From: a bacterium
GTDB taxonomy: Bacteria > Patescibacteriota > Saccharimonadia > Saccharimonadales > Saccharimonadaceae
Length of the DNA stretch: 34,917 nucleotides
NCBI GenBank assembly: GCA_030452455.1
Contig: JAKDMF010000001.1
Span: 1 to 34,917 of the forward strand
Reading direction: 5' to 3'
The translations under genes were made by a program, and so were the position numbers. The notes under the pieces were generated by a model. The model was not told where the DNA came from. It did no database searches and worked only from the letters and a program-made list of their open reading frames with translations. Within the stretch, counting starts at the first letter, position 1; every line of letters starts with the position of its first letter. Below, in pieces: positions 1-34,917 of the stretch.

Positions 1-25
1 ACAGCAGTAGCCTTTGAGTGAAGAG

Positions 26-47
26 AAACGAGCTGGCTCGTTTTATT
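26..47 (+). terminator. Terminator-like hairpin closing an off-window upstream gene
   Basis: Inverted repeat aaacgagc (26-33) / gctcgttt (36-43), followed by the T-rich ttatt. It lies just upstream of the promoter box at 74-82. Confidence 0.4.
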
Positions 48-73
48 CCGAGAATGCGCCCTGATGAAACTAA

Positions 74-82
74 TGGTATAAT
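74..82 (+). promoter_or_regulatory. Extended -10 promoter TGGTATAAT, 6 nt upstream of the ATG at 89 (leaderless configuration)
   Basis: TGGTATAAT occupies 74-82 and the spacer acgtat 83-88. The ATG is at 89 and no Shine-Dalgarno (SD) sequence is possible. Confidence 0.55.
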
Positions 83-88
83 ACGTAT

Positions 89-337
89 ATGGCAATGTTT
101 CTACGACAAGACGACAATAGAACTGAACTACAAAAGCGACTGGCACAGGAGTTAACTGACAAGTCGAAGCTTAAGGACAAGCCCGACCTGAGCGACGCCA
201 AGCGCCCGGACGGGGTTGATGATTCGGCCTATATGAAAGACTACAAACAAACAACTAGTTTGGCCTGGGTCTGGATACTTATTGTAGTCGCCGTCGTAGC
301 ACTTATGATATGGCTCCTAATAAAAACCACAGTTTAA
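89..337 (+). CDS. Small tail-anchored membrane protein, unknown function
   Basis: 82-aa ORF with a charged N-terminal ~55 aa and one strong C-terminal TM helix (LAWVWILIVVAVVALMIWLLI). The -10 box is positioned for a leaderless start. The ORF stops 7 nt before pheS. Confidence 0.5.
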   Translation: MAMFLRQDDNRTELQKRLAQELTDKSKLKDKPDLSDAKRPDGVDDSAYMKDYKQTTSLAWVWILIVVAVVALMIWLLIKTTV

Positions 338-344
338 TAAAATC

Positions 345-1388
345 ATGGCAGATATAGATAGTGTACTAAATAAATTACTTGACGAGGCTCGCTCAGCTGA
401 TGAGCCGGCCGCAGTCCTAAAAAGCCCTGAACTCAAGGCTCTTTACAAGCAAATAGGTTCAATCGATCCCACCGAAAGAGCTGACTATGGCCGTCGGCTA
501 AACGACGCCAAAACCGAGCTTGAGCGGGTTGTCGCCGAGCGACTGGCTGAAATGACTGATGAATCTGTCGCGACGATCGACATCACGGCTCCATTCGACA
601 AGAACTCCGGCCGGCCAGATCTTTTACCGACTGACCAAGGCTCAATCCATCCATTGATGCAAGAAGTCGAAAAAGTTAGTGATATCTTTGGCCGAATGGG
701 ATTTCAGATCGAGCAGTCGCGTGAGCTAGATGATCAGTTTCACATGTTCGAAAGTCTTAATTTTCCCAAAGATCACCCGGCTCGTGATGACTACGATACA
801 TTCATGACCAAAGAAGCCGACGCCAATGGCGAAGCTTTGATTGCACCAGCTCATACCTCGACGATGCAATACAGAACTCTTAAAAAATACAAACATAAGC
901 TTGAAAATGGTGAACCGATTGCCGCGATCGTACCGGATCGCGTCTTTCGTAACGAAGATGTCGACGCTCGACACGAGCATACCTTTTACCAAGTCGAAGG
1001 CATCTACGTTTCCCGGGGCGTAAACGCTGGTATGTTGATAGCAACGCTTCAGAAGTTCCTAGAAGAGTACTATGGCAAGAAGCTTGAAGTCCGGGTAAAT
1101 CCGTTTTACTTTCCGTTTACCGAACCGAGCTTTGAGTTTGCTCTAAGTTGTCCGTTTTGTGGGGGTCAAAATACTGACTGTAAAGTTTGCTCCGGCGAAG
1201 GCTGGATTGAGCTACTCGGTTGTGGCATGATTCATCCCAACGTCTTGAAGCACGCTGATATTGACCCGAATGAGTACACTGGTTTTGCCTTTGGTTGCGG
1301 TATCGATCGATTAGTTATGATGAAGTATGGCATCGAAGATGTTCGCCATTTTCATAGCGGTAAATTAGACTTTCTGAAACAGTTCTAG
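345..1388 (+). CDS. pheS: Phenylalanine--tRNA ligase alpha subunit
   Basis: 347 aa. Class II aaRS motifs FPFTEPS, GWIELLGCGMIHPNVL and GFAFGCGIDRLVMMKYG are present, as is the Cys-rich knuckle CPFCGG..CKVCSG seen in Gram-positive-type PheS. Confidence 0.95.
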   Translation: MADIDSVLNKLLDEARSADEPAAVLKSPELKALYKQIGSIDPTERADYGRRLNDAKTELERVVAERLAEMTDESVATIDITAPFDKNSGRPDLLPTDQGSIHPLMQEVEKVSDIFGRMGFQIEQSRELDDQFHMFESLNFPKDHPARDDYDTFMTKEADANGEALIAPAHTSTMQYRTLKKYKHKLENGEPIAAIVPDRVFRNEDVDARHEHTFYQVEGIYVSRGVNAGMLIATLQKFLEEYYGKKLEVRVNPFYFPFTEPSFEFALSCPFCGGQNTDCKVCSGEGWIELLGCGMIHPNVLKHADIDPNEYTGFAFGCGIDRLVMMKYGIEDVRHFHSGKLDFLKQF

Positions 1389-1954
1389 ACTCGATAGATA
1401 AATTTCGTAACTCGGTTGCGGATACCACCGAACCCACTAACGATCGGCGGGACACCATCATCGGACTCTAGGCCGACTAGCAGGCAGGTGGCGAAGTAGG
1501 CTGGACCCATTAATATATATGAGGTCACCATCCAAGCTGGCGCGTGCAAACAGTCGCAAATCGCCAGCCCCGGATAGGCCACAGTGGCTATATTAACGAT
1601 ACCAAAAAAGTGATAGCCAAGCGTTTCCGCCACTAGTAACACTGGTATGTACATTGCCGTGAATAGTAGAAACTGCTTCCACCATTTATTAACTTTTAGT
1701 GCCCGGCGCAGGACTCTAAATAATAGATAGCCGGCAAATAGTCCCATTATCCAGGCAAACAGGCTAAATAGATTAACCCCAAAGATGGTCGTTACGGCAC
1801 TATTATAGTTATATTCCGCGTGAGATATAATCATCCAGATGCAGCCAAAGAAAGCAGCTACCAGTAAATGTTTTAGTAGATTACGTTTACGCACAAATTC
1901 AAGCACGATGACCGTGGCGACGAATAATATTATTAGGATAAATTCTTTGCTCAT
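1385..1954 (-). CDS. Polytopic integral membrane protein (about 5-6 TM), unknown function
   Basis: 189-aa ORF with repeated hydrophobic helices. It is convergent with pheS, and the two stop codons share the palindrome CTAG at 1385-1388. I recognise no family. Confidence 0.55.
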   Translation of the reverse strand: MSKEFILIILFVATVIVLEFVRKRNLLKHLLVAAFFGCIWMIISHAEYNYNSAVTTIFGVNLFSLFAWIMGLFAGYLLFRVLRRALKVNKWWKQFLLFTAMYIPVLLVAETLGYHFFGIVNIATVAYPGLAICDCLHAPAWMVTSYILMGPAYFATCLLVGLESDDGVPPIVSGFGGIRNRVTKFIYRV

Positions 1955-2057
1955 ATGTATGACTTTCTAGGCCAGCCTACAGCTGCTTGTGCTTATTATA
2001 CTATGGATTTCAAGTAGCGCCTGACATATACGATGATTATAAAACATCAACTTACGA

Positions 2058-2086
2058 TTGACATCGGCGCAAATTTAATAGATTAT
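2058..2086 (+). promoter_or_regulatory. Sigma70-type promoter TTGACA-17 nt-GATTAT for the AAA+ cassette
   Basis: TTGACA lies at 2058-2063, a 17-nt spacer follows, and GATTAT lies at 2081-2086. Downstream are SD GAGGAGAG at 2104-2111 and the ATG at 2117. Confidence 0.5.
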
Positions 2087-2116
2087 AGCTTGTAACATAT
2101 ATCGAGGAGAGATGGC

Positions 2117-3376
2117 ATGCGTGATGAGGCGAAGTTTCTAGAAATATCTAATCCTAAAAACGAGGAGCAAGATAGGCTGCTGTCAGAACGCGAAAACGCC
2201 ATTAGCCAAATCGGTGGTATAGCCCTCGAAGGTTTGGCCAGAATAGACAAGCCGGAGTCTCATTTTCTCTCGGAGCAAGCCGAGCAGGTCAAAGAGCTAG
2301 TCGCCGGCCACGACGAGGACATAGACTCAATTATGAATGCGATCAGCGGTCAGGCATTTCGTGATTCATCCGAACCATATTCGATGCTTATAACTGGACC
2401 AGAAGGATCGGGTAAGACCGAAACCGCCCAAGCAATCTCTGAGGTGCTAGCGGAGGGAAAGCATATCCGAGTCGACTGCTCAATGTTCCGACCGGGAACA
2501 GATCCTGCCGCTGTCATGGCGATTAGCTTCATCGAGGGCCAGGGTAATTTCAATTTAAAAACTGGAGATCCAGCCGAAGACTCAGACGAGACAGACGGAG
2601 TTCCAGACGTAGTGATATTTGAAAATATTGAAACAGCCGACCAATCTTTCCATGACTATCTGTCTAGTGGCGCCATGAAAGATGGTAAATTCGTCATAAC
2701 TACTACCCAGGGCATGACAGCGATAACTGTATCAGACAGTCTATTTATATTTACTAGCCGGCTAGGAACCGGAGCTTATAGCGGCAGTGCGGGCTATAAA
2801 ATGAATGCTGGCATGTATCCAAAAACTGAGTCCGGCCACATGTCAAAAGCCGAAATTAAAGACGAATCTGATAAACAGATGAGCAAGATATTCGATGATG
2901 ATTTTCAGGATATGATCGGCCACAGGGTTTACTACGAATCACTTAGTGATGCTGATCTTGGCGACGTGCTGAGTAATTATGTGGCTAACTACGAGGGTTA
3001 CCAAAGGTACGGCATTGAGGTAAACCTACCAGACGAAATACGTGACGAGATCGTTAAAAGCGTCAACGAGAAAAAACGCAACGCTACGACAGTAGTCCGC
3101 CAATATAAAAGACTTATCGAACCTGACATATCGCGGATGGCGGCAAGCGGTAATATACCAAGCAATCACCAGGTGTTTATTGTTAAGGACGAAAACGGTG
3201 AATATGCGTGCTTCGGTAAACCGGATACTAATAAGTTAATCAATGAGCTCAATGTCGTCCGCAGCCAGTTCTACCCGCTTATTAATCGTGAAGAAGATTT
3301 AATCCAAGCTCTAGAAGACCAAGGCGTTGGATTTGACGAAAAAGGTAACCCAGTGCTGGATGAAGACTCGGTCTAG
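2117..3376 (+). CDS. Stand-alone Clp/Hsp100 D2-type AAA+ protein with degenerate catalytic motifs (likely a non-hydrolysing paralog)
   Basis: 419 aa, collinear with the next gene and with the D2 ring plus small domain of ClpB/ClpA/ClpC. Walker A GPEGSGKT is intact. The Walker B position reads VVIFEN (DE to EN, nt 2621-2626). Sensor-1 N is replaced by R (FTSRLG). The GYVG pore loop is replaced by EGQG. FRPEF..NR becomes FDDDF..DM. The sensor-2 Arg is replaced by Thr (NATTV). Confidence 0.8.
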   Translation: MRDEAKFLEISNPKNEEQDRLLSERENAISQIGGIALEGLARIDKPESHFLSEQAEQVKELVAGHDEDIDSIMNAISGQAFRDSSEPYSMLITGPEGSGKTETAQAISEVLAEGKHIRVDCSMFRPGTDPAAVMAISFIEGQGNFNLKTGDPAEDSDETDGVPDVVIFENIETADQSFHDYLSSGAMKDGKFVITTTQGMTAITVSDSLFIFTSRLGTGAYSGSAGYKMNAGMYPKTESGHMSKAEIKDESDKQMSKIFDDDFQDMIGHRVYYESLSDADLGDVLSNYVANYEGYQRYGIEVNLPDEIRDEIVKSVNEKKRNATTVVRQYKRLIEPDISRMAASGNIPSNHQVFIVKDENGEYACFGKPDTNKLINELNVVRSQFYPLINREEDLIQALEDQGVGFDEKGNPVLDEDSV

Positions 3377-3450
3377 TAGCTAGTCCGGGCCGATGCGCTA
3401 CAAAGTAGCATATTTGAAAATTAAAGAGTGATCAAGCTAGGAGTAGTAGT

Positions 3451-4977
3451 ATGGCTAATGCGCGTAATATAGAATCAGTAAATCATAAATTTCCACAGTT
3501 TTTGGCTAGCCCCGATGGACTGCCGGAAATGGAAAATCTAACCATGGCTGAGCGCAGGCGCCGACTCGGTGCCGGCGCACTCAAAAGTTTTGTACGAGCT
3601 GAGCAGTTAGAGCAAAGCCCTTTGCAGAATATCGAGAACACCCTAAAAAGTAAGTTGGTGGGACAAGACAAGGCCGTTGATGCGATTGTCGAAGCCTTGA
3701 CGCGTGAATCATTGCAAAACCCGAATCAGCCAATCGCTAATTTTATGTTTCTTGGTCCGTCTGGTGTCGGCAAGACCGAGACTGCCAAAATACTGGCTAA
3801 TCTAATTCATGAAGGCAACGATGAAGACTTTGATAATCTGATAAGAATCGACTGCTCGGACTACAAGGGCGGACACGAAATAGCTAACCTAACCGGCTCA
3901 CCCCTAGGTTACGTCGGCAGTGACAAAACACCTAAACTATCACGCTCGGCCGTTGAAGGCGGTGGCGGCAAGACAGTTATATTGTTTGACGAAATCGAAA
4001 AAGGCTCGACTGAACTATACGACCTGATGCTCCATATCATGGATGACGGAACACTTGAGACTATGGGAGAGACAAGCGAAAAAGTCTCTTTTAGTAACAG
4101 TATTATCATCATGACTAGTAATCTTGGCTCGGAAGAGATCAATCGGATCACCAGTGGTAAATCGACTGGTTTTAGTCCAAACGTCGACTCAAGCAAGGCT
4201 AATATTTCAGACAAGCAAATCGAAATCTCAGCCATGGATGCCATGGGCAAGATATTCCGACCCGAATTTATAAACCGAATCAGTAAAAACGTTATATACA
4301 ATGGATTTAACGATGAGCAACTTGGTGATATCGTCGACGTTCGAATCGACCGTGAAAACGAACGTTATCGTGATCATGGCTACAACTTGACTATTTCAGA
4401 GGCTCTGCGCGATCATGTGGTTAATATGACCGAGGACCGCCGTCAGTACAATGCCCGTACTGTGCTGCGTAATTACGAAAAGACCGTAGAGTCTGGCCTT
4501 GCCGAGCACTATATGGCTGGCACTATCCCAGTTGGTAGTGAGGTCTACGCCGACTTAACAGAGGCTGGCGATGCTACCTTCATGTATTCACGCAGCCCAG
4601 CTCTGGAGTATCAAGCTGGAGTTATGGCGCAAGCGCGTGATCAAAAGCGCTTGCAGGCTAAAGCCGAAATTGCCCGTAACCAAGCTTCACGGAATCAGGC
4701 TGAAGCTGAGGACTCGGAGTACGAGGAGTCGAGCTATAGCCAGTGGACTATCCACGGCGAGGCTGCAATCATCGGCACTCGTGTCATTACCGATTCTTTC
4801 TCGCTGGAGGAGATGTATGATGACGGAGAGATATCAGCAGTTCTAGCCTTTGATGTTGCTCGAGAAATGGGCTGGCTTAATGATAAATTATGGGTTTTGG
4901 ATAATGATAACCCCGAGTCCGACAAGAATTCTACGAACACCGATAAAGATGATAGCTCAACCGGAGAATCTGACTAA
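3451..4977 (+). CDS. Stand-alone ClpA/ClpB/ClpC D2-type AAA+ ATPase with all catalytic motifs intact
   Basis: 508 aa with Walker A FLGPSGVGKTE, Walker B ILFDEIEK, pore loop GYVG, sensor-1 MTSNLG, FRPEFINRI and sensor-2 NARTVLR. There is no N-domain, D1 ring or M-domain. About 130 aa form an acidic C-terminal extension. SD AGGAG is at 3439-3443. Confidence 0.85.
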   Translation: MANARNIESVNHKFPQFLASPDGLPEMENLTMAERRRRLGAGALKSFVRAEQLEQSPLQNIENTLKSKLVGQDKAVDAIVEALTRESLQNPNQPIANFMFLGPSGVGKTETAKILANLIHEGNDEDFDNLIRIDCSDYKGGHEIANLTGSPLGYVGSDKTPKLSRSAVEGGGGKTVILFDEIEKGSTELYDLMLHIMDDGTLETMGETSEKVSFSNSIIIMTSNLGSEEINRITSGKSTGFSPNVDSSKANISDKQIEISAMDAMGKIFRPEFINRISKNVIYNGFNDEQLGDIVDVRIDRENERYRDHGYNLTISEALRDHVVNMTEDRRQYNARTVLRNYEKTVESGLAEHYMAGTIPVGSEVYADLTEAGDATFMYSRSPALEYQAGVMAQARDQKRLQAKAEIARNQASRNQAEAEDSEYEESSYSQWTIHGEAAIIGTRVITDSFSLEEMYDDGEISAVLAFDVAREMGWLNDKLWVLDNDNPESDKNSTNTDKDDSSTGESD

Positions 4978-5020
4978 TATAAAATAAGTTGCAATGCACG
5001 CAGCTTTTGTAGTAAGGTGG

Positions 5021-5029
5021 TGTTAAAAT
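5021..5029 (+). promoter_or_regulatory. Candidate extended -10 box TGTTAAAAT upstream of the 231-aa ORF
   Basis: TGTTAAAAT lies at 5021-5029, about 28 nt before the ATG at 5057. Confidence 0.35.
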
Positions 5030-5056
5030 AATACCCCAGGAAATGTAGCAATAACC

Positions 5057-5752
5057 ATGGAAAATTTATCAAAGAATTTAACAAACGGTGATGATCCAAT
5101 CATAGAGATAATGCCTCGCATTGAAGGCGCGCAGATTGAAGAGGTCGGCAACTATATTATCGATGTACTGGGCTCGGACAGATCGAACGAAGAACGTACT
5201 ATGCACGAAGCCGAGTGGTGTGACGAGCAGGACAGTAAGTATCGTCTCAAGCGCTACGTTCAAGATGATTCAGTCCGCCTTTCTCTTGATGTATATAAAT
5301 CCTTACAAAATGATGAGCCTTTTTTGAGTCTGTCTTATGTCAACAAGAACGGGAAATATGATGCCTGTATTTTTGACCCTGAAGCAACCGAGCGAAAAAG
5401 GCTAGCTGTCGATAAGTCAGTCGCACGACAGGAAATTCTTGAGAATCTAGCTACGTCGGGGCTTGTTTCGATCGAAAAAGCTACAACTGAGGCGGAGGAC
5501 GCTAAGTACTGGGACATTGCACTGGCTTCAATCGCCGAAAGACAAGACGTACTCTGGGCGACAAAGCGTGGTCAGGACTCACCGGTTAATCAGTCAAGCG
5601 AGCATATCTACGATGAAGTCAGGGAGGTGATTGAGAAAATTGAACCCGACCTACCGATGCGAGCTGTTAATCGGATAATCGACCAAGCGCTGGCGCAAGT
5701 TTATCCAAACGATCTACCAGAGCTACCGCCAGCTAGCAGTGACGCAATTTAG
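5057..5752 (+). CDS. Acidic hypothetical protein, last gene of the pheS-pheT intervening cassette
   Basis: 231-aa ORF on the same strand, directly after the two AAA+ genes. It is D/E-rich, has no TM segment and carries no motif I recognise. Its SD is weak (AGGAAA). Confidence 0.5.
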   Translation: MENLSKNLTNGDDPIIEIMPRIEGAQIEEVGNYIIDVLGSDRSNEERTMHEAEWCDEQDSKYRLKRYVQDDSVRLSLDVYKSLQNDEPFLSLSYVNKNGKYDACIFDPEATERKRLAVDKSVARQEILENLATSGLVSIEKATTEAEDAKYWDIALASIAERQDVLWATKRGQDSPVNQSSEHIYDEVREVIEKIEPDLPMRAVNRIIDQALAQVYPNDLPELPPASSDAI

Positions 5753-5798
5753 TCGATCTATCCGACCATAAGTTTATTGCACCTCATACCGTAACATC

Positions 5799-5807
5799 TG
5801 CTATACT
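5799..5807 (+). promoter_or_regulatory. Extended -10 box TGCTATACT dedicated to pheT
   Basis: TGCTATACT lies at 5799-5807, with the ATG 11 nt downstream at 5819 and no SD. This implies pheT is transcribed independently of pheS. Confidence 0.45.
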
Positions 5808-5818
5808 TATTATCAGAT

Positions 5819-8362
5819 ATGAAGGTAAGTTTAAACCATATAAAAAACTATATTGATTTTGAGCTACCGCCGGTTGATGAGCTAGTCGACAGAATAAACC
5901 GACAGCTCGGTGGCGTTGAAGAAGTTATAGATTTAGCGTCTCGATACAAAGAGGCTCGGATCGTCGTTGTCGCTAGGTGTGAAAAGCATCCTGACGCTGA
6001 TCGACTTAGTGTCTGCTTGGTCGACGACGGTGGTGTAACCGATGGTGTCGAGCGTGATGAAGACGGTTTGATCCAGGTTGTTTGCGGTGCGCCGAATGTT
6101 CGCGGCGGCATGACGGCCGTTTGGCTGCCACCAAAATCAGTTGTACCGGCTAGCGCCGATGACGACGAGCCGTTTGTTCTGTCGGCTCGTGAGCTTCGAG
6201 GCGTCATGAGCCAGGGTATGCTAGCCGCTCCAGACGAGTTAGCTATTGGAGAGGGCCACGATGGAATATTAGAGATCACCGAGAATGATTTGCCACAAGC
6301 TGTAGCTTTTAACGATAAAATAATCGGTCGAAGCTTCGGCGAAGTGTTTGGGCTCGACGATACTATTATTGATATTGAAAACAAAATGTTCACGCATAGA
6401 CCTGATTTATTCGGACAGCTTGGTGTGGCACGTGAAATCTCGGCAATTATGGGTGGCACGACAGCAGCTGATCAGGACTTTGTCGATACCCATTTTATTA
6501 ATCCTGACGAATATTGGAAGATGCCTGATTTTGAAAAGGCAAGTGACCTTAACTTAGAAACGTTCAATGAAGCCGGCGATAAAGTGCCGCGGGTTATATT
6601 TGTTGCCATGAATAGCATCGAGGTAAAACCAAGTCCACTGTGGTTACAATGTGAGTTGGTCGCGATGGGTGCCAAGCCGATTAATAATATTGTCGATACC
6701 ACCAACTACCTTATGCTGACGACCGCTCAGCCAACTCACGCCTATGACTATGACAAGATTAGCGGACACAAAATCGGTGCACGTATGGCGCGTGACGGTG
6801 AAAAGATTAAACTCCTCAACGACAAAGAGTATGAGCTGACATCTGACGATATCGTCATAGCTGACGGCGATAAGCCGGTTGGCCTGGCTGGAGTCATGGG
6901 CGGTAGTGAGACGGAAGTCGATAAAAACACTAAAAATATCATCCTCGAAGTAGCGACATTTGATATGTATGCAGTCCGAAAATCTAGCATGAGACATGGG
7001 GTATTCACTGACGCACTAACACGATTCAACAAGGGTCAATCCCCACTGCAGAATAATAGAATTACTTACATGCTCATGAATCAGATCGGACAACTGTCTG
7101 GTGCATCACAGGCTAGCGATGTTTACGATATCTCTAGCCAAGATTGGAACCGCGTACTATCACTCAGCGGCGAGATTAAAGTTAGTCGTGACTTTGTCGT
7201 TAGTCGATTGGGTGTTGATTTGACACTGAGTCAGATAGGTAATTTACTTCGTCGAACTAATTTTACATCTTATCCGGATGAGGATGATGAAGATACACTT
7301 GTGATCGCAGCTCCTTTTTGGCGAACTGATATTAGTTTGCCCGAAGATATCGTCGAAGAAGTTGGTCGATTGTATGATTTTGGTAAACTACCACGCGAGC
7401 TGCCGGGTCGCAGTATCTCACCGAGCCAACTAAACCCAATCGTCGAACTGAAACAAGCTATCCGAAAGTTGCTGAGCCAGGCGGGTGCCAATGAGGTTTT
7501 AACCTATAGTTTCGTTCACCGGAATTTGATTCAGAAGACCGGCCAGTCAATCGATAGAGCTTATCAGCTAAGTAACGCCCTGAGCCCTGACTTACATTAC
7601 ATGCGCATAAGTCTGCAGCCGAGTATACTCGATAAAGTATATAGCAACATCCGTGATGGACACGATAAATTTGCGCTGTTTGAAATCGGCACCAGCCATG
7701 ACAAGAATAAGTTGGATGATAGTAAGCTTCCACTGGAGCCGAGTCGACTGGCGCTTGTTTATGTCAATAAGCACAAGCAGCCCGGGGCGGCCTACTATGA
7801 TGCCAAAAGAGCCTTGGATTTTCTAGCCAGTAAACTAGGTGTCCAATTAGATTACAAAAATACTAATATCGAAGATGACCAAATTGGCACTATGTTTGAG
7901 CCGAAACGACGGGCGGCTATCTTTGCCCGGAGCAGTGGAGAGCCGATCGGTGTCATCGGTGAGTATACAGCCGCTACTCGAAAAGCTTATAAGTTACCAG
8001 ACAGTAGCGCCGGTTTCGAAATTATACTCGATAAAATAGTCGCTGGTGCTACCGGCCTCCATGACTATCAAGTGCTCAGCCGCTACCCGTCGGCCGAAAG
8101 AGACGTTTGCTTTAAATTAGCTGACGAAATTGAGTATCAAAAACTAGTCGATGAAATCGATTCTCAGCTGAGCAATAAATCAATTCGCTATAGTGTTTCG
8201 CCGGTCGATATTTATCAAGCTGCGGGCGACTCAACTAAGAATATTACAGTCCGTATTAAGCTAACTCCGATCGAGCGTACGCTCAGCGGACAAGACATCG
8301 ACCAGATCGTAAACAGTACCGCAATTCAAGTCTGCCAAAAACTTGACGCCGAAATTGTCTAA
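5819..8362 (+). CDS. pheT: Phenylalanine--tRNA ligase beta subunit
   Basis: 847 aa. The N-terminal EMAP/tRNA-binding domain is present (CEKHPDADRLSVCLVDDG..VCGAPN), followed by a B3/4 region, a B5 region and a C-terminal anticodon-binding-like domain. Length and order are typical of bacterial PheT. Confidence 0.95.
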   Translation: MKVSLNHIKNYIDFELPPVDELVDRINRQLGGVEEVIDLASRYKEARIVVVARCEKHPDADRLSVCLVDDGGVTDGVERDEDGLIQVVCGAPNVRGGMTAVWLPPKSVVPASADDDEPFVLSARELRGVMSQGMLAAPDELAIGEGHDGILEITENDLPQAVAFNDKIIGRSFGEVFGLDDTIIDIENKMFTHRPDLFGQLGVAREISAIMGGTTAADQDFVDTHFINPDEYWKMPDFEKASDLNLETFNEAGDKVPRVIFVAMNSIEVKPSPLWLQCELVAMGAKPINNIVDTTNYLMLTTAQPTHAYDYDKISGHKIGARMARDGEKIKLLNDKEYELTSDDIVIADGDKPVGLAGVMGGSETEVDKNTKNIILEVATFDMYAVRKSSMRHGVFTDALTRFNKGQSPLQNNRITYMLMNQIGQLSGASQASDVYDISSQDWNRVLSLSGEIKVSRDFVVSRLGVDLTLSQIGNLLRRTNFTSYPDEDDEDTLVIAAPFWRTDISLPEDIVEEVGRLYDFGKLPRELPGRSISPSQLNPIVELKQAIRKLLSQAGANEVLTYSFVHRNLIQKTGQSIDRAYQLSNALSPDLHYMRISLQPSILDKVYSNIRDGHDKFALFEIGTSHDKNKLDDSKLPLEPSRLALVYVNKHKQPGAAYYDAKRALDFLASKLGVQLDYKNTNIEDDQIGTMFEPKRRAAIFARSSGEPIGVIGEYTAATRKAYKLPDSSAGFEIILDKIVAGATGLHDYQVLSRYPSAERDVCFKLADEIEYQKLVDEIDSQLSNKSIRYSVSPVDIYQAAGDSTKNITVRIKLTPIERTLSGQDIDQIVNSTAIQVCQKLDAEIV

Positions 8363-8366
8363 TCTT

Positions 8367-8375
8367 TGCTATAAT
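8367..8375 (+). promoter_or_regulatory. Extended -10 box TGCTATAAT upstream of ndh
   Basis: TGCTATAAT lies at 8367-8375, immediately after the pheT stop. A leader of about 40 nt carries a weak SD (AGGGA). Confidence 0.45.
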
Positions 8376-8414
8376 AGCCATAAGTTTTACGAAATATAAA
8401 TAGGGACTTCAGTT

Positions 8415-9608
8415 ATGAATATTGTTATTGTTGGTGGTGGATTTGGTGGCGTCAAAACTGCGCTGGAGCTAGCGAAGAATAAAGACGTAAACATCAAATT
8501 AATCAGTGACTCGGACGATTTTTGTTATTATCCGGCGCTTTATAGCGTGGCAACCGGTCATAGCCATTTAACGTCATGGGTTCCCTTGCGTGAGATATTT
8601 CAAAATTATAATAACGTCGAACTGATTAAAGATACGATTACTTCGATCGATAAAGCTACCAAAAATCTAACCGGACAGTCTGGTAAAAAGTACGACTATA
8701 CTAAACTGGTCCTGTCACTTGGCACAGTCACAACATATTTTGGCATCGAGGGCTTAGACAGCTACTCGTTTGGTATTAAGTCAGTCGAAGAAATCGATCA
8801 GCTGAAAAATCACTTACAGACTAGCATCGCCGATAGCCAGACTACCGAGCGTCATTACGTTATCATCGGTGCTGGTCCGACCGGTGTCGAGCTAGCAGCC
8901 GCCCTCGGTTCGTACTTGAACCGAATTTGTCAGCATTATAATGTCAAAAAAGCTGACTACAGTATCGAACTTATTGAAGCTGCGCCAAGAGTATTGCCGC
9001 GGATGAGCGAAAAAACCAGTCGCCGCGTCACTCGTCGCCTGACTAAGCTTGGCATCAACGTCCAGCTTGATAAAAAAGTTGAATCAGCTAGCGTTGACGG
9101 TATTATGGTGAGCGGTAAACCGCTAAAGAGCCATACTGTTATTTGGACCTCCGGCGTGGCAAGCAATCCGTTTTATAAAAACAATGCTGATCAGTTCGAA
9201 TTTGACGAGCGTGGTCGCATAAAAGTTGACAGCCAGATGCGCTCCAGCGACGGTGTTTATGTTATCGGTGATAACGCCTCGACGCAGTACAGTGGACTGG
9301 CTCAGACCGCGCTGCATGACGCCGTCTTCATTGCCAAGAATTTTAAGCGTCAACTTAGTGGCGCGGCTGTCGATAAATACAAAGCTGTCATGCCGCCAGT
9401 TGTCGTGCCGGTTGGCGAGTCTTGGGCGGTATTTGAGTGGCACAAGCTGCGACTCTACGGCTGGCCAGCGGCGATTTTGCGAAAACTAGCCGACTTTATG
9501 GGCTATCACGATATACTTCCGATTGGTCAGGCGTTAGGTGTTTGGCGGGCGGAAAAGATCATGGAAGACGACTTCGTTGAGGCTAATCGAAAAAAACGTA
9601 ATCGGTAG
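8415..9608 (+). CDS. ndh: Type II NADH dehydrogenase-like FAD/NAD(P) oxidoreductase
   Basis: 397 aa with two dinucleotide-binding motifs, IVIVGGGFGGVKTA at the N-terminus and VIIGAGPTGVELAAAL mid-protein. GD motif VYVIGDNAS is also present. The architecture is typical of NDH-2. Confidence 0.8.
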   Translation: MNIVIVGGGFGGVKTALELAKNKDVNIKLISDSDDFCYYPALYSVATGHSHLTSWVPLREIFQNYNNVELIKDTITSIDKATKNLTGQSGKKYDYTKLVLSLGTVTTYFGIEGLDSYSFGIKSVEEIDQLKNHLQTSIADSQTTERHYVIIGAGPTGVELAAALGSYLNRICQHYNVKKADYSIELIEAAPRVLPRMSEKTSRRVTRRLTKLGINVQLDKKVESASVDGIMVSGKPLKSHTVIWTSGVASNPFYKNNADQFEFDERGRIKVDSQMRSSDGVYVIGDNASTQYSGLAQTALHDAVFIAKNFKRQLSGAAVDKYKAVMPPVVVPVGESWAVFEWHKLRLYGWPAAILRKLADFMGYHDILPIGQALGVWRAEKIMEDDFVEANRKKRNR

Positions 9609-9625
9609 TTATTTAGTGGTGGCAG

Positions 9626-9634
9626 TGATACAAT
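9626..9634 (+). promoter_or_regulatory. Extended -10 box TGATACAAT upstream of the FKBP gene
   Basis: TGATACAAT lies at 9626-9634. The leader carries the strong SD GAGGGGAG before the ATG at 9668. Confidence 0.45.
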
Positions 9635-9667
9635 AGTATCAATAGAAACAGAGAGGGGAGTGCCTTT

Positions 9668-10303
9668 ATGGCGACGAAGAAAAGTCAGAGGATTGCTATT
9701 TGGGTGATAGCAGTTGCATTAACAGTTGGTACGCTTGGTTCATTTTTGGTCATGGCCCTAGCTGGTCAAAACGAGCAGCGTGATCAAGCTCGGCTCCAAG
9801 AAGCCTACCAGGAGTATCAGTCTAAAGTTCAGGCTCAAAGCGACGAGCTGTCAAAAAAGTACTATCCAGTACTACATAAGTTCGAGGACCTACCAGCTAA
9901 ATTTGATGCTAAATCAGTCAAAAAACTAGCCATTAAAGATCTTAAAGCCGGCAGCGGCGACAAAATTAGCGAGGGCGATTCATTTGCGGCCTATTATATC
10001 GGCTGGACGCCAAGTGGTGAAGTGTTCGAAAGCTCGATTGAAGGTGACAAACTAGGCACGCCTTTTAACGTCACTCAGGGTTCGGGCGTGATAGAAGGCT
10101 GGGTTAAGGGTCTAGATGGTATTAAAACCGGCGGTGTTCGACTGCTGACGATTCCATCCGATCAGGCCTACGGCGACCAGGCTAGTGATAAGATACCGGC
10201 CAATTCACCACTTAAATTCGTAATCATGGCCGTGCCACAGCCAAAAGAAATTCCAATCCCGGAAATACTACTTGAGCAGCAAGCTGGGCAGCAGCCGTAC
10301 TAG
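9668..10303 (+). CDS. Membrane-anchored FKBP-type peptidyl-prolyl cis-trans isomerase
   Basis: 211 aa with an N-terminal TM helix (IAIWVIAVALTVGTLGSFLVMAL). The C-terminal FKBP core contains YIGWTPSGEVFESS and GWVKGLDGIKTGGVRLLTIPSDQAYG. Confidence 0.85.
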   Translation: MATKKSQRIAIWVIAVALTVGTLGSFLVMALAGQNEQRDQARLQEAYQEYQSKVQAQSDELSKKYYPVLHKFEDLPAKFDAKSVKKLAIKDLKAGSGDKISEGDSFAAYYIGWTPSGEVFESSIEGDKLGTPFNVTQGSGVIEGWVKGLDGIKTGGVRLLTIPSDQAYGDQASDKIPANSPLKFVIMAVPQPKEIPIPEILLEQQAGQQPY

Positions 10304-10326
10304 GAAACAAAAAAGAGAGGAAGACA

Positions 10327-11262
10327 ATGACTAAGATAAGAGACGTAGTAATGATTGGCGCTGGTCCGAGCGCCCTATCGGCAGCTATATATACGACCCG
10401 CGAAGAAGTTGACACCGTCCTATATGACAAAGGTGTCTTTGGTGGACTAGCCGCTATAACTGACTGGATTGATAACTATCCGGGCTTCACTGATGGTATT
10501 GCCGGTATGAAATTGGCCGAGCAAATGCAAGGCCAGGCTGAGAGATTTGGCGCTAACATCGAGTTTGGCGATGTCTCGGCTATCCGCGATAACGGTACGA
10601 CTAAAACAGTCGTAGTTGACGGTGAAGACGTCGAGGCTAAGGCCGTCTTGATCGCGACTGGCAGCGACTACAAAAAACTCGGTATACCAGGCGAAAAAGA
10701 ATTCTACGGCCGCGGCGTTCACTACTGTGCGACCTGCGACGGTGCTTTTTACCGTGAGAAAAAACTAGTTGTTGTCGGCGGCGGAAACTCAGCTATCCAA
10801 GAAGCTATTTTCCTAACTCGCTTTACGACTCACATCGACCTTTTGGTGCGCTCATCAATTAAAGCGACGGAGATATTGCAGCGCGACCTGCAGAAATTCA
10901 CTGACAGCGGCCAAATTACAGTTCATCTTGAAACTAGCACCGATGAGATCGTGACTGAAGACAACAAAGTGACAGCCGTTAAAGGTACTAAGGCTGGTCA
11001 GTCGGTTGAGTTCGTCGCTGATGGTGTGTTTGTGTTTGTCGGCCTGAAGCCGAACACCGACTTTTTGAAAGACTCCGAAATTGACCTTGATGAGGTCGGA
11101 CTTGTTAAAACCGACGGCAATCTGATGACGTCAGTACCAGGTATCTTTTGTAGTGGTGATGTTCGCAGCGGCGCAACTATGCAGATTGCTAGTGCGGTTG
11201 GCGAGGGTGCTAACGCGGCTCTAAATATCCGTGAATATATTGAAGATCTCGACCGCCAATAG
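10327..11262 (+). CDS. trxB: Thioredoxin-disulfide reductase
   Basis: 311 aa with GAGPSALSAAIY, the redox-active CATCDG, NADPH-site VVGGGNSAIQEA and C-terminal GDV..G. SD AGAGGAAG precedes the start. Confidence 0.92.
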   Translation: MTKIRDVVMIGAGPSALSAAIYTTREEVDTVLYDKGVFGGLAAITDWIDNYPGFTDGIAGMKLAEQMQGQAERFGANIEFGDVSAIRDNGTTKTVVVDGEDVEAKAVLIATGSDYKKLGIPGEKEFYGRGVHYCATCDGAFYREKKLVVVGGGNSAIQEAIFLTRFTTHIDLLVRSSIKATEILQRDLQKFTDSGQITVHLETSTDEIVTEDNKVTAVKGTKAGQSVEFVADGVFVFVGLKPNTDFLKDSEIDLDEVGLVKTDGNLMTSVPGIFCSGDVRSGATMQIASAVGEGANAALNIREYIEDLDRQ

Positions 11263-11285
11263 TCGTTAAGATTGCTTGATTCAAT

Positions 11286-11323
11286 TTAAATATCCTACGG
11301 CAATTAAGCTGTAGGATATTTAA
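11286..11323. terminator. Long hairpin between convergent trxB and the phosphodiesterase gene (possible bidirectional terminator)
   Basis: The 11-bp perfect stem aaatatcctac (11288-11298) / gtaggatattt (11311-11321) extends to 13 bp and has a 12-nt loop. The right arm contains the minus-gene stop codon. There is no clear U-tract on either side. Confidence 0.4.
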
Positions 11324-12024
11324 GCTTGACGGCGGTTTATTTCGGTCAAGATCGTACTTGGCCGATCGGTCACGACACCATCGATGCCCTTGCGCGACAA
11401 GAGATATGCGGAGTGCGGTCGGTTGACGGTGTAGGCGTAGGTGAATAGGTCAGTTTTCTTGGCTATTTCGAGGGCAAAATCATTGACGTATAGTCGGTGA
11501 AAGCCAACCCCGTTGAGACCAAGCCGTCGGGCGTAGGCGATAAAAATAAAAGGATTACGATTGTGCAGTAGCCAGAGATTAGCGTCTTGCGATAGCTTAC
11601 GTACAGTTTTTAGCTCACTAGTATAAAAAGATGAAAACACCACAAGGTTCCAGTCGGATGGTTTTTTGATGTACTTTTTCTTTAACAACTTCACGACGTG
11701 CTTGGCACAGTCGCGCTGTTTGAGCTCGATATTCAGAATAATTTTGCCAAAAAAGCTATCGAGAACTTCTTCGAGTGTAGCAATCGGATAGTCAGTTTTA
11801 TCAGCAACTTTCTGAAGCTGATTCAAGGTGCTTTGCCCGACTGAGACACGAGTTTTGTGGGTTCGGCGGAGGTTGCCGTCGTGAACCAGGATCGGTACGT
11901 TGTCTTTAGTGGTGTGGACATCGAACTCTAAGATATCGGCCTCAGCGTCGAGTCCGGCCTGAAGCGATTCCAGAGTATTCTCTTTAGCAACGCCGGCTGC
12001 CCCGCGGTGTCCAATAATTAACAT
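11320..12024 (-). CDS. Glycerophosphodiester phosphodiesterase family protein
   Basis: 234 aa with GDPD motifs IIGHRGA, LEFDVHTTKDNVPILVHD and a C-terminal GVDGVVTDRP. Confidence 0.85.
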   Translation of the reverse strand: MLIIGHRGAAGVAKENTLESLQAGLDAEADILEFDVHTTKDNVPILVHDGNLRRTHKTRVSVGQSTLNQLQKVADKTDYPIATLEEVLDSFFGKIILNIELKQRDCAKHVVKLLKKKYIKKPSDWNLVVFSSFYTSELKTVRKLSQDANLWLLHNRNPFIFIAYARRLGLNGVGFHRLYVNDFALEIAKKTDLFTYAYTVNRPHSAYLLSRKGIDGVVTDRPSTILTEINRRQA

Positions 12025-12031
12025 TGCTCTT

Positions 12032-12040
12032 ACTATAGCA
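12032..12040 (-). promoter_or_regulatory. Extended -10 box TGCTATAGT on the minus strand, 7 nt upstream of the phosphodiesterase ATG (leaderless configuration)
   Basis: The reverse complement of 12032-12040 is TGCTATAGT. The spacer is 12025-12031, the ATG is at 12024-12022, and there is no SD. Confidence 0.45.
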
Positions 12041-12044
12041 GACT

Positions 12045-12053
12045 TGTTACACT
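12045..12053 (+). promoter_or_regulatory. Extended -10-like box TGTTACACT for ppa, back-to-back with the divergent promoter
   Basis: TGTTACACT lies at 12045-12053, SD AAGGAG at 12076-12081 and the ATG at 12088. Confidence 0.4.
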
Positions 12054-12087
12054 AGTTATATACACTAAAATTCCTAAGGAGTGACAA

Positions 12088-12618
12088 ATGGCAGATTTTA
12101 ATAAAGTATTTACACCCGGCGATTATCTAAACGGCACGATTAATGTTGTGGTTGAGATTCCCACCGGATCAAATCATAAAATTGAATGGAATCGAGAGCT
12201 GGCGGTTATGCAGCTAGACCGGATTGAGCCTCGTATTTTTGCCAAGCCAACTAACTATGGATTTATCCCACAGACACTTGATGAGGACGGCGACGAGCTT
12301 GATGTTTTGCTTATTACTGACGACCCACTGACAACTGGTATTGTCGTCGAGTCACGAATTATCGGCGTCATGAAGTTTGTCGATGATGGTGAAGTCGACG
12401 ACAAAGTGATCGCTGTGCCGGCCGATGATCGTAACAGCGGCAATGCCATCCAGACTTTGGCCGACCTGCCAGCTCAGTTAATCAAGCAGATTGAATTTCA
12501 TTTTAATCGTTACAAGGATCTTAAAAAACCCGGCTCAACCGTCGTGGAAGGTTTTGAGGATATCAGTGTAGCTCAGCAAGTTATCGCTGAAGCAATCGAG
12601 CGCTGGAACGACCAATAG
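12088..12618 (+). CDS. ppa: Inorganic pyrophosphatase, family I
   Basis: 176 aa with EIPTGSNHKIEWN, YGFIPQTLDEDGDELDVLL and DDKVIAV, which are typical family I PPase signatures. Confidence 0.93.
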   Translation: MADFNKVFTPGDYLNGTINVVVEIPTGSNHKIEWNRELAVMQLDRIEPRIFAKPTNYGFIPQTLDEDGDELDVLLITDDPLTTGIVVESRIIGVMKFVDDGEVDDKVIAVPADDRNSGNAIQTLADLPAQLIKQIEFHFNRYKDLKKPGSTVVEGFEDISVAQQVIAEAIERWNDQ

Positions 12619-12623
12619 TCCGA

Positions 12624-14180
12624 CTATTTTTTAGACGACGAGGCACTACCTTTACCGCGTAGTGCTTTTTCTTTGATGATAGCCGCGCCGCGGGCCATAC
12701 CTTCAGCCAGGCCCATCTTTTTAAGCTGGCTCCGGAGTTTGCTGCGAGCTTGGGTTGTCGTGACGAGCTCTAGCCAGCTCGGCTTAGGCTGACTAGTCTT
12801 GCGAGTAATGACCTCGACTATATCACCGTTTTCGAGCGGCTTGTCAAAGGCTCGGATGTTGCCGTTAACCCGGAAGCTGTAAGCCCGCTTGCCAATATCT
12901 GTATGGATCATATAGGCAAAATCAAGCGGCAGGGCGCCCTCAGGCAGGCTGTAAATATCTCCTTTAGGCGAGTAGACGAATATCCGGCTACCAAACAAGT
13001 CGATATTGAGCTGGTTGAGCGGTATGTCGACCCCATCGCGTAGATTTGAGGCGATTTCTTGGAGCTGGACGATCCACTGCATTTGTGTCGGTAGCTTGCT
13101 GGATTTTTTGTTTTTTGAATAATCCTTGGAACTTTTTTGCTCGTGGTAATGGAAGCTAGCGGCTAGTCCACGTTCGGCATACTCGTGCATGTCGTAGGTT
13201 CGAATCTGGAATTCAACGATTTGCTTGGACGGTGTAATGACGGTAGTGTGCAGGCTTTGATAGCCGTTTGGCTTTGGCACCGCGATGTAGTCTTTAATTC
13301 GAGTTAGCATCGGCTGGTAGAGTGAGTGGAGGACACCGAGCACTCGGTAGCAGTCCTCTTTGGAGTCGACTATGACTCGAAGCGCCATCAGATCGTAGAT
13401 ATCGTCCAGGCTGGTATCAACTTTGGACAGTTTCTTGTGCAAGCTATAGATGCTTTTAACGCGGCCGTTTATTTCCGATTTGATGTGTTGTTTGCCGAGC
13501 TCAGCTTCGACTTCTTGACGAACGACACCTAACTTACGAGTGCTTTTGCCGAGCCGTTTTTTCATCTCATTTTGGAGGCGCTTAAATTCTTTTTCATTGA
13601 GGTAACTAAAAGCAATTTCCTCAATCTGCATCCGGACCCGGCCCATACCAAGTCGATCAGCCATCGGTGCAAATACATCAAGGCTCTCGCGGGCAATTTT
13701 CTTTTGCTTGTCGGGGCTCATGTGCTCTAGGGTCGATAGGTTATGCAGTCGGTCGGCTAGCTTGATGATAATAACCCGGACATCTTGACCAACGGCTATC
13801 AGTAGCTTTGATAGATTGTCCTTGGTCTGGGGCAAGTAGCTATCGAGGTCACGCATACCGGCCCGGGCTTTGGAAATCTTGGTGACTCCATCAACTAGAA
13901 AAGCGACGTTGCGGCCAAATAGTGACTCGATTGTATCAAGGCTGGTATCGGTATCCTCGACGGTGTCATGGAGCACGCCGGCTAGGACGGTATCGATATC
14001 CATACCCCAGTCTATTAAAATGTGAGCCACATTCAGGGGGTGAATTATGTAGGGTTCACCGCTTTTACGTTTTTGACCTAGGTGAGCCTCAGTTGCAAAG
14101 TCGATGGCATGCCCCAGTTCGAGGACTTGCTCGTCATCGTAACAAGGTTTGGCGTAGTCAATCAGCTTCTGCTCGTTCAT
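12624..14180 (-). CDS. rel: Bifunctional (p)ppGpp synthetase/hydrolase Rel, short form lacking the C-terminal ZFD/ACT region
   Basis: 518 aa. The HD hydrolase domain is present (HPLNVAHIL..GVLHDTVEDT). The synthetase domain is present (GRVKSIYSLHKKL, DLMALRVIV, YQSLHTTV, EFQIRTYDMHEYAE). The TGS domain is present (IFVYSPKGDIYSLPEGALPLDFAY..GDIVEVIT). The protein ends about 55 aa after TGS. Confidence 0.9.
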   Translation of the reverse strand: MNEQKLIDYAKPCYDDEQVLELGHAIDFATEAHLGQKRKSGEPYIIHPLNVAHILIDWGMDIDTVLAGVLHDTVEDTDTSLDTIESLFGRNVAFLVDGVTKISKARAGMRDLDSYLPQTKDNLSKLLIAVGQDVRVIIIKLADRLHNLSTLEHMSPDKQKKIARESLDVFAPMADRLGMGRVRMQIEEIAFSYLNEKEFKRLQNEMKKRLGKSTRKLGVVRQEVEAELGKQHIKSEINGRVKSIYSLHKKLSKVDTSLDDIYDLMALRVIVDSKEDCYRVLGVLHSLYQPMLTRIKDYIAVPKPNGYQSLHTTVITPSKQIVEFQIRTYDMHEYAERGLAASFHYHEQKSSKDYSKNKKSSKLPTQMQWIVQLQEIASNLRDGVDIPLNQLNIDLFGSRIFVYSPKGDIYSLPEGALPLDFAYMIHTDIGKRAYSFRVNGNIRAFDKPLENGDIVEVITRKTSQPKPSWLELVTTTQARSKLRSQLKKMGLAEGMARGAAIIKEKALRGKGSASSSKK

Positions 14181-14273
14181 AGTAATATCAAGTATATGAC
14201 AATTTATGACTTCTGTCAGGTGATGAGCTAGATTTATTTTATTTCGACCGATAATATATAGATCAGCTATTTG

Positions 14274-14282
14274 TGGTACAAT
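14274..14282 (+). promoter_or_regulatory. Extended -10 box TGGTACAAT upstream of gap
   Basis: TGGTACAAT lies at 14274-14282. A leader of about 40 nt carries SD AGGAG before the ATG at 14325. Confidence 0.45.
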
Positions 14283-14324
14283 ATCATAAGTAAACGCTAA
14301 CGCTTAAATAGGAGTGGTAATAGG

Positions 14325-15353
14325 ATGAGTCAAGCGAAAGTAAGTATCAACGGTTTTGGCCGTATCGGACGAAATGCATTTAAAATAGCTTTTGATAGAA
14401 GTGACGTTGAGATTGTGGCTATCAATGACCTGACAGACACCAAAACTTTAGCGCACCTCCTAAAGTACGACTCTTCGTACGGTACGTACAAGTATGATGT
14501 CTCGCACGATGATGATGCAATTGTCGTTGACGGCAAGCGCATCAAAGTACTAGCCGAAAAAGAACCAGCTAATCTGCCATGGGGTGAGCTTGGGGTTGAT
14601 GTCGTGATTGAGTGTACTGGATTCTTCGTGGAACCAGCCAAAGCTCAAGCTCATATTGATGGCGGCGGTGCCAAAAAAGTTGTCATCTCAGCTCCGACCA
14701 AGGGTAATGACGCTGATGCAGCCGACACAATCGTACTAGGCGTCAATGAAGATAAAATCGAAAACTCGACCGACGTTGTATCAAACGCCAGCTGTACAAC
14801 CAATAACATTACACCTGTCATGGCCATCCTGGAGAGCCATTTCGGTATTGATAAAGCACTGATGACAACCGTCCATAGCTACACGGCTAGCCAGAAGTTG
14901 CAGGACGCGCCAGCTAAGGATCTACGTGAAGCTCGAGCGGCCGCTGAGAACATCGTACCAACTAGCACCGGCGCATCGATTGCCGCCGCCAAGGCCTTGC
15001 CGGCTCTCAAGAACCGCTTCGGTGGACTAAGTGTCCGCGTACCGACCCCGGTTGTTAGCTTGGCTGACTTCGCAGTCGTCTTGAAGCGCGACACCACGAT
15101 CGAAGAGCTCAACAAAGTCTTTAAAGATGCGGCTAAGCAGCCGTTTTACCAAGGCATCCTCGATGTTACTGAAGAGGAACTAGTTTCAAGCGACTTCAAG
15201 GGCAATAGCCACAGCTCAGTCGTCGACCTTGGCCTAACTAATGTCGTCGGTGGAAACCTGGTTAAGGTTGTGGCCTGGTACGACAATGAGTGGGGTTACT
15301 CTAACCGTCTAGTCGAGCTGACAGCTGATGTTGGTAAGCTTGTTGCTGCCTAG
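14325..15353 (+). CDS. gap: Glyceraldehyde-3-phosphate dehydrogenase
   Basis: 342 aa with INGFGRIGR, active-site SNASCTTN and WYDNEWGYSNR. Confidence 0.95.
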   Translation: MSQAKVSINGFGRIGRNAFKIAFDRSDVEIVAINDLTDTKTLAHLLKYDSSYGTYKYDVSHDDDAIVVDGKRIKVLAEKEPANLPWGELGVDVVIECTGFFVEPAKAQAHIDGGGAKKVVISAPTKGNDADAADTIVLGVNEDKIENSTDVVSNASCTTNNITPVMAILESHFGIDKALMTTVHSYTASQKLQDAPAKDLREARAAAENIVPTSTGASIAAAKALPALKNRFGGLSVRVPTPVVSLADFAVVLKRDTTIEELNKVFKDAAKQPFYQGILDVTEEELVSSDFKGNSHSSVVDLGLTNVVGGNLVKVVAWYDNEWGYSNRLVELTADVGKLVAA

Positions 15354-15376
15354 TCTGATCCGGGCATAAATTAAAT

Positions 15377-15404
15377 AGCCACCCCTTAGAGGGGTGGCTT
15401 TGTC
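15377..15404. terminator. Bidirectional rho-independent terminator between gap and the minus-strand membrane ORF
   Basis: A perfect 10-bp GC-rich stem agccacccct (15377-15386) / aggggtggct (15390-15399) has a 3-nt loop. T-rich flanks lie on both strands (ttgtct downstream; atttaattt on the minus strand). Confidence 0.7.
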
Positions 15405-15405
15405 T

Positions 15406-15720
15406 CTAGACGTAGGTGTTTTTCCAGTATCTTGATTGATTGCCATAGGCAAGTAAAACCACAGATATCGAACAGAGCAAGGCGGAGAAGGCCAGATATG
15501 AAAGCACGACTGATTTATCAAAAGTGCCAGCTATACCGGTCGATGATGTATAAGCTATGCAGACGGGTATGTTGATGGCAACCCAGCCGATAGCAAGCCT
15601 TGAAATAGTGCTGAAAACGGACACGGCTTTATACTGTGGTTTGGATAGTCTACGCATGTAGACTAAGCAGTAAAGCAGTGTCGGCAGGTTTAGCAGTATT
15701 ACTATGAGTGCAGACTGCAT
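15406..15720 (-). CDS. Small integral membrane protein (about 3 TM), unknown function
   Basis: 104-aa hydrophobic ORF. The strong SD AGGAGGG (reverse complement of 15724-15730) lies directly upstream of the ATG, and the terminator lies directly downstream. Confidence 0.5.
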   Translation of the reverse strand: MQSALIVILLNLPTLLYCLVYMRRLSKPQYKAVSVFSTISRLAIGWVAINIPVCIAYTSSTGIAGTFDKSVVLSYLAFSALLCSISVVLLAYGNQSRYWKNTYV

Positions 15721-15728
15721 CAGCCCTC

Positions 15729-15830
15729 CTATTTCGTGTTCGAATTCTTGCCGCGATGACCGGTTCTTACGACGAAGCGGCTGGCTATCAGGGCGAGAAG
15801 TACAACCAAAACATCACTCAGAAATTTCAT
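15729..15830 (-). CDS. Candidate 33-aa hydrophobic micro-protein (MKFLSDVLVVLLALIASRFVVRTGHRGKNSNTK)
   Basis: Found by hand; it falls below the ORF-track cutoff. An AAGGA SD sits 7 nt upstream of the ATG at 15830. It has one TM helix and a basic tail. Its stop TAG overlaps the SD of the 104-aa ORF. Confidence 0.3.
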   Translation of the reverse strand: MKFLSDVLVVLLALIASRFVVRTGHRGKNSNTK

Positions 15831-15887
15831 TTTCGATCCTTACGTAGAGGTGCGTGTTGTGTTACGATCTTGTAACAAACCTCTATT

Positions 15888-15916
15888 ACAATATAAGAAA
15901 TATAAGCATAAGTCAA
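15888..15916 (-). promoter_or_regulatory. Candidate sigma70 promoter TTGACT-17 nt-TATTGT on the minus strand for the micro-protein/membrane ORF pair
   Basis: The reverse complement of 15911-15916 is TTGACT and that of 15888-15893 is TATTGT, with a 17-nt spacer. It sits just downstream of the lipoprotein-gene terminator. Confidence 0.4.
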
Positions 15917-15933
15917 GTTTTGGGCATGAAAAT

Positions 15934-15956
15934 GGCGGGGTCTTGGCGACCCCGCC
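15934..15956 (-). terminator. Rho-independent terminator of the lipoprotein gene
   Basis: A 9-bp GC-rich stem ggcggggtc (15934-15942) / gaccccgcc (15948-15956) has a 5-nt loop. On the minus strand it is followed by ATTTTC. Confidence 0.65.
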
Positions 15957-15972
15957 GTGGTACTACAGGCAG

Positions 15973-16785
15973 CTATTTGCCATCATCACCATAAAAAACC
16001 GTGAAGGCATCTTGTGGTGTTAGGTTGTGATAGAGCCTACCGTTACCACCATCCGGTGGCTGCTTGTAGAAGCAGAAGTCCGACGTCAGGTCGCCGTCCA
16101 TACCGTACCTAGTGACTGTCTCTAGCGACGGTACGAATGCCACATAGGCATAGCCATCAGCGTCAGTTACCATATACTCCACCACACCATGTCTGGTGTA
16201 GTCTTTTGAGTAATCGACATCAACATCAGAGAACAAATCGGAGTCATAGGCAAGTTGAAGCTCAGCCTGGCTGATGCTCATCTTGGCATAGGAAACGAGC
16301 GTGTAACCCATTTCCTCTAATGCCTCGCGATTTTTTCTGTCCGATGGTTCTTGTCGAGCCAGGAACCTGGGATCAAGCGAGTCAGGTACCCAGTAGTAAT
16401 CAGGTTCGATAACTAAGAGTTCGGACTCTGCCACTTGACCATAGGTATAGACAGTGAACAGACCTTGATTGTAGTTCTCGAGAGTTTGACCGTAGTTGTC
16501 GTCGAAGCTGCCTTCGGCCGAATCAATTGTCGGTGACTCAGTTGGCTCCGTTAACCATTCCGGTGACTCCTCGGGTTCGGAACTAGCCGGGCTAGGTGTG
16601 CTAGTGTCGACTGCGTCTGGAGATTGACTCTCCGGGCGGGTAGTTTTGGCGCTAGTAACGCAGCCGCTCAACACGAGCGCTAGGCAAGCTGCAATCGCAA
16701 TAACCAGACTGGCTAGTCGGATAGCGGACTTTGGTACGGAATTCATATTCATATCAATAACCACTCTCTGTAGGGTGCTTTGCAT
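15973..16785 (-). CDS. Acidic secreted lipoprotein, unknown function
   Basis: 270-aa ORF with a signal peptide and lipobox (LALVLSGC). A low-complexity S/P/E/T linker follows, then a D/E/Y-rich ~180-aa domain I do not recognise. The true start may be the internal Met at 16752. Confidence 0.6.
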   Translation of the reverse strand: MQSTLQRVVIDMNMNSVPKSAIRLASLVIAIAACLALVLSGCVTSAKTTRPESQSPDAVDTSTPSPASSEPEESPEWLTEPTESPTIDSAEGSFDDNYGQTLENYNQGLFTVYTYGQVAESELLVIEPDYYWVPDSLDPRFLARQEPSDRKNREALEEMGYTLVSYAKMSISQAELQLAYDSDLFSDVDVDYSKDYTRHGVVEYMVTDADGYAYVAFVPSLETVTRYGMDGDLTSDFCFYKQPPDGGNGRLYHNLTPQDAFTVFYGDDGK

Positions 16786-16896
16786 CGCAGTTTATTACAG
16801 ATACAATTATTGAATAATATACTATAAAAATGCTAAAAAGTCAATGTATGATGGGCTTTGTGGGTCCTATGTCTTTACAGCCATCAACATACCGCT

Positions 16897-16902
16897 TATA
16901 CT
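16897..16902 (+). promoter_or_regulatory. -10 box TATACT 6 nt upstream of the rpiB ATG (leaderless configuration)
   Basis: TATACT lies at 16897-16902, the spacer tggggt at 16903-16908 and the ATG at 16909. Confidence 0.4.
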
Positions 16903-16908
16903 TGGGGT

Positions 16909-17358
16909 ATGAAGATATACTTAGGGGCTGATCATCGCGGATTTGCTATGAAAAACGATATGTTTGCCTACCTTGCCAAACGCGGCCACGAGGTCGAAGA
17001 TATTAGTGGTAAAGAGCTAGACCCGGCTGATGATTTCCCGGAGTTTGCTCAACTAGCAGCTCTCAAGGTTATCGGCGATACCGACAAAGATCCACGAGCA
17101 ATTCTAATCTGCGGTGGTGGCCAGGGGATGGCGATGGCGGCTAACCGATTTCGGGGCATCAGAGCCAGCGTCATCTGGGACTCTTATGAAGCCAAGATGA
17201 CCCGTAATGACAACGATAGCAATATTCTATGTCTGCCAGCCCGTGTCTTAGAAGACGACAATGTTATCTGGCAAGACATCGTCGAGACTTGGCTGAAGTC
17301 TCCATTTGCCGATGCTCCGAGATATAAACGACGTAACGAGCAGATTGATAGGTTATAG
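16909..17358 (+). CDS. rpiB: Ribose-5-phosphate isomerase B
   Basis: Homology begins at MKIYLGADHRGF, and ICGGGQGMAMAANR is also present. The 17 codons upstream in the ORF track (16858-16908) look non-native. This gives a 149-aa product. Confidence 0.88.
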   Translation: MKIYLGADHRGFAMKNDMFAYLAKRGHEVEDISGKELDPADDFPEFAQLAALKVIGDTDKDPRAILICGGGQGMAMAANRFRGIRASVIWDSYEAKMTRNDNDSNILCLPARVLEDDNVIWQDIVETWLKSPFADAPRYKRRNEQIDRL

Positions 17359-17360
17359 AT

Positions 17361-18005
17361 ATGGCAGAAATAGTTCCGACAATTTTATCGGAGACACCTG
17401 ATGACTATAAGCTTCAGGTCCAGAAGATCCACCCGTTCGCTCGGCGGGTTCATATTGATATAACCGATGGCGATTTCGCCCCTAGTTTCACGATTAATTC
17501 ATCGCAAATATGGTGGCCCGAGGAGTGGGTAATCGACATTCACGCCATGGTAGCTAATCCAGAGCAGTACGTCGACAAGCTAATTGCCCTCAAGCCGAGC
17601 CTAATTGTCTTCCATGCTGAGTCCAGCCAGAACCTGTTGTCGGTTCTTCAAAAAATCAAGCAGCAAAATATATCAGCTGGCGTAGCGCTACTTCGCTCAA
17701 CCGTACCGGCCGACGTAGCCGACCTGATAAAAGTAGCTGATCACGTCATGATCTTCAGCGGCGACCTTGGCAAGTACGGTGGGAAGGCTAGTATGATGCA
17801 GCTCGAGAAGGTTCGGCTGATTAAAAATATCAACGAATCAGTCGAGATCGGCTGGGACGGCGGCGTTAATATCGAGAACGCCTTTACTCTCTCTCAAGGT
17901 GGCATCGATGTGCTGAATACCGGCGGTGCCATCCAAAAGGCAGCCGATTCCAAGGCTGTTTACGATGAACTGGTCAAAGAAATTAATAAGCGTGGAGTGA
18001 TATAA
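17361..18005 (+). CDS. rpe: Ribulose-phosphate 3-epimerase family protein (divergent)
   Basis: 214 aa with a TIM-barrel Rpe-like pattern: IVPTILS, HIDITDGDFAP, DIHAMV, FSGDLGKYGG, IGWDGGV. The canonical NPGFGGQ loop is altered. Confidence 0.7.
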   Translation: MAEIVPTILSETPDDYKLQVQKIHPFARRVHIDITDGDFAPSFTINSSQIWWPEEWVIDIHAMVANPEQYVDKLIALKPSLIVFHAESSQNLLSVLQKIKQQNISAGVALLRSTVPADVADLIKVADHVMIFSGDLGKYGGKASMMQLEKVRLIKNINESVEIGWDGGVNIENAFTLSQGGIDVLNTGGAIQKAADSKAVYDELVKEINKRGVI

Positions 18006-18869
18006 ATGAGTGGTCAATTAACCGTATCTCAGCTCAATGAGAAAGCAAACAAAATACGACAAGATATTATAAGGATGCTTGAAAATGCCGGTAGCGGTCA
18101 CAGTGCTGGGCCACTTGGGCTGGCCGACGTACTGACGGCTCTCTATTTTAATATTATGAATTTTCGAGCTAGTCAGCCAGAGTGGCCGGAGCGAGATGTT
18201 TTCTTCCTGTCTAACGGACATACTGTACCAGTTCAATATGCGGCGATGGCCGAGGCTGGCTTTTTTGAAGTCGATGAGCTGATGACGTTGCGTAAGTTTG
18301 GTAGTCGACTGCAGGGTCATCCGGAGCGCGAGCTATTACCAGGCCTCGAGAATACTAGTGGCCCACTTGGTAGTGGTTTGAGCCAGGCGGCTGGTTATGC
18401 CTACAGCTTGCAGTATCTTGATGACCAAAAGCACCGTTTCGTCTACTGCGTAACTGGTGATGGTGAGCTAAACGAGGGCAACATCTGGGAAGCAGCCATG
18501 TTTGCTGGTAAGTACAAGCTATCTCAACTGGTCGTCTTTGTCGATCGAAATAATATCCAAATTGATGGTACGACCGAGGACATCATGCCACTGGAAGACC
18601 TGCGCGGGAAGTGGGAGAGCTTTGGCTGGCACGTTCAGGAAATCGATGGCCATAATATCGAAAGCATTATCGACGCGGCAAGTATGGCCCGAGCCATTAC
18701 TAATAAACCGAGTGTCGTCATAACCCACACTATCCCGGGTAAGGGTGTCGACTTTATGGAGTATGACTATAAGTGGCACGGCGCGCCGCCTAATACTGAG
18801 CAAGCTCGTGAAGCTCTCAAAAAGCTCCGAACTCTCAACGGAAAAATAACATCAGGAGACGAAGCCTAA
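18006..18869 (+). CDS. Transketolase, N-terminal (thiamine-diphosphate-binding) subunit
   Basis: 287 aa with GSGHSAGPLG, GDGELNEGNIWEA and HTIPGKG. Its stop overlaps the next start (TAATG at 18867-18871). Confidence 0.92.
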   Translation: MSGQLTVSQLNEKANKIRQDIIRMLENAGSGHSAGPLGLADVLTALYFNIMNFRASQPEWPERDVFFLSNGHTVPVQYAAMAEAGFFEVDELMTLRKFGSRLQGHPERELLPGLENTSGPLGSGLSQAAGYAYSLQYLDDQKHRFVYCVTGDGELNEGNIWEAAMFAGKYKLSQLVVFVDRNNIQIDGTTEDIMPLEDLRGKWESFGWHVQEIDGHNIESIIDAASMARAITNKPSVVITHTIPGKGVDFMEYDYKWHGAPPNTEQAREALKKLRTLNGKITSGDEA

Positions 18870-19864
18870 TGACATACCATTTGCAAGATAATCTATTTGA
18901 TGAGGACGTTGCCCAGGAGCCGATTCGATCTGGTTTTGGCCGAGGCCTAAAAGCGGCTGGCGGCGACAATGAATCAATCGTGGCTCTCTGCGCCGATCTA
19001 ACTGACAGTACTAAAATGGGTGATTTCGCTGAAGCTTACCCGGAGCGATTTATCGAAATCGGTGTGGCTGAGCAAAACTTGGTCACGGTGGCTAGTGGGC
19101 TAGCTCGAGCTGGCAAAATACCATTCACATCAAGCTACGCCGCCTTTAGCCCGGGCCGTAACTGGGAACAAATCCGGACGACGATCGCTCTGAACAATCA
19201 GCCGGTCAAAGTCATCGGTAGCCACGCTGGTGTCAGTGTTGGTCCTGACGGCGCCACTCACCAGATGCTAGAAGATATCGCTCTAATGCGTGTCCTGCCG
19301 AACATGGTTGTTATCGCCCCGGGCGACTCAGTTGAGGCCGAGAAGGCCACTCGGGCCATAGCGACTAATGACAAGCCAAGCTATATGCGCCTGGCGCGTG
19401 AAAAGACACCAATATTTAGCACGGACGAATCGCCCTTTGAAATCGGCCAGGCCTATGTTCTAAAAGAGGGCTCTGATATCTCTCTTCTCGGTACCGGCAC
19501 GATGTCTTACCAGCTACTTGTCGCCGCGCGGCTACTAGTGGAGCGTGGTATATCGGCTGAGGTGATTCATGTTCCGACGATTAAGCCCATCGATGAAACG
19601 ACTATTATGACGAGCGTTCAAAAAACTGGCCGCGTCCTGACGGCTGAAGAAGCGCAGGCGGCCGGTGGTTTCGGCAGCGCTGTAGCCGAGGTTCTGAGCG
19701 AGAAAATGCCAGTCCCGATTCTACGCGTCGGCATGCAAGACCGGTTCGGCGAAAGTGGCGAGCCCGACCAGCTGCTAAAGGAGTTCGGTCTAACCGGTGA
19801 GGCTATCGCTGAAAAAGCCTATGACTTTGTTAAAAAAGTTCCTCGCTATAAAAAAGGCTACTAA
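18869..19864 (+). CDS. Transketolase, C-terminal (pyrimidine-binding) subunit
   Basis: 331 aa with FIEIGVAEQNLV, SHAGVSVGPDGATHQ and MRVLPNM. It is translationally coupled to the N-terminal subunit. Confidence 0.92.
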   Translation: MTYHLQDNLFDEDVAQEPIRSGFGRGLKAAGGDNESIVALCADLTDSTKMGDFAEAYPERFIEIGVAEQNLVTVASGLARAGKIPFTSSYAAFSPGRNWEQIRTTIALNNQPVKVIGSHAGVSVGPDGATHQMLEDIALMRVLPNMVVIAPGDSVEAEKATRAIATNDKPSYMRLAREKTPIFSTDESPFEIGQAYVLKEGSDISLLGTGTMSYQLLVAARLLVERGISAEVIHVPTIKPIDETTIMTSVQKTGRVLTAEEAQAAGGFGSAVAEVLSEKMPVPILRVGMQDRFGESGEPDQLLKEFGLTGEAIAEKAYDFVKKVPRYKKGY

Positions 19865-19903
19865 CCGATATAAATTTAGTGCAGTATGAATAAATAACAC
19901 AAG

Positions 19904-19912
19904 TGTTATACT
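19904..19912 (+). promoter_or_regulatory. Extended -10 box TGTTATACT upstream of fba
   Basis: TGTTATACT lies at 19904-19912 and overlaps a short palindrome, ataacac aa gtgttat. SD GGGGG lies at 19938-19942 before the GTG at 19947. Confidence 0.4.
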
Positions 19913-19946
19913 AGTTCTAGTAACCATAATTAACATAGGGGGATTT

Positions 19947-20858
19947 GTGGGCCTTACAATAAGACAAATACGAGATAATACAACACACGCAAGGCATTTA
20001 TACCAGCGGACACGGCGGCAGCATTTTGCGGTTGGCGCCTTTAATATAGATAACCAGGAGACTTTGATTGCTATCGCTCGGGCGGCTCAAAAATTGAACT
20101 CTCCAGTTCTTGTTGAGGTTAGCTCCGGTGAAGCCGAGGCTATGGGTATCGAGAACGTCCGCGACATGGTTGATAACTACAAAAAAGAATACGGTATCGA
20201 AATGTACATCAACCTTGACCACAGTCCAAGTGTTGAGGAGTGTAAGCGAGCGATCGACGCCGGTTACGAATTCATCCATATCGATATCTCTCAGGCCGAT
20301 CACGACGCATCTGAGGAGGAAATCATAGCTAAGACCAAAGAAGTGGTTGACTACGCTAAATTCACCGGCGCTCTAGTCGAGAGTGAGCCTCACTATTTCG
20401 GCGGCAGCTCTAATGTTCATGACACAGCTATCGACTACGAAGCTATCAAAAAGACTTTCTCGACACCTGAGGGTGCTAAGTCATTTGTCGAAGCCACTGG
20501 AGTTGATACCTTTGCCGCTGCTATCGGTAACTTGCACGGTAAGTATCCAGTTCCAAAGCAGCTTGACTTAGACTTGCTGCAGACAATCCGAGATTCGATC
20601 GATTGCCAGATATCGCTTCATGGTGGTTCAGGCACGCCGCTTCACTTCTTTGAAGACGCCGCTAAAATTGGTGTCAGCAAAGTCAATATCAATAGTGACA
20701 TGCGCTACGTCTTCCGCAAGACTCTCGAAAAGGTCCTAGCTGAAAACCCGGACGAATACGCAGTCGTCAAGCTAATGCCGCAGGTCTACAAGGCTGTTCA
20801 GGAAGTGGTTGAAGAAAAGATTAAGGCCTTCGGTAGTGCTGACAAGGCGGTCGTGTAA
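19947..20858 (+). CDS. fba: Class II fructose-bisphosphate aldolase
   Basis: 303 aa with a GTG start. FAVGAFNI, INLDHS, AAAIGNLHG and SLHGGSG are typical of class II FBA/tagatose-bisphosphate aldolase. Confidence 0.88.
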   Translation: MGLTIRQIRDNTTHARHLYQRTRRQHFAVGAFNIDNQETLIAIARAAQKLNSPVLVEVSSGEAEAMGIENVRDMVDNYKKEYGIEMYINLDHSPSVEECKRAIDAGYEFIHIDISQADHDASEEEIIAKTKEVVDYAKFTGALVESEPHYFGGSSNVHDTAIDYEAIKKTFSTPEGAKSFVEATGVDTFAAAIGNLHGKYPVPKQLDLDLLQTIRDSIDCQISLHGGSGTPLHFFEDAAKIGVSKVNINSDMRYVFRKTLEKVLAENPDEYAVVKLMPQVYKAVQEVVEEKIKAFGSADKAVV

Positions 20859-20860
20859 GC

Positions 20861-21826
20861 ATGACTCGTATTATGTCCATCGGTGCGGCTGTCCAAGATG
20901 TTTTCCTGAGTAGCAGTGACGAGTTTAAACCAGTAAGCGATAAAAAGTCCGACGAACTATTCATGCGGCTTGATCTTGGCGCCAAAGCTGATGTCAATAA
21001 GATCAACTTCAGCACCGGCGGCGGTGCAACTAACGCGGCGGTCACTTTTGCCCGTCAAGGTATCGACGCTGTATTTAACGGTACAATCGCCCACGACCCA
21101 GCCGGTCAGGCAGTGCTGGATGATCTGGACCGTGAAAACGTTGATACATCTCACGTTAGTTATACCGACAAGTACAACACCGGTTATTCGGTGCTGCTGC
21201 TAGCGCCCAGCGGCGAGCGAACGATCTTAACTTACCGCGGTGCTTCGACACATTACGATGCTAAAGATTTTGACCTCGACCGCCAAGATCTAGACTGGAT
21301 CTACGTATCTAGTATGGCCGGTAGTATGGAAGCTCTCGATAAAATACTAGCCCAGGCTAAAGAGCTTGGTATTAAGGTCTTCTTTAACCCCGGTAAAGGC
21401 GAGCTCAAGCAGCTTGATAAGTTAAAAGCCCTATTGGACGACGTGACTGTCTTGTCAGTTAACAAGGAAGAGGCTCAGCAGATGGTGGGCGGCGAGACAC
21501 TGGAGGAATTGGCTCGTCACGCTCTTAACTACGTCGACACTGTCATCATCAGCGACGGTCCAAACGGTGTCCTAGCTAGCGACGGCAAGACGATTGTGCG
21601 CGCTGGCATGTATGAAGATGTCCCGGTTATTGATCGGACTGGCGCCGGTGATGCTTTTGGCTCTGGCTTTTTGAGTCAGTGGTCACAGGGTAAATCACTC
21701 AAGGAATCAGTCGTGTTCGCTAGCGCCAACTCGACATCTGTCGTTACAAAAATCGGCGCTAAAGCCGGTATTTTGGGTAAAGGTGTGCAGCTGCACGATA
21801 TGCCACTGCAGGAGAAGGACTTCTAA
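20861..21826 (+). CDS. PfkB/ribokinase-family sugar(-phosphate) kinase
   Basis: 321 aa with GGGATNAA near the N-terminus and the PfkB signature DRTGAGDAFGSGF near the C-terminus. Confidence 0.85.
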   Translation: MTRIMSIGAAVQDVFLSSSDEFKPVSDKKSDELFMRLDLGAKADVNKINFSTGGGATNAAVTFARQGIDAVFNGTIAHDPAGQAVLDDLDRENVDTSHVSYTDKYNTGYSVLLLAPSGERTILTYRGASTHYDAKDFDLDRQDLDWIYVSSMAGSMEALDKILAQAKELGIKVFFNPGKGELKQLDKLKALLDDVTVLSVNKEEAQQMVGGETLEELARHALNYVDTVIISDGPNGVLASDGKTIVRAGMYEDVPVIDRTGAGDAFGSGFLSQWSQGKSLKESVVFASANSTSVVTKIGAKAGILGKGVQLHDMPLQEKDF

Positions 21827-23353
21827 GTGTCACACTTTTTGAAACGAGTCCTGCAGGCCGATTCGCCGCTGTTTCGGACCAATCTTTCGCTTCTCGAAAA
21901 GATTACTGGCAACAGTGGTATTGATGTTCGTATCATCGCCGATGTAACCCATGCGGCCCATCGAGTCATGCGTCGGCTAAACCTTGACCCAGCTGATACA
22001 ACGGCGCGGGAACTGTACATGACACTCAATAGCACCGTCCATAGCGGACTAGCCGAAGAAGTGCTGATTAATACCGACTATGTCGTTTATTCTATCGACG
22101 GCTACCCAATTTCGTTCAACATGATTGATATTATCGAAAACGTACACCACGACCTGTCGTTTGACAGCCGTTCACTGACTCGTGGTCAGCGGAGCTTGAA
22201 AGGCGAGATAGTAACTCGCTATATCGAGCATGATAATACAGATGACAAGACAACCAAACAACTAGCTCAAGAAGCTGGATTATTAAATAAAGGAGACATT
22301 ATGTCAGATCAACCAATTAGTCAAACTGCCTCAAACGAGAGCGACGTACCATACGTGCTAGCTGTCGGCGATATTATTTCCGATGCCTTCATAAAATTAT
22401 CCGAGGACCACGCCAAAGTGGAAACTGATGAGCAGGGCTACGAACGAGTTAGCTTCGAACTCGGCGCTAAGTTGCCATACGACGAAGTTGAGATTGTCAA
22501 AGCCGTCGAATGTAGTCCGAACGCAGCCGTTTCGATGACTCGACTCGGTCTTAAAACCAGCTTAGTATCATGGATCGGTGATGATGAAACCGGTGATGAG
22601 ATGATTAAGTATCTGGACGAACAACGAGTTGGCACCAGCGACATCGTGGTTGAAGCCGGTAAAAAATCCAACTACCACTATGTGCTTCGTTACGGGGCTG
22701 ACCGGACTAAGCTACAGAAGTTTGAGGACTATGAATATAAATGGCGTGAACCAGCCACTAAGCCAGACTGGCTCTACCTTGGTGTACTAGGTGAGAAAAC
22801 CTGGCCACTGCACGAGAGCATTATGGAATATCTGAAAGCTAATCCGGATATCAAACTCTGCTTCCAGCCGGGCATGTACCACTTAATGTGGGGTTCTGCC
22901 AAACTAGCCGAGTTCTACAAACGCGCTGAAATCGTCATCATGAACCGGGAAGAAGCAGCTCAGGTGACAGAGCGAAGCCGTGAAGATGTAGCCGGATTGA
23001 TCGAAGGACTTCATGAAATGGGTGTAACTGTGGCTGTCGTAACAGACGGTCCATCAGGTGCTTACGCCTCGACTGCCGATGAAGAGGTTCTATTCATGCC
23101 AAACTATCCAGATCCACAGAAGCCGTATGACCGAACTGGTGCTGGCGACGCTTTCGCATCAACTATTACAGCGGCACTAGCGCTCGGTGAGACGCTAGAA
23201 ACAGCCCTTACCTGGGCACCGATTAACAGTATGCACGTTGTCCAGAAGATGGGCGCACAGGCTGGTCTGTTGTCGCACGATGAGATATTGGCGTACCTAG
23301 CTGATGCACCAGACTGGTATCACACTACACCGCTCAGTGAAAAGCAAGACTAG
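21827..23353 (+). CDS. PfkB-family kinase fused to an unknown ~158-aa N-terminal domain
   Basis: 508-aa ORF with a GTG start immediately after the previous stop, preceded by SD AGGAGAAGG. The C-terminal ~350 aa is a PfkB kinase (DRTGAGDAFASTI). The N-terminal 158 codons have no stop and no recognisable motif. An internal AGGAG (22291-22295) and in-frame ATG (22301) sit at the domain boundary. Confidence 0.7.
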   Translation: MSHFLKRVLQADSPLFRTNLSLLEKITGNSGIDVRIIADVTHAAHRVMRRLNLDPADTTARELYMTLNSTVHSGLAEEVLINTDYVVYSIDGYPISFNMIDIIENVHHDLSFDSRSLTRGQRSLKGEIVTRYIEHDNTDDKTTKQLAQEAGLLNKGDIMSDQPISQTASNESDVPYVLAVGDIISDAFIKLSEDHAKVETDEQGYERVSFELGAKLPYDEVEIVKAVECSPNAAVSMTRLGLKTSLVSWIGDDETGDEMIKYLDEQRVGTSDIVVEAGKKSNYHYVLRYGADRTKLQKFEDYEYKWREPATKPDWLYLGVLGEKTWPLHESIMEYLKANPDIKLCFQPGMYHLMWGSAKLAEFYKRAEIVIMNREEAAQVTERSREDVAGLIEGLHEMGVTVAVVTDGPSGAYASTADEEVLFMPNYPDPQKPYDRTGAGDAFASTITAALALGETLETALTWAPINSMHVVQKMGAQAGLLSHDEILAYLADAPDWYHTTPLSEKQD

Positions 23354-23376
23354 AGTTACTCAGTAGATCCAAACAG

Positions 23377-23405
23377 CGCCCGGCGTCAATCGCTCGGGCG
23401 TTTTT
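23377..23405 (+). terminator. Rho-independent terminator ending the sugar-phosphate gene block
   Basis: The bulged GC-rich hairpin cgcccggcg tcaat cgctcgggcg occupies 23377-23400 and is followed by TTTTT at 23401-23405. Confidence 0.7.
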
Positions 23406-23437
23406 GGGCTAGGGGTCAAGCCGACACCAGCCATAGG

Positions 23438-23446
23438 TGATATAAT
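23438..23446 (+). promoter_or_regulatory. Extended -10 box TGATATAAT, 6 nt upstream of the uvrB ATG (leaderless configuration)
   Basis: TGATATAAT lies at 23438-23446, with tandem ATGs at 23450 and 23453 and no SD. Confidence 0.55.
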
Positions 23447-23452
23447 CATATG

Positions 23453-25432
23453 ATGAGCCAAAAATTTGAATTACAGTCTCAGTATCAACCAACCGGTGAT
23501 CAGCCAAGTGCAATCGCTGATCTTATTAGTGGGCTGGAATCAGGCGCCAAGGAGCAGACGCTGCTCGGTGTGACCGGCTCCGGTAAAACTTTCACGATGG
23601 CTAATATTATCCAGAATAGACAAGTGCCGACACTAGTTATCGCTCACAATAAAACTTTAGCCGCACAACTCTTTAGTGAGTTCAAGGCTTTTTTCCCAGA
23701 CAATGAAGTTCATTATTTCGTCAGCTACTTTGATTATTACCAGCCGGAGGCCTACATATCGAGCAGTGATACTTATATTGAAAAAGATTCCAAAATTAAC
23801 GAAGAGATTGACCGGTTGCGTCACGCGGCGACCTCGGCCCTACTAACCAGACGCGATACTATCATAGTGGCCTCGGTCAGCTGCATATACGGTATCGGTT
23901 CGCCGGAAGATTATGCTGACATGTCGATCAAGCTTACAAAAGGCGAGCGGCGCAATCAGCAGAAGTTTGTTCGTCAACTGACTGACATTCAATATAGCCG
24001 TAACGACATGGACTTTAGCCGTAGTACCTTCCGGGTCAAGGGTGACGTGGTTGATGTCTTCCCTAGTGGCCATGATAGTGGCTATCGAATTGAATTTTTT
24101 GGCGATGAGATTGACCGAATAACTAATATTGATCCACTGACCGGCGAGATACTAGACGAGCCGAACTCCGTTACAATTTTCCCGAGCTCCCACTACGTTA
24201 CGCCGAAGCAAAAAGTTGCTAACGCGGTTGAGAATATCAAAAAAGAGTTCGCCGAGCGCTTAGAGTGGTTCGAGTCTCGCGATAAGCACCTCGAGGCTCA
24301 GCGACTAGCCCAGCGTACTAAGTATGATATTGAGATGCTGGAAGAAACTGGCTTCGTCAAGGGTATTGAGAACTACTCACGCTACCTAACTGGGCGTGAG
24401 CCGGGCCAGCAGCCAGCGACACTACTTGATTATTTCCCAGATGACTTTTTGCTACTAGTTGATGAGAGTCATATGACACTACCGCAGGTCCGAGGTATGT
24501 ATAACGGCGATCGAGCTCGAAAAGAGGTCTTAGTCGAGCATGGTTTCCGCTTGCCGAGTGCGCTTGATAACCGACCTTTGACGTTCCCGGAGTTTGATTC
24601 TCATATCAACCAAGCTATATACATATCAGCCACGCCAGGTGATTATGAGATCGAGAATACACCGGCACCAGCCCAGCAGGTTATTCGGCCGACTGGTCTA
24701 ATCGACCCTGAGATAGAAGTTCGCCCGAGTGATGGCCAAGTCGACGACTTAATCGCCGAAATTAAAGACCGTGTCGCTAAAGAACAACGAGTTTTAATTA
24801 CGACTCTGACTAAGCGGATGGCCGAAGATCTGACTGCCCACCTGCAGGATCTTGATATTAAAACGACCTATATCCATAGCGAAGTCGATACCTTAGAGCG
24901 CGGCGATATTTTGCGTGATTTACGCCAGGGTGTTTATGACTGCTTGGTCGGTATTAACCTACTGCGTGAAGGCCTAGACTTACCGGAGGTTAGCTTGGTA
25001 GCGATTATCGACGCCGACAAGGAAGGTTTCCTGCGCTCCGAAAGAGCCTTGGTTCAGACCGTTGGTCGAGCCGCTCGTCATATCGATGGCCGCGTCATTA
25101 TGTATGGTGACAACATAACTAGATCGATGCAAGCTGCCATTGATGAGACGAATCGACGCCGAGAAATTCAGACAAAATACAATACCGATCACGGCATCAC
25201 TCCAACCAGTATTGCTAAAAAGATCGACGAGGGCCTCCGGGCGATAATTCCAGTTAAGGAATCTGATAAAAAGCCGAAGCTTAACCTCAACAAAATTCCT
25301 AAAGATGAATATGACAGCCTAGCCCGCGATTTGACGGCTCAGATGGAGCTCGCCAGTGCTAACCTAGAGTTTGAAAAAGCGGCGGAGTTACGCGACATTA
25401 TTGCCGACATCCGAGACCGTCAGCAAAAATAG
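23453..25432 (+). CDS. uvrB: Excinuclease ABC subunit B
   Basis: The N-terminus [21 protein letters not shown] matches the usual UvrB start, so the second ATG is preferred over 23450. Walker [15 protein letters not shown] and a C-terminal UVR domain ([11 protein letters not shown]) are present. Confidence 0.95.
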
Positions 25433-25472
25433 TAATTCAGCCTAATTCTGTTTCGTTAGCAGGGTTAATAAG

Positions 25473-25481
25473 TGGTATAAT
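25473..25481 (+). promoter_or_regulatory. Extended -10 box TGGTATAAT, 7 nt upstream of the gatC ATG at 25489 (leaderless configuration)
   Basis: TGGTATAAT lies at 25473-25481. The ORF-track ATG at 25480 lies inside the -10 box, so 25489 is the more likely start. Confidence 0.5.
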
Positions 25482-25488
25482 GTCATAC

Positions 25489-25779
25489 ATGACCAACGTG
25501 ACTTTAGAGGAAGTGCAGCATCTAGCTACCCTAAGTAGCCTGCAATTATCTGACGACGAAGCGACTTCGCTGAGCCGGGATATTTCAAATATTTTAGATT
25601 ATATTAACCAGCTTGACGAGCTCGATACTGAGGGTGTGGAGCCAACTTATCAGGTAACTGACCTGTCTAATGTTTGGCGCGACGACGTTGCGGTTGATTC
25701 CAGCGTCAGTCGGGAAGAGCTACTGTCCCTATCGAAGGATCAACTCGATAATCAAGTTAAGGTTCCAAAGGTTTTATAA
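25489..25779 (+). CDS. gatC: Asp/Glu-tRNA(Asn/Gln) amidotransferase subunit C
   Basis: 96 aa from 25489 with VQHLATLSSLQLSDDE, which is typical of GatC. It lies directly upstream of gatA with a 2-nt gap. Confidence 0.9.
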   Translation: MTNVTLEEVQHLATLSSLQLSDDEATSLSRDISNILDYINQLDELDTEGVEPTYQVTDLSNVWRDDVAVDSSVSREELLSLSKDQLDNQVKVPKVL

Positions 25780-25781
25780 TT

Positions 25782-27194
25782 ATGACGATCAACGACATAC
25801 TCAGTAGTATTGAAGCTGGTAAAATGACGGCTCGTCAGGCGGTTGAGGCCGCTCTTAAAAAAGCCGACGAGACTAGCGAATACGCCGCTCTGCTTAGTCT
25901 GACGAGTGAACGAGCACTGAACCGAGCCGATGAAATTGATGCTAAGTTAGAAAAAGGTGAGGACGCTGGCCGCTTAGCCGGTGTACCATTTGTGGCTAAA
26001 GATAACTTCCTAGCGTTTGGCGCTCCGACGACAGCCGCTAGCAAGATGCTCGAGAACTTTAAAGCTCCGCTTCAGGCAACGGCAGTTGAAAAGCTGGAAC
26101 AAGCCGGCGCTATTTGTATCGGCAAAGCCAACCTTGATGCCTTTGCCCATGGCGGTAGTACCGAGAACTCCGCCTTTGGCCCAACTTCTAACGCTCACGA
26201 CAAAACGCGTGTCGCTGGCGGTAGTAGCGGTGGTTCAGCTGTCGCCACCGCCCTAGATGTCGTACCATTTACACTTGGTAGTGATACCGGCGGTTCAATT
26301 CGTCAGCCCGCTAGCTTTAACGGCGTGATTGGTGTGAAGCCAACTTACGGTACAGTTAGCCGCTACGGTGTGGTCGCTATGGCCAGTAGCACCGACACGG
26401 TTGGTTGTTTTGCTAAATCAGTCGATGACGCTGAGCTAGTTATGGAAATTATGAGTGGTCGGGATGACAAAGACATGACAACCCTAGGTGACGTTATGGA
26501 TTCCGCTAAGGCCGTAAAACCGGTTAAGAAAATCGGTGTGATAAGCGATTTTATGAATGGTGATGTGGACAACGAAGTTCTTAAAATCACTGAAGCTTAC
26601 GTCGAGAAAATGAAGGCCGCCGGCTATGAGGTTGAGCCAGTCTCGATGCCAATCATCAAGCACTCCCTGGCTATGTACTACATTATCGTGCCGGCTGAAG
26701 TCAGTAGCAACCTAGCTCGCTATGATGGTGTTCGCTATGGTCACCGAGCCGAAGGTATTAAGACTTTGGCTGAGCTCTACGGTAAGTCACGCGATGAAGG
26801 TTTCGTGACCGAGAACAAGCGCCGTATCATGATCGGTAGCTACGTACTGTCGAGTGGCTATTTCGACGCCTATTACATGAAAGCTCAAAAGGCTCGCACT
26901 AAACTAATTGATAAATATAAACAGCTGTTTGAGAGTTACGACCTGCTAGTAAGCCCGACCGCGCCAACTCCGGCTTTCAAGCTCGGTGCGACTGGCGATG
27001 ACCCGGTGCAGATGTATTTAGCCGATGCTATGGTAGTTGGCCCGAGTCTAGCTGGCTTGCCGGCCATCAGCGTGCCAGCTGGTGATACACCAGACGGTCT
27101 ACCAGTCGGAGTTCAGCTGATCGGCTGGCGCGAGACCGATCGGTCACTATTTGCTGTGGCGCGAAAAGTTGAGGAGGTGGCAAATGATAACTAG
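25782..27194 (+). CDS. gatA: Asp/Glu-tRNA(Asn/Gln) amidotransferase subunit A
   Basis: 470 aa with the amidase signature GGSSGGSAVA..GSDTGGSIRQPA. Confidence 0.95.
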   Translation: MTINDILSSIEAGKMTARQAVEAALKKADETSEYAALLSLTSERALNRADEIDAKLEKGEDAGRLAGVPFVAKDNFLAFGAPTTAASKMLENFKAPLQATAVEKLEQAGAICIGKANLDAFAHGGSTENSAFGPTSNAHDKTRVAGGSSGGSAVATALDVVPFTLGSDTGGSIRQPASFNGVIGVKPTYGTVSRYGVVAMASSTDTVGCFAKSVDDAELVMEIMSGRDDKDMTTLGDVMDSAKAVKPVKKIGVISDFMNGDVDNEVLKITEAYVEKMKAAGYEVEPVSMPIIKHSLAMYYIIVPAEVSSNLARYDGVRYGHRAEGIKTLAELYGKSRDEGFVTENKRRIMIGSYVLSSGYFDAYYMKAQKARTKLIDKYKQLFESYDLLVSPTAPTPAFKLGATGDDPVQMYLADAMVVGPSLAGLPAISVPAGDTPDGLPVGVQLIGWRETDRSLFAVARKVEEVANDN

Positions 27195-27606
27195 TAAAGT
27201 TGTATTTATTCTGGCGGCTATATTAATTATTGCGGTGCTGCTATTTTTGGTTATAATTCTAACTAAAAAATCACCGGCCCGACTCGATGTTGAGCGCTAT
27301 CGAATTGATTGGCTGAAGATCGAACAAAAATTAAAACGTGACGACGTTTCAAGCTACCATCTATGCGTTTTAAATGGCGACAAGTTGGTTGATCGAGCCC
27401 TAAAAGAGCGCGGCGTCAAAGGCGCGACGATGGGTGAGCGTATGAAAAATAGCAAAGATACTTGGACAAGCCGAAACAACATCTGGGGCGCCCATAAGCT
27501 ACGCAACCGGATTGCGCACGAGTCTGATGTTAGTGTTGGCTATGACGATGCTCGACGAGCCTTAGCTAGCTTCAAGCAGGCTTTGAAGGATCTAGGAGCG
27601 ATATAA
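27184..27606 (+). CDS. Membrane-anchored small protein with an RNxxxH (HEPN-like) motif, nested in the gatCAB operon
   Basis: 140 aa from the ATG at 27184, preceded by SD GAGGAGGTGG at 27171-27180. It overlaps the gatA end by 11 nt and ends 1 nt before gatB. It has an N-terminal TM helix (VVFILAAILIIAVLLFLVIIL) and a ~110-aa helical domain ending in WGAHKLRNRIAHE (RNRIAH at nt 27502-27519). Confidence 0.6.
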   Translation: MITSKVVFILAAILIIAVLLFLVIILTKKSPARLDVERYRIDWLKIEQKLKRDDVSSYHLCVLNGDKLVDRALKERGVKGATMGERMKNSKDTWTSRNNIWGAHKLRNRIAHESDVSVGYDDARRALASFKQALKDLGAI

Positions 27607-27607
27607 T

Positions 27608-29050
27608 ATGAATGATAAATATGAACTAACTATTGGCATTGAATGCCACGTCCAGCTAGCGACGAACAGCAAGCTATTTAGCTCGTCTAATAACGATGCG
27701 CGCGATAAAGAGCCAAATCTAAACGTTAATCCAGTCGACTTTGGTCTACCTGGTATGTTGCCGGTCCTAAACCGGGAAGCTATCAATCTAGCGATCCGGG
27801 CCGCTAAAGCGCTTAATTCATCAGTCGCCAAGCTGAGCCGCTTTGACCGGAAGCACTATTTTTATCCAGACTTACCGAAGGGTTACCAGACAACCCAGAT
27901 GTATCAACCGATTATTGAAGCCGGCTATGTTGACGTGCCACTTGATGTGGGTGACGACGTACGCGTTCGAATTCATCACGCCCACATTGAAGAAGACGCC
28001 GGTAAACTAACTCACTATTCAGACTATAGCCTGGTTGACCTTAACCGAGCCGGCACACCTTTAATCGAGATCGTCTCTGAGCCAGACATTCACAGCTCCG
28101 AACAAGCCCGAGCATACGCTTCAGAGCTTCATAAGTTAATGACTTATGCTGGCGTGACTCGAGGTGATTTATATCATGGCAATATGCGTTTTGATGTTAA
28201 TGTGTCTGTCGCCTTGAAAGGGTCTAGTGAGCTAGGTACCCGAGCCGAGGTCAAAAACCTTAATTCATTCCGAAGTGTCGAAAGAGCGGCTGAGTATGAA
28301 TTTAAGCGACAGGTTGAGCTACTGGAGGCTGGTCAATCGGTCGTTCAGGAAACACGTGGCTGGAACGACGACAAAGGTACGACAACTAGTCAGCGATCTA
28401 AAGAGGACGCCCAGGACTACCGCTACATGCCCGACCCGGACATACCTCCAGTCGTGCTGACAGATGATGATATTGAAAAAATTCAAAAACTGGTTCCAAT
28501 GCTGCCCGGACAGTACCGCGACAATTGGCGCGATCTTCAGCTTGATCGGTCGGTTATGCACGCCGTGCTCAGTAACTCTAGTCTAGCTGAAACACTTGAA
28601 GCTATTCGGATCGAGTCTGACAACAAGATAGTCAAGCGAGTCTTTAACTGGTTCGCTTCAGCCGGCGATTTCGACACTAGCGCCGTTGAGTCGGGGCTGG
28701 TCGGTCCACAGCGACTTAGCGAGCTGTCACAGATGGTTGGCGACAACAAATTGAGCTCAACCGGCGCTAAAGAAGTCTTCTTTGCTCTATTTGATGAGGC
28801 TAACACCGGCAAGCAGCCGGAAGATATAGCTCAGGCTATGAACCTACTGCAAAACAGCGATGAAGGTGAGATCGAACAGATTGTTGACGCAGTGCTGGCC
28901 GATCCAGCTTCGTCCCGATCAATCGACGACATCAAAGCCGGCAAAGACAAAGCGATCGGCTATCTTGTCGGTCAAGTTATGAAACAGTCGGCTGGCAAAG
29001 CAAATCCCGGCATGGCGCAGAGCCTAATTCGCAAAAAACTCGACACATAG
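27608..29050 (+). CDS. gatB: Asp/Glu-tRNA(Asn/Gln) amidotransferase subunit B
   Basis: 480 aa with IGIECHVQL, FDRKHYFYPDLPKGYQ, IEEDAGK and a C-terminal YqeY-like tail. Confidence 0.95.
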   Translation: MNDKYELTIGIECHVQLATNSKLFSSSNNDARDKEPNLNVNPVDFGLPGMLPVLNREAINLAIRAAKALNSSVAKLSRFDRKHYFYPDLPKGYQTTQMYQPIIEAGYVDVPLDVGDDVRVRIHHAHIEEDAGKLTHYSDYSLVDLNRAGTPLIEIVSEPDIHSSEQARAYASELHKLMTYAGVTRGDLYHGNMRFDVNVSVALKGSSELGTRAEVKNLNSFRSVERAAEYEFKRQVELLEAGQSVVQETRGWNDDKGTTTSQRSKEDAQDYRYMPDPDIPPVVLTDDDIEKIQKLVPMLPGQYRDNWRDLQLDRSVMHAVLSNSSLAETLEAIRIESDNKIVKRVFNWFASAGDFDTSAVESGLVGPQRLSELSQMVGDNKLSSTGAKEVFFALFDEANTGKQPEDIAQAMNLLQNSDEGEIEQIVDAVLADPASSRSIDDIKAGKDKAIGYLVGQVMKQSAGKANPGMAQSLIRKKLDT

Positions 29051-29059
29051 GAGGGGAAT

Positions 29060-29938
29060 ATGAAACAACCAACTAAAGCAGTGATCTGTGCTGCCGGTCT
29101 CGGTACGAGATTTTTACCGCAGACTAAAGCAATGCCAAAAGAAATGCTGCCGATTGTTGACCGGCCTGTTATCCAGCTGATTGTCGAAGAGCTAGTCGCT
29201 GCCGGTGTCGAGGATATCATACTAGTCACCAGCTCCAACAAGCGAACTGTCGAAGATCACTTCGATAAAGACGAAGGCCTTGAAGCAGGACTAATCCTAA
29301 AAGGTAAACACCAGCTAGCAGAGCAGCTAGGCAGTATATCTGATCTCGCCAACTTCATATATATTAGGCAAAAAGGCTCACCCAAAGGTAACGCCCTGCC
29401 TGTTAAAAACGCTATGCATCTACTTGGCGATGAACCGTTCTACGTATTATTTGCTGATGATTTTTTCCGGAGCGAATGCTCACGAGCCGAACAGCTAAAA
29501 GACGCCTACCTGAAAACCGGTAAATCTGTCATCCCCCTCATGGAGATCAACACGGAGGACGCCGACAAGTACGGCATGGCGATAGTTGGTGACGAACTCG
29601 ACGAAACGACTTTTCGAGTTAACGGATTGATGGAAAAACCGGGTAAAGACAACACGCCGTCCAACCTAGCTTCGCTCGGGGGCTATCTGCTGACACCGGA
29701 TATTTTGCCGATAATCGAACGGCAGGCTCCTGGCGCTAATGGTGAAGTGACTCTAGCCGATAGTATCGACGAACTGGCGCGTGCCGATAAGGTCTACGGC
29801 AAGGTGATTGAAGGAGTCTATCATGATACCGGCGATCAGTTGAAATATATCCAGGCAGTTGTCGATATGGGACTAGAGCACAAAGACTTCGGCTCTAAGC
29901 TCCGGAGTTACCTAGAAGCCCGATTAAACGACAAGTAA
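29060..29938 (+). CDS. galU: UTP--glucose-1-phosphate uridylyltransferase
   Basis: 292 aa with AAGLGTRFLPQTKAMPKEMLPIVD and VEKP-like MEKPG. SD AGGAGGGG lies at 29049-29056. Confidence 0.9.
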   Translation: MKQPTKAVICAAGLGTRFLPQTKAMPKEMLPIVDRPVIQLIVEELVAAGVEDIILVTSSNKRTVEDHFDKDEGLEAGLILKGKHQLAEQLGSISDLANFIYIRQKGSPKGNALPVKNAMHLLGDEPFYVLFADDFFRSECSRAEQLKDAYLKTGKSVIPLMEINTEDADKYGMAIVGDELDETTFRVNGLMEKPGKDNTPSNLASLGGYLLTPDILPIIERQAPGANGEVTLADSIDELARADKVYGKVIEGVYHDTGDQLKYIQAVVDMGLEHKDFGSKLRSYLEARLNDK

Positions 29939-29985
29939 TATTTTCTATCGCCTCTGCGGTCTAGGTGTATCCGGCTATCTCAGCG

Positions 29986-29994
29986 TGTTACAAT
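29986..29994 (+). promoter_or_regulatory. Extended -10 box TGTTACAAT upstream of the small-membrane-protein cluster
   Basis: TGTTACAAT lies at 29986-29994, with an ATG 6 nt downstream at 30001 (see the uORF finding). Confidence 0.45.
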
Positions 29995-30032
29995 ATAGGT
30001 ATGATACTTAGTCAGACAAATGGATATAGCGC

Positions 30033-30302
30033 ATGATTTGGTCACAAATTCTGGTCGTTTTACTATCGGTTATTCTTGGACTATTTCTAATTGCCGGCAT
30101 AGCTTTGATTGCTATGGTCGTCAAGGTTACGATTGAGATAAAATCAGTCTCACGTGACACTAGGCGGGCGATCGATAATATCGAGCAATCCGTCAGTGAG
30201 ATTACAAAAACTGCGAAAGTACTAACTACATTACAGGCCGTTTACCGAAAATTCAAACCAAAGTCTAATTCTAAAAAGGAGAGAACCCGTCATGACAAAT
30301 AA
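30033..30302 (+). CDS. Small N-terminally anchored membrane protein, DUF948/YtxG-like
   Basis: 89 aa with one N-terminal TM helix, then a helical region and a basic tail. Size and topology, together with the adjacent YtxH-like gene, resemble the Bacillus ytxG-ytxH arrangement. This assignment is from memory only. Confidence 0.45.
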   Translation: MIWSQILVVLLSVILGLFLIAGIALIAMVVKVTIEIKSVSRDTRRAIDNIEQSVSEITKTAKVLTTLQAVYRKFKPKSNSKKERTRHDK

Positions 30303-30456
30303 GTCTAAATTCGCCCTAGGAGCAATTATGGGAGCCGCTGCTGGCATCGTCGCCGGTCTGTTGACCGCTCCAAAAAGCGGCAAAATGACTCGGAAAGATA
30401 TCAAAGCCAAAGCCGTCGAGCTCAAGAAGCGAACTTCTGAAAAAGAAGCTAAGTAG
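30292..30456 (+). CDS. YtxH-like small membrane protein (54 aa)
   Basis: Translated by hand; it is below the ORF-track cutoff. Sequence: MTNKSKFALGAIMGAAAGIVAGLLTAPKSGKMTRKDIKAKAVELKKRTSEKEAK. The Gly/Ala-rich helix followed by APKSGK.TR is the YtxH hallmark. SD AGGAG lies at 30277-30281. It overlaps the previous gene by 11 nt. Confidence 0.55.
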   Translation: MTNKSKFALGAIMGAAAGIVAGLLTAPKSGKMTRKDIKAKAVELKKRTSEKEAK

Positions 30457-30458
30457 TT

Positions 30459-30740
30459 ATGTCAGCTAGCAAAAAACCTATGACCAAAAAAGTTGCCTCT
30501 GAAGCCGAGCGTAGCGCTCGCCACAAGATTATCGAAGAGCTATTTTATGACTTCCACCGATCACGCATCAGTGTCTACTGGATGAATTTTTTCAGGGGAG
30601 TTTTCTTCGGATTCGGTAGCATAATCGGCGCTACTATTGTGGTAGCAATTTTTATTTGGATTATAAATCTATTTACCGACATCCCAGGTATCGGTGATTA
30701 TTTTGAATATGTTCGTCAGTCAGTTAAATCTGGCAGTTAA
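30459..30740 (+). CDS. Small membrane protein, possibly DUF5665-like
   Basis: 93 aa beginning 2 nt after the YtxH-like stop. It has a charged N-terminus followed by FFRGVFFGFGSIIGATIVVAIFIWIINL. The family name is from memory and is low-confidence. Confidence 0.45.
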   Translation: MSASKKPMTKKVASEAERSARHKIIEELFYDFHRSRISVYWMNFFRGVFFGFGSIIGATIVVAIFIWIINLFTDIPGIGDYFEYVRQSVKSGS

Positions 30741-30777
30741 GCGTTGTAAACATAACCGACTGAGCCTCTCTGATATT

Positions 30778-30786
30778 TGATACAAT
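30778..30786 (+). promoter_or_regulatory. Extended -10 box TGATACAAT 8 nt upstream of the dnaE ATG
   Basis: TGATACAAT lies at 30778-30786, the spacer agagggat at 30787-30794 and the ATG at 30795. This gives a leaderless or 1-2 nt leader. Confidence 0.45.
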
Positions 30787-30794
30787 AGAGGGAT

Positions 30795-33700
30795 ATGTCG
30801 GGGTTAGTAGATACTAGTAAAACTAGCGATAAGGATAGTCTTGTGGCGTCGGATTATGTGCATTTGCATAACCATACGCACCATAGTGTCTTAGATGGTC
30901 TTACTAAAATTCCTGATCTTGTGGCCCGCTCTAAGGAGCTTGGCATGGAAGCTGTCGCCATTACCGACCACGGCACTATGTCGGGTGCGATTGAGTTTTA
31001 TAAGGAGTGCCTGGCTACTGGCATTAAGCCAATCATTGGCCTCGAGGCTTACGTCGCCGCTCGCTCACGACATGATCGTGACCCGGGCAAAGATAAGGCC
31101 CGCTATCACCTGACGCTGTTAGCCTCCAATGAGACTGGCTACCGCAACCTAATGCAACTATCAACCCTCGCCAACCTTGAGGGAATTTACTACAAGCCGC
31201 GTATTGACCGTGAGCTACTTGAACAGTACAACGAGGGTATTTTTGCCTTAAGCGGCTGCGCCAGTGGTGAAGTCGGTGAAAGTTTACGCCAAGGAAATTA
31301 TAAACAGGCTAAAGAAGTTGCCTCGTGGTATAAATCAATCTTTGGCGATCGCTACTTTTTAGAGCTTCAAGACCACGGACATCCCGATAGTCCGGCGGCT
31401 TGGGATGTTCAGATTGGTATCAACCAAGGTCTGGAAAAATTATCAGCCGAACTTGGTATCGAAACTGTCGTGACGAGTGACGGTCACTACTTGAACCACG
31501 ACGATCGTGACTCACACGAGATACTTCTCTGTGTAGGGACAGGTGCTTTCTTGAGCGACGAGAAGCGAATGAGCCTTAAGGAGTTCGAGCTGCACGTTAC
31601 TGACCCAGTTGATATGATATCGCGCTGGCAAAAAACTAATCCCCGTGCCATCAAGAACACTAAGAAAATTGCTGATCAGTGCAAGCTAACAATCGAGCTT
31701 GGTAAGATACTGATTCCTAAGTTCCCAGTTCCCGACGGACTGGACGAAAAATCCTATCTTGATAAGCTGGTCTATCGCGGCCTAGCTGTTCGCTATTTAG
31801 CCAAAACAGTCGATGAGGCCATAGCGCTGACAAATAACGAGATTCGAACGCTACTTGAAGCCGACATAGTCGAGAGACTTGATATGGAGTTCGGCGTGCT
31901 GGATAACATGGGCTATAACGGTTACTTCTTGATTGTTCAGGACTTTATTAACTGGGGTAAAAACCGTGGTATTATTTTTGGTCCCGGCCGTGGCTCGGCA
32001 GCTGGCTCAATCATCGCCTATGCGCTTAATATCACCGATCTTGACCCTCTGAAGTACGACCTGCTATTTGAACGTTTCTTAAATCCCGATCGCATCTCGA
32101 TGCCAGATATTGATATTGATATTCAGGATACCCGTCGCGGGGAAGTTATTGAGTATTGTACCGATAAATATGGTGCCAGTCGAGTGGCTAATATTGTGAC
32201 CTTTGGCCGGATGGCAGCTCGAGCGGCCGTCCGAGACGTGGCACGAGTACTAGAGGTGCCATATGGCGAAAGCGACCGACTAGCTAAAATGATTCCACCA
32301 CCAATTCAGGGACGTCACATGCCACTCAAGGTCTCGCTCCAGGAAGACCCCGACTTAAAGCGGGAGTATGAATCGAACCCAGTAGCTAAAAGGGTGTTTG
32401 ATTTTGCGGCTCGACTGGACGGAACGATTCGCTCTCATGGCGTGCACGCGGCCGGTGTCGTTATCGCACCGGATGACCTAGTGAAGTACGTCCCACTTGA
32501 GATGGCACAAAAGGGCGTCATCGCGACCCAGTATCCGATGGGACCAGTCGAGGAACTGGGTCTACTAAAAATGGACTTTTTGGGACTTAGTAACTTAACC
32601 ATCATCAATAACGCCCTGCGAATTATCAAAAAGGTGCACGGAGATGACATTAATTTATCCGAGTTGTCGTTAGAGGATGAAGCGACCTATGAGCTTTTCC
32701 AGCGCGGTGACACGACTGGTGTCTTCCAGCTTGAGTCGGCCGGTATGAAGCGCTACTTGCGGGAACTTAAGCCGTCACACTTTGACGATATCATTGCGAT
32801 GGTTGCTCTCTACCGCCCGGGGCCAATGCAGTTTATTGATAGCTTTATTAAGCGAAAGCACGGTGAAGAGGAGATTACCTATCTTCACCCAGGGCTCAAA
32901 CCATCGCTCAAGAGTACATACGGTATTTTGATCTATCAGGAGCAATTCATGCAGATTTCAAAAGACTGGGCTGGGTTCAGTGGAGGTCAAGCCGATACAC
33001 TGCGAAAAGCAGTTGGTAAAAAGAATATCGATCTTATGAAAAAGGTTAAACCAGAGTTTATCGAAGGTGCAGTCAAGCATAGCGGTGCATCACGGGAGGT
33101 GGCTAACCAATTCTGGGACCAGCTCGAGGAGTTCGCGAACTATAGCTTTAATAAGTCCCACGCCGCCTGCTATGGCCTGATATCTTATTGGACAGCCTAC
33201 CTGAAGGCACATTATCCGGCGGCCTTCATGGCGGCGGTCATGACTAGTGACCAAGATGACGTCGAGCGACTAGCGATTGAAATCAATGAGTGCAAACACA
33301 TGGGCATAAAAGTACTGGCGCCAGATGTTAATGAATCGTTCGTTGAATTTGCGGTCGTACCCGGCAAGAGCGAAATTCGCTTCGGCATGGCAGCCGTCAA
33401 AGGTGTCGGTGTCGGGGCGGTTGAGGAAATCCTGCGCGCCCGCGCTGACGAAAAATTTAGCAGTGTTGAGGACTTCGCCCGCCGTGTCAGCACCTCGAAG
33501 TTCAATCGAAAAGCTTGGGAGTCACTCATGAAAACCGGCGGTTTCGATAAGTTTGGTGACCGGTCAGATCTGCTGTTTAACCTAGAAACCCTCCAGGCCT
33601 TTGCCTCGAAACTGCAAAAGGAAGCCCTGAGCGGTCAGACCGATCTATTTGGCGGATTGACTGGTGACGCCAGTGTCCAGCCGACTATCAGCCTCCAGAC

Positions 33701-34517
33701 CGCACCAGCCAAGCATACTTCTAAAGAACGTCTTATGTGGGAACGTGAGCTACTGGGTCTGTATATCAGCGCTCATCCGCTCGATGAGTATGATACTTAT
33801 TTTGAGGAACAAACAGTACCGATACGAAACATATCGGCCGACATTGATGGGCGCAAAATCACGACTGGAGGTATCGTCAGCACAGTCCGCTCAATCGTGA
33901 CTAAGTCGGGCGGTAAGATGGCCTTTGTCCGGATGGAAGATAAAACCTCCGAACTGGAAGTCATAGTGTTCCCAAACCTCTACGCCGAGGTTGGTGGTAA
34001 GTTAACTCAGGATAGAATCTTTAAGATATCGGGCAAAGTATCAGCCCGCGATCGAGATGGTGTTTTGACGAGCGAAGTTAAGATAATCGCCGACGATATT
34101 ACCGAGGTAACCGACGAAGAGCTAGCTGACTATGAATCGACCGGTCGCAAGATGCAGACGCCATCAATGAGCTCCAAGGTTAAAGCATCACGCGTCAAAG
34201 ACATGCAGGCCAAGTACGGTGTTGAGCCAAAAGAAAAAACTAATAAAAAAGCTGAGAACACGCCAAAATCTGTCCCGGTTGATGATAAGCCAAGCCTTAA
34301 AAAGCTGTATGTTCATATCAAAAACCCGGACGATAAAGACGGCCTATTAGCGCTGAAGCAAATCTGTTCTAAATTCCCCGGTGTCGTCGATATCATACTA
34401 GTGCTTGGCTCTGACAAAAAATCAGCCATCAAGCTGCCGTTTAAAGTCGATGGTAGCGACGAGCTAACCGCAAGCCTCGTCAAGCAGTTTAGTGAAGACT
34501 GCGTAGTTTTTAAGTAG
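30795..34517 (+). CDS. dnaE: DNA polymerase III alpha subunit
   Basis: 1240 aa with the PHP domain HLHNHTHHSVLDG. The polymerase core contains PDIDIDI, GLLKMDFLGL, ALYRPGP and FNKSHAACY. HhH, OB-fold and C-terminal domains follow. Confidence 0.95.
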   Translation: MSGLVDTSKTSDKDSLVASDYVHLHNHTHHSVLDGLTKIPDLVARSKELGMEAVAITDHGTMSGAIEFYKECLATGIKPIIGLEAYVAARSRHDRDPGKDKARYHLTLLASNETGYRNLMQLSTLANLEGIYYKPRIDRELLEQYNEGIFALSGCASGEVGESLRQGNYKQAKEVASWYKSIFGDRYFLELQDHGHPDSPAAWDVQIGINQGLEKLSAELGIETVVTSDGHYLNHDDRDSHEILLCVGTGAFLSDEKRMSLKEFELHVTDPVDMISRWQKTNPRAIKNTKKIADQCKLTIELGKILIPKFPVPDGLDEKSYLDKLVYRGLAVRYLAKTVDEAIALTNNEIRTLLEADIVERLDMEFGVLDNMGYNGYFLIVQDFINWGKNRGIIFGPGRGSAAGSIIAYALNITDLDPLKYDLLFERFLNPDRISMPDIDIDIQDTRRGEVIEYCTDKYGASRVANIVTFGRMAARAAVRDVARVLEVPYGESDRLAKMIPPPIQGRHMPLKVSLQEDPDLKREYESNPVAKRVFDFAARLDGTIRSHGVHAAGVVIAPDDLVKYVPLEMAQKGVIATQYPMGPVEELGLLKMDFLGLSNLTIINNALRIIKKVHGDDINLSELSLEDEATYELFQRGDTTGVFQLESAGMKRYLRELKPSHFDDIIAMVALYRPGPMQFIDSFIKRKHGEEEITYLHPGLKPSLKSTYGILIYQEQFMQISKDWAGFSGGQADTLRKAVGKKNIDLMKKVKPEFIEGAVKHSGASREVANQFWDQLEEFANYSFNKSHAACYGLISYWTAYLKAHYPAAFMAAVMTSDQDDVERLAIEINECKHMGIKVLAPDVNESFVEFAVVPGKSEIRFGMAAVKGVGVGAVEEILRARADEKFSSVEDFARRVSTSKFNRKAWESLMKTGGFDKFGDRSDLLFNLETLQAFASKLQKEALSGQTDLFGGLTGDASVQPTISLQTAPAKHTSKERLMWERELLGLYISAHPLDEYDTYFEEQTVPIRNISADIDGRKITTGGIVSTVRSIVTKSGGKMAFVRMEDKTSELEVIVFPNLYAEVGGKLTQDRIFKISGKVSARDRDGVLTSEVKIIADDITEVTDEELADYESTGRKMQTPSMSSKVKASRVKDMQAKYGVEPKEKTNKKAENTPKSVPVDDKPSLKKLYVHIKNPDDKDGLLALKQICSKFPGVVDIILVLGSDKKSAIKLPFKVDGSDELTASLVKQFSEDCVVFK

Positions 34518-34522
34518 TCAAC

Positions 34523-34867
34523 TTAAATATCGTACGATTTTTCAAACCAGCTATCGCCAGATTCAATCAGATCTATAATATCGTGACAACTTGGCAATAG
34601 ATCATCGACTGCATTGATCTCACTCCAGAAATTTTCACCAGTTTCGTCACCCGACTTAATATTGTCCGACTTTGTTTCACCGTATAGAATCACCACGTGC
34701 GAATAGCTCTGCAGCTCATCGTTAAGGGATTGTGTTATCAGGGCTGAGCCCCGAATACTCAAACTGATAGCTAGATTTGACTTGTCACGCAAGCGATTTG
34801 TGGCCGCCTCGATCACCGACATGCCTGGCTCCGGCTCGCCGTGTATAAAGCCGCTATATCCTAACAT
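34523..34867 (-). CDS. Hypothetical protein, possibly 5'-truncated by the window edge
   Basis: 114 aa from the first in-window Met. The same frame stays open from 34868 to the window end at 34917, so the real start may lie outside the window. I recognise no motif. It is convergent with dnaE, with 5 nt between the stops. Confidence 0.35.
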   Translation of the reverse strand: MLGYSGFIHGEPEPGMSVIEAATNRLRDKSNLAISLSIRGSALITQSLNDELQSYSHVVILYGETKSDNIKSGDETGENFWSEINAVDDLLPSCHDIIDLIESGDSWFEKSYDI

Positions 34868-34917
34868 TGGCTGAACCTTGCGTCGACGAAGTAAGTAGCT
34901 AGAGCCATGCCTAATGA

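Follow-up and report, generated by a model that had tools for sequence, protein, structure and literature searches.

ClpX, ClpA and ClpC dock onto ClpP through an [LIV]-G-[FL] loop, and ClpB lacks this loop. A competent AAA+ protein can also be paired with a catalytically dead partner, as Torsin is with LAP1/LULL1 and FtsH with FtsHi. These pairs may be likened to the two ATPases of the locus described here, although in Torsin/LAP1 the dead partner gives the arginine finger, whereas the degenerate member of our pair has no finger and keeps its Walker A motif.

The nearest relatives of the two ATPases (39–47% identity) are stand-alone single-ring Clp-D2 proteins of 407–432 aa (P0005–P0019), which are encoded on Saccharibacteria/CPR-like contigs and annotated as 'ClpA/ClpC' by the source pipelines. 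They occur as single genes at other loci; examples lie behind RNase Y and NUDIX genes or behind an aminoacyl-tRNA synthetase gene. The stand-alone proteins share the truncated architecture and an invariant GF loop with the ATPases of the locus, but have neither an adjoining degenerate paralogue nor a C-terminal extension. Both ATPases of the locus are single-ring paralogues of this stand-alone family, of the ClpC-D2 type and truncated at the N-terminus. A 295-aa protein without a known family is encoded after P0008.

Organisation of the locus

Open reading frame calls and Pfam searches of the window, the 34,917-nt stretch of DNA that was analysed, revealed four intact genes enclosed by pheS and pheT. 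The left border is pheS (345–1388, plus strand), encoding the PheRS alpha subunit (tRNA-synt_2d, 9e-81, and Phe_tRNA-synt_N), which is 86% identical to its orthologue in the related lineage L081. The right border is pheT (5819–8362, plus strand), encoding the PheRS beta subunit (tRNA_bind, B3_4, B5, tRNA_synthFbeta and FDX-ACB). The complete PheS and PheT domain sets bear out the identities given in an earlier note on this DNA, and every open reading frame that it had placed between the two genes was recovered at exactly the same coordinates. The first of these encodes a 189-aa membrane protein (1385–1954, minus strand), which is convergent with pheS and overlaps its stop by 4 nt. It is followed on the plus strand by the genes for a 419-aa degenerate single-ring Clp-D2-type protein, a predicted pseudo-ATPase (2117–3376), a 508-aa intact single-ring ClpC-D2-type AAA+ ATPase (3451–4977) and a 231-aa acidic orphan protein (5057–5752). 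The three plus-strand genes are spaced 74–79 nt apart, with one conserved promoter and Shine-Dalgarno sequence ahead of them.

The divergent control region of the cassette (1955–2116) contains this promoter, the Shine-Dalgarno sequence and minus-strand sites, and is conserved in L081 and L082. The promoter, TTGACA-17-GATTAT (−35 at 2058–2063, −10 at 2081–2086, plus strand), was the top match in 9 kb (10/12 consensus positions). Promoter-like matches overall numbered 14, no more than chance would give (14.5), and the site at 2058–2086 is therefore supported by its conservation rather than by match numbers: the −35, the −10 and the Shine-Dalgarno sequence GAGGAGAG (2104–2111, plus strand) are all kept in the orthologous L081 and L082 spacers. 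On the minus strand, the region holds a promoter-like site (2064 to 2036) and, upstream of the membrane protein gene, a conserved block with a TATAAT (~1981–2006).

A second conserved block (5791–5818, plus strand) lies next to pheT and carries an extended −10 element, TGCTATACT (TGnTATACT, 5799–5807). It belongs to a 56-nt run from 5791 that the window, L082 and L095 share without a difference, whereas the remaining spacer has diverged. Conservation of both elements thus upholds the earlier proposal of independent promoter elements. The pheT ATG lies 11 nt past the extended −10 with no Shine-Dalgarno sequence before it, which makes a near-leaderless pheT mRNA probable.

The pheS-pheT gap in related Saccharibacteria

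The gap was surveyed in related Saccharibacteria loci up to 10 kb downstream of pheS, and pheT was reached in 37 of them. The two genes were adjacent in only five of the 37; a gap of 2.4–9.5 kb filled by other genes was present in 31, and the single remaining locus had a gap of 449 bp. A further 18 loci extended at least 10 kb beyond pheS without pheT. The genes in these gaps form a mosaic (alpha/beta hydrolase, CYTH, HIT, ASCH, Pyr_redox oxidoreductase, SLOG, two-component, FtsX and others) of metabolic or regulatory rather than defence character, and the window's cassette was absent from every gap of the surveyed loci (37 + 18). Given these large and variable gaps, none of them with the window's cassette, the pheS-pheT gap is a family-wide plastic zone in these Saccharibacteria. 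The earlier view that an insertion between pheS and pheT is remarkable for this lineage was therefore not sustained.

Conservation of the cassette

Within the small clade to which the window belongs, the four genes are found in identical order and with the same pheS and pheT borders in four other lineages (L081, L082, L095 and L096–98). Protein identity between lineages was 71–92% for the flanking proteins and 52–72% for the cassette proteins. The dN/dS values of all four cassette genes (0.04–0.08, against 0.09 for pheT) indicate purifying selection. The cassette is most likely vertically inherited and clade-specific, and the earlier suggestion of a selected module is borne out, with all four genes present together in every lineage of the clade seen. 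The earlier note had also named an outcome that would speak against its reading, namely that variable genes routinely split pheS and pheT with no conserved cassette; the variable splitting was found, but the cassette is conserved in the clade.

The idea that a mobile element or prophage remnant was inserted into the pheST operon draws on composition, as the GC content of the cassette is slightly lower (0.45–0.47 against about 0.48–0.50) and its tetranucleotide distance exceeds the window mean by about 1.7 sd. The compositional comparison proposed earlier was nevertheless divided, since codon usage is native-like and falls inside the spread shown by other genes in the window. As the earlier note had stated, no tRNA, integrase or transposase domain or meaningful flanking repeat was found at the cassette. 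PHROG gave no matches other than a generic Clp protease family, and lineages with flanking proteins of 71–92% identity keep the cassette at the same position. Such an origin is extremely improbable.

The intact and the degenerate ATPase

The 508-aa protein matched Pfam AAA_2 (7e-36) and ClpB_D2-small. Its best NCBIfam profile was ClpB (TIGR03346, 1.7e-64), although its 218 bits lie far under the cut-off of 1232, and it also falls far under the TIGR02639 cut-off; in the PDB, the ClpC D2 ring matched best (E 3.6e-54). It shares with that ring Walker A (nt 3754–3777), the GYVG pore loop, Walker B (DEIE), the sensor-1 asparagine, FRPEF, sensor-2 (AR..LR) and the D2-small domain, and the VGF/AGF ClpP-docking loop of ClpC aligns with its TGF tripeptide (aa 239–241, nt 4165–4173). 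G240 and F241 were invariant among 15 single-ring relatives, whose tripeptides are mostly IGF, LGF, MGF or VGF. Unlike ClpC, the protein is a single ring with no D1 ring, and neither an N-domain nor an M-domain was found with the Pfam and NCBIfam profiles. It also differs in having a pseudo-ATPase paralogue alongside and an extra C-terminal extension (~aa 385–508, nt 4603–4974), which includes a conserved small domain as well as an acidic tail, is clade-specific, and is not present in the stand-alone 407–432-aa relatives.

The 419-aa protein gave only a weak AAA_2 match (6e-6), just under the Pfam cut-off. It retains Walker A (GPEGSGKT, aa 94–101, nt 2396–2419). Its Walker B has changed from DE to EN (FENIE, aa 168–172), the GYVG pore loop is missing, sensor-1 N is replaced by R and sensor-2 GAR by ATT, the arginine-finger motif FRPEF reads FDDDF, and [A/V]GY occupies the position of the xGF loop. 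These degenerate states are identical in four orthologues (window, L081, L082 and L096), which are 69–71% identical with a dN/dS of 0.048. Its motifs identify the protein as a conserved pseudo-ATPase, in which only Walker A has been retained. The Clp-D2 assignment and the contrast of one intact with one degenerate ATPase, both made earlier, agree with these domain matches and motif alignments to ClpC.

The xGF loop of the 508-aa protein occupies the position used by ClpC, ClpA and ClpX for docking onto ClpP, which suggests that the protein most likely feeds substrates to ClpP. Alternatively, it could be a ClpB-like, ClpP-independent disaggregase or remodeller that threads without degrading, possibly in a membrane-associated process with the 189-aa protein. 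The ClpB profile match points this way, as does the first residue of the loop, a threonine rather than a hydrophobic residue. ClpP also did not turn up when the window and 1.5 Mb of related sequence were searched; clpP has been reported in TM7x, a related Saccharibacterium (bioRxiv 10.1101/2022.03.25.485537). Human CLPB/Skd3 (PDB 7ttr and 7us2 matched, E ~1e-27) offers a precedent for a stand-alone disaggregase with a single D2-type ring working without D1; however, it is a eukaryotic mitochondrial protein with ankyrin repeats and no ClpP-type loop, and is far more distant than ClpC. The loop insertion missing from ClpB is present here and GF-invariant, the top PDB matches are to ClpC, a ClpP partner, and the protein has no M-domain or N-domain through which to cooperate with DnaK. 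We consider such a role improbable.

A ClpB-like ATPase in a variable island might also suggest anti-phage defence of the Dodola or PDC-M37-like kind. The 508-aa protein matched the PADLOC models of two ClpB-like ATPases from candidate defence systems, PDC-M37B (2.9e-28) and DolB (4.2e-26), the 419-aa protein matched DolB (1.4e-10), the gap is a hypervariable location, and the orphan is fast-diverging and may have undergone allele exchange. The PADLOC matches, however, span only the generic AAA core (aa 49–235), with E-values of 1e-26 to 1e-28 that are far weaker than those to ClpB/ClpC (1.7e-64). No PADLOC model was matched by the remaining cassette proteins, which leaves the ATPases without a DolA-type partner. 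Inheritance is vertical, at one locus in one clade, rather than patchy, the gap genes of relatives are not defence genes, and IMG/VR holds no relatives past generic Clp. Defence is thus a very unlikely function.

The membrane protein and the acidic orphan

The uncharacterised parts of the cassette are only the 189-aa membrane protein and the acidic 231-aa protein. The former is basic (pI 9.4) and polytopic, with 4–6 hydrophobic segments, and had no match in Pfam, NCBIfam, PADLOC, PHROG or PDB. Only four clusters were found in 5.8 billion proteins, every one from this clade. Its identity to the L081, L082 and L096 orthologues is 69–72% (dN/dS 0.078), and residues H45, E47, E110, H115, C133, C135 and H137 are invariant. 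Like the 419-aa pseudo-ATPase, it did not occur outside the clade among these proteins or in two metagenome scans.

The 231-aa orphan (pI 4.4, dN/dS 0.054) had no family in four HMM libraries and no PDB match, and its AF2 model (pLDDT 70.8) had no fold match at E<=0.001. It forms three clusters in the 5.8 billion proteins; only three remote relatives were found among 1.84 billion representatives, and remote relatives occur with no AAA+ gene beside them. The L095 orphan is 90% identical to that of the window, while the adjacent ATPase and pheT of L095 follow the L082 lineage. These identities suggest that an exchange in L095 affected the orphan allele but not the adjoining ATPase, which weakens a strict functional link between the two.

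This exchange, the other contexts of the orphan's remote homologues, the opposite strand of the membrane protein gene and the family-wide mosaic would all fit a gap that simply collects unrelated accessory genes, with the ATPases a commonplace chaperone duplication and the other two proteins working on their own. Against this, the four genes stay together in every clade lineage seen, the plus-strand genes are closely spaced and share a conserved promoter and Shine-Dalgarno sequence ahead of the first, and no other occurrence of the membrane protein or the pseudo-ATPase was found among the 5.8 billion proteins or in the two metagenome scans. The absence of any functional unit is, on balance, doubtful.

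Proposed function of the cassette

We favour, with a probability of roughly 0.55, a plastic gap that here holds a vertically inherited four-gene set built on an active/inactive single-ring ClpC-type pair. The gap would long have been plastic, with accessory genes differing by lineage and pheT predicted to be under its own promoter. The tandem pair would descend from the stand-alone single-ring Clp ATPase of other Saccharibacteria/CPR-like contigs. The 508-aa protein is predicted to be an ATP-driven protein unfoldase, competent by its motifs, that most likely passes its substrates to ClpP. The 419-aa protein, which has no arginine finger or pore-loop tyrosine, is predicted to bind nucleotide without hydrolysing it, and most likely serves the 508-aa protein as a partner, regulator or adaptor with no catalysis of its own. 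Recognition of substrates or adaptors may fall to the clade-specific C-terminal domain of the 508-aa protein and to the acidic 231-aa protein. The divergently transcribed membrane protein is co-inherited.

Several observations weigh against this reading. The tripeptide of the window is TGF, where the usual form is hydrophobic-G-F; in an alternating 419-aa/508-aa ring, each active site would lack either the catalytic glutamate or the arginine finger; remote relatives of the orphan are found apart from AAA+ genes; and the searched sequence yielded no ClpP. The term 'undescribed system' used in the earlier note is also too strong, as its two largest genes are paralogous to a single-ring Clp-type ATPase family that other Saccharibacteria/CPR-like contigs already carry as stand-alone genes. 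As the splitting of pheS and pheT is normal in this family, the cassette represents a modest lineage-specific variant rather than a new kind of system, and is most likely a clade-specific proteostasis module, in which an unfoldase would act together with a pseudo-ATPase partner.

Variability of the pheS-pheT junction in the family

Open reading frame (ORF) calling placed pheS at 345-1388 (plus strand), the 189-aa membrane protein at 1385-1954 (minus strand) and, all on the plus strand, the 419-aa pseudo-ATPase at 2117-3376, the 508-aa ATPase at 3451-4977, the 231-aa orphan at 5057-5752 and pheT at 5819-8362, so that all six positions in the earlier note proved exact. Both PheS and PheT were complete by Pfam. 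The remainder of the window is core chromosome, encoding an NADH dehydrogenase-like oxidoreductase, FKBP, a thioredoxin-reductase-like protein, GDPD, pyrophosphatase, RelA/SpoT, GAPDH, pentose-phosphate enzymes, UvrB, GatA/B and DnaE. The gene just before pheS (89-337) encodes an 82-aa protein whose C-terminus forms a hydrophobic anchor; the protein is kept at this position in most relatives at 39-54% identity (81% in L081, a cassette-bearing 873-kb ENA contig), and its sole Pfam match is a weak one to DotU (E 0.0017). A 270-aa ORF between GAPDH and the pentose-phosphate genes (15973-16785, minus strand) matched no Pfam family at E<=1e-5.

The separation of pheS from pheT had been regarded as a remarkable insertion, and this did not hold for the lineage. 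A total of 80 related pheS loci (L001-L080) were retrieved with 10-kb flanks, and pheT was located by tblastn. In species-representative genomes the PheS matches reached 73% identity at most, the closest coming from Saccharibacteria of oral and environmental origin (Nanosynbacter-like). pheT was reached in 37 loci; the two genes were adjacent (gap <=24 bp) in only five of these, 449 bp apart in one and 2.4-9.5 kb apart in the other 31, and in 18 further loci pheT was absent from the full 10 kb downstream of pheS. The 532 gap ORFs clustered into 110 families, the common ones being alpha/beta hydrolase, CYTH, HIT, pyridine-nucleotide-disulphide oxidoreductase, ASCH, SLOG/DprA-like, FtsX and histidine kinase proteins, and between lineages they formed a mosaic with gains, losses, inversions and duplications. 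Proteins with an HxxEH motif (M16-like) were also seen among the gap genes. None of the four cassette proteins was found in the gaps of these loci. Since the gaps vary from 0 to >10 kb and lack the cassette proteins, the junction is a family-wide plastic zone, and a split pheS-pheT pair is ordinary for this Saccharibacteria family. A literature search found no paper on pheS-pheT separation in Saccharibacteria.

Conservation of the cassette within its clade

The earlier note had set its proposal against the case of routine separation by variable genes with no conserved cassette; such separation was indeed found, but the cassette itself is conserved in its clade. The nearest homologues of the ATPase (54-60% identity) sit in contigs with the same gene arrangement, namely pheS, the membrane gene on the minus strand, an AAA gene of ~410 aa, an AAA gene of ~500 aa, the 231-aa gene, pheT and ndh. 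The full arrangement was seen in L081 and in a second locus, L082, with partial instances in L095 and L096-L098. Position and order are thus kept across five lineages, and all cassette ORFs are intact in the lineages compared. Identity to the window was 86% for PheS, 71-74% for PheT, 82% for Ndh, 90% for GDPD, 89% for PPase, 88% for RelA and 92% for GAPDH among the flanking proteins, and 69-72% for the membrane protein, 69-70% for the pseudo-ATPase, 54-57% for the ATPase and 52-57% for the orphan. Rough Nei-Gojobori estimates between the closer lineages gave dN/dS values of 0.078 (membrane protein), 0.048 (pseudo-ATPase), 0.04-0.05 (ATPase) and 0.054 (orphan), with 0.092 for pheT, and are only indicative because dS is near saturation. 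A collection of unrelated genes is one rival reading of the cassette; the shared order and position, the intact ORFs and the low dN/dS speak for a conserved, lineage-specific module, as had been proposed. The cassette is a clade-specific, selected gene set.

Another rival is a remnant of a mobile element, which we examined through composition and content. The tetranucleotide distance of the cassette is mildly high (0.163 vs a mean of 0.140, sd 0.014) and its GC content is 0.45-0.47 vs about 0.48-0.50, but its codon usage lies inside the range of the other genes of the window. No integrase, transposase or tRNA was found in the window, and no meaningful repeats or direct-repeat borders surround the cassette. 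Matches to PHROGs were to the generic Clp family only, and scans of IMG/VR returned no relatives of the orphan, only generic Clp D2 proteins at 31-37% identity. A mobile or prophage origin was therefore rejected, in line with the lack of such hallmarks already remarked from the sequence, and the distribution of the cassette is not patchy. The cassette is old, vertically inherited DNA and no recent insertion.

An active single-ring ATPase and its pseudo-ATPase paralogue

Canonical ClpB, ClpC and ClpA carry an N-domain and a D1 ring, with an M-domain in ClpB and ClpC, before the D2 ring, whereas the cassette ATPases lack these parts. The 508-aa protein matched AAA_2 (PF07724; 124 bits, 7e-36, cut-off 27) and ClpB_D2-small (PF10431; 34 bits, cut-off 21.9), and Pfam detected neither a Clp_N nor an AAA (D1) domain. 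Its matches to the ClpB, ClpA and ClpC models span D2 only (model positions about 550-850) and score far under the family cut-offs (218 vs 1232 bits for TIGR03346; 184 vs 993 for TIGR02639). The top PDB matches were ClpC, and the first 50 residues align to the end of the ClpC D1-small domain and the linker; it is therefore an N-terminally truncated ClpC-like protein. Walker A (GPSGVGKT), the pore loop (GYVG), Walker B (LFDEIE), sensor-1 (TSN), the Arg finger (FRPEF) and sensor-2 (AR..LR) are all intact, which together with the two domain matches bears out its assignment as an intact Clp-D2-type AAA+ protein. A C-terminal extension of ~120 aa is present on the cassette ATPase alone and runs from a charged linker through a small conserved domain to an acidic tail (pI 4.2). 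This extension (4603-4974) is specific to the cassette clade, its domain bears the motif W...LE.MYD...W, and it is the fastest-diverging part of the ATPase (33-55% nucleotide identity to L082). Within the cassette, divergence is greatest over the segment made up of the ATPase C-terminal region and the orphan.

The 419-aa protein scored 26.8 bits against AAA_2, just below the cut-off of 27, and aligns full-length to ClpC D2. It is ~26% identical to the cassette ATPase and likewise to the stand-alone family. Walker A is kept (GPEGSGKT for the canonical GxxGxGKT), while the Walker B DE has become EN (FENIE), the GYVG pore loop is lost, the sensor-1 N is replaced by R, the Arg finger FRPEF by FDDDF and the sensor-2 GAR by ATT. 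As only Walker A remains and the other five catalytic motifs are replaced, the protein is a pseudo-ATPase, and its description as a degenerate Clp-D2-type protein stands. The retained Walker A indicates that it probably still binds nucleotide. The degenerate states are identical in four orthologues and the conservation of the protein exceeds that of the active copy (70% vs 54-57%), which together mark it as a maintained pseudo-ATPase. No relatives of it were found in two scans of JGI metagenomes.

The stand-alone family and the ClpP question

In ClpX, ClpA and ClpC, a surface-loop [LIV]-G-[FL] tripeptide docks onto ClpP; ClpB is not known to carry such a loop. Beyond the clade, the nearest relatives of the ATPase (39-47% identity) are single-ring proteins of 407-432 aa, encoded as single genes elsewhere, after RNase Y and NUDIX genes or after an aminoacyl-tRNA synthetase gene, with no adjoining degenerate paralogue. 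This truncated ClpC-D2 family occurs in Saccharibacteria/CPR-like contigs (P0005-P0019, P0095; L083, L086, L089), and a literature search found no paper describing single-ring ClpC-like ATPases in CPR. One member, P0008, is followed by a protein of 295 aa that belongs to no known family. In L083, a Gabija-like pair (an OLD-family ATPase/TOPRIM protein and a UvrD-type helicase; 11503-15294) lies ~2 kb downstream of the stand-alone Clp gene; after the pair come a 210-aa protein assigned to no family and then MazG-like and HNH genes.

Gly-Phe is invariant across 15 aligned single-ring proteins, in the loop that matches the ClpP-docking loop of ClpC (VGF/AGF). Most members have I, L, M or V immediately before this pair; the window has T (TGF, 4165-4173), and the pseudo-ATPase has [A/V]GY in place of xGF. 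Through this GF loop the active protein would dock onto ClpP. The competing reading is a ClpP-independent disaggregase. An approximate B. subtilis ClpP query gave no matches in the window and 1.5 Mb of loci, a result that carries no information because these are small parts of the genomes. clpP has been reported in TM7x, a related Saccharibacterium (bioRxiv 10.1101/2022.03.25.485537).

The orphan and the membrane protein

Neither protein matched Pfam, NCBIfam, PADLOC, PHROGs or PDB sequences, and their alignments, used as profiles against the PDB, returned nothing. Among 5.8 billion protein clusters the orphan had three matches and the membrane protein four, all from this clade. For the orphan, a profile search of 1.84 billion representatives revealed three remote relatives (E 1e-31, 4.5e-11 and 5e-9) in contigs without any AAA+ neighbour; a check for their placement in a pheS-pheT plastic zone gave generic two-component matches only. 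An AlphaFold2 model of the orphan from three sequences was unusable (pLDDT 49.7), and one from a six-sequence alignment was of moderate quality (pLDDT 70.8), predicting a disordered N-terminus, one helix, a five-strand antiparallel sheet and five helices. Foldseek found no match to this model at E<=0.001 in the PDB or BFVD, and faint matches to p32/Mam33-like and actin-capping folds (TM 0.15-0.3) were dismissed. The sequence of the membrane protein contains 4-6 hydrophobic segments, and it includes His, Glu and Cys residues that are invariant.

The L095/L096 lineage is sister to L082 (ATPase 88-89%, pseudo-ATPase 90% and PheT 84% identical). The orphan of L095 (1504-2199) is nevertheless 90% identical to that of the window (5057-5752) and only 56% to that of L082 (3797-4492), and is thus incongruent with its flanks, as the adjacent ATPase and pheT group with L082. 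The switch points fall in both flanking spacers, at about 4990-5000 and 5750-5790 of the window. This reflects either an allele exchange confined precisely to the gene or a contig that is chimeric between strains, and a 56-66-nt identical block adjoining pheT could mediate the exchange or the chimera.

Transcription signals

The TTGACA-17-GATTAT element (2058-2086) is the best promoter match within 9 kb, and its -35 and -10 boxes and the GAGGAGAG Shine-Dalgarno are kept in L081 and L082, where the spacer positions around them vary. The number of promoter-like sites over the 9 kb is no higher than expected by chance, so the canonical promoter assigned to the cassette is favoured by its conservation but not by site count. 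Upstream of the membrane gene, another conserved block holds a minus-strand TATAAT. The ATPase gene has an AGGAG Shine-Dalgarno, and the orphan gene only a weak, distant one. The extended -10 of pheT, TGCTATACT at 5799-5807, lies inside a 56-nt block identical in three lineages, which upholds the view that pheT has its own promoter element. Its ATG follows 11 nt past the -10 without a Shine-Dalgarno (5791-5821), suggesting that the mRNA of this essential gene may be near-leaderless. An Rfam scan detected no family in the window and, at gathering thresholds, no regulatory RNA of the T-box or leader type.

Nature of the module

The core of the cassette was shown to be an active single-ring ClpC-type unfoldase with a conserved pseudo-ATPase paralogue. 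The pseudo-ATPase may serve as a regulator or adaptor, and the C-terminal domain of the ATPase and the acidic orphan are candidate specificity factors. If the two subunits alternated strictly in a hetero-hexamer, none of its sites would be catalytically active; another stoichiometry or separate assembly is therefore more likely. A defence system is a further rival, as both ATPases match PADLOC models; these are of the ATPase type only, and the non-ATPase cassette proteins have no PADLOC match. The Dodola partner DolA (DUF6414) was not found, the DolB model matching the AAA core only, nor was the PDC-M37 partner, the M37B models likewise matching the ATPase core. With generic matches and the partners absent, this candidate was rejected.

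We give little credence to a bolder reading of the cassette as a hitherto undescribed module, complete in itself, for regulated remodelling or antagonism and built on a hetero-oligomeric single-ring Clp machine. Such a machine would combine the active subunit with a nucleotide-binding dead subunit, and its specificity would come from the fast-evolving C-terminal domain of the ATPase and the fast-evolving acidic partner, whose alleles would be swapped between co-occurring strains like immunity, effector or phage-sensing components. The role of anchor or target would fall to the small, Cys/His-rich membrane protein. Of the earlier proposal of an undescribed system, what stands is the conserved, lineage-specific module of an active unfoldase and its paralogue; half of its proteins belong to a well-known superfamily, and the split is ordinary.

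The cassette clade is rare in public data, and these findings bear on no long-standing open question. They correct an expectation, as pheS-pheT in this family is not a tight operon but a junction at which genes are repeatedly gained, lost and rearranged, which is useful for synteny-based annotation and for the study of flexibility in reduced genomes. They also draw attention to an uncharacterised group of ATPases in Saccharibacteria/CPR-like genomes that have a single ring, derive from ClpC and carry a ClpP-type docking loop. One clade keeps a conserved pair of active ATPase and pseudo-ATPase, with the higher conservation in the dead copy; should the two proteins interact, they would represent a compact, natural case of a pseudo-enzyme regulating a Clp unfoldase in an organism whose proteostasis machinery is minimal.

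Follow-up and report, generated by a model that had tools for sequence, protein, structure and literature searches.

The locus between pheS and pheT

The analysed stretch of Saccharibacteria DNA (34,917 nucleotides; hereafter the window) contained, between pheS and pheT, three plus-strand genes, A, B and C, and a divergent gene for a membrane protein (TM; Table 1). The open reading frames of A and B lay where the preliminary description had placed them, and all the motif strings quoted there were present in the two proteins. The cassette exhibited an operon-like arrangement, as judged from its short intergenic gaps (74–79 nt), the strong Shine-Dalgarno sequences before A (GAGGAG) and B (AGGAG), and a plus strand on which no terminator-like site was found from A to pheT. 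A promoter-like site upstream of A was accompanied by a mirror site facing TM; since the regional count of such sites was no higher than in shuffled sequence, the site upstream of A is regarded as a candidate only.

Table 1 Features of the pheS–pheT locus (positions in the window)
Feature	Position	Strand	Description
pheS	345..1388	+	left flank of the cassette
TM gene	1385..1954	-	membrane protein, 189 aa; divergent from A, syntenic with the cassette
Mirror promoter-like site	2064-2036	-	towards the divergent TM gene
Promoter-like site	2058..2086	+	TTGACA-17-GATTAT; 30 nt 5' of A; candidate
ORF A	2117..3376	+	419 aa; degenerate single-ring Hsp100-D2-type AAA+, pseudo-ATPase candidate
A Walker A	2396..2419	+	GPEGSGKT, residues 94-101; intact, K100/T101
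A pore position	2525..2536	+	S137-F-I-E140, opposite the B pore loop GYVG (BLASTP, MAFFT)
A Walker B	2609..2632	+	VVIFENIE, residues 165-172; degenerate, Asp->Glu, catalytic Glu->Asn
A sensor-1 position	2750..2761	+	FTSR, residues 212-215; Asn->Arg
A tip	2789..2797	+	A225-G-Y227, disordered loop, aligned with ClpC VGF
A Arg-finger position	2891..2914	+	FDDDFQDM, residues 259-266, replaces FRPEFINR; both Arg gone, including the trans-acting Arg finger
A sensor-2 position	3080..3094	+	NATTV, residues 322-326, replaces NARTV/GARP; Arg->Thr
ORF B	3451..4977	+	508 aa; catalytically intact single-ring Hsp100-D2-type AAA+
B Walker A	3754..3777	+	GPSGVGKT, residues 102-109
B pore loop	3907..3918	+	GYVG, residues 153-156
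B Walker B	3979..4002	+	ILFDEIEK, residues 177-184
B sensor-1	4111..4122	+	MTSN, residues 221-224
B tip	4165..4173	+	T239-G-F241, aligned with ClpC VGF
B Arg-finger box	4255..4278	+	FRPEFINR, residues 269-276
B sensor-2	4450..4464	+	NARTV, residues 334-338
ORF C	5057..5752	+	231 aa; acidic protein
pheT	5819..8362	+	right flank of the cassette

Two other Saccharibacteria contigs (L001 and L002) shared the gene order pheS–TM–A–B–C–pheT, and a third (L091) retained the B–C–pheT part; A and B were adjacent in all three contigs that span both genes (the window, L001 and L002). The TM protein, for which Pfam and NCBIfam gave no confident family match, had counterparts of 69–72% identity at the corresponding place in L001 and L002. 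ORF C directly followed B throughout the clade, being syntenic in L001, L002 and L091; it matched nothing in Pfam, NCBIfam, PADLOC or PHROGs, the homologue search yielded only three proteins, and its AlphaFold2 model (pLDDT 47) was set aside. No clpP gene was found within the 35-kb window.

Protein B retains all D2-type motifs

Protein B carried the full set of catalytic residues, namely the Walker A Lys, the Walker B Asp-Glu, the pore aromatic, the sensor-1 Asn, the Arg finger and the sensor-2 Arg. The profile comparison proposed in the preliminary description, with AAA_2 (PF07724) and ClpB_D2-small (PF10431), succeeded for B with both models (6.7e-36 and 124.3 bits, cut-off 27; 2.4e-8 and 34.3 bits, cut-off 21.9) but not for A, which scored 26.8 bits with AAA_2, marginally below the cut-off, and whose lid had no match to ClpB_D2-small. 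B aligned with positions 552–847 only of the 853-position ClpB model (1.7e-64), and in the PDB it matched ClpC D2 (3.6e-54) and ClpB D2 (1.7e-47). Neither A nor B had a match to Clp_N, D1 or the M-domain, and no AAA_lid_9 hit was obtained; with these domains absent, both are single-ring proteins, and collinear BLASTP alignment together with the Pfam and ClpB models upheld their description as tandem, D2-only paralogues. The short N-terminal region (about 50–60 aa) has its own conserved L-G-x-x-A-L motif, unlike ClpC/ClpE, and the C-terminal tail of B (about 130 aa) is poorly conserved, with 22–36% identity between orthologues. With its catalytic and pore motifs all intact, B is by sequence an active AAA+ unfoldase with a single ring, from a ClpC-D2-like family that occurs in Saccharibacteria.

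Several other assignments of B were tried and rejected: full-length ClpB or ClpA (218.6 bits versus 1232 for TIGR03346 and 183.6 versus 993 for TIGR02639), ClpX (NF003745, 16.8 bits versus a cut-off of 359, and no zf-C4_ClpX match), Torsin (PF06309, 16.5 bits versus a cut-off of 27, E 0.009) and Dodola DolB, of which only positions 122–282 of 375 were aligned and for which neither C nor the TM protein gave a DolA (DUF6414)-type match.

The PADLOC matches of B, to DolB (4e-26) and PDC-M37B (3e-28), would fit an explanation in which A–B–C is an accessory island in a variable chromosomal gap, perhaps an anti-phage or conflict system, outside core proteostasis. The gap between pheS and pheT ranges from 0 to ~8 kb in other Saccharibacteria and holds unrelated cargo there, none of 80 GTDB loci had A, B or C in this gap, the C gene alone has been swapped between lineages by recombination, and the tail of B is hypervariable. 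However, the PADLOC matches cover the generic AAA_2 core only and are far weaker than those to ClpB and ClpC, no defence model in PADLOC matches C or the TM protein, no integrase, transposase or tRNA was found with the cassette, and its GC content equals that of the flanks. Moreover, related intact genes lie in a housekeeping neighbourhood, TsaE-TsaD-RNase Y-NUDIX. We regard the accessory explanation as very improbable.

Protein A is a degenerate D2-type module

Alignments by BLASTP and MAFFT confirmed that one copy is intact and the other degenerate, A having lost the Walker B Glu, the sensor-1 residue, both Arg of FRPEFINR and the sensor-2 Arg. The pore loop of A had previously been read as EGQG, but BLASTP and two MAFFT alignments paired SFIE with GYVG, and EGQG lies three residues further on. 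Because SFIE, not GYVG, stands in this corrected register, the glycine-flanked pore loop of A is lost; at this position all four A orthologues retain an aromatic-aliphatic pair (F-I or F-V) and have no flanking glycines. In the AlphaFold2 model, F138-I139 form the end of helix 130–140, and residues 141–163 after SFIE form an acidic, low-confidence loop (pLDDT 50–61 for 141–160). Only the Walker A Lys and the pore-position aromatic are left of the catalytic set, short of a competent module. The earlier statement that A keeps only Walker A was right in that this motif is intact and too narrow in that the acidic Walker B residue (Asp to Glu) and an [AV]-G-Y tip are kept as well. Walker A reads GPEG[ST]GKT in all four aligned A-family proteins, and FEN[IV]E, TSR and NATTV, as well as NATTVV, are invariant across the four A orthologues at 47–71% identity.

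Although its AAA_2 score falls below the cut-off, A is a D2-type module according to its BLASTP alignment with B, its match to positions 536–848 of the ClpB model (1.1e-11) and a Foldseek search, in which the AlphaFold2 model of A (pLDDT 82, pTM 0.73) retrieved ClpC and ClpB D2 structures at E 5e-20, ClpC D2 chains being the best. Against the ClpB (TIGR03346) and ClpA (TIGR02639) equivalogs A scored 43.9 and 40.5 bits, respectively. The lid is collinear with B through residue 366 and was modelled at pLDDT above 90; A also has, and B lacks, a conserved helix of some 31 residues (371–401) at the C-terminal end.

The A family comprised five proteins, four of them database clusters and the fifth an uncatalogued 416-aa orthologue in L001. 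Beyond A itself, the cluster representatives P0002, P0003 and P0004 were the only members among 5.8 billion, a set of 1.84 billion representatives contained a single 50%-identity cluster of the family, and no member was found in 185,579 GTDB species representatives.

Paralogy of A and B and selection on the degenerate copy

BLASTP aligned A with B over about 380 collinear residues at 27% identity, and the E value (2e-32) places this similarity far beyond chance. When the 1.84 billion representatives were searched with an HMM of the A family, the top match outside the family was B's own cluster (5e-37). In BLAST, A was equally close to other family members (130 bits for P0012, 115 bits for B), and in the tree the A clade formed a long branch whose placement had a bootstrap of 5% or less and which was not resolved as sister to B; the tree did not bear out a duplication of the pair in situ, for which the preliminary description had proposed a phylogenetic test.

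The dN values were 0.19–0.20 for A, 0.19–0.20 for PheT and 0.34–0.38 for B, with dS saturated, and identity of the AAA+ core between lineages was 73–79% for A and 68–72% for B. The degenerate state of A is selected and not a result of decay: its motifs are fixed, and its dN is as low as PheT's and about half B's. Loss of several catalytic motifs is the one feature that would fit A as a decaying, functionless duplicate; against this, its ORF is undisrupted in four lineages, its altered motifs do not vary among them, the core is better conserved than that of B and the AlphaFold2 model is confident, so that conservation effectively refutes decay. Two marks of a pseudo-ATPase partner were found, a degenerate paralogue under purifying selection and conserved linkage between the active and the inactive gene. 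Conservation as tight as that of a housekeeping gene suggests that A serves a minimal Clp machine as a non-catalytic partner of a kind not described before.

Degenerate members recur in the single-ring family

Sequence comparison places A and B within an uncharacterised family of single-ring, ClpC-D2-like proteins, in which 79 of the 84 single-ring representatives were canonical at all seven catalytic positions and intact members were mostly solitary. ClpC binds ClpP with its VGF tip (bioRxiv 10.1101/2022.09.15.508104); at this column 78 of the 84 family representatives had G-F, 54 of the 84 had I, L or V at the preceding position, and the loop with the x-G-F tip was missing from a ClpB-type D2 in the alignment. 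Three of the four B orthologues carried T-G-F, a tip of lower hydrophobicity than the canonical I/L/V-G-F, and A orthologues had an [AV]-G-Y tip, with G226 and Y227 invariant in a loop (221–236) of pLDDT below 50. The first tip residues, Thr in B and Ala in A, are non-canonical with respect to [I/L/V]-G-[F/L]. A clpP gene has been reported in the saccharibacterium TM7x (bioRxiv 10.1101/2022.03.25.485537).

Three further members, P0134, P0163 and P0245, retained the Walker A lysine and the x-G-F tip and had lost the catalytic Glu and the sensor-2 Arg; two of the three had also lost the Arg finger, two the aligned pore residue, and none had a glycine-flanked loop. The best match of each was an intact protein, not a fellow degenerate, and the three appear to have arisen independently. 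P0163 lies immediately downstream of the intact P0132 (locus L094), and the same flanking genes enclose an intact gene alone at locus L096, which identifies the P0132–P0163 pair as a probable in-situ duplication. In the flanking sequence available, neither P0134 nor P0245 had an intact neighbour, nor did the A orthologue P0004 on its downstream side, its upstream sequence comprising 26 bases only.

These unpaired degenerates are consistent with A acting outside B's ring as an ATP-binding, non-hydrolysing scaffold, which might, for example, form a static ring or oligomer on ClpP via [AV]-G-Y, or might hold or deliver clients, B being a mere neighbouring paralogue and an ordinary unfoldase. The G-Y tip invariant in A orthologues, the Shine-Dalgarno sequence of A's own and the C-terminal helix that B does not share point the same way. 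Yet the two genes were adjacent wherever a contig covered both, P0163, too, is a degenerate copy in tandem with an intact gene, and the nucleotide-dependent interfaces of a ring of A only would lack stabilising Arg fingers. We judge a role of A outside the ring unlikely, though a serious contender.

A possible non-firing subunit of the B ring

The intact Walker A and the acidic Walker B residue predict that A should still bind nucleotide; the changes of the catalytic Glu to Asn, of the sensor-1 Asn to Arg and of the sensor-2 Arg to Thr predict that it should not hydrolyse ATP. Having lost the Arg finger, A should not activate a neighbour's site, and having lost the glycine-flanked pore loop, it should not grip substrate canonically. 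The chances appear to us about even that A is an ATP-bound, non-firing subunit in, or capping, the ring of B, the active unfoldase. B would thread substrates, probably into ClpP, through its T-G-F-tipped loop; A would join or cap this ring as a permanently ATP-bound subunit and tune assembly, ATPase rate or ClpP docking; power strokes would come from B–B interfaces; and C would be a candidate adaptor or substrate. A strictly alternating A/B ring is unlikely, since each B site would then be without a trans arginine. The benefit of co-assembly is not obvious, as A without an Arg finger would cripple the abutting B site; for ClpX, Martin, Baker and Sauer reportedly found in 2005 that covalently linked hexamers still work when few of their subunits are active.

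Structural tiers of two-ring AAA+ proteins are characterised by nucleotide binding without hydrolysis, and A, which retains nucleotide binding only, could in principle be such a tier, so that A and B would be two stacked rings reproducing the two-tier architecture of ClpA/B/C from two polypeptides, with A as a non-hydrolysing assembly tier like NSF D2. The lineage-specific C-terminal extensions of A and B could mediate the contact. However, A is of D2 type, not D1 type, by its AAA_2 and ClpB alignments, a homomeric ring of A would lack Arg fingers to keep it together, the P-loop tips of A and B would face one direction, and none of the analyses run points to stacking; we consider this arrangement very unlikely.

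A wider form of the mixed or capped A–B ring is put forward tentatively, as a possibility that we rate as somewhat doubtful: Saccharibacteria may possess a minimal, single-ring, ClpC-D2-only unfoldase, probably docked on ClpP, together with a repeatedly evolved, separately encoded, ATP-locked dead subunit that has kept nucleotide binding and the ClpP-docking tip only, co-assembles with it and sets ring stoichiometry, ATPase rate or ClpP engagement, with C as a swappable specificity factor. If true, this would be the first Hsp100 machine under the control of a dedicated pseudo-ATPase paralogue.

Comparison with known systems

The closest likeness is to the D2 ring of ClpC/ClpE, class I Hsp100 unfoldases whose VGF loop docks on ClpP; ClpC D2 provided the best sequence matches of B and the best structural matches of A; B has all D2 motifs and the family has its x-G-F tip at the ClpC VGF position, whereas A and B have no N-domain, D1 ring or M-domain. 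Like ClpX, a single-ring partner of ClpP with IGF loops, the family combines one AAA_2 module and a D2-small-type lid with a tripeptide-tipped loop and a likely ClpP partnership, but it has no zinc-binding N-domain and groups in sequence with ClpC/ClpB D2. Skd3 (human CLPB) is likewise a single Hsp100 D2-type ring without D1; B, however, has no ankyrin region, its PDB match to Skd3 (1.6e-27) is weaker than those to ClpC and ClpB, and we know of no separately encoded dead paralogue of Skd3. DolB and PDC-M37B have the AAA_2 core in common with B; nothing beyond this core aligns, and the locus has no DolA-like partner.

Torsin and its activators LAP1/LULL1 pair a Clp-D2-related ATPase with a separate degenerate AAA+-like protein. 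LAP1 cannot bind nucleotide, yet it provides the Arg finger that Torsin does not have; in the present pair the polarity is reversed, A having kept Walker A and lost the Arg finger and B being complete. Mixed active/dead rings also occur in Pex1/Pex6 D1, clamp-loader delta/delta-prime, FtsH/FtsHi and ClpP/ClpR of plastids and cyanobacteria, where a duplicate loses catalysis and stays in the ring with a structural or regulatory role, as ClpR does within Clp machines. To our knowledge, none of these four has an Hsp100 D2 module as a separate polypeptide, and co-assembly has been demonstrated in them, whereas for A and B we infer it. The pairing of an intact with a degenerate D2 module is itself a real observation and extends the known theme of active/inactive AAA+ pairs by a variant not yet known.

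Gene organization of the pheS–pheT interval

The window is housekeeping chromosome from a Saccharibacteria (TM7) member. The PheS encoded there shares 70–73% identity with its counterparts in Nanosynbacter and other Saccharimonadales, and PheT, thioredoxin-reductase-like enzymes, RelA/SpoT, GAPDH, pentose-phosphate enzymes, UvrB, GatA/GatB and DnaE are encoded elsewhere in it. Four genes lie between pheS and pheT: a divergently oriented membrane protein gene (TM), the degenerate AAA+ gene A, its catalytically intact neighbour B, and C, which encodes an acidic protein. A and B both have strong Shine–Dalgarno sequences, and the gaps among A, B, C and pheT measure 66–79 nt. A promoter/terminator scan, in which site counts were not above those of shuffled sequence, found no terminator-like site on the + strand across the A–B–C–pheT gaps. 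Other observations in the window were a transketolase split into two genes (18006–19864; N-terminal half 18006–18869 and C-terminal half 18869–19864, sharing base 18869), a 270-aa ORF with no Pfam match (15973–16785, −) and a 151-aa ORF with a TTG start (27151–27606, +), which lies between gatA (25782–27194) and gatB (27608–29050) and overlaps the gatA end.

Coordinates of the genes of the pheS–pheT interval and of degenerate family members at other loci
Feature	Product or status	Sequence	Position	Strand	Accession
pheS		window	345–1388
TM	189-aa membrane protein	window	1385–1954	−
ORF A	419 aa	window	2117–3376
ORF B	508 aa	window	3451–4977
ORF C	231 aa	window	5057–5752
pheT		window	5819–8362
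P0132 + P0163	intact, upstream + degenerate, directly downstream	L094	1800–4289		GCA_039929525.1; MEO7904685.1, MEO7904686.1
P0134	degenerate member	L093	6001–7254		MDB5187042.1
P0245	degenerate member	L095	1745–2920

Two contigs, one of 873 kb from an ENA MAG (L001) and one from Logan (L002), share the arrangement TM–A–B–C–pheT with the window, and B–C–pheT recurred in a further contig (L091). A, B or C was found at none of the 80 pheS loci from GTDB Saccharibacteria (L011–L090), across which the pheS–pheT gap (1388–5819 in the window) ranged between 0 and about 8 kb, with other cargo. The two genes are adjacent in L020, L032, L079, L081 and L083, and at other loci are parted by 2.5–8 kb of unrelated cargo (e.g., L024:10044–14117 and L074:10044–15901), such as CYTH-like and HIT-like genes, an oxidoreductase and a hydrolase.

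Family assignment and catalytic motifs of A and B

Alignment of A with B over about 380 residues (27% identity, E = 2e-32) confirmed that they are tandem, collinear paralogues, as the preliminary description had proposed from the sequence. B matched Pfam AAA_2 (6.7e-36) and ClpB_D2-small (2.4e-8), covered only positions 552–847 of the 853-position ClpB model, and had the D2 rings of ClpC (3.6e-54) and ClpB (1.7e-47) as its best solved relatives. A scored 26.8 bits against AAA_2, for which the cut-off is 27, and aligned with ClpB-model positions 536–848; its AlphaFold2 model was confident (pLDDT 82, pTM 0.73), with ClpC D2 chains of ClpC/ClpP complexes as best structural matches (E = 5e-20). 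Neither protein has an N-domain, a D1 ring or an M-domain, again as first described. An origin of A as the former D1 ring of a split two-ring Clp protein was ruled out, since A is of the D2 type by both its AAA_2 match and its ClpB-model positions.

All motif strings quoted earlier were recovered in the two proteins. B is canonical in Walker A, Walker B, the GYVG pore loop, the sensor-1 Asn, the FRPEFINR box and the sensor-2 Arg. A retains Walker A (GPEGSGKT) but has FENIE for FDEIE, TSR for TSN, FDDDFQDM for FRPEFINR and NATTV for NARTV. The reported loss of the pore motif from A also held, in that the glycine-flanked loop is gone, but not the register that placed EGQG there: three independent alignments put SFIE under GYVG, followed by an acidic, low-confidence stretch. 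F138-I139 of this loop is retained in all A orthologues as F-I or F-V. The trans-acting finger R756 of E. coli ClpB is, we assume, the second Arg of the FRPEFINR box (counted back from sensor-2 R815); the loss of the trans finger does not depend on this assignment, because both arginines of the box are gone from A. By motif content, B is fully equipped for ATP-driven threading, and A, with its intact P-loop, lacks the residues for hydrolysis, for trans activation of a neighbour and for the canonical grip on substrate.

Conservation and rarity of A

At 50% identity, the A family falls into one cluster among 1.84 billion representatives, and only three other A-family clusters (P0002, P0003 and P0004) were found among 5.8 billion. 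The L001 contig encodes a further orthologue of 416 aa. No relative of A was found in the 185,579 species genomes of GTDB, and a scan of JGI metagenomes returned a single match of 21% identity, which was set aside.

An alignment of A with P0002, P0004 and the L001 orthologue (47–71% identity to A) revealed GPEG[ST]GKT, FEN[IV]E, TSR and NATTVV, and no Arg finger, in all four proteins. Because synonymous sites were saturated among the window, L001 and L002, dN alone was compared with that of neighbouring genes; it was 0.19–0.20 for A, 0.34–0.38 for B and 0.19–0.20 for PheT, and identity in the AAA+ core was 73–79% for A and 68–72% for B. A is under strong constraint and linked to B. This conservation rules out a pseudogene and indicates that A is selected rather than decaying, and that the degenerate copy is functional. 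A C-terminal helix of about 31 residues (371–401) is also conserved. The most divergent orthologue, P0004 (L092:27–1244, 47% identity), has no B downstream and only 26 bases known upstream (contig start); two small acidic ORFs on the opposite strand (L092:1384–2239) follow in place of B and C.

Origin of A and recurrence of degenerate members

Outside its own family, the A-family HMM had B's cluster as best match (5e-37). In BLAST searches from A, other members scored as high as or higher than B (P0012, 130 bits; B, 115 bits). A neighbour-joining tree addressing whether A is sister to B (100 sequences, 342 columns, 100 bootstraps) placed the A clade as a long branch within B's subclade, with every relevant node at 18% bootstrap support or less. 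A likely arose by duplication within this lineage, possibly of B in situ; the tree gave the sister relation to B no support.

Among 84 representatives of the single-ring family, 79 were canonical at all seven catalytic positions checked, and in P0206 and P0267 the sole change was a conservative Asp-to-Glu substitution in Walker B. The other three (P0134, P0163 and P0245) retained the Walker A Lys and the x-G-F tip, a loop tripeptide aligned with VGF of ClpC, and had lost the catalytic Glu and the sensor-2 Arg. The Arg finger was also lost in P0134 and P0163, as was the aligned pore residue, which is Phe in P0245; none of the three has the glycine-flanked loop. Their best matches were intact proteins each time, never another degenerate one, which points to separate origins. 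P0163 and the intact P0132 constitute a second, apparently independent tandem pair, in reversed order relative to A–B, at an RNase Y–NUDIX locus of a Saccharimonadales contig (NUDIX, 217-aa gene, P0132, P0163, 195-aa gene). Synteny indicates duplication in situ, since a related contig (L096:5001–6263) has an intact gene alone between the same kinds of neighbours. The flanking DNA available for P0134 and P0245 contained no intact paralogue, which counts against a strict pairing rule, as does the lack of B downstream of P0004. That similar sets of residues were lost repeatedly, while Walker A and the x-G-F tip stayed in place, points to a defined functional state, not random decay.

The single-ring family and its x-G-F tip

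The family that includes A and B is sizeable and consists of single-ring, D2-only proteins of about 400–440 aa. Its named members come from Saccharibacteria or Saccharimonadales and are publicly labelled just "AAA family ATPase"; several relatives occur as solitary genes in a TsaE–TsaD–RNase Y–NUDIX setting. At the column of ClpC's VGF, which is the tip of its ClpP-docking loop (bioRxiv 10.1101/2022.09.15.508104), 78 of the 84 representatives have G-F, preceded mostly by a hydrophobic residue; the tip loop is deleted from the one ClpB-type D2 in the alignment. The tripeptide is T-G-F in B and A-G-Y in A, where G and Y are invariant. The tip suggests that the single-ring family are ClpP partners, and a clpP gene has been reported in Saccharibacterium TM7x (bioRxiv 10.1101/2022.03.25.485537). 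Some intact members (P0137, P0139, P0146 and P0165) have a hydrophobic stretch and then basic residues at the C-terminus, e.g., ...AAGVLAAGVTSELIGSRRSRRR; this resembles a membrane anchor, so part of the family may be tethered to the membrane. In Saccharibacteria, which are ultra-small and host-dependent, single-ring ClpC-D2-like proteins may serve as the principal regulated unfoldase.

C and the variable tail of B

Neither C nor TM matched Pfam, NCBIfam, PADLOC or PHROGs, and the AlphaFold2 model of C (pLDDT 47, four-sequence alignment) was too poor for a fold search. C of L091 (1433–2200) is close to that of the window (81–89% in nucleotides, 90% in amino acids, dN 0.05, dS 0.94), and the B and pheT that flank it are nearer those of L002 (B core 94%) and 45–81% identical to the window. 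This mosaic is confined to C; there are therefore at least two divergent C allele types, swapped between lineages by recombination. In B orthologues from A–B pairs, an additional C-terminal tail of about 130 aa is present (B residues ~380–508, window 4600–4977) that solitary family members lack; it is 22–36% identical between lineages, with Trp, Tyr and Asp conserved at a few positions. Because C is always beside B, has no recognisable family, is exchanged between lineages as a single gene and adjoins this hypervariable tail, it is a candidate adaptor or substrate.

Possible action of A and comparison with known systems

Linkage, selection and recurrence make a role of A as regulatory partner of B plausible. 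A would bind ATP without turnover, and might join or cap the B ring as a non-firing subunit or else act beside it. A strictly alternating A–B ring would silence every B site, because A lacks the Arg finger; if the two co-assemble, sub-stoichiometric A or arrangements rich in B–B contacts would be more plausible. Such mixed rings would be feasible, since ClpX rings engineered to contain few active subunits remain functional. Engineered ClpX and Hsp104 rings doped with dead subunits probe how many firing subunits are needed and whether firing is probabilistic or sequential; co-assembly of A with B, if true, would be a natural, separately encoded counterpart of these doped rings.

For Saccharibacteria and CPR, our literature search found nothing relevant on pseudo-ATPases or on Clp proteins with a single ring; it also found no description of a separately encoded Hsp100 pseudo-ATPase or of single-ring ClpC-D2 proteins in CPR. 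ClpI of Actinomycetota is double-ringed and intact. A and B fell outside each of the ClpA, ClpB, ClpC, ClpX, Torsin and DolB families when membership was tested, and the Dodola and PDC-M37 defence families were ruled out as assignments, the generic AAA_2 core alone matching. The closest systems are the ClpC/ClpE D2 rings by sequence and fold, and ClpX and Skd3 by architecture. The pairing of an active with a dead member resembles Pex1/Pex6, clamp-loader delta-prime, FtsHi, ClpP/ClpR and especially Torsin/LAP1, although with opposite polarity to the last, since the dead partner here, A, is predicted to retain nucleotide binding and has no Arg finger.
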